Assembly (NCBI GenBank): GCA_965200315.1
Contig: OZ241362.1
Span: 3,360,001 to 3,424,000 of the forward strand
Length of the DNA: 64,000 nt
Direction of reading: 5' to 3'
Source of the DNA: Candidatus Latescibacterota bacterium
GTDB taxonomy: Bacteria; Latescibacterota; UBA2968; UBA8231
The notes beneath the pieces were generated by a model. The model worked only from the letters and a program-made list of their open reading frames with translations, had not been told where the DNA came from and did not search any database. The position numbers and the translations under genes were made by a program. Every line of letters begins with the position of its first letter. The stretch's first letter is position 1. Positions 1-64,000 of this stretch are shown here, in pieces.

Positions 1-2
1 GG

Positions 3-458
3 ATCGACCTCGTCGTCTCGTCGCCGGTGGGTTCGGGCCAGATGAGTTTGGCTTACAACTATACGACCACTGAAGTCACCGACCACAACCCGGATATTCT
101 CGACGCGCTCCGGCTCCGGGAATTGGAGGAGAATCTGCCTAAGCAGCGCGGGAATTTGACGCTGACCCAAGCCCTGAGCGAGCGTTGGAGTGGTCTAGGC
201 CGCGCCAGCTACTACGGCGAATGGTACGACTCTGAAGACGATCAGACCTATAGTGGCAAGGTGCTGTTTGACCTTGAAACCAGCATCTCGTTTGACGAGG
301 CCCAATCCGCCATCGCCATAGGCGTGCAGAACATTCTCAACACCTATCCCGACGAACATGAACTAGCCAAAGAGCGGACCGGCAACAAGTACAGCCAATT
401 CAGCCCCTTTGGCTTTGGTGGCGCGTTTTGGTACGTGAAATACAGCTACAGCCGCTAG
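3..458 (+). CDS. TonB-dependent receptor, C-terminal part (5' end outside window)
   Basis: Frame is open from the window start; amphipathic beta-strands, 'GVQNILNTYPD' and terminal 'YSQFSPFGFGGAFWYVKYSY' are typical of TBDR C-termini. Confidence 0.85.
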   Translation: MDLVVSSPVGSGQMSLAYNYTTTEVTDHNPDILDALRLRELEENLPKQRGNLTLTQALSERWSGLGRASYYGEWYDSEDDQTYSGKVLFDLETSISFDEAQSAIAIGVQNILNTYPDEHELAKERTGNKYSQFSPFGFGGAFWYVKYSYSR

Positions 459-491
459 GATAGGAACGCCGAACGGCAATCCTACGTTATG

Positions 492-529
492 CAAAAGGCC
501 GGGTACCTGTTTTGGTACTCGGCCTTTTG
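492..529 (+). terminator. Rho-independent terminator (probably bidirectional)
   Basis: CAAAAGGCCGGGTACC-loop-GGTACTCGGCCTTTTG hairpin with A/T tails just after the TBDR stop. Confidence 0.8.
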
Positions 530-563
530 TATCTAATCCCTTTAACTACATTGGACGCAAGAC

Positions 564-2201
564 ATGGTCCTATCATACCGCGACGCTCTAGAACACATCC
601 GCCGCGCCTTCCCCCAACCAGTATCCGACCCCATTCACGATTCGTATTTCGTGCATTCCATCATGCGTGCCCTAGACCAAGTCGATGACCTGAAAATGCA
701 GTTGCCGACGCTTGGTCCAGTAGTTGCCGGCGACTTTGCTGAAGCGCAAAACGCCGAGCTGCCCGCTGAGATGTCTTCGGTCGAGGCGGTTACCTCAGAC
801 CTCGTCAGCTATCTGCGCGGCATAACCATCTCCACCCATCCTCACACCCAACAAAACGTCATCGCGCCCCCGACCATCCCCAGCCTCATCGGCGTCCTAC
901 TCGCCTCGTTGCACAACCCCAACATCGCTTGGGATGAATACAGCCGCCTCGTCGCCTTGGCCGAAGTCGAAGCGGTCGGCATCACCGCACGGATGGTTGG
1001 CTACGACCCACAACAGGCCAGCGGCACGTTTACCTTTGGCGGGACTGGAACCACGCTCTATGGGGTAAAAATCGGCTTGGAAAAGGCCTGCCCGCAGGCC
1101 ATGCAAAAGGGCGTCTCCGACGATGTGGTAGTACTCGTTTCCGACGCCGGGCACTATTGCGCCCACAACATCGTCGGCTGGCTCGGCATGGGCACCGATC
1201 AGTTGATCGTCATTCCGACAATAGCCGACAACGAGATTGACCTCGCGCAGCTAGCGGATGCAGCGCGGGCGGCTTTGGACAGCGGAAAAAAGATCGCCGC
1301 CATTATTGCGACTCTGGGGACTACGGATGCGTTCGGGTTGGACGATTTGCCGGCGATTGCGGCCTTGCGCGACTCGCTCGTCGATGAATTCCAGCTATCC
1401 TACCGCCCGCACATCCACGCCGACTCGGTCATTGGCTGGGCGTGGTCGGTGTTCAACGACTACGATTTTCAGGACAACCCCTTGGGGTTTCGGCCGCGGA
1501 CCCTGCGCGCCCTTGCCGGCGCGTGCCGCCGCATCCGCCATCTGGTGCTGGCCGATTCCATGGGCATCGACTTCCACAAGACCGGCTTTGCCCCGTATAT
1601 CTCTAGCCTCGTCCTCGTCAAAGACCGGGCGGATTTGCAGCTCCTGATGCGCGACCCGCAACAGATGCCGTACCTCTATCACTTTGGCGACCACCGCCCC
1701 GGCATGTTTACCCTCGAAACGTCTAGAGCCGGGACCGGCCCGCTAACTGCGCTGGCCAATTTTCGCTTTTTCGGCGAGCAGGGATTGCGCGTCGCACTCG
1801 GGCACATCGTCGAGATGACCCAGCTTTTGCGCGAGCACCTCGAAGGACACGAAGCCATCACCGTGCTCAACCGCGACAACTTTGGCACAGTAACACTCTT
1901 CCGGGTATATCCACCCGACGTGGATACTTTTGCGATCAAGCGCCAAGAATTTGAAGACCCGGCCTATCGGGAAACGCTGCTAGCCCACAACGACTACAAC
2001 CGAAAAATTTTCGATTACGTACATGCGGAGGCCATGGCCGGACGCGGAGTCGTCATTTCCTCAACCGACTGCTACCGGCGCACCCAATACGAGGAACCGA
2101 TTGTCGCGCTGAAGTCCTTTATTGTGTCGCCGTTTGTGGATGAAAAGGATGTCGAAATTGTAGTGGCAAAAGTCTTGGAAGCTAGAGAAAAGTTCGTCTG
2201 A
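564..2201 (+). CDS. Group II PLP-dependent amino acid decarboxylase (DDC/GAD family)
   Basis: GTFTFGGT, ATLGTT..D, HIHAD and ADSMGIDFHK (PLP lysine) motifs. Confidence 0.85.
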   Translation: MVLSYRDALEHIRRAFPQPVSDPIHDSYFVHSIMRALDQVDDLKMQLPTLGPVVAGDFAEAQNAELPAEMSSVEAVTSDLVSYLRGITISTHPHTQQNVIAPPTIPSLIGVLLASLHNPNIAWDEYSRLVALAEVEAVGITARMVGYDPQQASGTFTFGGTGTTLYGVKIGLEKACPQAMQKGVSDDVVVLVSDAGHYCAHNIVGWLGMGTDQLIVIPTIADNEIDLAQLADAARAALDSGKKIAAIIATLGTTDAFGLDDLPAIAALRDSLVDEFQLSYRPHIHADSVIGWAWSVFNDYDFQDNPLGFRPRTLRALAGACRRIRHLVLADSMGIDFHKTGFAPYISSLVLVKDRADLQLLMRDPQQMPYLYHFGDHRPGMFTLETSRAGTGPLTALANFRFFGEQGLRVALGHIVEMTQLLREHLEGHEAITVLNRDNFGTVTLFRVYPPDVDTFAIKRQEFEDPAYRETLLAHNDYNRKIFDYVHAEAMAGRGVVISSTDCYRRTQYEEPIVALKSFIVSPFVDEKDVEIVVAKVLEAREKFV

Positions 2202-2206
2202 AGCCG

Positions 2207-3577
2207 CTATTTCTCATGCGACGTCAAGGCGTCCCGGATTTCGCGGATGGTCCCTTCCAGCCGGTCTAGACGCTCGTTGGTGTCTTTTATCTCTTCTTGA
2301 ATTTTCGTTACGATCCCGACCTGTTCTTCTAGCTCCTCGATCTTCAAGGAATCCTCATCGCTTACGAGGATGCTCGTCAGCGTAGCCGTAAAGACACCCA
2401 CCAGAACCATCCCCGTAATCACTAGAAAAACGGTGAGGATTTTGCCCGAAGCCGTCTCGGGATTGTGGATGTCGGCATACCCGCCGGTGACCAGCGTCGT
2501 AAAGCTCCACCAAAGACTCGCCCCAAATCCCGAACCAGACTCCATGCGCTCCAAGCTCATAAAAATAAAGGCCCCAAACACGAGCGATAACAAGCCGTAC
2601 AGCAGGGACCGCTTGAGCAGCCGCACGTCCAACGTGGTGCTCAAGTGATCCATGCCGCGCCAGAAAAACAGCGCGATGCGGAACAATCGCAACGCCCGTA
2701 AAATTCGCACAGCCCTGAGCAAACGCCCCAAGCGAACGATACCTAGGTCGCCGACCTGTGATGCAGCGATGACCTGTACCGGGGGCAGCGGAATGGACGT
2801 TATGAAGTCGATCCAGTTGTTTTTCCAATACCACTTTTTGGAAGCGGCAAGCCGGTGTTCAAAAAAGAAGTTGGCCATGAAAATGGTGCAGCATATCAAG
2901 TCTAAAATCCAGAATATCCACAACGTGCCAACGGAAAAATGAGGTTCTATTTCCACAACGGGATTTGTATAGTGCTCCCCGAGGTTGATGACGTCCGCTT
3001 GTGTTAGTTTGCCCTCAACTACCTGTCCGGAAACAAGCGCACCAGACCCAACCGCATCCGCTATGTGAATGTTCACCCGCTCATATCCTTGCCCCCCGTT
3101 CAAAACGTTTATTCGATGTATCCTGCCTTCTACTACTTCGGCTTTCGCAATGGCACCGGTCCCTGTGGCCCCTATGCCGAGCAAGTCGACGACCAAAATT
3201 GCGATCAAAAAAAGTATCAGAAAAAAGATGAACAGATCTTTGGCCCGCACCCGTGCGACGCTGCCCAGTACTCTGGCCTGCTCATCCATCAGATGCTTCT
3301 TTTGCCGCGCCTGCTCAATGAGCCGGACCTTGTCCAGCAATTTCTCTTTTTCGTCGTTCAACCTAGCGATCTGCGATTCAGCCTTATCCAGACTCAGTTC
3401 GTATTGGCCGTGCCGTTTGCTCAAACTGACCGTTTCGACCGTTTCGATCATTTCGTCGAGTTCTTTTTCTGCCTCGACTAGCTGGCGGTCAATCCTATCG
3501 ATCTCCTGCATTACCACATCTTTCATCTTGGTAATGCGTTCGAGAGAGCACGATTCAAGTCGCCTTGATAATGACAT
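2207..3577 (-). CDS. Voltage-gated potassium-channel-like ion transporter with N-terminal coiled coil and extracellular insert
   Basis: S3 'NWIDFITSIP', S4 'RLGRLLRAVRILRALRLFR', pore helix 'LWWSFTTLVTGGYADI', S6 and C-terminal coiled coil; start set at ATG 3577 downstream of AGGA. Confidence 0.8.
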   Translation of the reverse strand: MSLSRRLESCSLERITKMKDVVMQEIDRIDRQLVEAEKELDEMIETVETVSLSKRHGQYELSLDKAESQIARLNDEKEKLLDKVRLIEQARQKKHLMDEQARVLGSVARVRAKDLFIFFLILFLIAILVVDLLGIGATGTGAIAKAEVVEGRIHRINVLNGGQGYERVNIHIADAVGSGALVSGQVVEGKLTQADVINLGEHYTNPVVEIEPHFSVGTLWIFWILDLICCTIFMANFFFEHRLAASKKWYWKNNWIDFITSIPLPPVQVIAASQVGDLGIVRLGRLLRAVRILRALRLFRIALFFWRGMDHLSTTLDVRLLKRSLLYGLLSLVFGAFIFMSLERMESGSGFGASLWWSFTTLVTGGYADIHNPETASGKILTVFLVITGMVLVGVFTATLTSILVSDEDSLKIEELEEQVGIVTKIQEEIKDTNERLDRLEGTIREIRDALTSHEK

Positions 3578-3617
3578 GGTGAGTCGTCCTATATAGTTTG
3601 CGGGTTGTCGATCTCTT

Positions 3618-5291
3618 TTAGAATAGCCCCTTGATCTGTCCTGCTTCGTCGAGATCAATCGACTCGGCCGAGGGCTTCTTCGGCAGGCCGGGCATCGTCA
3701 TAATATCGCCCGTCAGCACCACTACAAAACCAGCCCCGGCCGAGACCTTGACGTCGCGGACCGGCACGTCAAAGCCGCGTGGCCGCCCCCTGAGCCCGGG
3801 ATCAGTCGATAGCGAGTACTGGGTCTTGGCGATGCAGACGGGCAGGTTGCCGTAGCCTCCGTCCTCTAGCCGCCTGAACTTGCTCCTCAGCATCTTGTCC
3901 CCCATGATGTCGTCGGCACCGTAGATCGCTTGGGCGACAGTGCGGACCTTGTCCCAAAGCCGCATGTCGTCGGAATAGAGCAACCTGAAGTCGCTCTGCG
4001 TATTTTCGGCCGTCTGCACCACGGTGCGAGCGAGGTCTTCGGCACCTGCACCACCGCGGGCGTGGTGATACGCAGGGACGACCTCAACGCCGAGGTGAGC
4101 GCACTTGTCGCGGATGCACTGGACCTCGGCATCGGTGTCCGTGGCGAAAGCGTTGACCGAGACGACGACGGGCAAGCCGAAGAGGCGGATGTTTTCGATG
4201 TGCTTCTTGAGGTTTTCGACGCCCCGTTCAACCGCTCCGACATTGGGTTTGGCGATGCTTTTGAGCGAAGTACCGCCGTGAAATTTGAGTGCGCGCACCG
4301 TGGCCACCAACACCACGAGGTCGGGCGTCAGGCCACTCTGGCGGCACTTGATGTTGGCGAATTTTTCCGCGCCCAAGTCCGCGCCAAAGCCAGCCTCGGT
4401 GATGGTGTATTCAGAGAGGCGCGTACTCAGGCGGGTGGCGGCGATGGAGTTGCAGCCGTGGGCGATATTGGCAAAAGGGCCGCCGTGGACTAAAGCCGGG
4501 TTGCCCTCTAGGGTCTGCACCAGGTTGGGTTGGCAGGCGTCCTTGAGCAGCACCGCCATGGCACCGTGGACCGCTAGGTCGGTAGCGCGAACGGTTTCGC
4601 GGGAGCGGGTTTGGGCGACGACGATCCGGCCGAGCCGCTCTTTGAGCTCGGCCCGCGATTCGGACAGGCAGAGGATGGCCATGACCTCCGAGGCGACGGC
4701 GATGTCGAACCCCGATTGGCGTGGAAAGGAGTTGGCGGTCCCCCCTAGCCCGACGACGATGTCGCGCAGGGCCCGGTCATTTATGTCGAGGACGCGGTTC
4801 CAGACGATGCGGCGGTGATCAATGCGGCGCACATTGCCGTGGTGGATGTAGTTGTCGAGGGCCGCGGCGAGTAGGTTGTGGGCGGCGGAGACCGCGTGGA
4901 TGTCCCCGGTGAAGTGCAGGTTGATGTCTTCCATCGGCGCTACCTGAGCGTAGCCGCCGCCGGCTCCCCCGCCCTTCATGCCGAAACAAGGCCCCAGCGA
5001 AGGCTCTCGCAGGCAGACGGTGGCGCGTTTGCCAATGCGGTTGAGCGCGTCTCCTAGGCCGATGGTGGTCGTGGTCTTACCCTCGCCGGCCGGAGTCGGG
5101 TTGATGGCCGAGACGAGGATCAGCTTGCCGGTAGTAGGCGCGTTTTCGAGCTGCTGGCAGAAATCCTGCGAAACTTTGGCCTTGACGCGGCCGTAGTGTT
5201 CGAGGTGTTCGGAGCCGATCCCGAGCTGGGCGGCGACATCGTCGATGGGGCGGAGTGGAGTTTGGCGGGCGATTTCGATATCCGGTAGCAA
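3618..5291 (-). CDS. fhs: Formate--tetrahydrofolate ligase
   Basis: [52 protein letters not shown]; TTG start after AGGAG. Confidence 0.97.
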
Positions 5292-5315
5292 AGTGAACTC
5301 CTAACGTGAATAGGT

Positions 5316-6134
5316 CTATACGCCGCAAAATGCGGAAAAGCCGCCATCGATAGGCACGATGGCACCGGTGACAAACGCGGCTGCGTCCGAAAAGAGCCAC
5401 AGGGCCGCGCCGACGACTTCGCGCGGATCGCCAAAGCGGGCCATGGGGACGTTTTTGAGGATGGTCTGGCCGCGGTCGGTCAGCTCGCCGCTTGCTTCGT
5501 CGAGGAGCAAGAAGCGGTTTTGCGCGGTAATCATAAAGCCCGGGGCCACGGCATTGACGCGGATTTTGGCCGCGTAGGTCGTAGCCATATGCACGGCTAG
5601 CCAGCGGGTGAAACTATCGGCCGCCGCCTTGCCGTTGGAATACGCCAAGGCCCGCGACAGCGGCAGCCCGCCGCCGATGGAGGTGATATTGACGACGGTC
5701 CCTTCGCCTTTCGCGGCGAAGACGCGGCCCACGACCTGCGAGGGCAGGACGGCGCTTAGATAGTTGAGGTCCATCACCATCTGGACCGCTTCTGGATCGA
5801 TATCAAAGAATTCAAGCTCGGGGGAGGTGGTAGTGTCCTTGTGACTGCCGCCGGCCCCGTTGAGCAGAAAATCAACCGTGCCAAAGTGCTCTATGGTCTC
5901 CGCGAGTGCGGCCTCAACGCTATCTTTGCTGATGACGTTGCACTCGACGGGGAGTACCTTGCCGGGGAAGTCCTGATTGATCTCGTCGGCTTTGGCGCGG
6001 GCCGCCTCTGGAGCAATGTCCCAGATCGCTACCTCAGCACCGGCTTGGGCAAGGCCGCGGGCGATCTCGCCGCCAATGGCACCGCCAGCGCCGGTCGCCA
6101 CGGCCTTTTTGCCGTGAAAGTCAAAAGTAGTCAA
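5316..6134 (-). CDS. uxuB: SDR oxidoreductase, D-mannonate oxidoreductase-like
   Basis: TGAGGAIG, NGAGG, YSNGK, RVNAVAPGF..QNRFLL..G.LT.RG pattern of the mannonate oxidoreductase SDR subfamily. Confidence 0.7.
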   Translation of the reverse strand: MTTFDFHGKKAVATGAGGAIGGEIARGLAQAGAEVAIWDIAPEAARAKADEINQDFPGKVLPVECNVISKDSVEAALAETIEHFGTVDFLLNGAGGSHKDTTTSPELEFFDIDPEAVQMVMDLNYLSAVLPSQVVGRVFAAKGEGTVVNITSIGGGLPLSRALAYSNGKAAADSFTRWLAVHMATTYAAKIRVNAVAPGFMITAQNRFLLLDEASGELTDRGQTILKNVPMARFGDPREVVGAALWLFSDAAAFVTGAIVPIDGGFSAFCGV

Positions 6135-6247
6135 GGTGATGCCTCTCCTTCTATTAAAATTCAGTCTCTGAGTTGTAGCACCGGATCAGTGCGGGATACG
6201 GGCCGGGGGCCGTCAATTCGGGCAAGGTCGCAGAGGGGTGGAAATAC

Positions 6248-7078
6248 TCATCGTCGCCGCGCTGGAGAGCGGACCCTGCTCATCGCCGATGCCAACGCCG
6301 CGTAGCCGACCGCGCAGGATTCGTCGAAATCCATGGTGACAAACGTCTCTATCGCTAGGGCTCCGGCAAAGCCGATGTCCCAGAGCCCCTGCACGATGCG
6401 CGGATAATCGAGGCTGCCTTGGCCGGGGATTTTGTGGTCCCAGTCGGGATAGGTGCCGACGTGGTCCTTGAGGTGGGCGTGCGCGATGCGCCCCTGCCAC
6501 TGGTGGGCGACCGCGACCGGATCTAAGCCGAGGAGCGTCAGATAGCAAGGGTCGAAATTGACGCCAAAGGACGCGCTGCCGATCTCGTCGTGCAACTCCA
6601 AGAAGCGCTCGGGGGTGTCGGTGAGCCAGCCGGCCCACACGCCATCAACTGCCAACTGCACGTTGCGAGGCTCCGCGTAGGCAAGCGCGTCTTGGAGATA
6701 GGCGACCACTCGCCGCCACGCTGCGGCTCGCTGGGCAGCATCGCCTTGAGGACCGCCCATGTGGAAGACGACGAGCGGTGCGCCAACGTCCACAGCCAAA
6801 TCGACCGATCCCTTGAGATTGAGCGGTTCATCAGTAAAAAGCGAGTCGGCGAGATTGGCGTGAGTGATGACCGCTTCGATGGTCAGACCCCGCCGCTCGG
6901 CAATACTCCGCGTCTGCACACGCAACTCGGGCGTCACCGAGCGCGGGTCCGCCGACGGCCCGTGGGTCCCGGAAATGTCGATGCCGTCGTAGCCAGTAGC
7001 GGCGATCTTTTTCAGTGCCGGCTCGAGCGGCATTTCAAGCCGGTCGGTGTAGCTATAGGTGTAAAAGGCGAGGCGCAT
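6248..7078 (-). CDS. Sugar phosphate isomerase/epimerase (AP endonuclease 2 TIM barrel)
   Basis: GVNFDPC, HAHLKD, PGQGSLDY, LAIE motifs. Confidence 0.85.
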   Translation of the reverse strand: MRLAFYTYSYTDRLEMPLEPALKKIAATGYDGIDISGTHGPSADPRSVTPELRVQTRSIAERRGLTIEAVITHANLADSLFTDEPLNLKGSVDLAVDVGAPLVVFHMGGPQGDAAQRAAAWRRVVAYLQDALAYAEPRNVQLAVDGVWAGWLTDTPERFLELHDEIGSASFGVNFDPCYLTLLGLDPVAVAHQWQGRIAHAHLKDHVGTYPDWDHKIPGQGSLDYPRIVQGLWDIGFAGALAIETFVTMDFDESCAVGYAALASAMSRVRSPARRR

Positions 7079-7206
7079 GGCTCAAATTAAATTGCGGGAT
7101 GCCGATGTGCATGGGAGACTTCTTCCTTGGTAGGAGGAAGCAAAGCGCACATCTTATTCTATTTAATCGGCCCCTTTTTTGCAATTTCACGTGGAGGAGA
7201 TACAAC

Positions 7207-8289
7207 ATGGCACAACCGTTGGGCAAAGCCTACAAACAGATCGCGGCGACGCAGCCGTGCGGAACGTATCGCGGCGCAGTGGTCGGCTGCGGCCGGATGG
7301 GCAGCACCATCGACGACGAGCACATCGGGATGCCGCACTATCCGTGGCCGTGGGCACACGCCCCGGCCATGATCGAAGCGCGAGGCATTGAGCTGATCGG
7401 CGCGGCTGACGTGGACCGAGCCAAGTTGAACGACTTCGCCCAGCACTGGGGAGTAGAAGCCCTGTACGAAGACTATCGAGAGTTGGTCGCCCAAGAGCGG
7501 CCCGACGTAGTGGCCGTGACGACGCGGCCCGACGAGCGAGCCGAGGTGGTGATCGGCCTAGCCGAAGCCGGAGTGCGGGCGATTTTTGCCACTAAGCCGA
7601 TGTGCCGCACCTTGGCCGATGCCGATGCCATGATCGCGGCGTGCAGGGCAAGCGGCACGATTCTGTCCATCGCCTGCCATCTCAACTGGTATAATTGGTA
7701 CACCAATGCGCGGCAGGCCATAGTCGAAGGGGCGATTGGTCGGTTGCGCTCCATGATCTGTCACAGCCCGCACAGCCTGTCGAATCTGCAAAGCCATACG
7801 CTGGCCCTGTTTCGGCTGTTTGCCGGAGCACCGGCCGAGTGGGTGATGGGCGAGATGGACGACGATGCGCAGGCCGCGGCCGACCGGGATTTATCCGGTT
7901 CGGGCTACATTGCCTACGCCAATGGAGTGCGCGGCTTTTTGAACTCCCGCGCCGACCGCTCGGGGCATGGGTGGACTTTGGAGTTTATCGGCGAGCGCGG
8001 GATGATCGTCACGCGCAACGCCCACGCGCAATTCGAGCTGTGGGGAGCGCATCCAGAGACTGGCGAGCCGATCCAGCGGCAGTTTCCCAACCCGTGGCAC
8101 CCGCGGTCGTCCATGGTCGATGCTATTGAGGGCGTCTGTCGGGCGATTGAAGAGGGGGAAGAGCGGATTTGCCCGGGGGAATTTGGGCGCGAAGCGCTGG
8201 AAATCGCCATTGGTCTGCGCGAGTCGCATCGGCAGGGCAATGGGCGGGTGGATTTGCCGCTGGCGGATCGGACGTTGCGGATGGGCTAG
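7207..8289 (+). CDS. Gfo/Idh/MocA family oxidoreductase
   Basis: VVGCGRMG, PDVVAVTT, 'TKPM' (EKP-like); ATG 7207 after GGAGG. Confidence 0.85.
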   Translation: MAQPLGKAYKQIAATQPCGTYRGAVVGCGRMGSTIDDEHIGMPHYPWPWAHAPAMIEARGIELIGAADVDRAKLNDFAQHWGVEALYEDYRELVAQERPDVVAVTTRPDERAEVVIGLAEAGVRAIFATKPMCRTLADADAMIAACRASGTILSIACHLNWYNWYTNARQAIVEGAIGRLRSMICHSPHSLSNLQSHTLALFRLFAGAPAEWVMGEMDDDAQAAADRDLSGSGYIAYANGVRGFLNSRADRSGHGWTLEFIGERGMIVTRNAHAQFELWGAHPETGEPIQRQFPNPWHPRSSMVDAIEGVCRAIEEGEERICPGEFGREALEIAIGLRESHRQGNGRVDLPLADRTLRMG

Positions 8290-8360
8290 CGGGCGTCGTC
8301 AACAAGTCTGTGCAAAAAATAAGGGCCTTTGCCGGTTTTTGAGTTGTTATTCACTAGATA

Positions 8361-8639
8361 TTATTTCTTATTGCTAATTCCTTGGATTACCTCGGTCTCA
8401 CCTCGGCCAAAGTCCGTGCTCAATCCCAGAATTTGTGGAGACCGAATGGCTCGGATTTTGATCTATTTATAACTGTCTATCGCTGGCACATCTTCACCTT
8501 TTCTGCGCCCTGCTTCTAACTCTACTGCAACTGCTTTTGGAACAATTATCTCCTGGTAGAGTTTTTGCAGCAGATCAAGGAGGCGAAGTCGATGCAGATA
8601 AAAGATCGGCGATGTATTGCTGATTACGACCTCAGGCAT
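8361..8639 (-). pseudogene. DUF3368-type PIN-like toxin remnant
   Basis: Hand translation MPEVVISNTSPIFYLHRLRLLDLLQKLYQEIIVPKAVAVEL...SYK*IKIR...DFGRGETEVI; in-frame TAG at 8463-8465 and C-terminal part missing. Confidence 0.8.
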
Positions 8640-8882
8640 TTTGGCGGTCCTGTTCTAATTCCTCATGGGTCATATCAAAGATAGGCACACCGTAGTGACC
8701 CATATTTTGGAGGAATTGGATGCGCGACATGCCAGCGCATTCAGCCGTACGCCCGGAAGACATCTTACCCATTTCATAGAGCTTGGCGGCGGCAGCCATG
8801 CGGACCTCTCGGGTAAATTCTTCGGGCGTCTCTTCTAAGGACAGAAAATCTCTTCGGACACTTCAATCTGAATCGTCTGCAT
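8632..8882 (-). pseudogene. UPF0175-family antitoxin, frameshifted
   Basis: MQTIQIEVSEEI/(frameshift in T run)/LSLEETPEEFTREVRMAAAAKLYEMGKMSSGRTAECAGMSRIQFL...; 251 nt span; overlaps the toxin start. Confidence 0.8.
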
Positions 8883-8935
8883 TGTTATTCCTTTGGTATC
8901 AGCGATCTAATGGGACGGTGGGACGCGACGCCTGT

Positions 8936-10501
8936 TCAGCGCATGAGATCGGCGATGCGCTCGCCAATGGCCATTGAGGTAATGTTGGTGTTGGCGCGTA
9001 CGCAGTCGGGCATGATGGCTGCGTCGGCGACGCGCAGGTTTTCGAGGCCGTGTACCCGACCATGCTGATCGACGACGGCCATTGCGTCGCTCGCTGGTCC
9101 CATCTTGCAGGTCGAGGAGACGTGGTGGCTGGTGCCCACTTCGCGCCGCATCCACTCGTCGAGCGCGGCGGCGGTGTCGAGTTCGGCGTCGGTGGGGCCG
9201 ATGCGCTCGACCACGAGCTCGTTGAGCGCATCGTGGTTGAGCAGGTCGATGATGATGCGGATGGATTCGCGCAGGCGGCGGCAGTCTGAAGGCTCGGCCA
9301 AGTAGTTGTAGTCGAGCACGGGCTGCACGTGCGGGTCGGTGGAAGCCAGTTTGAGTTCGCCCTGCCCCTCCGCCAAGTAGATGCAGCCGACCAAGTAAAA
9401 GCCCAAGGGTTTGGAATGCGACGAGACGTAGTAGCCCTCGGTCGTGGCAAAGGAGGCCGGGATAATGAACATGTCGTTGCGCCAGTCCGAACCGGCGGCC
9501 GTGTAGCGCAGGCCGATTTGCAGCCGAGGCTCCGTGCCGTCGCCGAGGTACTCGTCCTTGGCCCGCAGCGTCACGCTCACCTGCGGATGGTCGCGCAAAT
9601 TCTGGCCGACGCCGGGCAGATCGCACACCACGTCAACGCCCATCGCCTCCAAGTGCGCGGCCGGCCCGACGCCCGACAGCAAGAGCAGGTGCGGCGAGCC
9701 AATGGCCCCACCGCAGAGCACGATTTCTCCGCCGTGGACCGCGGATAGAGCACCGTCGCGCTCGACGAGCAAGCCGGTGGCGCACTGGCCGTCAAAGAGC
9801 ACACGGTGGACGTGAGTGTTGGCTTGAATGGTGAGGTTGGGACGACCGCGAGCCGGGTTGAGGTAGCCGATGTTGGTGCTCCAGCGGATGCTCTCGGCGT
9901 TGTTTAAGGCCAAGGGACCGACGCCGGTGGAAGCAGGGTCGTTGTGATCGGGGCAGTCGGGGTAGCCCGCGGCGAGCGCGGCCTCGTAGAAGGCGCGGTG
10001 CTCGGGGTTGAGCTCGTGATCTTTGAATCGCCGTGCGCGGATGGGGCCGTCGGCACCGTGGTAGGGGGCATCGCCGTAGTCGGGGTCGGATTCGAGGCGG
10101 CACAAAAAGGGCAACAGGGAGTCGTGGCTCCAAAGGTCGTTGCCGGCCACCGCCCACGAGTCGTAATCTTCGGGTACGCCGCGCAGAAAAATCTGTGCAT
10201 TGACCGCACTCGACCCGCCGACGATTTTGCCGCGCGGCACAAACATATCGGGGCGCAGGCCCGTGGCCCGGGCGCGGTACTCCCAGCCAAATCGGGTGCC
10301 CAAGCCAAAGGCGCGATCCCAGATATTGCGATCGCGCCCGTAGGCATAGCGAATCTCTTCGGGGAGGTCTTCAACCGCAGCAAAATCCGGCCCGGCCTCC
10401 AGCAGCAAGACCGACCGACTCCGATCCTCGCTGAGCCGCGCCGCAAGCACTGCTCCCGCCGCTCCCGCCCCGGCAATGACGACATCGTAAGACGCAGACA
10501 T
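8936..10501 (-). CDS. GMC family oxidoreductase (choline dehydrogenase/MftG-like)
   Basis: GAGAAG FAD motif, RGKIVGGSSAVN, LSGVG, GQNLRDH, HVSSTCKMG, RANTN; ATG 10501 after GGGAG. Confidence 0.9.
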   Translation of the reverse strand: MSASYDVVIAGAGAAGAVLAARLSEDRSRSVLLLEAGPDFAAVEDLPEEIRYAYGRDRNIWDRAFGLGTRFGWEYRARATGLRPDMFVPRGKIVGGSSAVNAQIFLRGVPEDYDSWAVAGNDLWSHDSLLPFLCRLESDPDYGDAPYHGADGPIRARRFKDHELNPEHRAFYEAALAAGYPDCPDHNDPASTGVGPLALNNAESIRWSTNIGYLNPARGRPNLTIQANTHVHRVLFDGQCATGLLVERDGALSAVHGGEIVLCGGAIGSPHLLLLSGVGPAAHLEAMGVDVVCDLPGVGQNLRDHPQVSVTLRAKDEYLGDGTEPRLQIGLRYTAAGSDWRNDMFIIPASFATTEGYYVSSHSKPLGFYLVGCIYLAEGQGELKLASTDPHVQPVLDYNYLAEPSDCRRLRESIRIIIDLLNHDALNELVVERIGPTDAELDTAAALDEWMRREVGTSHHVSSTCKMGPASDAMAVVDQHGRVHGLENLRVADAAIMPDCVRANTNITSMAIGERIADLMR

Positions 10502-10575
10502 AACGACTCCCTTTGATTTGTATTTAGTGCCCTTAATACACGACAATACCGTTACGCATGGGCATCGAGGTATTA

Positions 10576-10655
10576 GATGCTTCGACTCCGCTTTGCTCCT
10601 CTCAGCATGACAGGTGCTGACGCCCATATTGTCATGCTGAGCGAAGCGAAGCATC
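10576..10655. repeat. REP-like imperfect inverted repeat
   Basis: GATGCTTCG...CTCAGCATGACA and TGTCATGCTGAGCGAAGCGAAGCATC form an inverted pair in an intergenic region. Confidence 0.7.
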
Positions 10656-10720
10656 CCATACCACTCTACTGTCGTATACTTAGGTGCCCTCTAAATATAG
10701 TACACCCACGAGGGACATTC

Positions 10721-12103
10721 CTACCTCAACTGTTCCGCCAATTCCTCGGCCGGATAAGTAATAATCTCCGCCAAGGTCGGATGATAATGGGGAATCCTCG
10801 CCAAATCCTGCACTGTGCCGCGAAAGTACATCACCGCGATCAACTCGTGAATTAACTCGCCGGCCTCCGGGCCGACGATGTGGCCGCCGAGCACTTCGCC
10901 CGAGCGCGGATCGCAGAGAATTTTTACGTGGCCGCAGGTCTCGCCCATGGTCAGCGACTTGCCGTGGTCGTCAAAAGGGTAGCTGGCGACCAAATAGGGC
11001 CGGTCCGCAGTGCGGCAGTCCCGCTCGCTGAGGCCGACGCTGGCCACCTGCGGGTCGGTAAATACGACTAGCGCATTGAGGCGGTCGTCGAAGCGGTGCT
11101 CGGGGCGGTCGGGATGCGTGGCATTGTACGCGGCGATTTCGCCTTGCTCAATGGCGATGTGGACGACCTCGTGCTCGCCGTTGACGTCGCCGACCGCGTA
11201 GATGTGGGGTTGGCTGGTGCGCATGGCCGCATCGACGACAATGCGCCCGCCGGCGACCTCGACGCCAGCTTGATCCAAGCCCAATCCGTCGATAAGCGGG
11301 CGGCGACCGAGAGCTTGCAGGACGAGGTCCGCCGAGGCTGTTTTTTCTGCGCCGCCATGGGAAAAATGCGCCGTCTTGCGCCCGTTTTCCTCGGTGAATT
11401 GGCGTAGCTGAGTGCCGGTGTACACCTCCATGCCCTCCTCGCGGAAGTGCGCCTCAACCGGCCGCGCCAAATCCTCGTCTCCAGCGGAGAGAATATGATC
11501 GCTGCGCTGGACGAGCGTTACCTGTGTGCCAATGCGCTGAAAGAATTGGGCCAGCTCGACGGCGATGGGGCCGCCGCCGAGGACGAGGAGGCTCGCTGGC
11601 TGTTGGCACAGGTCGAGGGCCTCGTCGCTGATGAGGTAGCCAACTTGGTCCAGACCCGGGAGCGGGACGCGGTGGGGCGTAGAGCCGGTGGCAATGATAA
11701 ACTGCCCGGCCTCAATGACGTCGGAACCGGCTTGGAGCGTCTGCGGCGAGAGAAAACGTGCGCGCGCTTCGTAGAGCGCGAAGCGGCCATCGCTCAGTTG
11801 CTCGCGGCGATAGGCGGCAAAGTCGGCGACCAGCCGCGCTTTGCGCTCGACAATGGCGGCTAAGTCAGCGCGGACTTCCACCGGTGTTAGGCCGAACTCG
11901 GCGGCGCGTCCCAGATGCGAAGCTATTTCGGCTGAGCGCAGGATCGCCTTGCTGGGCATACAGCCACGCAGAATGCACAGCCCTCCCCAAGGCCCTTGAT
12001 CGATAACCGCGACATTCGCGCCGGCCGTGTGGGCCTTGCGCGCCGCGGCGTACCCGGCCGAGCCGCCGCCGATGACCGCGATGTCGCATTGCACAGTTGC
12101 CAT
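10721..12103 (-). CDS. Class I pyridine nucleotide-disulfide oxidoreductase (dihydrolipoamide dehydrogenase/MerA-like family)
   Basis: GGGSAG, redox CILRGC, GGGPIAVE, YAVGD, HYHPTLAE. Confidence 0.9.
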   Translation of the reverse strand: MATVQCDIAVIGGGSAGYAAARKAHTAGANVAVIDQGPWGGLCILRGCMPSKAILRSAEIASHLGRAAEFGLTPVEVRADLAAIVERKARLVADFAAYRREQLSDGRFALYEARARFLSPQTLQAGSDVIEAGQFIIATGSTPHRVPLPGLDQVGYLISDEALDLCQQPASLLVLGGGPIAVELAQFFQRIGTQVTLVQRSDHILSAGDEDLARPVEAHFREEGMEVYTGTQLRQFTEENGRKTAHFSHGGAEKTASADLVLQALGRRPLIDGLGLDQAGVEVAGGRIVVDAAMRTSQPHIYAVGDVNGEHEVVHIAIEQGEIAAYNATHPDRPEHRFDDRLNALVVFTDPQVASVGLSERDCRTADRPYLVASYPFDDHGKSLTMGETCGHVKILCDPRSGEVLGGHIVGPEAGELIHELIAVMYFRGTVQDLARIPHYHPTLAEIITYPAEELAEQLR

Positions 12104-12171
12104 AATTCGTTTTTGTCCTACTCTTGAGCGGCTTGGTTTTTATTTTTCTGTTGAGCGATGAGGTATGTTCG

Positions 12172-13371
12172 TTGAACGCACTGCACCCCATAGGCGCGGT
12201 TTTGCTTTGCTGCGCGCTGGCCCTGCCCGCTTGGAGCGAGGGTGCCTATACGATGCGCGGCTTTGATGCGCGCATCCAGCGGGGTATAGACCTGATCTAC
12301 AATCTGCGCTTTGAAGAAGCCGAGCGCCACTTTCAGGCCATTGTCGCGGCCGAGCCAGACAACCCGCTCGGCTACTTCTTTCGCGCCATGGTGTCTTGGT
12401 GGCGGATCCTCATCGATTTGGCCGACAAAACCCACGACGCGGAGTTCCACACCCGGCTCAAGCACTGCATTGAGGTCTGCGACCGGCGGCTAAAAAAAGA
12501 CCCGATGGACTTCGACGCGATACTCTTCAAGGGCGGTGCCCTTGGTTTCCGCGGCCGCCTACACGGCGACAGAGAGCAGTACCTAAGGGCAGCGCGCGAC
12601 GGATTGCGCGGCCTGCCCCTCCTGAAGAAGAGCCGTCAGCTCGAGCCGACCAACAAGGACATCCTCTTTGGCCAAGGCCTGTATCACTACTTCGCCGAGG
12701 TCATGCCCCAACGCCACCGAATTCTCCGTCCGATCATGGCCTTTTTGCCCGACGGCGATCGCTTGCTGGGCCTCCAGCAGCTCAAGGAAGTCGCCCGCGA
12801 GGGAGCCTACGCCCGCACCGAGGCCGCCTATTTCCTCGGCCAGATTTACCGAATTTTTGAAAAGGACAACCGCAAAGCTCTGCCCTATTTTGAGGAACTC
12901 TACAAGCGCTACCCCGGCAATGCCGTCTTCCACCGCTACGCGGCGCGGCTTATGATCGAACTCGGCCGCTGGCGCTCAGGTGTGGCTTTGTACGAAGAAT
13001 ACGTGCGGCGCAGCTTGGCCGGCCAGACCGGCTATCACCGCCACGGCCGCTTGGAGGCTCATTACTACGCAGGCAAATACGCTTTTTTCGAGCGGCGTTT
13101 GCCCGAAGCCGCCGACCACTTGGCGGCAACCGATAGCCTCGCCGCCAATTCCGAACGCAAACGGGACCTAGCGTTTGCCGTGCTGGCCAACCTGCTGCTC
13201 GGCCAAGTACACGACCTAGCCGGCCGCCGCGAGGACGCGGTGCGCCGCTATCAGCGGGCGCGGCACTTGCCCGACCACGCGGACAGCCACCAACAAGTCC
13301 AGCACTATCTGCACACGCCCTACCGAGAGGGTGCAAGTAAGGAAGTCAATCCTGTCCCTCCAACCGAATGA
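12172..13371 (+). CDS. Exported tetratricopeptide-repeat protein
   Basis: Signal-peptide-like N-terminus, TPR-like helices (IYNLRFEEA, EAAYFLGQIY, LLLGQVHDLAGRREDA); start codon uncertain. Confidence 0.7.
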   Translation: MNALHPIGAVLLCCALALPAWSEGAYTMRGFDARIQRGIDLIYNLRFEEAERHFQAIVAAEPDNPLGYFFRAMVSWWRILIDLADKTHDAEFHTRLKHCIEVCDRRLKKDPMDFDAILFKGGALGFRGRLHGDREQYLRAARDGLRGLPLLKKSRQLEPTNKDILFGQGLYHYFAEVMPQRHRILRPIMAFLPDGDRLLGLQQLKEVAREGAYARTEAAYFLGQIYRIFEKDNRKALPYFEELYKRYPGNAVFHRYAARLMIELGRWRSGVALYEEYVRRSLAGQTGYHRHGRLEAHYYAGKYAFFERRLPEAADHLAATDSLAANSERKRDLAFAVLANLLLGQVHDLAGRREDAVRRYQRARHLPDHADSHQQVQHYLHTPYREGASKEVNPVPPTE

Positions 13372-15178
13372 CTTCCTCGTGGTACACTCTCATCAGATCT
13401 GAGTGCATCAAGTAGCCCCAAAACTCGCTTTTCCCCTCGTCTGTGGTGTGCATCACGGGCAGCTTGTCGTAGCCAGAATCCAGCAGCTTTTGCAGGGCTT
13501 CGTGTAGATTGTCCTCCGCGTCTATGGGCCGGACATCATCGACGACCATGTCTTCAATGAGGACCAAATTACGCATCATCTCGTCTTCGGGCAGGTCGAG
13601 GTCTTCGAGACTGATCATGCCGCGCAAGCCGTTGTTGTCATCGGTGACGACAAAGTGCAGATGGCCCAGCTTTTTGCTCAAGCTACTCAGGGAAAAGTAG
13701 GAAAGTCGATTGCTGACGATGGCCTCGGAGGTGTTTTTGAGGCGGGGAAATACTTCGCGGACTTGGAGATTGTGCAGCACATCAACGGTTAGATCTTTGA
13801 TATGGGCTGGAGAGTAGAACTTGTTTTGGACTTGGTTTTGGTAGATGGAAAAGTTGCGCGCGAAGATCAGCGCGAGGGCGCTGACGACCATCAGCGGCGG
13901 CAGCAGGTGGTAGGAGCCGCTCATTTCGATGACGAGAATCAGGGCCGCTAGCGGCGTATTGGCCACTGCGCCGAAAAACGAAGCCATGCCCACCACAATA
14001 TAAGCGGCTGGTTGGTGGACGATGTCGGGAAAGTACTGTTGGGCCAGCAGGCCCACGGCACCGCCGAGCATCCCGCCGATAAAGAGCGAGGGGCCGAAGA
14101 CGCCGCCCGAGCCGCCGCTGGAGATCGTGCAGCTAGAGGCGAGGATTTTGAGTAGGGCGAGGGCTAGAAAAGCGCGGATTGCAAGCTCGCCGTCGAGCCC
14201 TCGTTGGATGACGCCGAACCCATCGCCCAGCACTCGGGGGTCTATAAAGGCTACCAACCCCACCAGCAAGCCCCCGCAGCAGACGATCCAATAGCGGGGC
14301 AGCGCCAAGCGATCGAATAGGGTGCGCGCAAGGCGCAGAGTCTTGACGTAAAAAATGCCTACCAAGGCGCAGAAAAACCCCAGCACCAAGTAGAAAACCA
14401 ACTCGCGCACATCGGTGAACAGCAAGTCGGGTAAGGCGAAAATGTGCGAGAAGCCAAAGACGGCTATGTAGAGAGCGTAGGCCACAAAGGAGCTGATGAC
14501 GCAGGGGATGAGCGCGTCGCTTTCAAAGTCTTCGCGGTAGAGCACTTCCACGCTGGCAATCGCTGCACCTAGCGGCGCACGGAAAATTGCGCCCAGCCCT
14601 CCGGCCGTGCCCGCCAGCAACAAAATCCGCCGCTGGGCCACCGAGAGCTTGAATTTGTCGCCGACCCAAGAGCCTAAGCCCGCGCCGATATGCACCAAAG
14701 GACCTTGTTGACCAGCGGCACCACCGGAGGCGAGCGTGATAATGGTCGCCAGCGCCTTGACCGGAGCGACGATGGGGCGGATGTGGCCGCGTTGGTTGTG
14801 GAAAGCGTCGATCATGGCATCGGTGCCCGCGCCTTGAGCTTCGGGCGCGAAGCGGTGAGTCAGGTAGCCGCTGAGCAGGCCACCCAGCGCCGGCAGCAGC
14901 AGCAACAGCCACAAAAACTCTCCGTAGGTGGGTGCGTCGAAGAAGGAGAAGTCGAATAGCGCCCTGTTGTAGGGATGGATCTGGCGGTATCCAGCCAGTT
15001 TCTCGACTAGCAGGAACTTGGCCAGCTCGAAGCCGTAGGTGAATAACACGGCACCCAAGCCGGAAATCAGGCCAATGAGCGCGCTGTAGAGGTAGATGCG
15101 GGAGACGAACTCAAAGCCGAGCCAGTCGCGGAGCAAGCGGGCGGCTAGCCCCCGAGTCTTCGGGGCGGCTTCAGGCAT
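13346..15178 (-). CDS. CLC family chloride channel/transporter with CBS domains (atypical motifs)
   Basis: GAGTD, GQQGP, IFRAPLG, GGSGGVFGP, ANTPL, SIY, C-terminal CBS pair. Confidence 0.9.
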   Translation of the reverse strand: MPEAAPKTRGLAARLLRDWLGFEFVSRIYLYSALIGLISGLGAVLFTYGFELAKFLLVEKLAGYRQIHPYNRALFDFSFFDAPTYGEFLWLLLLLPALGGLLSGYLTHRFAPEAQGAGTDAMIDAFHNQRGHIRPIVAPVKALATIITLASGGAAGQQGPLVHIGAGLGSWVGDKFKLSVAQRRILLLAGTAGGLGAIFRAPLGAAIASVEVLYREDFESDALIPCVISSFVAYALYIAVFGFSHIFALPDLLFTDVRELVFYLVLGFFCALVGIFYVKTLRLARTLFDRLALPRYWIVCCGGLLVGLVAFIDPRVLGDGFGVIQRGLDGELAIRAFLALALLKILASSCTISSGGSGGVFGPSLFIGGMLGGAVGLLAQQYFPDIVHQPAAYIVVGMASFFGAVANTPLAALILVIEMSGSYHLLPPLMVVSALALIFARNFSIYQNQVQNKFYSPAHIKDLTVDVLHNLQVREVFPRLKNTSEAIVSNRLSYFSLSSLSKKLGHLHFVVTDDNNGLRGMISLEDLDLPEDEMMRNLVLIEDMVVDDVRPIDAEDNLHEALQKLLDSGYDKLPVMHTTDEGKSEFWGYLMHSDLMRVYHEEVIRLEGQD

Positions 15179-15761
15179 GAGCAGTGGGCTGGCAGGTAGG
15201 GCTGACGACCTGCCATTGGCGCAGGACCTCAAAGACGAGGACGGCGCTGGCCGCGGCGACATTGAGGCTGTTTTTGTAGCCGTACATGGGAATCTCGACC
15301 AGTTCGTCGCAGCGTTCGAGTGCGTCGCAACTCACGCCGAGGGCTTCATTGCCCACGATGAGGGCCAAGGGACGCGGATACTCCAGCTTGGTATAGCAGC
15401 GGCTCTGCGAGGTCGTCTCCAGCGCCCACACCGGCACTTCGTGCGCACGCAAGTGCTCAATGGCCTGTAGCGTGGTGGCAAAGTGGTGGGTCTCGATGTA
15501 CGAGAGGGTGCCTAACGCCGTCTTGTCGAGCTTGGGATGGGGCGGATGGGCCGTGTAACCGCAGGTGTAGATGCCTCTGAGACGGCCTGCGTCGGCCGTG
15601 CGAAAAATCGAGCCGACGTTGAAGGCACTGCGCAAATTGTCGAGTACCAGATAGAGCGGATGCTTGGGCAGGCAGGCGTATTCATCAAGGGGCATCTCCG
15701 CGTCAAATGTGCGGACCTCAAAGCTAGTCTCCTTGCCGTAATTGCCCGGCCGCAATTTCAC
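15171..15761 (-). CDS. TrmH/SpoU family RNA methyltransferase
   Basis: LDNLRSAFNVGSIFRTAD, VGNEALG, IPMYGYKNSLNVA. Confidence 0.92.
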   Translation of the reverse strand: MKLRPGNYGKETSFEVRTFDAEMPLDEYACLPKHPLYLVLDNLRSAFNVGSIFRTADAGRLRGIYTCGYTAHPPHPKLDKTALGTLSYIETHHFATTLQAIEHLRAHEVPVWALETTSQSRCYTKLEYPRPLALIVGNEALGVSCDALERCDELVEIPMYGYKNSLNVAAASAVLVFEVLRQWQVVSPTCQPTAHA

Positions 15762-16795
15762 CCGATTTCCTCCGGGGCCACGGGCCGCTGCTCGGCGGCA
15801 GAAAGCCGGGCGGCTTCAATGGCGACCATGGTCTGCCGTACGCTCTGAGCGGTGACGGCCAGAGCCTCGCGGCGGGCTAGCGCATCGGCGATGTTTTCGT
15901 AGTAGGAGCACCAGCGGCCGGGTGCCGTCTCAATGATGGTTTCCTCCGCGGCTCTATAGAGACGGGCATAGTGCTCGGGCGCTTCTTCGGCCGCGTCGAT
16001 GTCGCCGGCGATCATGGCCTTTTCCTGCGGGTCAACGCCCTCTTTGACCAGCGCGCCTTCGGTGCCCAGCACATACCAGCGCGGTTTGGCTTTGCCCGCC
16101 AGTGACGAGGTCTCCACGCGCGCTTCGACGCCGTTGGCAAAGTGAAGCACGGCCAGCGCGTGGGACTCGACGTCAATGCTGAGTGGATCGCCAGAGTGAA
16201 AGGAGGCGTAAACCTTTGTCAGCGGCGAGTCGATAAGCTGGAGGGCCTGATCGACTAGATGTGCGCCTAAATCGAAGAATTTGCCGCCGCCGTGCCGTGC
16301 GATGCTGCGCCAACCGCGCGGGGGGCCGTATTGGCCCCAAAACATCTCCAGCAAAAAGGGCTCGCCGAGCAGCCCTTGGGCCAGCGCATCTTTGACGGCG
16401 AGGAAATCGCCGTCCCAGCGGCGGTTCTGAAAGACGCTGAGCAAGCGGTCGTGCGCTTGGCTGGCGGCGATCATCTGGTCGGCTTCGGCAATGCTCAAGC
16501 ACATAGGCTTGTCGGTGACGACGTGTTTGCCAGCCGCTAGTGCTTGGATTGCGTGCGGGGCGTGGAGGTCGTTGGGCGTGGCGAGGACGACTAGATCGAC
16601 GGCTGGGTCGGCCAGTACTTCGTCGAGGTGGCGGAAGGTCTTTATCCCCAAGTCGCGCTGAATCTGGTCGCGGGCTTCCGGCCGGCTGGTGGCGATGCCG
16701 TAGAGGTTCAGGCCGCTAGCCAGCCCCACTAGATAGGCGTGGAAGCAGCGGCCGGCAAAGCCGTATCCGATGACGACGACGTTAGGTTTTTCCAT
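15758..16795 (-). CDS. Gfo/Idh/MocA oxidoreductase (IolW/YdgJ-like)
   Basis: GYGFAG, GKHVVTDKP, VFQNRRWDGDF, DLGAHLVDQ. Confidence 0.9.
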   Translation of the reverse strand: MEKPNVVVIGYGFAGRCFHAYLVGLASGLNLYGIATSRPEARDQIQRDLGIKTFRHLDEVLADPAVDLVVLATPNDLHAPHAIQALAAGKHVVTDKPMCLSIAEADQMIAASQAHDRLLSVFQNRRWDGDFLAVKDALAQGLLGEPFLLEMFWGQYGPPRGWRSIARHGGGKFFDLGAHLVDQALQLIDSPLTKVYASFHSGDPLSIDVESHALAVLHFANGVEARVETSSLAGKAKPRWYVLGTEGALVKEGVDPQEKAMIAGDIDAAEEAPEHYARLYRAAEETIIETAPGRWCSYYENIADALARREALAVTAQSVRQTMVAIEAARLSAAEQRPVAPEEIG

Positions 16796-16890
16796 GATTT
16801 CACCTGTGTGGCGGGCGTTTTTGCGGTCGATGAATTGGCACTTATATTAAGAAAACTCAAAGGCTTGGGCAAATTTTCACGAGGAGTGCA

Positions 16891-17262
16891 ATGCGGATTC
16901 GGATTAGCTGGGATGACGGCGCGGTCGAGGCGGTTTTGGATGCTACGCCGACGGCACAAAAGGTCTGGGCAGCCCTGCCCTGCACCTCGATAGCGAGTAC
17001 TTGAGGCGAGGAGGTGTACTTTGAGGTCCCCGTGCAGGCCGAGCTAGAACCCGATGCTCGGCAAGTAGTAGAAAAAGGCGCGGTGTGCTTTTGAGTCGAG
17101 GGGCAATCGCCAGCCCTGCCCTACGGCCCGACCCCGCTCTCCGCAGGCGACGAGTGTCGGCTGGTAAGCAAGGTCAATGTCCTCGGGCAAATCGAAGGCG
17201 AGCCGCGGACGTTAGCCGCGGTGCGTACTGGCGCGCTGATTTGGGTCGAACGAATCGAATAA
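16891..17262 (+). pseudogene. Cyclophilin-like fold protein (DUF369/TM1367 type) with two in-frame TGA codons
   Basis: After GAGGAG RBS: MRIRISW...ALPCTSIAST*GEEVYFEVPV...GAVCF*VEGQSPALPYGPTPLS.GDECRLVSKVNVLG...; TGA at 17002 and 17092 fall on the family's conserved Trp positions; 124 codons. Confidence 0.8.
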
Positions 17263-17376
17263 GAGGGGATACTTTTTTTCGCTTAGGTGTTATATATGAC
17301 ACGCGGTCAATCGGGTCGACCCAACGTGGAGTCTTTATCCATGTCGCCGGTGCGAGGACAATGGACGGAATCACTT

Positions 17377-18819
17377 ATGCCGGGAAGCAGCCGAGCGGTC
17401 ATCGGTCTTAGCGTCGTCCTGCTGCTCTTGTTGAGCGGTTGTGGGGCCGCCTATTCGGGCTATGTGTCCCATTCGCTCCGACAGCTAGAAAAGGGCAATT
17501 ACGAAGCGGCACTCGGCAAGCTCGAAAAGCCCTCCGGCAAGACCAACAAGCTGCTCTACCACTTGGAAAAAGGATTGATTTTGCACTATCAGGGCCAGTA
17601 CGAGGCGTCCAACGTGGAGTTTGAACGGGCCGAGCGGCTAAGCGATCAGCTCTATACCCGCTCGGTCTCGCGCGAAATCGCGGCCCTGCTGTCCAATGAT
17701 TCGGTTGTTGCCTACCGAGGCGAGGAGTTTGAGCTAGCCCTGATCCACTACTACCGAGCCATGAACTACGCCCGGCTGGGCGACCGGCAGGCGGCGTTAG
17801 TTGAGTGCCGCAAAGCCAACCTGAAGCTCGAAAACTACGCCCAACAGGCCGAGTACGAGCTCAGCTATAAAAACGACGCCTTTTTGCAGTACATGACCGG
17901 TCTCTTTTTTGAGGCTGAGGGCGAGTGGAACGACGCGTACATCGCCTACAAAGATGCCTTAAAGGGCTATCGTGCGTACGAAGCGGCCTTCGGTCTGCAA
18001 GCGCCGCGGATGCTGATAATTGACCTAGCGAGGCTGGCCAAGCGGCTGGGATACGAAGACGAGGTCGCGGAATACACCGAGCACTACCGGATCGAGCCAG
18101 AGGAGATGCGGCCGGCCTCTGGTGGTGAGTTGGTGGTTTTTGTCGAGAGCGGCTTTGTGCCCCGCAAGCACCAGGTCGAGTTCAGCGTACCGATTCTGGA
18201 GGACGAAGGGAAGTGGGAGGTATGGACGGTGTCGGAGCGGGCTGTCCATCGCTATCATCATCCGCACGTCTATAGGCGCAGGCACGTGGATTACTGGCTT
18301 AAAGTGGCGCTGCCCGAATACCGGGAGGTGCCCTCGCAGGTGGCCGGGGCGCGATTGCGCACTGGCGACCAGAGTGCGCTGGCGGCCACAGCCGAGGACT
18401 TGGATGCGATTGCCCAGCAGACCTTTACACAGAAATTCGATACCATCCTGCTGCGCACCGTCGCCCGCAACTTGGCCAAGTACTTGGCATCCAAGAGCAT
18501 TGAAAAAGCCTTTGAGGAGGACGACGACGCTGATGATGATGATAGCTCGGCCAAGGGGTTGGCCAAGGAGGGTTTGGGCAAAGCGCTGGGGGGCTTGGTC
18601 AACCTCTTCGGCGTAGCGACCGAGGCCGCCGATACGCGCGGCTGGCTGGCGCTACCACACGCCATCCGCATCGCCCGGCTGGCAGTGGCCCCAGGCACCG
18701 CCGCTCCAACCCTAGAGTTGCTCGACGCCGAGGGACGGGTCTTATCCGTAGAGACGCTGCCTGAAGTGGCGGTGGCGGCCGGAGAAAAGGTTTTCCTAAA
18801 CTTTCGTACTTTTCGCTGA
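17377..18819 (+). CDS. COG3014-like TPR lipoprotein
   Basis: Lipobox LLSGC; LLYHLEKG, YRGEEFE..LIHYY.AMNY, EAADTRGW..LP pattern; upstream of lpoB. Confidence 0.75.
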   Translation: MPGSSRAVIGLSVVLLLLLSGCGAAYSGYVSHSLRQLEKGNYEAALGKLEKPSGKTNKLLYHLEKGLILHYQGQYEASNVEFERAERLSDQLYTRSVSREIAALLSNDSVVAYRGEEFELALIHYYRAMNYARLGDRQAALVECRKANLKLENYAQQAEYELSYKNDAFLQYMTGLFFEAEGEWNDAYIAYKDALKGYRAYEAAFGLQAPRMLIIDLARLAKRLGYEDEVAEYTEHYRIEPEEMRPASGGELVVFVESGFVPRKHQVEFSVPILEDEGKWEVWTVSERAVHRYHHPHVYRRRHVDYWLKVALPEYREVPSQVAGARLRTGDQSALAATAEDLDAIAQQTFTQKFDTILLRTVARNLAKYLASKSIEKAFEEDDDADDDDSSAKGLAKEGLGKALGGLVNLFGVATEAADTRGWLALPHAIRIARLAVAPGTAAPTLELLDAEGRVLSVETLPEVAVAAGEKVFLNFRTFR

Positions 18820-18832
18820 GGAGCAAACAGTT

Positions 18833-19672
18833 ATGTACGTCAAATTATGGATGGCCGCGCTGGCGTTGGTCCTGCCAGCCGCGGTGCAGCAGAGCACCTT
18901 GGCTGCTGACCGGGTCACGGACCCGTTGGCGGAAGGGGCGATTATCAATATCGTCGATTGGGACGGCGGCCAGCTCCCCAAACGCTACTATGAGCGCTCA
19001 GATCAACTACCAATGAGCCTCGACGATGTGCGCAAGCTGAGCGCGAACAAGTTCAGCACCGATGCGATCATCAAGATGCTCGAAGAGCGGCGCTGCGTCT
19101 GCGACGCCTCGGTAGATGCCTTGGTGGAGTTGAAAGAAGCCGGCGTCGCCGAGCAGGTAATCCAAGCGGTATCGCTCCACGCGCTGCCGCCCAACCGCTC
19201 ATTCGGGCTGACGATCGCCCTCGACTTCGAGGGCTTAGGCGGCGAGGCAACAGTATCGACGCAGGCGCGCAAGGGCTATCTCTATTTGATCGTGCCCGAC
19301 GGCGACAAGGAGCGGGTCTTTATCGGCAACTTGCAGGCGATCCTCGCCGGCCGTTGGCAGCGCGATGCACTGATCGACAACACCGATCTGCTGCTGCCCA
19401 AAAAGGTGCGGCGCGTGACCTTTGCCTCCGAGGTCCCGCTCAAGACCTACGGCCGCAAGAAGGCCCTAGTTTTTACCTCGACCAACCCGGATATCTACAC
19501 TTCAGCCGATATTCCCGAGGCCGACCGGGCAGGAGTGCAGGAGTTTGAGTTCGAGTATCCAGCCACGTCGCTGGAGCGCCAATGCAGCCTCCAGGTGCTC
19601 TACCGGCAGGACGCGATGCTGGCCAACCGCTGGCACTTAGTGCGCACCCATTTCCAATGCGAATGGGATTGA
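18833..19672 (+). CDS. Exported hypothetical protein
   Basis: Signal peptide, GAGGAG RBS, in operon; small helical motif 'LDDVRKL...DALVELKEAGV.EQVIQA'. Confidence 0.7.
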   Translation: MYVKLWMAALALVLPAAVQQSTLAADRVTDPLAEGAIINIVDWDGGQLPKRYYERSDQLPMSLDDVRKLSANKFSTDAIIKMLEERRCVCDASVDALVELKEAGVAEQVIQAVSLHALPPNRSFGLTIALDFEGLGGEATVSTQARKGYLYLIVPDGDKERVFIGNLQAILAGRWQRDALIDNTDLLLPKKVRRVTFASEVPLKTYGRKKALVFTSTNPDIYTSADIPEADRAGVQEFEFEYPATSLERQCSLQVLYRQDAMLANRWHLVRTHFQCEWD

Positions 19673-19686
19673 AAGGAGCTTATCCA

Positions 19687-20283
19687 ATGAGACTCTACGT
19701 TTTCGCGGCAGTCACCTTGGCCTTGGGGCTTGCGGCCTGTGGCGGCCCGCGGGCCTTTACCAAGGGCCAATACGGAGATCCAGAAGCGATCTCCATGCTC
19801 GACGACAAGTGGAACCAGAACGACATGCAGCTAGTCGCCAAGAAGATGATCAACTCAATGGAGGTCTGGACGGATGCCCGGGCGCTGGCTGAAAAGCCGG
19901 TCGTCATCCTAGAGATGCCGCGCAATAAGACCACCGAGCACATCGACATGCAGTCGCTGTACGACCATGTCAAGACCGCGCTCATCCAGAGTGGGCAGTT
20001 TACGTTCCTCGACAAGGCAGCGCGGCTAGAGATCGCCCAAGAGTACGAATACCAAGACTCGGGCTACGTGCGTCCAGACGAGGCTCAGGGGCCGGGCAAC
20101 CAGCGCGGTGCGCGCTTCTTGCTCGGCGGGGTCATCACTTCGACCGTGCAGCAGGTGGGCAACAACAAGGTCGTCTACTACAAGGCGACCTTTGAACTGA
20201 CCGACATCTCGACCACCGAGATCGTCTGGACCGACCACAAGGAAATCACCAAGCACTTCGAGAAAAAGAGCATCGGCTTCTAG
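19687..20283 (+). CDS. lpoB: Penicillin-binding protein activator LpoB-like lipoprotein
   Basis: Lipobox LAAC; WNQNDMQLVA, NKTTEHID, YY..TFELTDI.T.EIVW...KEI.K. Confidence 0.8.
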   Translation: MRLYVFAAVTLALGLAACGGPRAFTKGQYGDPEAISMLDDKWNQNDMQLVAKKMINSMEVWTDARALAEKPVVILEMPRNKTTEHIDMQSLYDHVKTALIQSGQFTFLDKAARLEIAQEYEYQDSGYVRPDEAQGPGNQRGARFLLGGVITSTVQQVGNNKVVYYKATFELTDISTTEIVWTDHKEITKHFEKKSIGF

Positions 20284-20300
20284 AGAAAGGAGCACGGAGC

Positions 20301-20837
20301 ATGAGACACATTGCACTGATCACCCTGCTGGCACTGGCCGTTGGAGCGCAAGCCGCGACGCGGGGGCGCACGGACGGCCCCGAAGGCAGCGAATACGGCA
20401 AGGGCGGCTACCACTACAAGGCCCAGTACGGCCGTTTCTACACCGAGGGCTTTTTGGGGGCGGCGATGGTGGAGAGCGAAGCCCCGGACACAGAGACCAA
20501 CCTCATTACGGGGCTTAATGCGGGCTACATGGTCGAGGAATGGCTGGCCTTTCAGGTGGGATTCGCCCACATCTTGGACCAAAACATCAACCTCTATGCC
20601 GGTGGAGTGCGCTCGGCCTACGTTACTCGGCCGTTCAACTACTACTTTTCGCTCGACGCCGAGTTGTACTCGCCCGAGATCGGCGGCACGCACTTCGGAA
20701 TCGTCCCGGGCGTTGGGGTCGAGGTGATGCTCAGCGACCACTTGCGGGCGGGCTTGCGCTTCCAGCGCGACTTTATCTTTGCCGACGACATGATCCACAT
20801 CAACCGCTTTACGGCGAAAATGCAGGTGGATTTTTAG
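20301..20837 (+). CDS. Small outer-membrane beta-barrel protein
   Basis: Signal peptide, alternating beta-strands, terminal Phe. Confidence 0.7.
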   Translation: MRHIALITLLALAVGAQAATRGRTDGPEGSEYGKGGYHYKAQYGRFYTEGFLGAAMVESEAPDTETNLITGLNAGYMVEEWLAFQVGFAHILDQNINLYAGGVRSAYVTRPFNYYFSLDAELYSPEIGGTHFGIVPGVGVEVMLSDHLRAGLRFQRDFIFADDMIHINRFTAKMQVDF

Positions 20838-20855
20838 AGCACATCGCGTTGGTAT

Positions 20856-20897
20856 TGCAAAAGGGCTGGCTTCCGCTGTGAAGCCGGCCCTTTTGCA
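20856..20897. terminator. Bidirectional rho-independent terminator
   Basis: TGCAAAAGGGCTGGCTTC-loop-GAAGCCGGCCCTTTTGCA between convergent genes. Confidence 0.85.
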
Positions 20898-20904
20898 TCG
20901 TATA

Positions 20905-21580
20905 TCACGCCAGATGCTCCATCCGCAGTTGCCGCGACCAGTCGAAGTACTCCTCTAGCCTCACTAGCTCGAATTCATCGACGATATCGGCTGCGGTGCG
21001 CTCCGCCGTCTCGCTGTAGATCACCGAAGTGCCCACCTGCCCGGTCGTGACAATGCGCACGGCCTCGCCGTACTGCCGATGGATATCGTCGAACTTGGCC
21101 TGATTTTTGTCGAGATGCACCACTTCGTAGTCCAAGTTGATACGCGCCGTGGCCCAACTCTGGTAGTTATTGCTCTGGGCTAGGGTGGTGCCCTGCGGAT
21201 CTATAATGGCGCAGGGCGTCCCCTTGTACACCGAGCCGACGAAAAAGGCCTGCACATCCAAAGCCCAAAAGTTCTGCACCAGCCCGCCGTGATACATGGA
21301 GCTGAAGAGCAGCAGTTTCGGCTTGAGCTTTTTGTACTGGGCGCGCAACTCCCCGAAGTTCAGGTCAAAACAGATCACCCCGCCCACTGGCCCGAATTCG
21401 GTCTGGATCAGGGATGCGCCTGGGCCCGGACGAGTGCCGTGGTCGAACTCTGGGTACACCGGAATGTACTTGCGGTAAATACCGGCTAGTTCCCCCTGCC
21501 GGCCGAGCAGTCCAAGGACGTTGAAAACCGCCCCACTCTTGCGCTCCTTTTGATGCACCGGCACGGTGAAGCACAAAACG
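20905..21580 (-). pseudogene. Carbon-nitrogen hydrolase (nitrilase family), N-terminally truncated
   Basis: YRK and ICFDLNF motifs present; the N-terminal catalytic Glu segment and a proper start are missing; abuts the AAC(3) gene. Confidence 0.7.
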
Positions 21581-21587
21581 CGAATAA

Positions 21588-22421
21588 TTATTTCGAGCGA
21601 TTCTCTTTGAGCCAACCGACCGCGAAGTCCACGACGTCTCGTTGTGGCACGAGCTGGCAATCTGCAAGACCAACCCGGCCACGGCGAACGACATGGCCTG
21701 CGTCTGATCGCAGAAAGTCTTCGCCGATGCGATCAAAATCTGAACTGTCGATGTCAACATCTTCAAAGGTAGCCCATCTCCGCGAATCCGACGTAGAGAT
21801 TGGCGCGCCCTGCTGGATGACGCGTTTGGTTGGAAAAGTCGCCCGATGTTCTGCGAGGTGCATAGACGTATTATTTCCGTGATCCACACCGAGAAGAAGG
21901 ACAAAACCGTGCAGGTCGTAGATTCTCGCAAGCGGCGAATGCTCGCCGAGCCCAAAGGCCAATGCGTGATTATCAGTGATGCGCGACGCTTGGGGGCCTT
22001 GGGGGCCACAGGCACAAAACGAGACCTGCGGATGTGCGCTGCGGAGGACGCCTCTTTGCTTGCGGAACGTCTCCGCGATAATGCCGATAGAACGAGTGGG
22101 GGTAAGCACGGGATCGAAGGCCGGCATGTTCTCGCGTATTACCGGCCACCACGACTCGGGGACGGGTGGACTTTCCCAACCGCTCGGTTCAGTTAGGTCG
22201 GGCGAGTGGGCGGGCATCACAAGTGTTCCAGCGGATCCTAATGCTTTCTGAAGGGCAACGATGACCGCCACAGTGCCTCCACACACCCATCCCATTGCAC
22301 TCAAGGAAGAATGCACCAATACGACCATCCCCGGTTTGACACCGAGCGCACGGAAGTCAGCTTGTAACGATTCGATTGTGGCGGGAACTTCTGTTTTTTG
22401 AACGATCTTTTTTTCACTCAT
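21588..22421 (-). CDS. AAC(3) family N-acetyltransferase (YokD-like)
   Basis: LVHSSLS..GWVCGG, GTLVMPAH, RSAHP, LLLGV...NTSMHLAE. Confidence 0.92.
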   Translation of the reverse strand: MSEKKIVQKTEVPATIESLQADFRALGVKPGMVVLVHSSLSAMGWVCGGTVAVIVALQKALGSAGTLVMPAHSPDLTEPSGWESPPVPESWWPVIRENMPAFDPVLTPTRSIGIIAETFRKQRGVLRSAHPQVSFCACGPQGPQASRITDNHALAFGLGEHSPLARIYDLHGFVLLLGVDHGNNTSMHLAEHRATFPTKRVIQQGAPISTSDSRRWATFEDVDIDSSDFDRIGEDFLRSDAGHVVRRGRVGLADCQLVPQRDVVDFAVGWLKENRSK

Positions 22422-23637
22422 TTCTCAGTTCCTTCAAAGCATCTATCAGTCGATCTACATGGTCAAAGCCGTTGCAGATGTGGGTGGAAACGCGCATCCA
22501 GTGTCCATCGTCGCTTTTTGCCGTCGGCGCAGTGATCCGGTGTCGCTTATAAAGATCTATATTGTCGAATCCAGAAAGGTGGAAGGCTGAGATGGAACCG
22601 GATAGGGCGGGTGCGGAGGGCGTGAGCTGTTTTGCCCAGCCAGTTGCAGCCAAGCGACCCCGCAGATAGGCCGCTAACTGGCGACCCCGTTGGCGAATCC
22701 GATCTTTGCCAATCGCCTCTTGAAATTCAACCGCTGTGCCGACGGCTGCAAAACAGGCTTGGTCCCGGGTACCCCAGTTTTCAAGACCCCACATAAATGG
22801 GCGGTCATTGATCCGCAGAATGCCATCTGCTCCCCTTTTCGCGCCTTCTCGGCTGTATCCCCAACTTACAACAACGTGATTGAGTTGCTCTTGTCCCGAA
22901 GGCGAAGCGTAAAGAAATCCAGTGCCTTTGGGCGCACACAGCCATTTGTGACAGTTGCCGCCGTAAAAGTCGCAGCCAAGATCCAGCAAGTCCAGCGGGA
23001 TCATGCCCGGAGCGTGTGCGCCATCTGCTACAACCAGCGCTCCGCGGTCGTGTGCAAGTCGGGCGAGGGCTTTGATTGGAGTAATCAGGCCCGTACCAGT
23101 GGTGATATGGCTGCACAAGACCAGCTTGGTGCGGTCTGTAAACTCGCGGTCAAAAGCGTCTAGGATATCTTCAGGGCGCTCGGGAGAGACGGAAATTTGG
23201 GCGCGTTTGACCACCACACCGCGTCGGCGTTCGGCCAGATGCAGACAGTTGTCAATAGCGCCGTACTCTTGGTTTGACGCTAGGATTTCGTCGCCCGGGT
23301 GCCAATCCAGTCCGTGTACTGCCATATTAATGGCTATAGTAACATTGGAAGCAAAAGCAATATCCTCTGCTGGCGCGTTGATAAAAGCACCCAGACGAGC
23401 GCGAGCGTCATCTACAACACTGGAATATTTTCCTCGATGCCGGGTGGGGCTGCGTTCAACATCCTCCAAGATTTCCATCATTTTCTCGAATACGGGTTTG
23501 GGCTGTGAGCCAAAAGAGCCGGTATTGAGATAGATTTCATCCGGCGCGATCATGTACTGGTTGCGAATCGACTGCCAGTAGGCTTCCTCTTTTGCCGAAG
23601 TCGGCCAGGCAGCGCAGAGATGGGTCAAGGGTTCCAT
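22414..23637 (-). CDS. Class V PLP enzyme, isopenicillin N epimerase (CefD)-like
   Basis: YLNTGSFG, SHIT..TG, DGAHAPG, GNCHKWLCAPKG, GTRD. Confidence 0.85.
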   Translation of the reverse strand: MEPLTHLCAAWPTSAKEEAYWQSIRNQYMIAPDEIYLNTGSFGSQPKPVFEKMMEILEDVERSPTRHRGKYSSVVDDARARLGAFINAPAEDIAFASNVTIAINMAVHGLDWHPGDEILASNQEYGAIDNCLHLAERRRGVVVKRAQISVSPERPEDILDAFDREFTDRTKLVLCSHITTGTGLITPIKALARLAHDRGALVVADGAHAPGMIPLDLLDLGCDFYGGNCHKWLCAPKGTGFLYASPSGQEQLNHVVVSWGYSREGAKRGADGILRINDRPFMWGLENWGTRDQACFAAVGTAVEFQEAIGKDRIRQRGRQLAAYLRGRLAATGWAKQLTPSAPALSGSISAFHLSGFDNIDLYKRHRITAPTAKSDDGHWMRVSTHICNGFDHVDRLIDALKELRNE

Positions 23638-23646
23638 TTTCCTCTA

Positions 23647-24513
23647 TCAAGCGTCAAATGACAGCGATAATCCGTCAAATGCTATTCTGTAGCCATGTGC
23701 TGCGGCATACTCTTCCAGTTCGTCGTGCTCCAAGCATCCCTCATGTGAGATGTGAGTCGCGTAAGCCTTTGCGTTGTCCTTGAGAAGGCCGCTGCGCCGA
23801 AAGCGAACGACGTGGCCTATGACGTCAACGGATGCCAGATGATCCGGTGGGCTAACATCAAAGCCGATGCCGTACGTGTGATCGAGGACGAGCAAATCGA
23901 ACTGCGTGCCTGCAAGCAGAAGATGCTCCCATACCTGCTCCGATAGAACCGAGGTATCAGTACCGTAAAATATGGCGTGCTGGCCTTGCTCGATTGCGTA
24001 AAGTAGGCATCCCTTTTCGGTCCCGTGGTTCGCGGGATACCCTGTGAAGCGATAATCACCGACAACTTGAGTCTTGAACGGCTCGACGGTGAGCAGATTG
24101 ATCTTTAGGGCGCGCTGTGTGTCTTGATTGAAAATACTTCCGTATTCGCATCTGCTGCCCAAAACCTCATCAATAGACCTCAGCGCATCGCTTGAACCTG
24201 CGATAAGCATTTCTTGGGCGACGACCGTTGCGTATTCCTCGTGTCTCGACATGAGGAACTCGGGGTCAAAGTGGTCTGCGTGGGCGTGTGTCAATAGGCA
24301 GATACTAATGCCAGTTAGAGAAACGTCGTGGGCGAATGACGCTGTCGCTATGTCTGGACCAATATCCACAAGCAGGTCATCGTTGATTGCGATGGACGAC
24401 CGTCTGCGGAGGTTCTTGCCAGCGGCCCGCCTCGCGTCTGAGCACGCCTGACATACGCAGAAAGGCATAGGCATCGACGGCGCGGCTGATGTTCCGAGAA
24501 ACGTCACTTGCAA
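23647..24513 (-). CDS. Metallo-beta-lactamase fold hydrolase, PhnP-like
   Basis: FLGTSAA, CxCxxC, RRRSS, THAHADH, THISH. Confidence 0.85.
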   Translation of the reverse strand: MQVTFLGTSAAPSMPMPFCVCQACSDARRAAGKNLRRRSSIAINDDLLVDIGPDIATASFAHDVSLTGISICLLTHAHADHFDPEFLMSRHEEYATVVAQEMLIAGSSDALRSIDEVLGSRCEYGSIFNQDTQRALKINLLTVEPFKTQVVGDYRFTGYPANHGTEKGCLLYAIEQGQHAIFYGTDTSVLSEQVWEHLLLAGTQFDLLVLDHTYGIGFDVSPPDHLASVDVIGHVVRFRRSGLLKDNAKAYATHISHEGCLEHDELEEYAAAHGYRIAFDGLSLSFDA

Positions 24514-24516
24514 AGC

Positions 24517-25278
24517 TTAGCCGGTCCCCGTCGTGGTGCAGAAGCAAAGCTGATGTCTAGAGTCCGGCCCAAAGGAGTCCCGGTCCCAGTTCCCGAACTT
24601 CTCCCTGACCTTCATCCCATTGTACTTTAGCAGGGCATCCAGTTCCTGTGGGAAATACATCCGGAGATTCAGACCGCCAACGACCTCATCAGAGTCCTCT
24701 CTGTAATGCACCATGCGTGCGATCTGGGTATCTGCTTCATACCTATATGACTGTGTCACTTGTATTTCTTGTCTAGTGTCATCGTCTGTGTAGCGAGAGA
24801 ATGGATACCGTCTGCTTGGGTCGCGATTGAGGATCGCCAGCTTAGGGACAAAGACGTCCAAAATGAAGTAACCACCCGGCGCGATATGACGCTTCACGCA
24901 GCGAATGCACCCCTCGAAATCCGCTAGGTCGTGCAGATGCCATAGTGCGTTAAATAGTAGTAAGACCGACCCGTATTGCCTACCGGCGTCAAAGCGGCGT
25001 ATATCGTCACAGAGCCAGTTGACCTTCACCTGTTTGCTTTCGGCCTTTGATCTGGCAAGGCTAAGCATCGGCTCTGAATGGTCGATCCCAGTGACCTCAA
25101 GGCCATACTCCGCCAAGGGGATCGCTATCCGGCCCGTTCCACAAGCAAGCTCAAGGACCCTTTCGCGGGAGGCGAGCTCAGCCAGAAACCAATCTGGAAG
25201 TGTAGCATACGTGCCGTAGTATTGATCGTATTTCTCTGGGGCCAGATAGTCTGCGTCGATTGATTCTTCTTTTTTCAT
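24517..25278 (-). CDS. Class I SAM-dependent methyltransferase
   Basis: VLELACGTGR, GIDHSEPML, DIRRF, PGGYFILD. Confidence 0.9.
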   Translation of the reverse strand: MKKEESIDADYLAPEKYDQYYGTYATLPDWFLAELASRERVLELACGTGRIAIPLAEYGLEVTGIDHSEPMLSLARSKAESKQVKVNWLCDDIRRFDAGRQYGSVLLLFNALWHLHDLADFEGCIRCVKRHIAPGGYFILDVFVPKLAILNRDPSRRYPFSRYTDDDTRQEIQVTQSYRYEADTQIARMVHYREDSDEVVGGLNLRMYFPQELDALLKYNGMKVREKFGNWDRDSFGPDSRHQLCFCTTTGTG

Positions 25279-25333
25279 TTCAGATATGGTTGTGCCAGTT
25301 TGCGAACCTATCCGTTCGGACGCGACTAACCTA

Positions 25334-26047
25334 TTAGATTTTTTCCAATAGCTCTCGGATCTTTTGGTTACAGGTTACTTCGACGGATCGTTGTCCTTGA
25401 TTATTTTTCGCATTTGGATCAGCTCCTTGCGCTAGCAGAAGTTTCACGCCCTTAAAATCCCCCTTTTCCGCAGCTCCATGCAGTGCAGTGTTATTTTTAG
25501 AGCTTCCGCGTTGATCAACTATAGGGCTATTAACATCGGCTCCATAATCGAGAAGCAGAGCAAGCATACTTGGACACTTGCGGTTAAAGGAGGTTGCGTG
25601 TTTGAGAGCATCCCAAGACACGGTTTGCGTTTCGCTCGGACCACTGCCAGCGATCAGTGCGCCGTTCTCCAATAAGAATTTCATACTATCTAGGGAACTA
25701 CCTTCGATAGCAAATATCAACGGCGGACCGTAGTCTTGAGTGACTCGATTCACGTCCGCGCCATGTTGAACGAGTAGCTCCATAGCAGCAACACAGCCAC
25801 CGCGCGTTGCTGCTCGACAAAGGGGGAAGTTGTGGTTTTCCATAACGTCGCCCCCTTTGGCGATTAGATAAGCGAGGACCTCTGCATGACCGCTCACGGC
25901 GGCTTGTGTCATCAGATAGCCGCTACGCCCCGCGCGAGGAAGGAGGGGCTCATGGAGAAGGTTAGGTTCTGTCTCGCCGATTTGTTTGACTGTGGACAAG
26001 TCGCCATTTTCAATCGCGTCTCTGAGTTTATCTCTGCTTTCGGTCAT
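25334..26047 (-). CDS. Ankyrin repeat protein
   Basis: Repeated LL..GADVN, TALHGAA..G, GADPN; ATG 26047 after AGAGG. Confidence 0.9.
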   Translation of the reverse strand: MTESRDKLRDAIENGDLSTVKQIGETEPNLLHEPLLPRAGRSGYLMTQAAVSGHAEVLAYLIAKGGDVMENHNFPLCRAATRGGCVAAMELLVQHGADVNRVTQDYGPPLIFAIEGSSLDSMKFLLENGALIAGSGPSETQTVSWDALKHATSFNRKCPSMLALLLDYGADVNSPIVDQRGSSKNNTALHGAAEKGDFKGVKLLLAQGADPNAKNNQGQRSVEVTCNQKIRELLEKI

Positions 26048-26120
26048 CGATATTCCTCTGTTACTCGATATGTGCAAAAAGGTGAAAGATTCCGAAAGCA
26101 AGAAGGACGACAGAACCATG

Positions 26121-26672
26121 TCAAGCAAATCGCCGTCCATCAGAGAAATTTATCCGTGCGGTAGGCAGGTCAAGCCGGAAGCAGATTTGTCGCCCTTCAT
26201 CTCGGACGCCACCATCGCGGATCCATCCCATGGCCTCGTAGAAAACGATCCCACGCTCATAGCCTTCTACGGTCCACAGTATCGCCTCAGCGTAGCCGTC
26301 CGCAACCAGATAACGCAAAGCGACAGACATCAGGGCCTTGCCAATGCCTGTGCGCCAGTACGATGGATCAACCGCGATCGTATCAAGTTCGCCGAGGTGT
26401 GCATCCACCGGATCCCGGCTGGGTCCAATGCCGGCGAACCCTACAATTGAACCCATACGCTCAGCTATCCACCAGCGATGTGGGACTGGCTGAGCAAGAT
26501 CATGACGCCAGCGTTCAATAAGGGCTGGCGTCACAGTTCTATCGGCCTGTGATAGCAGTGCGCCAAATCCAGAGTTCCACGAATCGATGTAAATCCTCAC
26601 TACAGTCTCGGCGTCAGCGGAGGTAGCGGATCGGAGCGTTGGTGATAATTCTCGTGTCCTGTCTGGTTTCAT
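26121..26672 (-). CDS. GNAT N-acetyltransferase
   Basis: VDPSYWRTGIGKALM (motif A), FYEAMGW. Confidence 0.9.
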   Translation of the reverse strand: MKPDRTRELSPTLRSATSADAETVVRIYIDSWNSGFGALLSQADRTVTPALIERWRHDLAQPVPHRWWIAERMGSIVGFAGIGPSRDPVDAHLGELDTIAVDPSYWRTGIGKALMSVALRYLVADGYAEAILWTVEGYERGIVFYEAMGWIRDGGVRDEGRQICFRLDLPTARINFSDGRRFA

Positions 26673-27538
26673 CTATGTGCCGCAGCCCCCGGGAGCGGCC
26701 AATCCGTGCTAAATCCAGTCTGCGTTAGTATTTCGATCCCTCTCTCGATATGTAATCCAACTCCTGCAACCCCATGTGAATCGTCTCCCGGGACGCAAGG
26801 GACGCCAAGGTCCAGTGCCATTTCCAAGATAGATTTAGATACGTAAGGTTCAGATCCACCCTTTGCAAAGGCCCTGAGGTTGAAATCGAGAATCGCTCCA
26901 AGGTCCTTGATCTTCTCGAGGTTCCTCTGGATTCTCTCTTTGATCTTGGAGGTCTCTAAGCGCTGGCGATAGTCCTTGTCATGTATTCGAATGAGGTCAA
27001 AGTGTCCAACTACTTCGGGCTCTAGTTCCTCTACAAGCTCGTATTGTTGGTCGAAATATTCACAGAATAGCGCATCGATTCCTCCGGCCTCTTCTACGGC
27101 TTGGGCATACCATTCTGGCGGACCATCGATACATATATCCCTCACATGATGGACCGAGCCAACGATGTAGTCAGGTTGAAATCGATTCCGCAGACTGTTG
27201 ACGTGCGCTACGTAGCCAGTGTAACTCTCTGTTTCAAATCCGACTAATATCTGAATAGAATCTCGGTATTCCCTCTGGAGCCTGCGGGCGACCGAAAAGT
27301 ATTCTGCGAATCGTCCCAGCCTCGACTCAAGTGTCTGACCCTCTTCAATCTCATAGGGAAATAGGAAGTCGGCTGAAGCTGGCGGGATATGCTCGGTAAT
27401 GCCCACCCATTTGAAGCCTTTGTCAACGTAGGCACGCACGACTTCCTCAAGCGTGGAATCATTTGCATCGCCGAATTCTCTACTGTGTCCACCGTGGATG
27501 GACACGCGTACTGCCGAAGTGGTGTTTGGGGCCGTCAC
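26669..27538 (-). CDS. PHP-family histidinol-phosphatase (HisK/HisJ-like)
   Basis: HGGHS, GITEH, GFETE, GSVHHV, GHFDL, GDDSH. Confidence 0.85.
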   Translation of the reverse strand: MTAPNTTSAVRVSIHGGHSREFGDANDSTLEEVVRAYVDKGFKWVGITEHIPPASADFLFPYEIEEGQTLESRLGRFAEYFSVARRLQREYRDSIQILVGFETESYTGYVAHVNSLRNRFQPDYIVGSVHHVRDICIDGPPEWYAQAVEEAGGIDALFCEYFDQQYELVEELEPEVVGHFDLIRIHDKDYRQRLETSKIKERIQRNLEKIKDLGAILDFNLRAFAKGGSEPYVSKSILEMALDLGVPCVPGDDSHGVAGVGLHIERGIEILTQTGFSTDWPLPGAAAHR

Positions 27539-27550
27539 ATCAGGATAGTC

Positions 27551-28192
27551 TTATTTGCGAGCGACGGGATTCTCCGACTCAACTGTTTTTTTCGGCTGGG
27601 GCATTCGATTTGGTTCACCTCTGTGTTGAGCATTCAATAGTCGAATTTGCTTCACAATGTCATCTATGCTGGGTGAGTATTGTCCCTCTGTTGAAACATG
27701 AATTGTGGGCACGTTGAAATCTGGAGCTATGTAGTCGTCAGGAGGCGACATCTCTCCTGTTTCCCGGTAGAGTTCAACGCGCTTATCGCCGTGGTAGAAC
27801 TCCCGATTCGGATCATCCAGACCCCGCTGGAGATGGCGCTTAGCCGCCACTATCCCGTCAACTGAGCATACAACAATGAAAGGAATGGACAATTCAAGGA
27901 TCGTGGGCATCCTTGGTTGCCAAACCCTGTGCTGAAAGGCCGCCTCAATAACGACAGAAATCTTACCGGCTAGATACTGATTCACTATCTCAAAGAAAAA
28001 GTTGGAGACTACGCCATTGGTGTTTGGCGGAAGTTGATCGTGCTTGACGCCATGGGTATTGACATAGCCCTCCTTGATCGCGTCGCGACTGATGACCGGC
28101 ATCCACAACCGCTCAGCGAGCCGCTTGGATAAACTCGTCTTCCCCGATCCCGGCCGGCCTGTGACGATAATGCATTTGGGTTTACTGCTCAT
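27551..28192 (-). CDS. P-loop kinase/ATPase (AAA_33-like)
   Basis: GRPGSGKT, SRDAIKE; start set at MSSKPK. Confidence 0.8.
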   Translation of the reverse strand: MSSKPKCIIVTGRPGSGKTSLSKRLAERLWMPVISRDAIKEGYVNTHGVKHDQLPPNTNGVVSNFFFEIVNQYLAGKISVVIEAAFQHRVWQPRMPTILELSIPFIVVCSVDGIVAAKRHLQRGLDDPNREFYHGDKRVELYRETGEMSPPDDYIAPDFNVPTIHVSTEGQYSPSIDDIVKQIRLLNAQHRGEPNRMPQPKKTVESENPVARK

Positions 28193-28997
28193 CTCGGCTG
28201 AGGCACACTCGTTGTCGAGTGGCGATTTCCTTTCCATGGGTATAGTGCGCTGATTCGACCAACTCGAGCGTTTCGGGAGCCAGCCGCTCTTTGACCGCCT
28301 CTGGAATGGGGCCGGCTTGGCGGTGGTGTGGCCGGTAGCGCAGCGTAAGCACCCGGCGCTGGCGGTCGAGGGCTCGCCAAGGCAGGACCCCGTGGGTTAC
28401 GCATTCGGGCATGACCACCACATCCCCGGCCGCGGGCGTGATATTGACGACTCCCGGCGGAATCTCCTCTTCGATGCGACCCTGATCAAATAGCTGCGGC
28501 GGCCGGTTGAACTCGCTTTTGTGCGATCCCGGCACCACTAGTAGCCCGCCATCACCGGGAAGCACATCGTCTAGGTAGGGAAACACCACAAAGTCGTCGC
28601 AGTAGATGCGGCCTTGGCGTACCTCGTAACGGGCGCTCTCAAAGCCGTAGTCGTCGCGGGCGCAGTGGAGTTGCACCGCCTCGGTGTGTCCGTCGGGAGA
28701 GTCGAGCATCAGGGTACCGCTGGCGAGCATGGGCTTGCCGTTGGTCAGCTCCAGCACGATGGGCCATACCGCCGGTAGAAAGACCAGCTTTTCCAGCGCT
28801 CGGTCGAAGGCGAAGCCGTGGGCAAAGCCCTTGAGATTTTCTGATCGTCCGAAATGCGGCGGCAGGTCTTCTGGTGCGCTATTGATGTAGCGCGTGGCAG
28901 CATCTGAAGCCGCATCCAGTTCCTCCGGGGTCAGGACGTTCTTCAGGTGCAGAAAACCGCATAGATCAAAAAGATAGCGTTGTTCTTCGGTCATCAT
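28182..28997 (-). CDS. PhyH family Fe(II)/2OG dioxygenase with non-canonical HxA motif
   Basis: YLFDLCGFL, DGGLLVVPGSHK, AGDVV...THG...W...RR; first His is in 'LHCA'. Confidence 0.85.
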   Translation of the reverse strand: MMTEEQRYLFDLCGFLHLKNVLTPEELDAASDAATRYINSAPEDLPPHFGRSENLKGFAHGFAFDRALEKLVFLPAVWPIVLELTNGKPMLASGTLMLDSPDGHTEAVQLHCARDDYGFESARYEVRQGRIYCDDFVVFPYLDDVLPGDGGLLVVPGSHKSEFNRPPQLFDQGRIEEEIPPGVVNITPAAGDVVVMPECVTHGVLPWRALDRQRRVLTLRYRPHHRQAGPIPEAVKERLAPETLELVESAHYTHGKEIATRQRVCLSRDEQ

Positions 28998-29250
28998 TGT
29001 CAGCCTTGCCTTTCGTAGGAATAACGAACTGGATCACCATTAGAATCAAAGAGTTTGCGTGGACAATCGCAACCAATCTCGCGAAGCTGGATAATCCTAC
29101 GTAACTTCTTGTAATAAATTGAGATATAACGATTATTCTGAGATTTGACGCGCCTAGTGCCGCCGCGCAAATTTCGCATCGGCTCAACAATACTTATTAT
29201 GCTAATTAGTTGATAAATCGCTAAACGCATCCCTACGCACAGAGAGAAAT

Positions 29251-30687
29251 ATGAGCACCGCAAACGTTGAGACACTACAGTTGCCTTCGTACTTAGGCGG
29301 ACAAGCAATCGGTTCGGCGGATACTTTGACCATCCACTATCCCTACGACGGTTCGATTGCCGGTGCGGTTAGCAAGGTCAACGGCGATCACCTCGACCTC
29401 GCCATCAACCGCACACTGTCTTTTGACGGACAACCGTCGCGCTTTGATCGGTCTCAAGTGCTGACCAGAGCTCGCGAACTTCTGCTCGATCGCGCAGACG
29501 AGTTTGCCAACCTGATCCGCATGGAGTCCGGGCTGTGCATGCGGGAGACTAAGTACGAGGTGGGGCGCGCCTGTGACGTTTTTCAATTCGCCGCGGCCGA
29601 GGCATTAAAGGACGACGGCGAAATATTCTCCGGCGATGTGTCGCCTAAAGGTGAGCAGCGGAAGATCTTTACGGTTCGCGAACCGGTGCGATTGGCCCTT
29701 GCCATTACACCCTTCAATCACCCACTGAATCAAGTTGCTCATAAGGTTGCACCGGCAATCGCGGCGGGTGTGCCCTTGCTCGTCAAGCCATCGGAAAAAA
29801 CCCCGCTGACCGCCATTCGGCTTTGCGAGTTACTCTATGATGCCGGCCTGCCCGAGCAGATGCTCAGCGTCTTCATCGGGGACATCGACACAGTGGTCGA
29901 GCCATTAATCGCAGATGAGCGGATTGAATTGGTCACGTTTACCGGCGGAACTGTCGTCGGTAAACGCATTGCTCAGTTGGCGGGTTACAAGAAATTATGC
30001 TTGGAGTTGGGTGGTAATAGTCCATTGATCATTTTGGACGATGCAGACCTCGATCTGGCGGCGACGCTCGCGGCAGAAGGATGTTTTCGCAATTCGGGCC
30101 AACGTTGCACGGCAGTGAAGCGATTGCTCGTCCATCGTAGAATTAAGAATGTATTTATGGATAAGTTCCTCGAGCGAGCGGCCACTTATCGGGCTGGTGA
30201 TCCGGCGGATCCGGCTACCATCGTGGGTACGGTGATTGACGACGCGGCGGCAAAACTGCTCGAGCAGCGCGTCCACAAAGCCGTGCATCAGGGTGCGAAA
30301 GTGCTGTTGGGTGGAGGACGCCGTGGTGCGCTAGTAGAACCAACGGTAATCGACAACGTCCCTCGCGACGCGGAAATGATTCGGGAGGAATCGTTCGGTC
30401 CGCTGGCCCCCATCATCGAGATTTCCGACATCGACGACGCCATCGCGGTCGCCAACGACTCCAAGTTCGGACTCTCCTCGGGCGTAGTAACCAATCACCT
30501 GCCAAGCGCACTGGAATGCGTCCGTCGCATTAGAACGGGGACGGTCAACATCAATCAAGTTCCTGGGTATCGCATTGAATGCTCCCCGTTTAGTGGAGTA
30601 AAAGACTCTGGCTTAGGGATTAAGGAAGGCGTGATCGAGGCCATGAAGTTCATGACCAACGTAAAGACGTTCTCGCTGCCGTGGTAA
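29251..30687 (+). CDS. phnY: Phosphonoacetaldehyde dehydrogenase
   Basis: ALDH motifs (ITPFNHPLN, LELGGN, NSGQRCTA, EESFGP) plus the PhnY-type C-terminus 'KEGVIEAMKFMTNVKTFSLPW'. Confidence 0.8.
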   Translation: MSTANVETLQLPSYLGGQAIGSADTLTIHYPYDGSIAGAVSKVNGDHLDLAINRTLSFDGQPSRFDRSQVLTRARELLLDRADEFANLIRMESGLCMRETKYEVGRACDVFQFAAAEALKDDGEIFSGDVSPKGEQRKIFTVREPVRLALAITPFNHPLNQVAHKVAPAIAAGVPLLVKPSEKTPLTAIRLCELLYDAGLPEQMLSVFIGDIDTVVEPLIADERIELVTFTGGTVVGKRIAQLAGYKKLCLELGGNSPLIILDDADLDLAATLAAEGCFRNSGQRCTAVKRLLVHRRIKNVFMDKFLERAATYRAGDPADPATIVGTVIDDAAAKLLEQRVHKAVHQGAKVLLGGGRRGALVEPTVIDNVPRDAEMIREESFGPLAPIIEISDIDDAIAVANDSKFGLSSGVVTNHLPSALECVRRIRTGTVNINQVPGYRIECSPFSGVKDSGLGIKEGVIEAMKFMTNVKTFSLPW

Positions 30688-30751
30688 TCGCCAGCCAAGC
30701 TGCTTGCAGCATCAATCACATGGGCCAACCTAAAAAGAAAAGGATAGTACA

Positions 30752-31660
30752 ATGAAAAGACTTTTTATTCTCACTGTTATAGCGTTGTCGAGCTTATTCT
30801 CTTGTTCAGAAAGTGATGACACGCCACTTGATACACCCACTACAAATATAACAGGTTTATTTACACAAACACTTTCCCATGACGGTATAACAAGAGAATA
30901 TATTATATATGTGCCTGACTCTTATGATGGCACTTCCGAAGTTCCTCTAATGCTTAACTTTCACGGATATGGTGGGATTGCAAGCCAATACTTAAAATAC
31001 GCCGATATGCGGCCTTTGGCAGATACAGAAAATTTTATTCTGGTTTACCCTCAAGGGACCTTGCTGGATGGAGACCCACACTGGAATTCTGGTTTAGAAT
31101 CAGATAAAAATAAAAGTGATGCGGATGATTTTGGCTTTGTGGAAGCATTAATTAATGAGGTTTCTTCCAATTATAACATTGATTTAGCAAGAGTCTATTC
31201 CTGTGGTTACTCAAACGGCGCTTTCTTTACGTATGCACTTGCTTGCTACCATAGTGATAAAATAGCGGCTATTGGTTCTGTTGCTGGAACAATGATGGAG
31301 GAAACATATAACAACTGTAGTCCATCACATCCTACGCCTATGATTAACATTCATGGTACATCAGACAAGTATGTCCCTTATGACGGGGGCTCTGAGGGAT
31401 TATCATCAATTGATGAGGTGCTTGCTTATTGGACAAATTTTAATAATACCAGTACTACTCCGATAGTAAATAGTATGGATGATAGTGGAACGACAATAGA
31501 ACATTATTCCTATACAGACGGAGACAACAATACTTCTGTAGAACATTATAGAATTATTGACGGAGGGCATGTCTGGTTTGATATCAGCTACGACGACTCT
31601 AATACCAGCCATCTAATCTGGGATTTTGTGTCGAGATATGATATTGGAGGATTGCGATGA
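30752..31660 (+). CDS. PHB depolymerase/LpqC-family esterase lipoprotein
   Basis: Lipoprotein signal (LFSC), LNFHGYG, VYPQG, DDFGF, GYSNG nucleophile, HGTSD, GGHVW; markedly AT-rich. Confidence 0.85.
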   Translation: MKRLFILTVIALSSLFSCSESDDTPLDTPTTNITGLFTQTLSHDGITREYIIYVPDSYDGTSEVPLMLNFHGYGGIASQYLKYADMRPLADTENFILVYPQGTLLDGDPHWNSGLESDKNKSDADDFGFVEALINEVSSNYNIDLARVYSCGYSNGAFFTYALACYHSDKIAAIGSVAGTMMEETYNNCSPSHPTPMINIHGTSDKYVPYDGGSEGLSSIDEVLAYWTNFNNTSTTPIVNSMDDSGTTIEHYSYTDGDNNTSVEHYRIIDGGHVWFDISYDDSNTSHLIWDFVSRYDIGGLR

Positions 31661-33240
31661 GTAACGGATGGAAGGATATGCGCGGTTATTATCCCGGAGA
31701 TTGGGTCAGGCCCAGGCAGAACGCGGGGCATTGGCGTCCATTGGTCGATTGGACGGAGGTTTTTCCGGGCCATCGCTCCGTCGATCGCACTGGCGAGTTC
31801 GAGCTCTACGACGCTCCTATAGGCATCCGCTTGGCGATCGAGGAGGCGGACAAATCGGCTCCGCTCGAGTTCGATGGCGAAGCGGATGGTGACGTCGATG
31901 GCGTAGGCAACTCCGTGCGGGTGTGGCAGGCGGATGACCGATACCACCTGCTCTACTACGAGGGGAGACGCGTCGCTTATGCAGTAAGTGAAGACGCGTA
32001 CCGTTGGACTCGTCCAGCCTTGGGCATCATCGAGCAGAACGGCTCAAAGGAAAACAACCTAGTTACCGATGTGGGGGGCGACCTGCTCAAAGCGGTATTT
32101 GAAGATCCAAGCGCGCCACCTGCAGAGCGATTTAAGGGCATGGGTTGTGAGGGAGCTATGATCAATTCAGAGACCGAAGAGATCGCCAACGCGGGTGAGG
32201 AGGTCGACGAGGAATACATACAAAAGTGGTGGGCCGATCAGGAATACTTGGGTCCAGCCTACAAGGGGCCCAGACTGATTCTCAAGGGCCGGGTAATGGG
32301 GTGGGTCTCCCCCGACCGCATTCACTGGAAGCGGACCGACAAGATTCTCGCCGATTTTCCTATGGACGGAGGCCTCTCCGCCAGGTACGACGAGAAATCC
32401 GGTTACTACTACGCCTACTGTCGCATCCAGGGCGTCCCCCAGGAACAGTTCGACCTGATCGGCAGCGGCGTTCCAGAGGATGGCATCTTCCACCGGGCGA
32501 TCGGGCTGACCCGGACCAAGGACTTCAACCACTGGCCCGCTCCCAAGCTCCTCCTCTTTCCAGATGGTCAGGACGAGCCCGACCTCTCGTTCTACGGCGG
32601 CGATTACTTTCCCTATCCGGGTAGAGACGATCTGCACTGCATGTTGGTACAGGCCTACCATCACGCCACCGACCACGTGGACAGCCAGCTCGCCATCAGT
32701 CGCGATGGTTTGATTTGGCAGCGGCCGGAGCGCAAGCCAATTATTCCGGTGGGCGGTCCGGGTGCGCCCGACGCGGCCATGGTCTATTCCTGGGGCAGCG
32801 GCATCGCGGAATTACCGGACGGCAATTGGGGGTCTCTCTACGGAGGGCACACGTCGCTACACAACGCACCGCAGAGAGGAGAGGTGGTGTTACAGTGGGC
32901 CCGGTGGCGGCCCCACAGATTCTGCGGCATCGAAACGGATGTGGAGGGTCGGTTTACCTTGCCGACCATAGTGAGGACCGCCAGTCAGCTAAGGCTCAAC
33001 TACCGCTGTCGTCCGGGTGGCTGGATCAAGGTCGAGATTCTGCGCAACATTCCCTCGCGGATTCACCCCGACGTCGATCCGGTCGCCGGCTTGACCTTCA
33101 AAGAAAGCGATCTGCTGCAAGGAGAGTCGCTCGACCAGGCGGTCGCTTGGAACGGCAACAGCGACTTGTCCGAAGTGGGTGAGATGTTGGCGATTCGGAT
33201 CCGGATGTTTCAGGCAAAGGTCTTCGCGTACCGCGTTTAA
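31657..33240 (+). CDS. Hypothetical glycoside-hydrolase-like beta-propeller protein
   Basis: Repeated Asp-box-like motifs (SEDAYRW, SPDRIHW, TKDFNHW, SRDGLIW) and a C-terminal beta-sandwich. Confidence 0.6.
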   Translation: MSNGWKDMRGYYPGDWVRPRQNAGHWRPLVDWTEVFPGHRSVDRTGEFELYDAPIGIRLAIEEADKSAPLEFDGEADGDVDGVGNSVRVWQADDRYHLLYYEGRRVAYAVSEDAYRWTRPALGIIEQNGSKENNLVTDVGGDLLKAVFEDPSAPPAERFKGMGCEGAMINSETEEIANAGEEVDEEYIQKWWADQEYLGPAYKGPRLILKGRVMGWVSPDRIHWKRTDKILADFPMDGGLSARYDEKSGYYYAYCRIQGVPQEQFDLIGSGVPEDGIFHRAIGLTRTKDFNHWPAPKLLLFPDGQDEPDLSFYGGDYFPYPGRDDLHCMLVQAYHHATDHVDSQLAISRDGLIWQRPERKPIIPVGGPGAPDAAMVYSWGSGIAELPDGNWGSLYGGHTSLHNAPQRGEVVLQWARWRPHRFCGIETDVEGRFTLPTIVRTASQLRLNYRCRPGGWIKVEILRNIPSRIHPDVDPVAGLTFKESDLLQGESLDQAVAWNGNSDLSEVGEMLAIRIRMFQAKVFAYRV

Positions 33241-33363
33241 AAAGTATGAGAATTGGGTTGCTAGGAGGTCGATCGCATGACAGGTAATCAGACGGGGGCA
33301 TCGGGCGCAACTGTCGCCGACGCGAGCTCATCATCAAAACTAAAAATCACAAGAATCCCAAAG

Positions 33364-33542
33364 ATTACTGGACTCCGTAAAGGCAATGTACAATGATCCT
33401 TAGAGGACTTGAACTCCGAATAGAAGACCTGAAAATCGGTATCAGAGGGGCAGAACAAGCGTTTGTTGAAAAGTTCCCTGCAGACAGCCGTCTGTTAGAC
33501 ATCGGATGCGCGACAGGACGGTTGTGCTTTGCACTGTCATAG
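33364..33542 (+). pseudogene. SAM methyltransferase remnant
   Basis: Hand translation ...EKFPADSRLLDIGCATGRLCFALS* (motif I); cut immediately after. Confidence 0.55.
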
Positions 33543-34455
33543 TGACAACGACCCGCAACCCAGAGATTCTCTACGCCCTGCGGCAGCAACGTTCGGTACG
33601 AAATATCGTACGGTGGTACGATCGGCTGATCGTGATACCCGGCTGCGTCCTCAGGATGCCGGTCTATCCTCCACGCTCCAAGCACTACCACGTCATCCTG
33701 TCGTTTCGCAGTTCTTATATCGTCGCCGGTCAGCATGTAATCGCCGACAATTCTTCTGGATTCTCGCGATCCAGCAGTCGGACCACTGATGAAAAAGTAT
33801 GCATCTTTGAACTCGGGTAGTGCTTCTTTCCAGAGCTCGAACATGGTCCACGCATCGCGTCGGCCTTGGATTTCTGCGTTCGTCCAGTCTTGCGGATTCG
33901 TTGCGTTGCCGGGAGTGCGAATCACGTTGAAATAGGTGTCTCGACCTGAGAAAGTTGCTGGCCACGGACCACCATACAGGCCGATCTTGCCTTCGGCGTG
34001 TGCCTTCTCCAAAACGGCCGCACACTTGCGACGCAGCTCAAATGTGAGTTCAACAAAGCCGATTCGGAAGTGCAAGCTCATCGGCTGAAGCGACTCGGCG
34101 ACCTCGTATGGACATCCTGCCCAAGCGGCGACATCGGCATCACCCCACCGTTCACGTTGTATGAGAGATGTGGAGCCTGCCCGGGCTCAACCACACCCAT
34201 TCGTTCGAGCATCTCAAAGACAAGTCCACCCACAACGGGCCTACCAGTCTCTTCGTAGACGAATCCATCGAACGCCGAGCCGATGATATTCGTAAAGAAC
34301 CCACCGGCAAATCCCATGCGGTCGACTGCCATCACAGAAGCACCGTTCCGTGCCGCGCCAACAGCCGCACCAATACCCGCCAGCCCCGTTCCACAAACGA
34401 GAACGTCTGGTTCAGCAACTACAGGAAATGATTTTGTGTACTGGATTATCGACAT
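33542..34455 (-). pseudogene. FAD-dependent oxidoreductase (FAD_oxidored family), split and truncated
   Basis: N-terminal GTGLAGIGAA in one frame; RESRRIVGDY, YDISYRTLLP and LWVAGRC in another; middle and C-terminus missing. Confidence 0.8.
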
Positions 34456-34495
34456 GATTTGCTACTCGACCAGCCCCAAGCCCCGCCCTCACTTC

Positions 34496-35233
34496 TCAGT
34501 GCTTACACGCCACATGTCGATCTTCGTATATTCCCTTTAGAAACTTTTCTGGATTGAGTTCTTCGGGCAAATAATGCCATGCCGTACTATAGCGAGTGCG
34601 ATTGCTGTGGTTATCATAAGCACCGTGCAGGAGATTGGCGGAAAACAGAACAACCGTGCCAGCGGGAATGACCAGATCCACAGCCCGCGATTCATCGACC
34701 TCTGTCCAACTGCCATGCCTACTTGGATTTCTGCGGTGCTCGACAATCTCGCCCATCCGGTGGCTGCCGGGCACCACCCGCAAACACCCATTCTCCACAT
34801 CTGAATCTTCCAGATAAATCCCGCAACTGATAATGCGCTCCGTATCGGTGCCAAAATAAAAATTGTCCTGATGCCAGCCCGTTGACGTGCCGCCATTGGG
34901 CAACTTGGGAAAAAACTTGGTGCCAAATACATCGATGTTTTCACCAATCAATACTGCCACGCGGTCTAAAATCGCTGGCTCGCGCGCCAGTTCCAACACG
35001 CGGGCATCGACCACGCAAACGCCCTGAATTTTGTGCAACAAACCCGCCTGGGGCGCACCGCACTCGTCCAACTCGAGCGTCCAGTGCGGTCCCTCCTCGG
35101 TCAATTTGCGCCCCTCTGCGACCAGTTCATCAAACACCTGCTTGTAATAGACCAATCGCTCGCCTTGTATCAGGGCTTCAAAAACGAGATAGCCATCTTC
35201 TCGAAATTGCCGCATCTGTTCGTCAGTCAACAT
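34496..35233 (-). CDS. PhyH family dioxygenase
   Basis: WHQD, ENGCLRVVPGSH, LLHG..DN...R; start MLTDEQ. Confidence 0.9.
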   Translation of the reverse strand: MLTDEQMRQFREDGYLVFEALIQGERLVYYKQVFDELVAEGRKLTEEGPHWTLELDECGAPQAGLLHKIQGVCVVDARVLELAREPAILDRVAVLIGENIDVFGTKFFPKLPNGGTSTGWHQDNFYFGTDTERIISCGIYLEDSDVENGCLRVVPGSHRMGEIVEHRRNPSRHGSWTEVDESRAVDLVIPAGTVVLFSANLLHGAYDNHSNRTRYSTAWHYLPEELNPEKFLKGIYEDRHVACKH

Positions 35234-35440
35234 TAAAACCTCGTATTCTACGACATAATGAACAGGCAATATGCAGTTCGCTGAAAACGCGCACAAGGGT
35301 TCAGCAGAATCGCTTGGCGTCGCCCAGAATTGTTCGCGTTGCTGCGGAAGGTGGACGCCCAAAACTGCGCCATTACCCGAGCCAGATTCCCTTTGCTTGG
35401 GGACGAGGGAAGTCCTTTATTATTTTTAAATTTCGCAGGC

Positions 35441-35455
35441 TTGCAACGATTATAG
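35441..35455 (+). promoter_or_regulatory. Possible PerR/Fur-type operator upstream of katG
   Basis: TTGCAACGATTATAG is a partial match to the TTATAATNATTATAA box, ~40 nt before katG. Confidence 0.3.
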
Positions 35456-37630
<2,175 letters not shown>

Positions 37631-37714
37631 TCTCAGCGGGTGCTCGTAACGGAGGAGTATCTCTTTGAGTACTAGCACGGGTGAAGTACCGGATTATTCT
37701 CGGCGTTTATTGAG

Positions 37715-39208
37715 ATGCTGACACAAATCGATTATGCCGTAATTGCGGTCTACGCGGCGTTGATGACTTGGATCGGAATTATAGCTAAGCGGAAGTCCAG
37801 CAATGTGGACCAGTATTTCGCGGCCGGGCACGGGTTACCCTGGTGGATGGCGGCCATCTCGCACCACGTGTCCGGGTACAGCGCGGTCGTGTTTGTGGGT
37901 TTTGCCGGTCGTGCAGCGGTCACGGGATTCAGCATGTGGACCTTGTTTTCGCTTGGGGTGTTCGTAGCCCTGGTGCTTGGATGCCTCATCTGGGCACCGA
38001 GATGGTCTAGGTTGAAAGTTCTGACGCCAGTGGAATATCTGGAAGTGCGCTACGGCAATTCCGTGCGGGGTCTCATTGCGGTTTCCGGTATCCTCATCAA
38101 GTTCATCGATCTCGGCATCAAGCTGTTCGCGATCTCCATTGTCGTCCACGTGGTTACCGGCTGGGAGGTGGTGCCTATTATCGTTGTTTCGGGTCTGATC
38201 ACCATCGCCTACGTATTCATTGGCGGGCTGTGGGCTACCGTACTTACGGACTTGGTGCAGTTCGTGGTACAGCTCGTCATGAGTCTGGCCGTGCTGTTCA
38301 TCGCGCTCGATATGGTGGGGGGCTGGAACGCGATGTGGGACAGCTTGCCACAGGAGCGCGCCGGCTTTTTCAACGCGGCCGAGGGGATCAGCGCGAGCTT
38401 CTGGCTGGTCTATGTGGTTGTGATCATTCTCAGCTACAACGGGGGCACTTGGGGACTGGCGCAGCGATTCGTGTCGGTGGAAAAGCCGCGGGATGCCCAG
38501 AAGGCGGCGCTCTTGTCGGCGATTCTCTACTTGTTCTATCCCATCGTCATTTTCCTTCCCGCTTGGGCCGCGCCGCTGCTGATGCCCGAACACTTCGATC
38601 CGGTCACATTTCAACCCAGCGTCGGCTTCGATCTGGATCAGACATACATCCTTGTAACGCAAAAAATACTGTCGACTCTGGCGCCAGGGCTGATCGGACT
38701 GCTGGTATGCTCCATGTTTGCCGCGACCATGTCCATGATCGACAGCGATATAAATGCCCTTGCTGCGGTGTTCACCAAGGATTTCTACCAGCGCAACTTC
38801 AAGCGCGAGATCGACGACAAGGCGTTGTTCAAGGCGGGAATGATCACGACGGCGATTTTCGGTATCGCGGTTCTGGTGACCGCAATTGTGATCTCCCAGA
38901 GTCAGGGCATGAACAAGGTGTTTTCTTTGACCGTGAAACTGTTCGGCGGCCTCCTGTCGCCCATCGCGATTCCATTGATGCTCGGGATGATATGGAAACG
39001 CCCGACCGCGCGGGGCGCAATTTTGTCGTTTACCGGCGGCGTGATCACCTATTTCATCATGATTCAGTACACCGACAGGTTTGAGATTTACACCGGGGTG
39101 GAAATCCTAGTCGTGCTGGCCATCTACTTTGGCGAGGGGTATATGGGCAAGCGCAGCCTTGAGAAGGAGGCGGAGGTAACGGCGTTGTTCGATAAAATTC
39201 GGACCTGA
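37715..39208 (+). CDS. Sodium:solute symporter family transporter
   Basis: YFAAG..LPWW, EYLEVRYG, GGLWATVLTD..Q, AQRF, FAATMS..DS..N. Confidence 0.9.
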   Translation: MLTQIDYAVIAVYAALMTWIGIIAKRKSSNVDQYFAAGHGLPWWMAAISHHVSGYSAVVFVGFAGRAAVTGFSMWTLFSLGVFVALVLGCLIWAPRWSRLKVLTPVEYLEVRYGNSVRGLIAVSGILIKFIDLGIKLFAISIVVHVVTGWEVVPIIVVSGLITIAYVFIGGLWATVLTDLVQFVVQLVMSLAVLFIALDMVGGWNAMWDSLPQERAGFFNAAEGISASFWLVYVVVIILSYNGGTWGLAQRFVSVEKPRDAQKAALLSAILYLFYPIVIFLPAWAAPLLMPEHFDPVTFQPSVGFDLDQTYILVTQKILSTLAPGLIGLLVCSMFAATMSMIDSDINALAAVFTKDFYQRNFKREIDDKALFKAGMITTAIFGIAVLVTAIVISQSQGMNKVFSLTVKLFGGLLSPIAIPLMLGMIWKRPTARGAILSFTGGVITYFIMIQYTDRFEIYTGVEILVVLAIYFGEGYMGKRSLEKEAEVTALFDKIRT

Positions 39209-39299
39209 TATAGCAACCCGACATGATTTGAACGATTCGAGCGGTGGCTAGTCTTGTGCCTCCTATTCTGCGTACGTCTATCTGCGTCCATCTGCGGAT
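39209..39299 (-). repeat. ~90-bp dispersed repeat, copy 1
   Basis: Reverse complement shares ATCCGCAGATGGACGCAGATAGAC, CAGAATAG, CCGCTCGAATCGTTCAAATCAT and TGCTATA with 62169-62256. Confidence 0.8.
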
Positions 39300-39319
39300 T
39301 ATCTGGGAAATGATGGGGG

Positions 39320-39677
39320 CATGACCCTGAGAAAGAAGGAGCAATATGGCTTGGGCTTCGCCCGCATCCATCGCCACGGGCTTCTCGCACAGGACATGCT
39401 ATCCCGCCTTTAGGCACATCACCGCGAGGTTGCGATGGCTCGAGGGCAGCGTGGCGATGCTCACGACATCGGGCTTGGTCTTTTCGAGCATCTCTTCCGC
39501 GTCTTGAAATCCGGCGACTGCAAACTGCTTGCCGGCCCGCGACACCCGTTCCGGCTCCAGATCGCATACGCCCACGAGCGAGCAGCCCCCGGCATCTGCT
39601 GCCTCCCGGTAGGCCGGCAGATGTTGTGAGGTGGCGATCTGGCCGCATCCGATTACGGCGACTTTCGTCGGACTCAT
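39320..39677 (-). pseudogene. Gfo/Idh/MocA oxidoreductase remnant
   Basis: MSPTKVAVIGCGQIA...CLKAG*HVLCEKPVAM; in-frame TAG, then truncated next to the repeat. Confidence 0.8.
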
Positions 39678-39693
39678 GCGCTCCTTCCTCCGA

Positions 39694-41637
39694 TCACGCC
39701 AGTTCAATGCGCTTGATCACGCGTTGCAAAACCCACTCGCCCATGATCGTATCTTTTTGCGCGAGATACATGGTCTGAACAGGCGGAATCAACGCATCCC
39801 AATTGGGTTCAAAAGGGCCATAACAAACCGGGTTATCCAGCGCAGCTTGCAAAGCGGGGATCAACGCCTTTAGCTGCGCTAGGATCTCTCGGCGATAAAA
39901 AGACAAATTTGCACCCGCGCGAAACCGCGCCCAGAGCAGATCACTTTGCAACGCACGTTCCAATGCAGGCATCCCTTCTGTACGGTTGTTTTGGCAAAGC
40001 AAGTCAGCCGCCGCTAGACTCACACTGATCGATTCATCCTGAACAAGCGAACCGATCTTTTGCAGAACTGTATCCTCCGCCTCATACGACATCAACCCGG
40101 TAATCGCCCAATAGCGCACAGCACTATCGGAATCATCAAGTCGGTCAATTAACTTAGCTTTGCCAGCTTCACCTAATCGAGAGAAATCGGCTGTCTCCAG
40201 AACATGTGCATAGTTTTCGCAATGTGCGCCCACTTCGTAATTCACACCATCATACTCAGTCGCTCGCACGATCATCTCAGTTTCATCAATCAGCCCCAGA
40301 TCCCGCGTCTCAATCATCCACTCAAACAACTCCGTTCGTAACTGATCTTTGAGACCGCTGTATTTAGGATCGCCAGCCAGATTGGCAATTTCTTCCGGGT
40401 CGTTCTCAACATCATACAGTTCTTCAAATGGCTTCTTTGCCTGCCAGACCAAATATGCAGAATACGCCTCGGGAATCGGCAGCAAAAACACACCATCGGG
40501 ATCGTGTACTTTCAACTCTCCGGGCAAACACGACGTATCCCAGAAATCATGCTCAGGCGTCCCTTCTTTCGGGGGTGTCTCAAAGAAACCACCATCTGGC
40601 CAAAACGAAGCATAGGGGCGATGAGGCAAAAAGTTGCGAATGTAGCGGTATTTCTCACTCCGAATCGTGCGAATCATCTCATTGCAATTGTCCAAGCGAT
40701 CTCGCGCCCCACAGACAAAATCGCGATACGGTTCCTTTTGCTTACCCAGAAAGGCTCGTCCTTGAAAATGTTGGGGAATCTGCACATCCATCATGCTCAA
40801 AACAGACGCGCCCATATCCATCGTCATCACCAGATCGTCCACCACCGTTCCCGGCGGTCCTATTGCCAGATGTTGGTATTTGTCGGGAAAGCGAATAATC
40901 AACGGCACCCGCAAACCATCTTCGTAAACGTGCGTCTTGCCCCTCGGATAACCTGTACCGTGATCAGACCAAAAGAAAACAATCGTATTATCCAGCACAC
41001 CTGCGGACCCCAATTTTTCTATCACTTCACCCACGTGCCGATCAACCTGCATCAAGCCATCGTAAAAAAGAGCGGTGCGCTCTCTGGCGAGTGGTGTATC
41101 AGGCATAAAAATGGGAAGTGGTGCCTCGTCAGGATCGTGCAATTCTTCATCCGTTAACAAACTCGATCGCTGGTCTCGTGCTTGCTCTGGTGTTAGCTTA
41201 AATACACTAGCGTGGGACTCACCAAAACTATACACTGCAAAAAAAGGCTTCTCATCTGCTTGTTCCAAAAGCACATCATTGCTCTGATACGCCGCCCATT
41301 CGTCAGGGTCGATGTCTGTGTTCAAATCAGTATTGATCGCCGAGCAATTATACCCTTCTGCCATCAGATAGTGCGTCAACATTTGCACAAAGTCAGGACG
41401 TCTGGCAAAACTTCGATGATGATGCGTACCCACAGTAGTCTGATGCATTCCGGTAAAAATACTTGTGCGTGCAGGTGAACAAATAGGCCCACAGGCAAAA
41501 GCGTTCGCATAGCGAATGCCTTCTTCAGATAGCGTATCGAGATGAGGAGTTGTGGCATAATCATCGCCATAACACCCCACATTCCTCGCACTCACATCGT
41601 GTGTATTTATCCAGACAAAATTCGGTCGTTTCGCCAA
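39694..41637 (-). CDS. Cys-type sulfatase with C-terminal HEAT repeats
   Basis: CSPARTSIFTG formylglycine motif, WSDHG, RGKT, ELYD...DPEE..NLA; 'DSDSAVRYWA' HEAT. Confidence 0.92.
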   Translation of the reverse strand: MAKRPNFVWINTHDVSARNVGCYGDDYATTPHLDTLSEEGIRYANAFACGPICSPARTSIFTGMHQTTVGTHHHRSFARRPDFVQMLTHYLMAEGYNCSAINTDLNTDIDPDEWAAYQSNDVLLEQADEKPFFAVYSFGESHASVFKLTPEQARDQRSSLLTDEELHDPDEAPLPIFMPDTPLARERTALFYDGLMQVDRHVGEVIEKLGSAGVLDNTIVFFWSDHGTGYPRGKTHVYEDGLRVPLIIRFPDKYQHLAIGPPGTVVDDLVMTMDMGASVLSMMDVQIPQHFQGRAFLGKQKEPYRDFVCGARDRLDNCNEMIRTIRSEKYRYIRNFLPHRPYASFWPDGGFFETPPKEGTPEHDFWDTSCLPGELKVHDPDGVFLLPIPEAYSAYLVWQAKKPFEELYDVENDPEEIANLAGDPKYSGLKDQLRTELFEWMIETRDLGLIDETEMIVRATEYDGVNYEVGAHCENYAHVLETADFSRLGEAGKAKLIDRLDDSDSAVRYWAITGLMSYEAEDTVLQKIGSLVQDESISVSLAAADLLCQNNRTEGMPALERALQSDLLWARFRAGANLSFYRREILAQLKALIPALQAALDNPVCYGPFEPNWDALIPPVQTMYLAQKDTIMGEWVLQRVIKRIELA

Positions 41638-42001
41638 ATTAATTCCTCGCTAACCTCTTTTAGGAAATCCACACTGTTTTATGTTCAAAAAAAGGCTCCA
41701 GACCCATCTCGCCGTAGCGCCGGCCAATGCCGCTCTGTAGCGCCTGTGGTGCTTCTTGGTCGGGCGCTTTAAGCACGGCCGATAAAAAAGTGGCCAGCAT
41801 CGGCCCATTGAAGGGGACAAAGATCGCAACGACGCCCAGCTTTCGTTGACGCACTGGAGAATCAATCATAGCCCTACCAGCAGGCATCGCCTAAGTCCGG
41901 CTGTCGGCTATAGGATATTCTAGTATACTATGGCCCTGCAACGCGGGCAATCAGCAGACCGCTGTTCCTCGTGACCTCTTCCCCCAACGCAGAGACCAAA
42001 C

Positions 42002-45000
42002 ATGCAGTTCATAATCGACGTGCATCTGCACTCGCGTTTTGCGCGAGCGACGAGCCGCGACCTCAACCCTTCCAACTTGCACAAGTGGTCGGCGCTCAAG
42101 GGCGTTGACGTAGTTGGAACGGGCGACTACACGCATCCCGAGTGGTTCGCCGAACTATCTGAGCAACTCGAACCAGCCGAAGAGGGGCTGTACCAGCTCG
42201 AAACCAGTCGCTGCGCCGCCGTGGAACAAGAGCTGCCCGAACGCTGCCGCCGCGCCGTGCGCTTCATGCTTTCGGTAGAAATCAGCACCATCTACAAGAA
42301 GGGCGACAAAACCCGCAAGGTCCACCACGTCGTCATCCTGCCCACCCTCGAATCCGCGGATCGACTCAACCGTCGCCTCGGTGCCATTGGCAACTTGCAC
42401 TCCGACGGCCGGCCCATCTTGGGGCTGGACAGCCGCGACCTTTTAGAGATTTGTCTCGAAGCCGACGAGAATGTGCTCTTCATCCCGGCCCATATATGGA
42501 CGCCGCACTTCGCCGCGTTGGGTGCCTCGTCGGGCTTTGACTCTCTGGAGGAATGCTACGAGGATTTGCTGCCGCACATCTTCGCAGTAGAGACCGGCCT
42601 ATCCTCGGACCCGCCGATGAACTGGCGGCTGTCGGCCCTCGATCGCTATGCGATTATATCCAATTCCGACGCCCATTCCCCGCAAAAGCTGGCCCGCGAG
42701 GCCACGTGTTTTGACACGGAGTGCTCGTATCCGGGCATCTATTCTGCGCTCAAAGATCGCGACCCAGCGCGCTTTTTGGGCACCTTGGAGTTCTATCCCG
42801 AAGAAGGCAAGTATCACTACGACGGCCACCGCAAGTGCGCGGTGTGCTACAAGCCAGCGCAAACACTGGCCGCCGAGGGAATCTGTCCGGTGTGCGGACG
42901 CAAGCTGACGGTGGGGGTTTTACACCGGGTGGAAAAGCTAGCCGACCGCCCGGAGGGATTTCGCCCGGAGGTGGCCCCGCCCTACGAGTACCTGATCCCA
43001 CTCGACGAAGTGATCGGCGCGGCGGTTGGCGTTGGCCCGAAGTCCAAGAAAGTCCGCGCTGTGTACGATCAACTCTTGGCCGAGAGCGGCCCGGAACTCG
43101 AAGTATTGCGCCGCGCTGGACTTGAAGCGATTGAAAGCTGCGCCGGGCCGTTGGTGGCCGAGAGCGTGCGCCGGATGCGCTGCGGCGAGGTGGACATCTA
43201 CCCGGGCCACGATGGGGAGTACGGCGTAATCAGCGTGTTTAGCGAGGAGGAGCGGGCACGCTTGAAAGGGCAAGGTGCGCTGTTCGACTTGGGACCGGCG
43301 ATCGCGAAGACGGCTGAGGAAGTCCACGTTCCAGCGGTACAGTCGTCAAGGCCCGCTAGCACCACACAAGCGGAGCGGGATGTGGACTCGCCCGACGCCG
43401 CACAGCAGCAAGTCGAAGAGGCCGAAGGAGGGCCTTTAGTGGTCGTGGCCGGACCGGGGTCGGGTAAGACCCGGGTGCTGACGCGGCGCATTGCGCGGCT
43501 GGTCGCAAGCGGCGTGGACCCGGGGCAGATCATGGCCATTACCTTCACCCGGCGGGCGGCTGGACAGATGCGGCAGCGGCTGAGCGCATTGTTGGACGGT
43601 GGGCTGGGCGCGATGCAGGTGGGGACCTTCCACCGCTTGGCGTTGTCGCTCTTGCGGGAGTTGGGCTGCGAGCCAAAGCTAGTGCTCGACGAGGTGGAAG
43701 CGCGCCGGTTGCTGGAAGGGGCGCTGGTAGATGCCGGTTTGTCGGGGTCAGTTACCGCCGCCAGCCAAGCCATCTCGCTGGCCAAGGCCGCCGCGCGAGG
43801 GCCGGATGAAATCGCCGAGGAGTGGCGGCCGCATTACGATGCCTATCAGGCGGCCCTACGGGCGTCTGGGGCCTGCGACTACGACGACATTCTCTTGGAT
43901 TTGCTGCGCCTCTTAGAAGCGGATGCAGCCGTGCGGGAACAGGTGCGAGCGCGTTTCCCCTATCTACTGATAGACGAGTTCCAAGACCTCAACGCCGCGC
44001 AGTATAGGTTGGTCCTGCAGTTGGCGGGTGCGGGCGCGGGCCTGATGGCCATCGGCGACCCTGATCAAGCGATCTACAGCTTTCGCGGCGCTTCGCCCGA
44101 CCATTTCGTTCACTTGCGCGAGCTTTTCTCGGATACGCTACTCTTTCATCTAGGCGCGAATTACCGCTCTCAGGCGCATATTGTCGAGGCCGCCACTGCC
44201 GTCGTCGGCCACAATCCGGAGCGCGAGGCCATTGAACTCGCAGCCATGCGTCCGGGTAAGGAAAGAATCCGCCTAATCGAGGTGCAGAGCGAGACGGCCG
44301 AGGGCATTGCGGTGGTGCGGGAGATTGCCCGCATGGTCGGTGGCACCGATATGGTGCAGACCGATGCCGGCTCAGAAGGCACGCGCAGTTTCGCCGACTT
44401 TGCCGTGCTCTTCCGCACTGGCCGACAGGGCCAAGTGCTGGAGGAGTGCTTCCGCAAGGAGGGCCTGCCCTACCGGCTCGTCGGCCAGAAGGGCTTTCTG
44501 CAAGCACCGGCTGTGCGGGCCGCGTTGGCGTTTGCCCGCTACACCTCAATCTCGCAAGAGGATGTGCGCCGCTGGCAGGCACTAGAGGCGATGGGCGCGG
44601 AGCCGCACATTTTGCGCCAAGTGCGGCGAGGGGAGCTGTCGGCGTCGGCGCAGGCCTGGGTCGAGGCGCTAGAGGCGCGGATAGCAGAGTACAGGCAATG
44701 GGCTGCTCAGGAGGGGGCGGGTGCTTGGGTGCGCCGCTGGCAGGCTGAGTTCGGCGACCCGGAGGACGAGGACTTGGAGCACTTGGCCCGAGTAGCGGAT
44801 GCGGCCGAAACGCTAGCGCAGCTACTGGAGACCGTGCTCTTAGGCGCGGAGGCCGACTACGAGGAGCGGGGCGGCCCTCAAGGCCCGGAGGCCGTCGCGC
44901 TGATGACCTTGCACGCGGCCAAGGGCTTGGAATTTCCAGTGGTATTTATCTGCGGGGTGGAGGACGGACTTATCCCCTTCCGCGAGCGAGACGCCGACCT

Positions 45001-45208
45001 CGCCGAGGAGCGGCGGCTCTTTTATGTGGGTATGACGCGAGCCGAGGAGGAGTTGGTGTTGCTGCGGGCGTGCAGCCGCCAGCGCTATGGCGAGCGGGTG
45101 CAGTGTGCGCTATCGCCGTTTGTAGAAGAGATCCCCGCTCGGTTGCTCGTGCGCGAGGATGTGGCCATGCCGCGTCGGCGCGGGGCTGAGCAGCTATCGC
45201 TTTTTTAG
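42002..45208 (+). CDS. Endonuclease Q (PHP domain) fused to UvrD/PcrA helicase
   Basis: DVHLHSRF, GTGD.THP, PAHIWTP, ETGLSSD, NSDAHS, EGKYH.DGHRKC..C/CPVC Zn finger; then GPGSGKT, DEFQD, GDPDQAIYSFRG, TLHAAKGLEF, EERRLFYVGMTRA. Confidence 0.92.
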   Translation: MQFIIDVHLHSRFARATSRDLNPSNLHKWSALKGVDVVGTGDYTHPEWFAELSEQLEPAEEGLYQLETSRCAAVEQELPERCRRAVRFMLSVEISTIYKKGDKTRKVHHVVILPTLESADRLNRRLGAIGNLHSDGRPILGLDSRDLLEICLEADENVLFIPAHIWTPHFAALGASSGFDSLEECYEDLLPHIFAVETGLSSDPPMNWRLSALDRYAIISNSDAHSPQKLAREATCFDTECSYPGIYSALKDRDPARFLGTLEFYPEEGKYHYDGHRKCAVCYKPAQTLAAEGICPVCGRKLTVGVLHRVEKLADRPEGFRPEVAPPYEYLIPLDEVIGAAVGVGPKSKKVRAVYDQLLAESGPELEVLRRAGLEAIESCAGPLVAESVRRMRCGEVDIYPGHDGEYGVISVFSEEERARLKGQGALFDLGPAIAKTAEEVHVPAVQSSRPASTTQAERDVDSPDAAQQQVEEAEGGPLVVVAGPGSGKTRVLTRRIARLVASGVDPGQIMAITFTRRAAGQMRQRLSALLDGGLGAMQVGTFHRLALSLLRELGCEPKLVLDEVEARRLLEGALVDAGLSGSVTAASQAISLAKAAARGPDEIAEEWRPHYDAYQAALRASGACDYDDILLDLLRLLEADAAVREQVRARFPYLLIDEFQDLNAAQYRLVLQLAGAGAGLMAIGDPDQAIYSFRGASPDHFVHLRELFSDTLLFHLGANYRSQAHIVEAATAVVGHNPEREAIELAAMRPGKERIRLIEVQSETAEGIAVVREIARMVGGTDMVQTDAGSEGTRSFADFAVLFRTGRQGQVLEECFRKEGLPYRLVGQKGFLQAPAVRAALAFARYTSISQEDVRRWQALEAMGAEPHILRQVRRGELSASAQAWVEALEARIAEYRQWAAQEGAGAWVRRWQAEFGDPEDEDLEHLARVADAAETLAQLLETVLLGAEADYEERGGPQGPEAVALMTLHAAKGLEFPVVFICGVEDGLIPFRERDADLAEERRLFYVGMTRAEEELVLLRACSRQRYGERVQCALSPFVEEIPARLLVREDVAMPRRRGAEQLSLF

Positions 45209-45209
45209 G

Positions 45210-47150
45210 CTACGCTGGTTCTGGATTGAAAAGCCGTGCGATATGCACGGCTTGGAAGAGCGTCGCTGGCTCTAGCTGCGTGCGCAGGGCGCGCTTGCGC
45301 GGCAGGAGCGTGGTTTCGCCGAGCATCGGCGGGCAAATCACCACTTCGACCCGTCCGCTGCCGATGTTGAGATTGCCGCGGGGACATTTGGGCCACAGCG
45401 AGTGCAGGCCGCGAAAAGCTAGCGGCACGATGATCACGTCGGGCGGCAGATAAGCAAAGAGCGCGTGCTGCATGGGCAAGCACTGATGCTCAAAGGCGGC
45501 GGTGGTGCCCTCGCCATAGACGATGCCCGGCCGCTCGGCGAGGAGCTCGGCAAAGCGGCGCGTGGGATTTTTCGCGTCGGCCGAGCGGGTCATAATGACG
45601 TGCCCATCAACGTTCTCCATGATCTGATCGACTTCCTCGGTAGTAAAGCCAATCAGCGAAAAAGAGCGCCCGCCAATACGCAGGGATGCAGGTTCGGTGA
45701 GGCGAGCGCGGGCGAGGCTCACCGGCGTGGGGAGTTCGCGCCAGCCCATCAGTTCGAGGAAGCGGGGGTCGTGGATCAGGGTACTCATTACCGGATGATC
45801 GAAGAGGCTGCGGTGCGTGGGCAGGAAAAGGACCTTCTCCTGTTTGTTGGCTAAATCGAGGTCGCGGGCGGTAGCGGCGAAGAGCGGGTCGGCGCTTACG
45901 GTCAATTCAATGCCGAAAATGTCCAGCGATTTTCTTCCCCATTCGCTGCTTTGGGCGCTGGCGGCTTTGAGGCGCTCCGTTTCTGGGAGTTGAGCCGCTA
46001 GCAGGCTCATTTTTTTCTTTCCGGTGCGGTAGTAGAGGAAAGCCCACTGAAAGAGACGCGCCCGCCGGCTCCATGGGCCGAGGCTCTGGCGTCGCCCGAC
46101 GTGCTGGTATTCGAGAAAGCGGCCCTTGGCCTTGCCGTCGAGCAGTGGGGGCAGGACCACCAAATCAACTTCCCCGCGCACCCGGCCCGCTAGCCGGTTG
46201 ACGTAGCCGACTAAGCGGCGCGTCAGGTCGATCATGTCGCGGGTCAGGTAGCTGTACTCTTGGCCGTACCAAAATTCCTTCGGCTTGATTTGGGCGGGGT
46301 CTTCGGAGTGGGCTTGGAGGAACTTGAGTAGCATGCCCTTACCGAGCAGGACCAACTTGCACAGCTTTTGGTGCCATTGGGTGCGCACCCGTCCCTCAAT
46401 GCGGGCCAAGAGCACGTCGGCGTCCGTGATGGCCTTCCACACCGAGATGCCGAGATAGATGAAGTTGCTATAGGTGTTGAAGCGGATGGCGAAGTGCTCG
46501 CCAGCGGCGAGATAATCGACGACGCGCTCGGCCACCTCGCTGAGCAGGTCGCCGAGCGTCCCGGCGTGGCGCACTCCGTCGATTTCGCAGGCGTAGTGCT
46601 CGGCCAAGCGCGGATCGTCGGTCAAGTCAGTCGCGGGCTCTTTTTGCGCCGTACCGGCTTGCAGCTTCTCGGCGACCGCGTGGGCGTGGGACAGGGGCAC
46701 GCGGGCGACCCGCAGCTTGACGAGGGCGGCTTCGCCTTCGTCGAGGGTGTAGGGGTTGTCGCGGCCTAGGGCGTGTAGATAGACCGATTGGTAGAGCGCG
46801 TGGAAATCGAGCGCATCGCCGCGCCCGCGTTCGACAAAGAGCCGACGAGTTGCCAAGTAGAGGCGGTTCGCTTGGTGGTAGGCCGGGCCGACGCGCTCGT
46901 AGCGGTCATAAGCCTCGTACAGGCGCTGGTCGCGGAGCGGGGGGATGCCCTCGTGAATGGTGCCGATCAGTTCGGCGCGTCGCGTGAGCGCGTCGAGGTC
47001 GCTGCCCACCGGCCAGGTGATTTCGCTTGGGTCGCAGTCGGCGAAATGGCCGTCGCTGATGGCGACTTGCATCAGCTCTTCAGCCGCCTCGTCGTAGAGG
47101 CGCAGCATTTCGTCTAGATCCATGTCGCTCAGCAGTTTGTCTAGGTCCAT
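45210..47150 (-). CDS. Hypothetical protein with C-terminal PlsC-like acyltransferase domain
   Basis: PTHRSLFD (HX4D), VYGEGT, IIVPLAFRG; ~400-aa helical N-terminus not recognised. Confidence 0.65.
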   Translation of the reverse strand: MDLDKLLSDMDLDEMLRLYDEAAEELMQVAISDGHFADCDPSEITWPVGSDLDALTRRAELIGTIHEGIPPLRDQRLYEAYDRYERVGPAYHQANRLYLATRRLFVERGRGDALDFHALYQSVYLHALGRDNPYTLDEGEAALVKLRVARVPLSHAHAVAEKLQAGTAQKEPATDLTDDPRLAEHYACEIDGVRHAGTLGDLLSEVAERVVDYLAAGEHFAIRFNTYSNFIYLGISVWKAITDADVLLARIEGRVRTQWHQKLCKLVLLGKGMLLKFLQAHSEDPAQIKPKEFWYGQEYSYLTRDMIDLTRRLVGYVNRLAGRVRGEVDLVVLPPLLDGKAKGRFLEYQHVGRRQSLGPWSRRARLFQWAFLYYRTGKKKMSLLAAQLPETERLKAASAQSSEWGRKSLDIFGIELTVSADPLFAATARDLDLANKQEKVLFLPTHRSLFDHPVMSTLIHDPRFLELMGWRELPTPVSLARARLTEPASLRIGGRSFSLIGFTTEEVDQIMENVDGHVIMTRSADAKNPTRRFAELLAERPGIVYGEGTTAAFEHQCLPMQHALFAYLPPDVIIVPLAFRGLHSLWPKCPRGNLNIGSGRVEVVICPPMLGETTLLPRKRALRTQLEPATLFQAVHIARLFNPEPA

Positions 47151-47177
47151 GTTGCCCCTGTCTTTCGGTATTACAGG

Positions 47178-47415
47178 TTATTCTTCCCAATTAATATGAC
47201 TGTTTATGCCGTGTGTCTCATAAGCCTTGAGAACATCGAAACAAAAATTCGCCAACTCTCGATTGTCTTCTTTTTTTGCCAACTCGTACCAGCGAATGAA
47301 CATTTTCTTTCCCGTTTCTGTCTGGTTGAGAGACTTCTTTATATAGTTGTGCTGGGCGCACAAAGTCAAAATAATCTTTGATCAAGTCTGTGATGGATAT
47401 CTTTTTTTGTTACAT
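47178..47415 (-). pseudogene. Type II restriction endonuclease remnant (HNH-like), internally deleted
   Basis: ATG-TAA-QKKISITDLIKDYF directly after the MTase, then a frame change to TLCAQHNYIKK...GINSHINWEE; AT-rich like the MTase. Confidence 0.6.
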
Positions 47416-47417
47416 GA

Positions 47418-48224
47418 TTATAGGAAATTCCTCTGGTTTATGTTGGCTTCGCTTAACAGGCGATTGATAGCGATGTCACAGTAGCCTTTATCTATTTCTA
47501 CGCCATTCCCTTTCCGGTTATTTTTGTACGCGGCAATTAGGGTTGAGCCGCTGCCCATAAATGGGTCGAGAACGGTGTCGCCAACAAAGCTGAAAAGCTT
47601 TATGCACCTACGTGGCAGTTCTAGTGGAAAAGGGGCTGGGTGGCCGCCCGCTCCTTTTTTGCTTTGTCCCGAAAAAGTCCACATCCCATTCGTCCATTCC
47701 ATGAACTCTTGTTTGGTAATATCATTTATTTTGCTGCCACTCATTTTCTTCCAGCGTTTTTTGTACAGAACCACAATGACTTCCACAGGCGCGGTGACGT
47801 AGGGAGCAGAGGCGGATAGCCAGGAGCCCCAAGCTGTGCGCCTCGATATATTCCCCTCGTTCCAAATGATGGTCGACTGGTACAGCCAGCCTACTTTTTT
47901 GGCGATACTAGTAATATCGGCGCAAACGGCCTGTTGTCCCCCTTTGTTTTTGTCCAGAGGAATGTTTAGGCAGAAGCGACCATCGTCTTTTGCCAGTCGG
48001 TAGCATTTCTCCAGCCAGAGCTCTGTGAATTTCAAGTATTCTCGATAGGATGTGTCATCTTGATGCGAGTTGTAACGAATGTCAACGTTATAGGGCGGCG
48101 AGGTCACTATGAGATCGATGGAGGCGTCTGCGATCGCACAGGTGTGCAAGATATCTTCGTTATAAATAAGAACATTTTCAGCCGCAAAATAGGGCTTGCC
48201 AGATGTTTTTAGTACTGCTGTCAT
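47418..48224 (-). CDS. Beta-class amino (N4C/N6A) DNA methyltransferase
   Basis: VTSPPY before HPAPFP and DPFMGSGS; AT-rich. Confidence 0.92.
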   Translation of the reverse strand: MTAVLKTSGKPYFAAENVLIYNEDILHTCAIADASIDLIVTSPPYNVDIRYNSHQDDTSYREYLKFTELWLEKCYRLAKDDGRFCLNIPLDKNKGGQQAVCADITSIAKKVGWLYQSTIIWNEGNISRRTAWGSWLSASAPYVTAPVEVIVVLYKKRWKKMSGSKINDITKQEFMEWTNGMWTFSGQSKKGAGGHPAPFPLELPRRCIKLFSFVGDTVLDPFMGSGSTLIAAYKNNRKGNGVEIDKGYCDIAINRLLSEANINQRNFL

Positions 48225-48290
48225 TGCAGTTTGTCTCTCCTTTTTTGAAAGACTACGTGAATCAGCGAGGCAACTCTAACACTCCAGTGG

Positions 48291-49175
48291 CTATTCCCCG
48301 CGGTGCGCGACCACGCCGCGAGGATTCTCAAAGGCGTCGATCCACAAGCGGCACCATGCCTCGTAGTCGGTCAGCTCGCTGAGCGGGTTGCGGCGGGAGC
48401 GTGCGACAAAGTCGGGGTGGCCGGTGCGACCGGTGTGCTGGCCGCTGGGCTGGTAGCGCAGGTCGAGCGACCAACGGCATTGGCCGGAGTAATTGGGGGT
48501 GGAGCGATGGGGCGTAAAGCGGCTCATCAGCACCACGTCGCCGCGCTGGCACTCCAAGGGAAAGGGTTCGACTCGGGGCATAGCCTCGGGGGCGATGGTG
48601 GTGCCGCCGGCCGCCAAATGCCGGAGATAACCGGTTTCGACGAGGCCGGGCAAGACCTCCATGCAGCCGGTTTCTACCGTGGCTGCGGCCAAAGGCAACC
48701 AGCAGGTGACGACGTCAGAGCCTTCGGCTTCCGGCATCATCACGCCAGCGTCTTGGTGCCAAGGCGCGTTGTGGAAAGAAGGGCCTTCGCGGTTTTCGTA
48801 CGCTTGCGGCGGCTTGGAACGCAGGTGCTGGATGGGATTGCAGGTCAGTTCGGGACCCAGCAGCGATTCGAGCAGGTCGAGCAGATTTTCGTTGCGGAGG
48901 AATGCGAACATTGCCCGGCCCCGATAGTGCATGATGTCCATGCCGCGCCCGATCTCAGGGCACTGTTTGAACAGCAAGCCGTAGCGCGTGGCAAACGGAG
49001 CGTCCTCGTGCAGGTCTGCGATTTCGCCTTCGTCGTGCAGCGTCCGTGCGCGCTCATCAATCCACGCCGATAGCTCGTCGATGACTGGCTGCAAGTCGCT
49101 GTGAGTGAGTGCCTCGCGGGCGATTATGACGCCGCGAGTGTTGAATTCTGTGATCTGTTCCGGCGCGAGTTTCAT
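48291..49175 (-). CDS. PhyH family dioxygenase
   Basis: PWHQD, TGCMEVLPG, TPHRS.PN....RWSLDLRY. Confidence 0.9.
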   Translation of the reverse strand: MKLAPEQITEFNTRGVIIAREALTHSDLQPVIDELSAWIDERARTLHDEGEIADLHEDAPFATRYGLLFKQCPEIGRGMDIMHYRGRAMFAFLRNENLLDLLESLLGPELTCNPIQHLRSKPPQAYENREGPSFHNAPWHQDAGVMMPEAEGSDVVTCWLPLAAATVETGCMEVLPGLVETGYLRHLAAGGTTIAPEAMPRVEPFPLECQRGDVVLMSRFTPHRSTPNYSGQCRWSLDLRYQPSGQHTGRTGHPDFVARSRRNPLSELTDYEAWCRLWIDAFENPRGVVAHRGE

Positions 49176-49273
49176 CGCGTTTCTCTCCCAATTCGTTGTT
49201 CGGGCAAATTAAAGAAATCCCCGTTGAACTGTAAATTTTTCGGCATCTTCCGCAAAGCACACTCCGACACTTC

Positions 49274-50197
49274 TCAGCCCAAATTCTCGGCGTGTTCTTC
49301 AATGTAGCGCTCGATCTCGGCGGCACTCATCGCACCCGTAAAGGTTCCGCCGGGCGGCATGTAGTAGAACGCCTCGGCGTAGTCCAAGCCATAAGGTGCG
49401 CCGATGCGCTGGTATTCTTGTAGGCCAAAGAGGCGGATGTACTGGCGGTCGGCTTCCTCATCGTCATTGCCCAAGGCGGGCAGGTACTTGCCTTGGCGCG
49501 CTAGTCGTTCCTTGAGGCGGCGGCCGTGGGCACCCGCTGGCCCTTGGGCCTTGTTGGCACTCATGGCGGCGACCTTGGCGTCGAGATAAGGTGCTATATC
49601 GACGACAGTGTTGTAGGGCTGGCCGGGACGGCAGGTCCAGTAGTAAAGGTCTTTGACCGAGTGAGGCTGTAGGCCGCAGGCTAGTTGTTCGGGATAATCC
49701 TTGTTCATGCCGGCCATCCAGCGCGCCGCTTCGACAGCTTGGCCGGTGATGTAGTGATCCGGGTTTTCCTCCCAATGACCCCAAGGGCTAAAAGTGGTGA
49801 TGGTGTCGATTTTGAGGGCGCGAATTAGAAACACCAGCCGCGCCCGCAGCTCGGTGGGGGCGGCTTCGTCGAGGAAGTGATTGCGGTAGCCGAGGTGGAT
49901 GACCTGCTTGAAGCCCAACGCCCCGGCCAGCACTTCGACTTCGCGCTCGTTCTGGAGGATGGTCTCGCCCATCGTGCCCGGCCCGCACTTCTCGTCGTTG
50001 GTGGTCTGGATCAAATAGGCCGTGTAGCCTGCGGCGACCAGCTTGGCGACGAGGCCGGCGCAGAAGAGGGGAATATCGTCGGCATGGGCTTGGACAGCGG
50101 CCAGCACCTTGCCCGATTTGTCCGAGGTGTGCTTTTCGACGGTTACTTGGCCGACGGGGGTGTACCAAGGAATGCGCGGGTCGGGACTAGAGGCCAT
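49274..50197 (-). CDS. PIG-L/LmbE family deacetylase
   Basis: AVQAHADD, TTND, ENPDH, YAEAF. Confidence 0.85.
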   Translation of the reverse strand: MASSPDPRIPWYTPVGQVTVEKHTSDKSGKVLAAVQAHADDIPLFCAGLVAKLVAAGYTAYLIQTTNDEKCGPGTMGETILQNEREVEVLAGALGFKQVIHLGYRNHFLDEAAPTELRARLVFLIRALKIDTITTFSPWGHWEENPDHYITGQAVEAARWMAGMNKDYPEQLACGLQPHSVKDLYYWTCRPGQPYNTVVDIAPYLDAKVAAMSANKAQGPAGAHGRRLKERLARQGKYLPALGNDDEEADRQYIRLFGLQEYQRIGAPYGLDYAEAFYYMPPGGTFTGAMSAAEIERYIEEHAENLG

Positions 50198-51560
50198 GGT
50201 CGTTTCCTTTTTGGAGTGGGACGGCTGTTTCCCCGGACACCGTCGGCTCGGCGGCGATGCGCTCGCGCCAATCGGCCATGGTGCGGCCGTTCATACGCAA
50301 GACGCGGGCAGCAGCTTGGTCGAGAACAGCGCGTACAGGGCACTCGGCCATCTGCGGCCACGGCAACAGCGTTTGCGAGCGCGTCTGCTCAAAGGCATCG
50401 GCGAGCGGCGACACATCAACCTCGTGCCAATCTGGAATGAGCAGGGAACGGAGCGCGGCAAGTGTGTATAGTGGGTAGTCAAGGGCTTTGGCGCGGCAAT
50501 GCAGCAGCGTGAGAATGCCGGGCGTAGAATTCCACCAAGCGCATAACGCCTGCTCAAAGGTGGGATTCGGCACTATGGGCCGCACGGGACACCACGCGGA
50601 ACCGAGCAGAGGTTCGGCCGCATAACATGCCGCGGTGCGTACCGTGTTCGTTCTCAACCGATTGGCGACGAGCAGCCGACTCGCCTTTCCCGTCAGAGAG
50701 CGAGCATAGGTTTCTTTGTTGGGCTTGGGCGTACCGACAACATCCGCTTTAGCGTCCATGCAAACGCAAATGTCGGTCGAATGATCCCAAAGAATGGGCG
50801 CAGTCCACGGCGCATTCGGCGATGGGGTGCGCAGGAAGGCATCGCGGACTCTTCGTCCTTCCGGTTCGATATAGCAAAGTTCGCCCGCCGGCCGGAGCCT
50901 CGTGCCCGCGAGTGCTGCGAGGTCGTAGATCGCATCGGCTAGCGCACCGTCGTAAAACTGCGCCGCACTCCAATCGCCTTCGCGGATGCGCGGCCACGGC
51001 CACGCATGTTCCGTGCCCCAATCGTCGAGCGGCTTGCCTTCGTTGATTAAGTCCGACAGCAAAATGGCTTCGTGAGCGTCTCGCGACATCCGGGCTAGCG
51101 AAATGAACCGCGTTGGCTTGCGCTCTTCACCGGGGCGACGGGCGATCAGCAGGGATTCGTGAATACTCGTGTTCTCCGAGAAGTTGATGCGCCTAGGGTC
51201 GTGGCTGGTGACGATGGTTTCGATTTGGAAACGGTCGGCGAGGAACTTCCGTTCATGTATGCCTGACGCATTAATCAGGGCAGTCGTCGGTGCAACTTTT
51301 GCTAGGATGCCCCGGTCTTGCTTCAACAGTACATCCGCTAGAGGCGAAAAGAACGTGCTGATACTAGTCTGATCAATCGCCCTAAAAGCCAGTTCGTCGC
51401 CGCGTATTTTGACGAATTGGGCCACCTGAATTTCGCGTTCTTGGACCGCCCGGCGGTCGCGGCTATCGTACTGGCGATTGCGGATGTCGTTGCGCGTGAA
51501 CGGCGGATTCATAATGACCAGATCGAACGACCCCACCAGCGAGCCGTTGCGGATGATCCG
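50187..51560 (-). pseudogene. C-terminal remnant of a Type IIG/IIL-like restriction-modification fusion (N6-MTase catalytic motif + TRD)
   Basis: FDLVIMNPPF, NFSENTSI.ESLL, TRD-like 'ALCAWWNSTPG'; SAM-binding motif I and nuclease part missing, no real start. Confidence 0.7.
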
Positions 51561-51632
51561 GACGCAGAGTGGTATGGACAAGCTAAGTACACGACATTTG
51601 GCTTGAGTGGGCATTTTTTGGTATCGCCCTAA

Positions 51633-51680
51633 GAGCGCGGGCGTCTCGCCCGCAGGCGGGCAGGATGCCCGCGCTCCCAG
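51633..51680. repeat. REP-like palindrome
   Basis: GAGCGCGGGCGTCTCGCCCGC-AG-GCGGGCAGGATGCCCGCGCTC near-perfect inverted repeat. Confidence 0.75.
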
Positions 51681-51761
51681 AAAAGACCCTACGGTCGGGT
51701 ACTTAGTGGGCAACACAAGCCGCTCATTGAAGTACAAAGACGCAATGCGCTCGTTCCCAAG

Positions 51762-53288
51762 CTAAAGAAGGCCGCTGCGATCAAGGGCCCGGTATTGTAT
51801 GGCCTCCGCCAAGTGCTGCGGCCGGATGGGGGCGTCGGCCAAGTCGGCTATGGTGCGGGCGACTTTGAGGATGCGGTCGTAGGCTCGGGCCGAGAGGCCG
51901 AGGCGGGCCATAGCTTTTTCGAGCAGGGCCTGCCCGGCGTCATCGAGCGAACAGTGGCGGCGGATGTGCCGCGTACTCATCTGGGCGTTGCAGAATAGCT
52001 CGCCGGCAAAGCGATCGAGTTGCCGCTGGCGGGCGGTGTTGACGCGCTGAAGGATGTGCGCCGAGTCTTCGCCGCCTTGCTTGTTGGCCAAGTCGTCGTA
52101 GGCGAGGGCCGGCACTTCAATGTGGATGTCGATGCGGTCGAGGAGCGGCCCAGAAACGCGCGCACGATAGCGGCGGATTGCAGCCGGAGAGCAGGTGCAG
52201 GTGTGGCGGGCGTCCGCAAGGTAGCCGCAAGGGCAGGGATTCATCGCTGCGACCAAGGTAAAATCCGCTGGATAGGCGATAGCGACCTGTGCCCGCGTGA
52301 TGGTGACGGCGTGGTCTTCGAGCGGCTGGCGCAGCGCCTCGACGACGTTGCGGCGAAATTCGGGCAGCTCGTCTAGGAAGAGTACGCCGTGGTGGGAGAG
52401 CGACACCTCGCCCGGGCGGGGGTACGCGCCGCCGCCGATGAGGCCCGCGTCCGAGATGGTGTGGTGCGGGGCGCGGAAGGGCCGGGTGGCGACTAGGGCT
52501 TGGCCTTGGGAAAGGATGCCGGCGACCGAATGGATCTTGGTGGTGGCGAGCGCTTCTTGCAGGGTTGGTGCCGGGAGGATCGTGGGCAGGCGACGGGCGA
52601 GCATGGTCTTGCCCGACCCAGGCGGCCCAACCATGAGCAAGTTGTGCCCTCCGCTGGCGGCGACTTCAAGGGCGCGCTTGGCGTGCTCTTGGCCGCGCAC
52701 TTCCGCAAAGTCAACCCCGTAGTCGGCGTTGCTGCGAAATACCTCCTCCACGTTCAATTCGTAGGGCCGTTGCTGCGCGTCGCCGGTCAAGATGGCCAGC
52801 GCTTCGCTCAGCGAACTGACTCCATAGACGAGCGGCCCGTTGGCAATGGCGGCCTCGCGGGCGTTTTGCGTCGGCACGATCATCCCGTAGAGACCTTGCT
52901 GGTGCAGGGAGGTGGCCATAGAAAGCATGCCGTGGACCGGACGCACACTGCCGTTGAGTGAGAGTTCGCCCAAGAGCGCGAACTCGGCGAGGCACACGGG
53001 CTTGATCTGGCGGGAGGCCACCAAGACGCCGACGGCTATGGGCAGGTCGAAAGCCGAGCCTTCCTTCTTGCGGTCGGCCGGCGCGAGATTGATGGTGATC
53101 TTGCGCCGCGGCCACTGATAGCCGGCGTTTTTGATGGCCGCTAGGACGCGCTCCTTGCTTTCGCGAACTGCGGAGTCAGGCAGACCGACGACCGTGAAGG
53201 CTGGCAAGCTGCGGTCGGTATCGGCTTCGACGTGGACGGGGTACGCGTCAATCCCAAGCGTAGCGGCCGAGAGGACGGTGCAGGGCAT
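51762..53288 (-). CDS. comM: ComM/YifB Mg-chelatase-like AAA+ ATPase
   Basis: VGLPD.AVRES, INLAPAD, GPPGSGKT, PFRAPHH, FLDELPEF, MNPCPCG, KVARTIADL. Confidence 0.95.
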   Translation of the reverse strand: MPCTVLSAATLGIDAYPVHVEADTDRSLPAFTVVGLPDSAVRESKERVLAAIKNAGYQWPRRKITINLAPADRKKEGSAFDLPIAVGVLVASRQIKPVCLAEFALLGELSLNGSVRPVHGMLSMATSLHQQGLYGMIVPTQNAREAAIANGPLVYGVSSLSEALAILTGDAQQRPYELNVEEVFRSNADYGVDFAEVRGQEHAKRALEVAASGGHNLLMVGPPGSGKTMLARRLPTILPAPTLQEALATTKIHSVAGILSQGQALVATRPFRAPHHTISDAGLIGGGAYPRPGEVSLSHHGVLFLDELPEFRRNVVEALRQPLEDHAVTITRAQVAIAYPADFTLVAAMNPCPCGYLADARHTCTCSPAAIRRYRARVSGPLLDRIDIHIEVPALAYDDLANKQGGEDSAHILQRVNTARQRQLDRFAGELFCNAQMSTRHIRRHCSLDDAGQALLEKAMARLGLSARAYDRILKVARTIADLADAPIRPQHLAEAIQYRALDRSGLL

Positions 53289-53342
53289 GCGGTTCCTTTC
53301 CGTTGAGACATGAGTACGCGACATCGGCGTTTTGCGGCGGAG

Positions 53343-53386
53343 CTATCCCCTAGCCTCCTTCCGACTCGGAAGGAAGCCGGGGGTAG
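53343..53386. repeat. GC-rich intergenic hairpin (REP-like)
   Basis: CTATCCCCTAGCCTCCTTCCGA / TCGGAAGGAAGCCGGGGGTAG imperfect palindrome. Confidence 0.5.
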
Positions 53387-53654
53387 GTTGCGCTGAAACG
53401 GAAACCGCCGCTGACCGCGTGCGGTAGGTGGCTGTCGCGCAGCGTAGTAAGGTCGTGTGCTAAGAAAGGAAACAAGAACCGTGCCAGCGGGGATGTGCTC
53501 TGAGGCCGCTAGGGATGTTGACATTCAGAATGGGAGCTAAGCGATACGGCGCTGACACCTATAGGCTACAGCAGGCCGAACCTCATAGAAGCGCTGGCTT
53601 ACTGGCCACTGATACCAGCTATTTCGGGAGGGATGGTCCTTGGTTCGCACCGCA

Positions 53655-54158
53655 TCCTTGCCACCTCGCCTGCTGCCAAGCCGCGTAAAATTCCTCCACA
53701 GATCAGTAGCGCACCGTGCGCTCTTGGCGACAGGCGCACCGCACGACCATGGCGTCGGGGGGCAGGCGGCGAAAGCGCTGATGCGCCGATTGCGGATCGG
53801 CGCGTCCGCCGTATAGGCACTCGCCGTCAACCCAGTCGTACACAAGTGCCGGACCGTGCGCGGTTTCGACGATGCTATGCAGTGCTGGCAAGGCCGGATG
53901 ATCGCAGCTACGTCTGAGCCGGGCCGCATTGTACAGGAGTGCCCCACGGGCCGCGTGGTCGCAGAATACCTCGGCCTCGGGATCGGTGGTTTTGACGAAG
54001 AAGCGCTCGCCGCCAACCTGCACTCCATAGGAGATATTACCCGAGTCTTGGGTGGCCGCGCCAAAGGTGGCAAATACGGTGCCGATTGCTGCGAGATACG
54101 GGCCGGGCGGCCCGTCGATGCGCTCGATGTCGCGCAGCGGATGGGCAGGCTCGCTCAA
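53655..54158 (-). pseudogene. Ser/Thr-kinase-like protein, internally deleted
   Basis: QDSGNISYG, FFVKT, HPALP.L, ALVYDW..GE (N-lobe) jumps straight to a C-terminal-like 'RY*SVEEFYAAW'; catalytic loop absent. Confidence 0.65.
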
Positions 54159-55141
54159 TTCTCGTCCATCACCGCTTGAATCATCGCTTGGATATAGCCG
54201 AACTCGTAAGCCCAAGCTTGGCGCATACTGTGGGGATCCTGGTGCCCAGGCGCGTGATCCGGGACGCACATGTGCTGGTAGCCCACTTCTTTGAGCGCCT
54301 GCATATTGCGGTGCATGTTCATCACCCCTTCGTCCGGCCAGACCTCTTGGAACTTGTTGCGCTTGCCGACGATGTTGCGAAAGTGGCAGAGAAAAATTTT
54401 GTTGCGCGAGCCTAGGTAGCGGATGATCTCGGGCACCTCGTTGAGCGGATCTTCGACGCTCTCGGCCATACAGCCCAAGCAGAGATTGACGCCGTGATAG
54501 GGGCTGGGGCAGATCTCTATAAACTGCTTGAAGCCGTCAAAGCCGCCCATCACGCGATCGACGCCCCTATAGCCGGGCGGCAGCCAAGGGTCGCAGGGAT
54601 GGCAGGCCATGCGAACCTTGCACTCGGTGGCGACCGGGATGACCCTTTCCAAGAAGTACGTGATGCGACGCCAGTTTTCCTCGGCGGTAACTGGTTTGTC
54701 GTAGCGCGGCGTATCGGCGTCGGCCTTTTCGAGGTCCCAAGTGCTGTAGATGGAGCCGCCGCGGCCGGGGGGCGTGCTTTCGGTGCGCTGGTTTTCGAGG
54801 GCGCAGAGATAGTATTTGATGGCTGGGATGCCGGCTTCGGCTGCCTGCCGCACCATGTTGATGACCAACTCGATTTCCTTATCCCCCTCTTCGTAGTTGC
54901 CCATCATGAAGTTGGGCACGGCCTCGCCGTTGACGTTGAACTGGGCCATGGGCAGGGCGACCATTTCCATGTTGATGCCGAAGCGAGCGCACTTCTCTTT
55001 CTTGGCGACCAACTCTTCGACGTCCCAGCCGCGTTCGCGGTGGAACGCGATGAAGTTTTCGTTCTTGTTGAAGACTCCGTGACGAGCCAGATATTCGAGG
55101 TCTTCGTCCTCTGTAGTGAACTGCTGGGTGCCGACGTGCAT
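54155..55141 (-). CDS. uxuA: Mannonate dehydratase-like protein
   Basis: YFLERVIPVA....VRMACHPCDP, LCLGC, HFRNI, PDEG..NM, PDH.P. Confidence 0.8.
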   Translation of the reverse strand: MHVGTQQFTTEDEDLEYLARHGVFNKNENFIAFHRERGWDVEELVAKKEKCARFGINMEMVALPMAQFNVNGEAVPNFMMGNYEEGDKEIELVINMVRQAAEAGIPAIKYYLCALENQRTESTPPGRGGSIYSTWDLEKADADTPRYDKPVTAEENWRRITYFLERVIPVATECKVRMACHPCDPWLPPGYRGVDRVMGGFDGFKQFIEICPSPYHGVNLCLGCMAESVEDPLNEVPEIIRYLGSRNKIFLCHFRNIVGKRNKFQEVWPDEGVMNMHRNMQALKEVGYQHMCVPDHAPGHQDPHSMRQAWAYEFGYIQAMIQAVMDEN

Positions 55142-55311
55142 GAAGGGCTCCTTGGTGGGGTGAAGGGGCTGGGTCGGAACAGTACGCAAGCCGCGCTAGT
55201 TTGACAATCCTTCAGGCCGCTGGATACAGGAATCCGAGGGCGCAAGGCGCTGCCTGCGTGGATTGGCGATCGGGCGCTGCATTGGGCGCACTGCTGAGCA
55301 TGGGAACGCGC

Positions 55312-55890
55312 CTATCCCGCGCTGAGAATCTGACTGCGGCGGAAGCAGTCGAGTACGTGGTCGTTGACCATGCCGGTGGCCTGCATGTGGGCGTAGATAA
55401 CGATCGCGCCGATGAATTTGAAGCCGCGGCTTTTGAGGTCTTTGCTCAAGGCGTCGGATTCGCGACTGGTGGCTGGTAAATCGGCGCGGGTGCGAAACTC
55501 GTTGACTATAGGCTCGCCACCGACAAAGCGCCAGACATAGGCGCTGAAGCTGCCGAATTCGTCCTGCACGGCGAGGAAGTGCCGAGCGTTTTCTACGGCC
55601 GCGCCAATTTTGCGGCGATTGCGAATCAGCCCGGGGTCTTGGAGCATCTGTTCAACCTTGGCTGCGCTGAAACGAGCGACTTTGGCAGGGTCGAATTCGG
55701 CGAAGGCTTGGCGGTAGTTGGCACGCTTGCGGAGGACGGTGTACCAACTGAGGCCAGCTTGGGCGGATTCGAGGGTGAGAAACTCGAAGTGCTTGCGGTC
55801 GTCGTGGACTGGGACTCCCCACTCGCGGTCGTGGTACGCGACGTAATCGGGTTTGTCGAGGTCGAGCCACGGGCAGCGTTGGAGGGCCAT
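55312..55890 (-). CDS. tag: DNA-3-methyladenine glycosylase I
   Basis: RCPW, YHDREWG, LESAQAGLSW, IRNRRKI, GMVNDH...C. Confidence 0.96.
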   Translation of the reverse strand: MALQRCPWLDLDKPDYVAYHDREWGVPVHDDRKHFEFLTLESAQAGLSWYTVLRKRANYRQAFAEFDPAKVARFSAAKVEQMLQDPGLIRNRRKIGAAVENARHFLAVQDEFGSFSAYVWRFVGGEPIVNEFRTRADLPATSRESDALSKDLKSRGFKFIGAIVIYAHMQATGMVNDHVLDCFRRSQILSAG

Positions 55891-55891
55891 A

Positions 55892-58351
55892 TCAGCGTAC
55901 ATCGGCGGGAAAATCAAACGCGGCCTTGCACTCTGACCCGAGCTTCAATCGCGCGTCGAATTTGCCGCCCTTTTTGCTCTTAAAGCCCTTGATTACCCCG
56001 GTTTTGCCTTTGGCGATCAAGGTGTGGATTTGCTTTTCGGTCAGCTTCTTGCCCGCCATTTCCTTCCACACCACAAAGCCGCACCCTTCGCGATAGCGAT
56101 TGCAGCCAAAGCCGCGCTGGCCCTCGATAATTTGGCCCTGCTGGCACTTGGGACAGGTGAGGATGGCGGCGGATCGGGCGGTCTTTTCTGGCGTCCCCTT
56201 GTTAGCGGAGCCATTCTGCGGCCGCTCATCAAACTCAAAGACGACCTTGAACTCATCGTCGAATTTGAGCCGCGCCGCAAACTTCTTGCCGGTCTTGGCA
56301 ACAAAGCCCTGCATCTTTTCGGTGCGGCCGTTGGCCATCAATAACTGCGCCTGCTTTTCGGTCAGCTTCTTGCGCGCCACTGTCTTCCAGATAGTCAAGT
56401 TGCATCCCTCTCGGTAGCGGCTGCATCCGTACGCCTTGGCGTTTTCTACTACTTGCCCCTCTTTGCACTTGGGACAAGGGCCCAACACCTTGCCGTGGCC
56501 CTTACCCCGGCCCCTCTTCTTGCCTTGTGCCTGCGCCGCTTGTTCGGGGGATAGCGCTGGCCCTTGCTGGACCTCGGGCACCAGCGTCTTCACCAAGTCG
56601 GCGATCCCTTCGTAGAAACTCGCTACCGGCCGCTGCCCCTCCTCGATTTCCTTGAGTTGTTGCTCCCACTCGGCCGTCAACTCCGGGCTGCGCAGCGGTT
56701 CGGCCACCAAGCCCACGAGTGCTTTGCCCTTCTCAGTCGAGGTGATCGCCTTGCGGTCGCGGACTACATAGCCGGTGCGAATCAGCTTTTCGATGGTCTC
56801 GGCTCGCGTGGCTGGCGTGCCCAGCCCCGATTCCTTCATGGCCGCAGCCAACTCGTCGTCTTCGATTTCGCGGCCGGCGTTCTTCATGGCCGTTAGGAGC
56901 GTGGCGTCTGTGTAGGGTCGCGGCGGCTGGGTTTCCTTTTCGACCACATCCATGCTCGTTACGCGAACTTGCTGACCTTGTTGCAGCGGCGGGAGCGCCT
57001 GTCGCTGGTCATCGTCCTTCTCTTGGCTCTTTGCAGCGTTTGGAGGTCGCATGGCGACGACCGTCCAGCCCGCCTCTAAGACGACAGACCCTTTGGCCAC
57101 AAAGTCGGCCCCGCCGATGTCGAGCAAGACGGTCGTCTCTTCGACCTGCTGGTCGGGCAGGAAGACGCCGACAAAGCGCGCCACTATTAGGTCGTACACC
57201 TTCTGTAGGTCTGGTGCGAGATTGGGGGCGGGCTGTTGCCCGGTGGGAATAATGGCGTGGTGATCGGTGAGCTTGGTGCGATCGACATACGCTCTGCTGA
57301 GCCGGTGCCCGCCGCGCAGGCGCGCCAGCGCCACCGCGGCCTGTGGGTGCGCTAGCTTTTCCAAGATGCCGGGCAACTTGGGCACCATGTCTTCGGAGAT
57401 GTGGCGGCTCTCGGTGCGCGGGTACGTGATGAGCTTGTGGGTTTCGTACAGAGATTGGGCGCGTTCGAGGGTTTGCGCCGCAGTGAAGCCAAAGTAGCGG
57501 TTGGCGTCGCGCTGGAGATTGTTGAGGTCGTAGAGGGGGGGAGGCCGGTTTCTTTTGACTTTCTGCTCAATTTTGCGGACGGTGCCGACCTTGTTGGGGC
57601 TGAGCTGGCGATGCAGGTGCTCGGCCTCCTCCTTCTTGTCGATGCGCGTCTGGCCGTCCTTGCAGTACTTGGCGGCAAAGCCCTCTGCTAGCTGTGCCAC
57701 CAACTCGTAGAAGTACGCCTTTACAAAGCTGGCAATCGCCGCATCGCGCTTGACGATCATCGCCAAGGTTGGCGTCTGCACGCGGCCGATGGTGCAAAGC
57801 GCCTTGTTGTGGACAGTGTAGGCGCGGGTCAGGTTCATGCCCATCAGCCAGTCGGCTTGGCCGCGCACCCGCGCAGCTGCCGCGAGGTGATCGAAGGCCG
57901 CTCCTTCCTGCAGGGCGCGGAAGCCGCTCTGAATCGCCTCGTCGGTCAGGCTCGAAACCCACAGCCTGCTAACCGGCTTTTTGCCGCGGGCGTGCTCGTA
58001 GATCAGGCGAAAGATGTGTTCGCCCTCGCGCCCGGCATCTGTGGCGCAGATAACGCGCTCTGTCTGGGCGCTGTTGAGCAGTTTTTTGACGATTTGGTAC
58101 TGGTCGGAGGTCGAGCGCGCTGTCTTGAGCTTCCACTGCTCGGGGATCATCGGTAGCTGGGCAAAGGACCAGCGGCTGTTCCAAGGTGGGCCGTAATCGT
58201 CTGGCTCGGCAAATTGCACGAGATGCCCTAGTGCCCAAGTGACGATATAGCCGTTGCCCTCGACGTAGCCTTGGCCGCGTTTGTTGGCCCCTAAGACGCG
58301 GGCAATGTCGCGCGCCACACTGGGCTTTTCGGTGAGGACGACGGTGGCCAT
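55892..58351 (-). CDS. topB: DNA topoisomerase III with C-terminal Zn-ribbon/toprim_C repeats
   Basis: EKPSVA, ATDAGREGE, GRVQTPTL, TYPRT catalytic Tyr, DHHAIIP, GLGTPATRA; two CPKC...C...C repeats. Confidence 0.95.
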   Translation of the reverse strand: MATVVLTEKPSVARDIARVLGANKRGQGYVEGNGYIVTWALGHLVQFAEPDDYGPPWNSRWSFAQLPMIPEQWKLKTARSTSDQYQIVKKLLNSAQTERVICATDAGREGEHIFRLIYEHARGKKPVSRLWVSSLTDEAIQSGFRALQEGAAFDHLAAAARVRGQADWLMGMNLTRAYTVHNKALCTIGRVQTPTLAMIVKRDAAIASFVKAYFYELVAQLAEGFAAKYCKDGQTRIDKKEEAEHLHRQLSPNKVGTVRKIEQKVKRNRPPPLYDLNNLQRDANRYFGFTAAQTLERAQSLYETHKLITYPRTESRHISEDMVPKLPGILEKLAHPQAAVALARLRGGHRLSRAYVDRTKLTDHHAIIPTGQQPAPNLAPDLQKVYDLIVARFVGVFLPDQQVEETTVLLDIGGADFVAKGSVVLEAGWTVVAMRPPNAAKSQEKDDDQRQALPPLQQGQQVRVTSMDVVEKETQPPRPYTDATLLTAMKNAGREIEDDELAAAMKESGLGTPATRAETIEKLIRTGYVVRDRKAITSTEKGKALVGLVAEPLRSPELTAEWEQQLKEIEEGQRPVASFYEGIADLVKTLVPEVQQGPALSPEQAAQAQGKKRGRGKGHGKVLGPCPKCKEGQVVENAKAYGCSRYREGCNLTIWKTVARKKLTEKQAQLLMANGRTEKMQGFVAKTGKKFAARLKFDDEFKVVFEFDERPQNGSANKGTPEKTARSAAILTCPKCQQGQIIEGQRGFGCNRYREGCGFVVWKEMAGKKLTEKQIHTLIAKGKTGVIKGFKSKKGGKFDARLKLGSECKAAFDFPADVR

Positions 58352-58371
58352 GAATGTATGCTACTAATCGA

Positions 58372-58620
58372 CTAGCTCCGGCGCAATTCCGCGTAGCTTT
58401 TTTCCATCCCGTCGCCCGGCCCGGACGAGAGGCTGTTGTAGAAAGGTGCCGCGTAGATCGCCTCGACCGCGAGTTGGTCGGGCGAGAGCAGCGCCTGGAC
58501 CACTGCGAACTGATCGTCGATCTCGTTGTACGTATCGGTGTCGAGCACCATCCGCACCTTTTCTGTCGGCGGCGTTAAGCGCTTTAGGCGCGGGGCTTCG
58601 TCGAGTTTGGGAAAATCCAT
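58372..58620 (-). pseudogene. Nucleoside hydrolase N-terminal remnant
   Basis: VLDTDTYNEIDDQFA motif, but the frame stops after ~80 aa. Confidence 0.75.
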
Positions 58621-58719
58621 AATAACCATTGCGACGCTCCTCCTTTCAGCTATTGGCAAGCGGACCATATTGCTATATTCAAGCGCAAATTGAATTCTTC
58701 AACCACGGAGGAAATCATA

Positions 58720-59691
58720 ATGCCATGCTTGACAGACGAACAACGCGCACACTTTGACGAAGAAGGCTACCTACTAGTGAGGGGGGTGCTCGATGTGAAC
58801 GAGGTCATCCAGCCCATTATCGACGAATACCACGGCGTCCTCGACAAGCTCGCTCGCGAACTCTACCAAGCCGGCCAGCTCCCATCCACATACGACGACT
58901 TACCCTTTGGCAAGCGCCTGACGCAAATCGTCGTCGAGAGCGGCCAGATTCACGCCCAGTACTTCGACTTCTCCCTGCCCCAGACGGGCATCGCAGCCGA
59001 CACCCCCTTCTGGGCCGGGCCAGCCGTCTTTCGCTGCATTACCAACCCCGATCTCCTCGACGCGGTCGAGTCCATCGTCGGCCCCGAGATCTGGTCCAAC
59101 CCCGTCCAGCACGTGCGCCTCAAGCCGCCCGAGCGCCTAGTACCCAAAAACCACAACGGCCAAGCGCTAGTCAGCGCCACCAACTGGCACCAAGACAACG
59201 GCGTGGTTCTGCCCGAAGCCGACGACTCGGAGGTCCTGACGGTGTGGTTTCCGCTCAATGAGGCGACGCTCGAAAACGGCTGTCTGCAAATTATGCCCCG
59301 CAGCCATCGGCGAGGGCTACAAACGCACTGTCCGGGCGGGCCGGGGGGGCTGTGGATACCTGAGCTGTTTATGGACATGGACGCGGCGCTGCCGGTGCCC
59401 ATGCAGCCCGGCGATGTGCTCTTCCTCACTCAACACACCATCCACGGTTCGCTGACCAACGCCAGCGACGACGTACGCTGGAGCTTTGACTTGCGCTACA
59501 ATCCGATCGGCCAGCCCACGGGCCGCGACCTCTTCCCCGGCTTTGTCGCCCGCAGCAGAGCTAACCGAGAAAGCGTCCTGCGCGATCCAGTGGCGTGGGA
59601 AAAGCTCTGGCGCGACACCCGCGACCGGCTAGCGCAAGAGGCGCACACTCCCTTCAACCGCTGGAGTGCCGACGCGGCCGTCTGTGCCTAA
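58720..59691 (+). CDS. PhyH family dioxygenase
   Basis: WHQD, ENGCL..MPRSH, TIHGS..N....RWSFDLRY; ATG 58720 after GGAGG. Confidence 0.9.
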   Translation: MPCLTDEQRAHFDEEGYLLVRGVLDVNEVIQPIIDEYHGVLDKLARELYQAGQLPSTYDDLPFGKRLTQIVVESGQIHAQYFDFSLPQTGIAADTPFWAGPAVFRCITNPDLLDAVESIVGPEIWSNPVQHVRLKPPERLVPKNHNGQALVSATNWHQDNGVVLPEADDSEVLTVWFPLNEATLENGCLQIMPRSHRRGLQTHCPGGPGGLWIPELFMDMDAALPVPMQPGDVLFLTQHTIHGSLTNASDDVRWSFDLRYNPIGQPTGRDLFPGFVARSRANRESVLRDPVAWEKLWRDTRDRLAQEAHTPFNRWSADAAVCA

Positions 59692-59894
59692 AAGTTGGCG
59701 AGGAGGCAATGCTCGGGATCGAACTTCCAGAATCTCAACCACTGTTTTTGGGGACGTAGAGTCTGGCTTTTGATTCAGGGACGAATAAACCGATTGCTTC
59801 GCGAAACATGTATTACTCCCTTGTTTTATCCGACCAACTCGGCCGACGTGCAATGGCAATTCCCCCGTCGGCGGATCGCCCGATTCGGGAAGAG

Positions 59895-61232
59895 TCAAGG
59901 CCCTCGAATTCGTCGGATCCACAGGCGAATTTGCGCCGGGGTGGGCCAGCGAACATGCTCGGGAAGCGCGGTGAGTCGCTCCTCTACTTGTGCGGCGGAT
60001 AAGGTGGCCAAATCCGCCAGCGAACGAATGCCGGCTTTGGTCAGCAAATTGCCGTATTCCACCCCAATGCCTTGGTGCAGGTATAGTTCGATGAGATCAC
60101 GGGTGGCTCGCGTACGTTCGCGGCCCAATCCCCCTTCCATTTGCCGCCAAATTTCCGCCGACCTTCCAGCTTCCAAATCTGTCAGATAGACGATGCCCTC
60201 GTCCTGCAAAAAAGAGCGGGCAGCCGAATCCAGACTATCAACTTTGGTCAAGCGCGGCTTCACCGAGCCAACGTTCAAGTAGATGTAGTGGTTGACCGTC
60301 AGGGCGAAAGCCGTGGCCAAAAGGACGATGACGAACGCATTCCAGACCTTGGTCGGCGCGGGCCGCTGGTCCCGGTGTGCTCCCAATGGCGGCGCCAACC
60401 TGTACCAGACCAACAGACGATAGACCAGAGCGCATTCTACGGCAAAGGGAGGGAAGCCCAAAAAGCCGGCCAGCGGCATTTCAAAGAGTTTCAATTCTTC
60501 AAAAAAGGGCACTGTGTAGATCCACTTAACTTGGGCCCAGTAGTTGAAGAATTCCCACAGGCCACCGGCGATGAATCCGGCCAGCAACTGGCGGGTCAGC
60601 AGAGCGTAGTCGCCGCGTGCCAATTGATGCAGCAAGCTGTCGGGCAGGCGGCGGTATTCGACAGGGGCTAGGAGCAGGATAAAGGCGAGCCAAGTGAGCG
60701 GGAAAAAGAAGCGCGGCCACACAAGGACTAGTGCTAGCCCAATCAGGCCGGCTATTTGCAGGAGGGTTAGACGACGGGGAGTTAGGGGCCAACGACGGCC
60801 CTGCCAACCGGCAGCCACGCCGCGCAGACCCAAGTAGTACTCCAACCACAGCAGGCCGGGGAAAACAGTGGCAAAGGAGAAGACGGCGTTTAGCGTCTGC
60901 CAGACAGGGTGGTCGAGGACGAAGATATAATACCAGTTTTGCAAGCGGAAATTGATCAACTCAAAGGCGTACCACCCCACCGCGGACCAAAAAAGAATCA
61001 GCAAAGAAGCCGGGCCGCAGCGGGCGATAAGCGAGCGTCCTTCTCGCCACTCAATGAGTCGGTCTAGGGTCCAAATGATGCCGTACCAAGCGCAGAGATA
61101 AAACAAGGTGGTCACAGGTTCTACCCGGCGCAGCATAAGGACGAAGGAAATCCCTATAGATAGGGGCCCTAATAGAAGCAGTAGCGCGGACTGGAAACGG
61201 CGCGGGTCCAGCGGCGCGGAACAGATGGTCAT
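59895..61232 (-). CDS. Integral membrane protein with C-terminal DUF4332-like helix-hairpin-helix domain
   Basis: Many TM segments, FELIN..LQNWYY, LWEFFNYWA..KW.Y, MP..G.LGFPPF; C-terminal 'GIG..Y..LL..AGI.SL.DLA'. Confidence 0.7.
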   Translation of the reverse strand: MTICSAPLDPRRFQSALLLLLGPLSIGISFVLMLRRVEPVTTLFYLCAWYGIIWTLDRLIEWREGRSLIARCGPASLLILFWSAVGWYAFELINFRLQNWYYIFVLDHPVWQTLNAVFSFATVFPGLLWLEYYLGLRGVAAGWQGRRWPLTPRRLTLLQIAGLIGLALVLVWPRFFFPLTWLAFILLLAPVEYRRLPDSLLHQLARGDYALLTRQLLAGFIAGGLWEFFNYWAQVKWIYTVPFFEELKLFEMPLAGFLGFPPFAVECALVYRLLVWYRLAPPLGAHRDQRPAPTKVWNAFVIVLLATAFALTVNHYIYLNVGSVKPRLTKVDSLDSAARSFLQDEGIVYLTDLEAGRSAEIWRQMEGGLGRERTRATRDLIELYLHQGIGVEYGNLLTKAGIRSLADLATLSAAQVEERLTALPEHVRWPTPAQIRLWIRRIRGP

Positions 61233-62140
61233 TGAGAAGGGTCGAGTTCCAAGACCGCGGCCAAGCTGTCGCCTTGGTGGACGCGGTTGAAGACCCGCAG
61301 ACACAGGATCAAGCCCGCTTGGGTCGATACCACTTCCTCTCGTCGCTGCCCCAGATGATCGACCACCGTGCCGATTACATCGCCCGGTTGCACGGGTGCT
61401 TTCAATGTTACTTGAGGCTCAAAATAACCGGCAAAGGGCGCTGGGTAATTGAGCTGTACGTGCCCGGAGTTGTCGCGGTCGTCTTCTACTGTGTACTCGA
61501 TGCTCAGGGGCGGCAGGGTGCGGTCGATCATGTCCAGTTCGGCCAATACGTTCAAACAGCCCTCGAAATAAGCCTCCGCGCCTTGGGGGTCGCACGTGCC
61601 GCCGCCCATCCACTCGGCGTAGATGGCTGGTACGTTGGCGTCGCGGGCCACCGAGAGCATGCGTCCGTCGAGCCGGGCCGAAGTGCCCCAGATGATGGGC
61701 ATATTCAGTGCGCGGGCCATGCGCCGTTGCACGTTGAGGACGGCTTTATCGGGATGCAGAGTGTACCCCACGGTAGGGTAGAATTCCATGACTATCCCGC
61801 CGCTGTGCAGGTCGATCAGATAGTCGGCCCGGCGGATTTCCTCACTGACGGCGTGGGCCGTGCGCTCGGTGATCGAGCCGTCGGGCCGGCCCGGGCAGGT
61901 GCGGGCCAAGTCCAGTTCGTCTTCGGCCGTGCGCTGGCCGCGCCAATAAGCGGCTTCGTTGACTACCGGGATGGCGGTGAGGCGGCCGCGCAAAGCCGCT
62001 GGATCGAGGTGGTCCAGCAGGCGGCGGATGGCCGCCATAGATTCAAACTCGTCGCCGTGGACGCCGCCTAGGATCAGGAGGTTGGGACCTTTTTGGGTGC
62101 CTTCTATTACTTGTCGTGGCAGGGTGATTGTCGGAGCCAT
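61229..62140 (-). CDS. Succinylglutamate desuccinylase/aspartoacylase (M14) family protein
   Basis: GVHGDEFE, DLARTCPG, IDLHSG, YAE; C-terminal biotinyl-like hairpin. Confidence 0.88.
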   Translation of the reverse strand: MAPTITLPRQVIEGTQKGPNLLILGGVHGDEFESMAAIRRLLDHLDPAALRGRLTAIPVVNEAAYWRGQRTAEDELDLARTCPGRPDGSITERTAHAVSEEIRRADYLIDLHSGGIVMEFYPTVGYTLHPDKAVLNVQRRMARALNMPIIWGTSARLDGRMLSVARDANVPAIYAEWMGGGTCDPQGAEAYFEGCLNVLAELDMIDRTLPPLSIEYTVEDDRDNSGHVQLNYPAPFAGYFEPQVTLKAPVQPGDVIGTVVDHLGQRREEVVSTQAGLILCLRVFNRVHQGDSLAAVLELDPSQ

Positions 62141-62168
62141 AGGGCAATCCTACATCATGTACAAGTTG

Positions 62169-62256
62169 ATCCGCAGATGGACGCAGATAGACTCAGAATA
62201 GTATTCACAGGACGATCCGCCGCTCGAATCGTTCAAATCATTCCGCACTGCTATAG
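62169..62256 (+). repeat. ~90-bp dispersed repeat, copy 2
   Basis: Inverted homolog of 39209-39299; ends in CTATAG. Confidence 0.8.
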
Positions 62257-62274
62257 TTGGCTGTCTCTCAACTG

Positions 62275-63228
62275 TCATCTCGGTCGGTAGGGGCTAGTAT
62301 CAATGCCGGGTAGGGTATGCTCCAAAAGGTCTAGGGTTTGGCTCGTGAAGTACGGGTGTCCGGGTTCGGGCCAGCCGAATAGGCCGCGCACTCGGGGTGT
62401 GGTGGCCGTGAAAAACGGCAGCATGTGTTCGCGTTCTCCGTAGATGAAGGGATTGGCGAACCGGGTCCAGCGATCGTTGTCGCGGCGGCATAAAGACAAA
62501 GTCCAAAAGGCGCGTTGCGTGCGCTTGTTGGCGAAGGGTTGCGCCGCGTGGACTAGGTACGACGAGTAGAAGAGGGCCGCGCCACGCCGGCCAGTGGAGG
62601 GGAGCGGAGCGGCTAGTTCGGTGGCTTGGCGCAGGTCTTTGAAGGACCCACCCGCGGCGTTGTCTTGGGCAAGCGCTCGCACAAAAGCGGGACCAGCTAC
62701 TTTGTGCGAGCCGGGGATGACCAGCATGGGGGCACCGTCGTTCTCGACATCGTGCAGATACACCCCCGAATTGACGTAGTCGAAACGGCCTGTTTGGTCG
62801 TAGGGCGGCAGTAGGCAATTGGTGTAGTGGTCAATATGGTAGCCCTCCCAAGGGTTGTCGGGATGACGCCTGTCGGTAGGCCCCGAGCGCATAAAGAGGT
62901 GGGCATTGCAGTAGCTGGCTTTTGCCCCCAAGCATTGTTCAAAAATGTCGAGGTAGGTCTCGTTTTCTATCAGCCGATCCAGAGCTTTTGCGCCCACTGG
63001 AAATTGCGAGCGGCCCTCGGAGTGATCGTGCGTGGTGGTGAAGCCGTCCGAGACCCCAGAGGCGTCGCCGCGGTCGCAATCGGCCAGCCATTGCTCGAAG
63101 GATTGGCCGTAGAAAATCCGTTCCATCGCTGCTAGGGCGGCATCCATCTCATCGGCAGTGAACAGGTCGGGGACGATGATATAGCCGTCGCGGTGGAATT
63201 GGTCGAGTTGGGCTGGTGTTAGGCTCAT
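62275..63228 (-). CDS. PhyH family dioxygenase
   Basis: FHRDGY, YHID, VIPGSH, LVHAA. Confidence 0.88.
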   Translation of the reverse strand: MSLTPAQLDQFHRDGYIIVPDLFTADEMDAALAAMERIFYGQSFEQWLADCDRGDASGVSDGFTTTHDHSEGRSQFPVGAKALDRLIENETYLDIFEQCLGAKASYCNAHLFMRSGPTDRRHPDNPWEGYHIDHYTNCLLPPYDQTGRFDYVNSGVYLHDVENDGAPMLVIPGSHKVAGPAFVRALAQDNAAGGSFKDLRQATELAAPLPSTGRRGAALFYSSYLVHAAQPFANKRTQRAFWTLSLCRRDNDRWTRFANPFIYGEREHMLPFFTATTPRVRGLFGWPEPGHPYFTSQTLDLLEHTLPGIDTSPYRPR

Positions 63229-63278
63229 AAGGTCTCGATATAGTATAGGTTGAGGTTGGTTTTCAGGCGGTTGGTGGT

Positions 63279-63306
63279 AAGATACCGCACTCGACTAGCG
63301 AGTCAA
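63279..63306 (-). promoter_or_regulatory. Putative sigma70 promoter of the PhyH gene
   Basis: TTGACT-N16-TATCTT on the minus strand. Confidence 0.45.
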
Positions 63307-63340
63307 CTAAAGGAGGAAGCGAGCTTTTCCCCTTCGCCTT

Positions 63341-63368
63341 TGAACCTGTATTTTCCGGGCGGCGTCTT
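63341..63368 (+). promoter_or_regulatory. Putative ECF-sigma promoter
   Basis: TGAACC-N16-CGTCTT, 18 nt before ATG 63387; fits the AAC/CGT pattern of ECF promoters. Confidence 0.6.
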
Positions 63369-63386
63369 TATTTGCAGAGAGCCTCA

Positions 63387-64000
63387 ATGCAAATACCAGA
63401 CCCACAACTCATAGCGCAAATAAAAAACCGCGATGCACGTGCGTTCCAACAGTTGTTTGAGCGCTATCGGGAGCAGGTCCACCAACTGATGGAACTAGAT
63501 TTTGATGGCGATCAAATCGAGGTATTTTTGCCCCTCACTGAGGAAGCCCAGACCGAAGCCGAGACCGCGCTGTCGGTGGGCGGACACATACAGCGCGATG
63601 CGGATATATGGCACTACGTGGCCGACAACTACCACGGCATGATATGGGGCTTGGCGCAGTTGTGCCGCACGGAGGAAGGCCGCGCCGAAGTGGAGCGGCT
63701 GACCGGAGTGGCTGTGGATGGCAGCCGGCTGTTTGCCAAGCACGACCTCAACCGCTTGCTAGCTCAGGTGTTGCAACGCGAGGGTTTGCAGCGAGCGCTG
63801 GAGGTGCTCGACCAGCTAACGCGGCGCGGCTTTGAGGTCTGCAAGCAGTCGGGGGCCTCCTTCAATCCCTTTCTCGGTTCGAGCAAGGAGTGGCCTGAGC
63901 AACCCGAGGAGGCCGATTGGGACGAGTGGCAAATGTACAGCGACGAGTTAGTGGCAGCTTTCTACCATCAGGCCGATTTCGACGACAACGACTTGGGCCC
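63387..64000 (+). CDS. ECF sigma-factor N-terminus fused to a divergent RNA polymerase beta-prime catalytic segment (3' end outside window)
   Basis: Open for 204 codons to the window edge: MQIPDPQLIAQIKNRDARAFQQLFERYREQVHQL|MELDFDGDQIEVFLPLTEEAQTEA...HGMIWGLAQL...KHDLNRLLAQVLQREGLQRALEVLDQLTRRGFEVCKQSGASF. Confidence 0.8.
   Translation, partial: MQIPDPQLIAQIKNRDARAFQQLFERYREQVHQLMELDFDGDQIEVFLPLTEEAQTEAETALSVGGHIQRDADIWHYVADNYHGMIWGLAQLCRTEEGRAEVERLTGVAVDGSRLFAKHDLNRLLAQVLQREGLQRALEVLDQLTRRGFEVCKQSGASFNPFLGSSKEWPEQPEEADWDEWQMYSDELVAAFYHQADFDDNDLG

Follow-up and report, generated by a model that had tools for sequence, protein, structure and literature searches.

The open reading frame (ORF) that begins at ATG 63387 of the window (the 64,000-nucleotide stretch of Candidatus Latescibacterota DNA analysed here) is, with high confidence, the deletion scar of an operon for a sigma factor and a miniature RNA polymerase-like protein, and not a designed fusion of the two. 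The ancestor had a two-gene operon in which the gene for a 199-aa ECF-type sigma factor overlapped by 4 nt that for a chain of ~1,050 aa, consisting of a cut-down beta part followed by a cut-down beta-prime part. A single deletion of ~2.77 kb removed sigma codons 34-199 together with approximately the first 760 polymerase-like codons, so that the sigma start codon now reads directly into ...LMELDFDGD.... As the sigma and polymerase genes are in different frames, it was by chance that the deletion restored the frame. By itself, the window ORF would represent ordinary gene decay, and it illustrates how two overlapping genes, once joined by an in-frame deletion, can imitate an exotic domain fusion. 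The value of the remnant is as a pointer to a large, unnamed, chromosomal family of bacterial-type single-chain beta + beta-prime proteins, which nearly always occurs with one orthologous ECF-type sigma factor and one nearly invariant promoter.

Composition of the 327-aa ORF

As described in the earlier note, the frame from ATG 63387 is uninterrupted to the end of the window; it continues for a further 367 nt to G000:C1:3424367, and its product (P0001) has 327 aa. The proposed ECF sigma-like start of P0001 (residues 1-34) was confirmed. In the relative G002, the ECF sigma factor encoded next to the polymerase-like gene begins with a sequence that is 78% identical to residues 1-36, the sigma proteins P0027 and P0028 are 91% identical to P0001 over just its first 10%, and sigma models align through their first ~35 positions with residues 2-34 (E 0.006-0.04). 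The sigma-derived segment ends ahead of sigma region 2, and Pfam returned no match of P0001 to Sigma70_r2 or Sigma70_r4 even at E 10. In one PDB alignment, the N-terminal AFQQLFERYREQVHQL could be read as degenerate beta-prime sequence (AFEP.L.EG..IQ.HPL); this assignment was rejected in view of the 78-91% identity that true sigma N-termini share with the first 33-36 residues and of the DNA alignment with the sigma gene.

The remainder of P0001 is derived from beta-prime. Its DFDGD motif aligns with NADFDGD of RpoC from the same genome (hhalign), and the likeness to RpoC extends past this pentapeptide, as had been claimed, with three collinear beta-prime matches (Table 1). The E values were 4e-8 for the phmmer comparison with PDB beta-prime chains and 3.9e-11 for the three stretches aligned to NCBIfam rpoC_TIGR (TIGR02386). 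The part of P0001 within the window matched Pfam RNA_pol_Rpb1_2 at E 5e-5, which is under the gathering score, and P0001 scored 41.5 bits against the NCBIfam rpoC equivalog (cut-off 963.5). No beta-like sequence was found in P0001, for which Pfam and NCBIfam returned beta-prime models alone.

Comparison with intact homologues places this segment at the very end of a longer protein. Residues 34-327 of P0001 correspond to the last ~294 residues (~760-1053) of a 1053-aa orthologue, and the C-terminal ~300 aa of P0002-P0006 are ~90% identical to P0001 at 92% query cover, with the N-terminus outside. P0001 matches positions 270-573 of P0002 and positions 710-1009 of the 1010-position family profile. 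The first half of the beta-prime barrel, with NRxP (residues 722-724 of the family member P0029), lies in the deleted part and is not found in P0001, and the lysines of the beta barrel (GDK..RHG.K) and its acidic pair (FED) have gone with the deletion of the equivalent of P0029 residues 1 to ~760. The DFDGD motif of P0001 is orphaned, the first half of its own barrel and the partner beta barrel both being deleted. Without sigma regions 2 and 4, the beta barrel with its two lysines and the first half of the beta-prime barrel, P0001 would be unable to act as a sigma factor or as a polymerase.

Table 1. Features of the remnant, its flanks and the intact operon of G002.
Feature	Position	Strand	Basis
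PhyH-family dioxygenase gene, upstream neighbour	62275..63228	-	Pfam PhyH, E 1.9e-15
ECF-type promoter-like motif TGAACC-N14-CGGCGTC	63341..63366	+	Exact pattern match, G000:C1:3423341-3423366
Sigma 5' segment (start codon and first ~33 codons of the ECF sigma gene)	63387..63484	+	DNA alignment to the G002 sigma gene
Deletion junction	63482..63485	.	Two L020-vs-G002 local alignments abut with a 3-base overlap
3'-third segment of the single-chain beta + beta-prime gene	63485..64000, continuing to G000:C1:3424367	+	~90% identity to P0002-P0006
DFDGD, Mg-binding Asp triad of the beta-prime double-psi barrel	63498..63512	+	Sequence; aligned to own RpoC
phmmer stretch 1	P0001 residues 19-101		DFDGD region
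phmmer stretch 2	P0001 residues 118-159		Match to ...RGFEVCKQSGASF, named in the earlier note
phmmer stretch 3	P0001 residues 184-265		SGARG/bridge-helix region, outside the window
Second PhyH gene	Directly after the ORF, beyond the window		Pfam PhyH, E 4.7e-23
Sigma ORF of G002, 199 aa	L017:10703-11299	-	
Single-chain beta + beta-prime ORF of G002, 1053 aa	L017:7545-10703	-	

The intact operon and the deletion

In the relatives, which are Candidatus Latescibacterota metagenome-assembled genomes (MAGs), the sigma factor and the polymerase-like protein are encoded by two genes with a 4-nt overlap. In G002 the two ORFs share these 4 nt in different frames, and the sigma and mini-polymerase genes are translationally coupled. 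The intact neighbouring sigma factor P0030 has both sigma domains (Pfam Sigma70_r2, E 1e-15; Sigma70_r4, E 1.5e-12; TIGR02937 above cut-off). The fused ORF of the window aligns solely to both ends of the G002/G011 operon, while the DNA flanking it aligns at ~90% to G002 and G011 on either side of the intact operon with synteny kept, and the two PhyH genes mark the conserved flanks of the locus. The length lost at the junction is 2767 nt compared with L035 and 2770 nt compared with L028, the closest relatives (overall ~2,767-2,771 nt), and junction microhomology amounts to a few bases at most.

By the homologue and locus alignments, the fallback offered in the earlier note, an in-frame deletion derivative of a longer protein that included a beta part, is essentially correct. 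Its chimera reading holds insofar as an ECF sigma start is joined to a divergent beta-prime module, but not as a natural sigma-RNAP fusion.

Fate of the remnant

With the cognate sigma factor lost and nothing closer left in G000 than a paralogue of 32% identity, expression of the remnant is probably low despite the presence of the promoter. The remnant is most likely inert, and decay of the ORF is the most likely course. No sign of decay was found in the ORF itself: its 327 codons contain no stop or frameshift, and the sigma start and the promoter motif, 21 nt ahead of ATG 63387, are intact. Several strain variants were found, all with the deletion and with the frame open, so the frame could be maintained.

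An alternative is that selection keeps the remnant for a new, non-catalytic role, for example as a bridge-helix/C-terminal fragment that binds a partner or hinders the host polymerase. The in-frame deletion, the frame that stays open in all strain variants examined and the intact promoter and start codon are as expected for such a role, as is a dN/dS that is not raised (pairwise NG86 mean of 0.12 for the remnant vs 21 orthologues, a value dominated by pre-deletion history, compared with 0.14 for the intact genes in 210 pairs). An in-frame result is, however, a one-in-three chance, and with ~15 SNPs a neutral frame would often stay open. The 15 SNPs among the deletion strains comprise 9 nonsynonymous and 6 synonymous changes, and 6 codons are unique to the window copy (4 nonsynonymous, 2 at otherwise invariant positions); both sets are too few to decide. 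One substitution in this copy, polymorphic among the strains, affects a proline that is near-invariant across the family. The promoter has lost its cognate sigma factor. Moreover, no other C-terminal-only copy like P0001 in an uninterrupted contig was found among the 168 genomes sampled, where the other partial matches were judged from their coordinates alone to be cuts at contig ends. We consider a selected new role improbable and prefer decay of an inert scar.

Fusion or assembly artefact

The earlier note had favored a functional member of a family of sigma-polymerase fusions, acting either as a self-targeting single-chain polymerase or as a sigma factor that carries an RNAP mimic. The frame does run open from a true sigma start codon with a true promoter motif ahead of it, the beta-prime similarity is significant, and one 1214-aa database protein (P0178) links sigma and polymerase. 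However, just 33 sigma residues are left, without a Pfam Sigma70 domain, and a self-targeting single-chain polymerase does not fit this copy, from which both sigma domains, the beta barrel and half of the beta-prime barrel (its first) are missing. Nor did a family of fusions emerge, as every intact relative examined has two separate genes, in different frames. P0178, which is the sole "fused" sigma-polymerase protein on record and comes from one contig, was rejected as a fusion, its sigma gene being frameshifted in region 4 and reading on into the polymerase gene. No longer protein containing the parent sigma was found in our search, which is weak evidence, and the family members among the 150 representatives listed have at most 1101 aa. 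The functional fusion is already largely refuted, and we regard it as very unlikely.

Open frames of 1194-1244 aa in G150, G159, G165, and G166 were also considered as natural fusions. This is not so in G166 (L131), the one of the four that was examined in detail, where the upstream in-frame part is GC-rich read-through nonsense and the sigma gene is in another frame.

The stretch L020:6800-8800 is spanned by single contigs in X18 and X19 (study P9) and in one from X2 (study P1). The near-identical X18 and X19 are possibly the source data of the window DNA, so that independent support for the junction comes from X2, whose contig represents a strain variant (11 bases differ, and 3 nt are inserted), and from X21 (study P10), in which 117 raw Illumina reads fall on the stretch with a depth of ~8 over the junction bin. 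No joints in the stretch and no loose ends at the junction were reported in the contigs and reads examined, and a chimeric join near 63490, which the earlier note had raised, was not seen where reads and contigs cross 63482-63485. Although the genome was assembled from a metagenome, as a single contig whose contamination is estimated at 7.8%, and many deletions had been reported within the window, a chimeric or collapsed join at ~63483 that conceals an intact operon is scarcely credible, because the junction is crossed unbroken by contigs of two studies, including one from a distinct strain variant, and by unassembled short reads of a third study.

The parent protein

The parent protein matches Pfam Rpb2_6 (E 1e-28), Rpb1_2 (E 1.7e-13) and Rpb2_3 (E 3e-6). 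The family profile matches RpoB of the same genome at E 4.3e-52, with P0029 residues 89-~476 aligned to RpoB 395-~1185 (by the hit line, profile columns 91-524 to RpoB 395-1262), and RpoC at E 1.2e-33, with P0029 residues 588-996 aligned to RpoC 264-771. The motifs follow the order of RpoB and RpoC: fork/Rpb2_3, EHDD-NR, FED, GDK..RHG.K, clamp coiled-coil and FSGR, and then NRxP, NADFDGD, SGAS, and SGARG/bridge helix. RpoB 1-394 and RpoC 1-263 have no counterpart, while in the parent protein ~90 residues at the N-terminus stay unmatched and a linker of ~60 residues occupies positions 525-587. The flap, which is the docking site of sigma region 4 and whose counterpart is estimated at RpoB ~787-1026, is absent, while the clamp coiled-coil, the docking site of sigma region 2, is kept (P0029 ~600-645, aligned to RpoC 267-310). 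As P0029 extends only 57 residues past the end of the bridge-helix alignment, its length leaves no space for a trigger loop, jaw or C-terminal clamp. The polymerase-like protein had no match in PADLOC, and its matches in Pfam and NCBIfam were to polymerase-domain models only.

The passages of PMC2919709 used here list as invariant the three Asp, the beta Asp, two Lys, and the beta-prime Arg and Pro. These eight residues and the adjacent Glu were scored in 39 aligned members of the parent family. All nine are present in 22 of the 39; the G033 protein (L019:7218-10424, minus strand) and P0031 are examples of members with the full set. By site, in P0029 numbering, D763 and D765 are each retained in 37, D767, D321, and K344 in 36, K352 in 35, E320 in 34, P724 in 32, and R722 in 29. 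In the genus of the window, seven of the nine are retained, the Arg and Pro of NRxP being replaced (R722S, P724Q), and three of the 39 members (P0032, P0035, and P0106) are clearly degenerate. The mini-polymerase is probably catalytically active in most lineages. If so, no smaller polymerase is known whose descent from bacterial beta and beta-prime can still be recognised, and it would be a natural experiment on which multisubunit parts are dispensable, on whether sigma can function in the absence of a flap, and on the purpose of a second, sigma-coupled polymerase.

The cassette and its promoter

Among the 64 loci with at least 700 nt of upstream sequence, 53 have the sigma gene at most 150 nt upstream in the same orientation and 2 more have it within 1500 nt; it was not found in the other 9. 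The consensus promoter upstream of sigma is TGAACC-N14-CGGTGTC. The pattern GAAC-N16-GNGTC occurred within 130 nt upstream of the cognate sigma gene in 53 of the 56 usable metagenome loci (out of 62), compared with 0 of 56 for the reversed pattern and a mean of 0.14 for shuffles. Promoter base frequencies were taken from 43 of the 56 sigma-bearing loci, 13 being omitted for short upstream sequence or as near-duplicates. Another pattern, GAAC-N15-18-CGT[CT], was discarded after it matched 3 of 49 loci only; the true -10 element, GGTGTC, was spotted by eye. The parent module is a self-contained cassette made up of an ECF-type promoter, its own sigma factor and the mini-polymerase.

A strict genome-wide motif search for a sigma regulon stayed at chance level, with matches numbering 6 in G002, 3 in G000 and 5 in G033 compared with 8, 2 and 0, respectively, for the reversed-pattern control. 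The one extra site common to G000 and G002 lies within a 386-aa coding frame and is probably due to chance, and after this search no sigma target besides its own operon is known. No recurrent third gene of the cassette was found, the best neighbour cluster (an ABC-transporter-like protein, as judged from one member) being present at 10 of 80 loci. G033 has a 381-aa gene between sigma and polymerase, with no Pfam or PADLOC match and no relative in the 80 loci.

Distribution

Of 24 relatives in the same genus, 18 have the parent gene, and with the family profile it was detected in 66 of the 168 genomes sampled from the phylum (16 of 49 genera). By these counts, loss of the parent gene is common. 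In five same-genus genomes without the gene, the flanks are on different contigs and 73-77% identical. More than 550 metagenome stretches encode a relative of the parent family. At E <1e-30 there were 356 cluster representatives, a count that includes ordinary rpoB and beta/beta-prime matches, and 63 of the 150 representatives listed have 950-1120 aa. Look-ups of 20 clusters returned "hypothetical protein", "sigma factor" once (P0178), Latescibacterota labels and one Chloroflexota label. The parent family was not found in the phage and plasmid collections searched, which gave just ordinary rpoB/rpoC-type matches with at most 50% cover. Our literature search found no description of this single-chain beta + beta-prime family. 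A term search of the main text of the ECF reclassification (PMC7826278) gave no match; the supplements of that paper may list the sigma group and its neighbours.

Comparison with known systems

The genome of the window also contains canonical rpoB (1266 aa) and rpoC (1368 aa) genes ~2.5 Mb away from the ORF, a separate pair that the earlier note had suggested looking for. The parent family is clearly homologous to both proteins, as the profile matches given above indicate, but it differs from them in combining the two into one chain of ~1,050 aa, in scoring far below the NCBIfam cut-offs (P0029: rpoB 153.6 bits, cut-off 801; rpoC 92.1 bits, cut-off 963.5) and in being accessory, not housekeeping, as its presence in 66 of the 168 genomes illustrates.

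Full-length beta::beta-prime fusions occur in Helicobacter and Wolbachia. In the corresponding models, NF007172 and NF011417, beta precedes beta-prime in one chain as it does in the parent family, and P0029 matches them at E 8e-45 and 1.5e-42, respectively. The scores of 152 and 145 bits are nevertheless far from the cut-offs of 5372 and 4632, and the models have 2,839-2,890 positions and describe the only polymerase of the cell, whereas the parent protein has ~1,050 aa and exists beside rpoB and rpoC.

Like the parent family, YonO of the Bacillus prophage SPbeta is, as described in the sections of PMC5467207 used here, a single chain of ~100 kDa with both barrels and without trigger-loop homology or a flap. 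The same sections state that YonO has few residues in common with multisubunit enzymes and report no sigma partner for it (PMC5467207). No family relationship between the two was detected by sequence (hhalign with the family profile: E 0.42, probability 0.14%, 24 columns around DxDGD). Unlike YonO, which is prophage-borne, the parent family is plainly a cut-down bacterial beta/beta-prime, and it was not found in the phage and plasmid collections searched.

The same layout is seen, by description in the relevant passages of PMC2919709, in Orf6 of the yeast cytoplasmic killer plasmids, an Rpb2::Rpb1 fusion from which about half of the coding sequence has been deleted. In both proteins the second-largest-subunit half precedes the largest-subunit half, and roughly half of each is lost. 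According to those passages, Orf6 is of eukaryotic descent, resides on a linear plasmid and has no sigma factor, whereas the parent family is bacterial and has one.

The cassette as a whole resembles ECF sigma/anti-sigma modules in having a sigma factor with regions 2 and 4, its own GAAC...GTC promoter and a coupled gene at the +1 position, but this +1 gene encodes a polymerase homologue and not a known anti-sigma factor.

Possible modes of action

It is close to an even question whether the mini-polymerase binds the sigma factor through the retained beta-prime clamp coiled-coil. A nearly balanced possibility for the module as a whole is that the sigma factor works only with the host core enzyme, the mini-polymerase being either the sole product of its regulon, a sigma-independent effector, or a core mimic that soaks up sigma. 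As a core mimic, the mini-polymerase would replace the missing anti-sigma factor, and the operon would be under negative feedback. At 53 of 56 loci the spacer of the promoter is fixed at 16 nt, a textbook ECF geometry that fits sigma regions 2 and 4 held on a full core enzyme. ECF operons usually carry an anti-sigma gene at +1, the position that the mini-polymerase gene occupies here with no other conserved neighbour. Some members have catalytic residues missing, and the mini-polymerase lacks the flap, the element described in the consulted part of PMC7824862 as holding sigma region 4. On the other hand, a pure decoy would need no catalytic residues, yet 22 of the 39 diverse members have all nine and 36-37 retain the Asp triad; the clamp coiled-coil has been retained despite drastic reduction; and the two genes are translationally coupled. 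A mini-polymerase that titrates sigma as a core mimic would, if confirmed, represent a novel type of anti-sigma factor.

The other possibility, which we put forward tentatively, is that the module is an undescribed self-contained transcription system, in which the ~1,050-aa single-chain polymerase would use the ECF-type sigma factor encoded upstream as its own initiation factor, placed on the clamp helices, and would start at TGAACC-N14-CGGTGTC. If true, this would be a minimal two-polypeptide, sigma-dependent holoenzyme that Latescibacterota and other uncultured bacteria possess in addition to their normal polymerase. Such an enzyme would have neither lobes, flap nor trigger loop and would presumably need neither alpha nor omega.

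The Window ORF Is a Deletion Chimera

The frame that opens at ATG 63387 remains open through the last base of the window, as the earlier note described, and runs a further 367 nt in the single-contig, 5.36-Mb genome G000, where the window spans C1:3360001-3424000, to position 3424367, encoding a 327-aa protein (P0001). P0001 matched the NCBIfam model rpoC_TIGR in three stretches (E = 3.9e-11) and the beta-prime chains of the PDB in a phmmer search (E = 4e-8). In these comparisons P0001 resembles RNA polymerase beta-prime with sound statistical support and with its matches in collinear order, and the DFDGD motif and RpoC matches reported in that note are borne out. ECF sigma models matched residues 2-34 weakly, and only over their ~35 opening positions. 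G000 has its true rpoB (1266 aa) and rpoC (1368 aa) next to each other ~2.5 Mb from the ORF, which agrees with the proposal that no rpoB lies beside it and that a canonical pair exists elsewhere.

In a collection of 5.8 billion proteins, the homologues of P0001 included gene-call fragments of 340-570 aa, ~90% identical over 92% of P0001 with the N-terminus uncovered, and two ECF sigma proteins (P0027 and P0028) that matched only its first 10%, at 91% identity, in keeping with the sigma-like N-terminus noticed earlier. In relatives represented by whole genomes, an open frame of ~1,050 aa includes this beta-prime-like part. The locus of the relative G002 encodes a 199-aa sigma factor (P0030; Sigma70_r2, E = 1e-15; r4_2, E = 1.5e-12; score above the TIGR02937 cut-off) followed by the 1053-aa protein P0029, a single-chain, cut-down beta plus beta-prime protein termed here mini-polymerase. 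The flanking genes of G000 and G002, among them two PhyH dioxygenases and an AstE/AspA-like gene, are identical in kind and order, and the locus flanks of G000 and its relatives share ~90% DNA identity. Aligned with G002, the window ORF matches ~99 nt at the start of the sigma gene, after which the match resumes at codon ~760 of the long gene; the two alignments overlap by 3 bases. Compared to the closest relatives, 2767-2770 nt are missing, and identity between the breakpoints is limited to a few bases at most (sigma ...GTCCAC / long gene ...TGC|CGACTGATGG). Because the sigma and long genes lie in different frames, a deletion of this length restores the frame. Thus, the window ORF is very probably an in-frame deletion chimera of the sigma and mini-polymerase genes; the earlier note had suggested an in-frame deletion derivative, though of one longer sigma-beta-beta' protein. 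The functional family of sigma-RNAP fusions that it also proposed finds no support, as G002 carries two genes that overlap by 4 nt, and P0001 lacks sigma domains and the beta barrel and keeps just the second beta-prime barrel half.

The 1214-aa P0178 (JGI, one 5-kb contig), named "RNA polymerase sigma factor," mimics a natural fusion but is an annotation trap, in which a frameshifted sigma region 4 reads through into the mini-polymerase gene. In G000 and its relatives the two PhyH-family genes bracket the locus, and the cassette of promoter, sigma and mini-polymerase seems to sit between them like an insert that brings its own promoter.

Features of the window ORF, its surroundings and the mini-polymerase family (window numbering unless a protein or locus is named; L020 is the stretch carrying the locus)
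Feature	Position	Strand	Remark
PhyH-family dioxygenase gene	62275-63228	-	Upstream flank of locus
Promoter-like motif	63341-63366		Still present in window copy
Deletion junction	63482-63485		Sigma codons 1-33 joined to last ~294 codons of long gene
DFDGD	63498-63512		Within P0001 ORF
Beta-prime match 1	P0001 19-101		DFDGD and following part; phmmer vs PDB
Beta-prime match 2	P0001 118-159		RGFEVCKQSGASF block of the earlier note; phmmer vs PDB
Beta-prime match 3	P0001 184-265		SGARG and bridge-helix region, past window end; phmmer vs PDB
PhyH-family dioxygenase gene	L020:8385-9296	-	Just 3' of window ORF
381-aa ORF, family f2	L019:10467-11612	-	Genome G033
Beta-side parts kept in family			Fork region; EHDD-NR; FED; GDK..RHG.K
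Beta-prime-side parts kept in family			Clamp coiled-coil; FSGR; NRxP barrel half; NADFDGD; SGAS block; SGARG and bridge-helix region
Clamp coiled-coil	P0029 ~600-645		Aligned to RpoC 267-310
Parts without counterpart in family	RpoB 1-394; RpoC 1-263		Also the whole flap insert (estimate RpoB ~787-1026) and nearly all after the bridge helix

The Junction in Public Sequence Data

Four public runs, labeled as sponge metagenomes, were compared over L020:6800-8800. Single contigs span this stretch in X18 and X19, which come from the same study, are near-identical to it and are possibly its source data, and in X2 of a second study, a strain variant that differs by 11 substitutions and an insertion of 3 nt. 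X21, of a third study, contributed 117 raw Illumina reads, with a depth of ~8 in the junction bin. These runs showed no joints in the stretch, nor any loose ends at the junction. The deletion is present in the DNA and common to several strains, and the chimeric join near 63490 that the earlier note had considered is not seen where reads and contigs cross the junction. Within the remnant ORF, a 3-nt CCA indel polymorphism occurs at L020:8183, 182 nt beyond the window end; the extra codon is kept in X2, X21 and the intact orthologues (AATNQ vs AANQ) and lost in the window strain.

Fate of the Window Copy

Given the established roles of the missing sigma domain, beta barrel and first beta-prime barrel half, P0001 should be unable to act as a sigma factor or a polymerase. 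The cognate sigma of the window promoter is lost, the nearest paralogue in G000 being 32% identical, and transcription of the ORF is probably weak. With a product lacking working parts and a promoter lacking its cognate sigma, the ORF is most likely a recent loss-of-function scar, which fits how often relatives lack the cassette. Alternatively, the remnant may be maintained rather than recent and neutral: it contains zero stop codons, with no decay visible yet, and its dN/dS against orthologues is 0.12, compared to 0.14 among intact genes, a value that mostly reflects pre-deletion history. SNPs among the deletion-bearing strains are 9 nonsynonymous and 6 synonymous, and 4 nonsynonymous changes are unique to the window copy, two of which fall at positions that the genus orthologues otherwise keep invariant. 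These numbers are too small to tell the two readings apart. The window ORF itself is ordinary decay, and the interest of the finding lies in the parent cassette, not in the scar.

Architecture of the Parent Mini-Polymerase

P0029 contains the Pfam domains Rpb2_3, Rpb2_6 and Rpb1_2. A family profile built from an alignment (A1) of 39 diverse full-length members matched G000 RpoB at E = 4.3e-52 (profile columns 91-524 to RpoB 395-1262; within this, P0029 89-~476 to RpoB 395-~1185) and G000 RpoC at E = 1.2e-33 (P0029 588-996 to RpoC 264-771). Past the last aligned column P0029 has a tail of 57 residues, compared to ~600 in RpoC, which by its length leaves no room for a trigger loop; on inspection this tail resembles the conserved block at the extreme C-terminus of beta-prime. 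In G049 and G050 the match is split (1-668 and 654-1009) inside one ~1080-aa open frame, and the beta-like half seems to be separated from the beta-prime-like half by extra sequence.

Eight residues are called invariant for all two-barrel polymerases in PMC2919709. When these and a neighboring Glu were scored in the 39 members, all nine were kept in 22 and the Asp triad in 36-37, while three members were clearly degenerate. Two of the nine (Arg and Pro of NRxP) are lost in the window's own genus, whose polymerase may have been altered or weakened already before the deletion. P0029 reads YSAQRVL at residues 721-727, where NRAPT(L/S) is otherwise conserved, followed by 6 extra residues.

The Sigma Gene, its Promoter and a Proposed Working

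Upstream neighbors were counted in the 64 of 80 metagenome loci whose upstream sequence reaches 700 nt or more. In 53 of these a sigma orthologue (E = 1e-29 to 1e-130 against the sigmas of G002 and G033) lies within 150 nt on the same strand, often overlapping, and in a further 2 within 1500 nt; none was found upstream in 9, several of which are near-duplicates of each other. Sigma and the mini-polymerase gene are separated in G033 by an unrelated 381-aa gene that has neither a Pfam or PADLOC match nor a relative among the 80 loci. No other conserved neighbor gene was found across the metagenome loci.

Upstream of sigma lies the motif T-GAAC-(C/T)-N14-C-G-G-T-G-T-C, in which the gap from GAAC to GNGTC is an invariant 16 nt and which is followed by an AGAGG-like ribosome site; in a count of 43 loci it stood 16-42 nt before the sigma start. 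Of 56 usable loci, 53 carry it, against 0 of 56 reversed controls and a mean of 0.14 for shuffled sequence, and it is nearly invariant though the member proteins are 38-55% identical (L044-L123). Such an arrangement is classic for an ECF promoter under autoregulation. Outside the operon, strict copies in three genomes occurred at chance level, and its own operon is therefore the sole evident target of the sigma. A second strict match in both G000 (C1:4625491-4625516, minus strand) and G002 (C1:3313512-3313537, minus strand) falls within a coding frame of 386 aa on the opposite strand and is probably due to chance.

Because the catalytic residues are kept across 37-53% divergence, the intact mini-polymerase is likely an active polymerase. 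More tentatively, its retained clamp helices could plausibly bind the sigma, since these helices outlasted the loss of ~60% of beta and beta-prime and the two genes are translationally coupled. The sigma may work with the host core enzyme, the mini-polymerase being its product, its sink or both, which is favored by the loss of the flap and by a promoter spacing that is rigid and canonical. It may instead be the mini-polymerase's own initiation factor, as the absence of any other conserved partner or target allows.

Comparison with Known Systems

The mini-polymerase family clearly descends from housekeeping beta and beta-prime. The full-length beta::beta-prime fusions (NF007172 and NF011417) are three times longer and essential. 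YonO (PMC5467207) resembles the family in size and in its single-chain design but is prophage-borne; the family profile matched SPbeta YonO at only E = 0.42 over 24 columns, and the family is not YonO-like. The nearest architectural analogue is the yeast killer-plasmid Orf6 (PMC2919709), an Rpb2::Rpb1 fusion, which differs in its eukaryotic descent. The operon layout is shared with ECF sigma/anti-sigma pairs. No dedicated NCBIfam model exists for the family, whose scores fall far under the rpoB and rpoC cut-offs, and PADLOC gave no match. It was not found in phage and plasmid collections, where the matches were ordinary rpoB/rpoC with at most 50% cover. We found no published account of a sigma-coupled, cut-down single-chain beta plus beta-prime family, including by term search in the main text of the ECF reclassification (PMC7826278), whose supplements could list it.

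Distribution

An exhaustive HMMER search of 1.84 billion cluster representatives returned 356 proteins at E < 1e-30, a count that includes ordinary rpoB and beta/beta-prime matches; among the 150 matches listed, 63 had lengths of 950-1120 aa and shared 37-53% identity with P0029. At least 553 metagenome stretches encode a relative, from which 80 loci were kept. The gene occurs in 66 of 168 phylum genomes sampled, 19 of 52 high-quality genomes and 16 of 49 genera, and is patchy inside the window's genus (21/30). A single-protein query found it in 18 of 24 same-genus relatives; among the six without it, G018 is 58% complete and gave zero matches. G107 yielded two full-length matches and thus has two copies in one genome.
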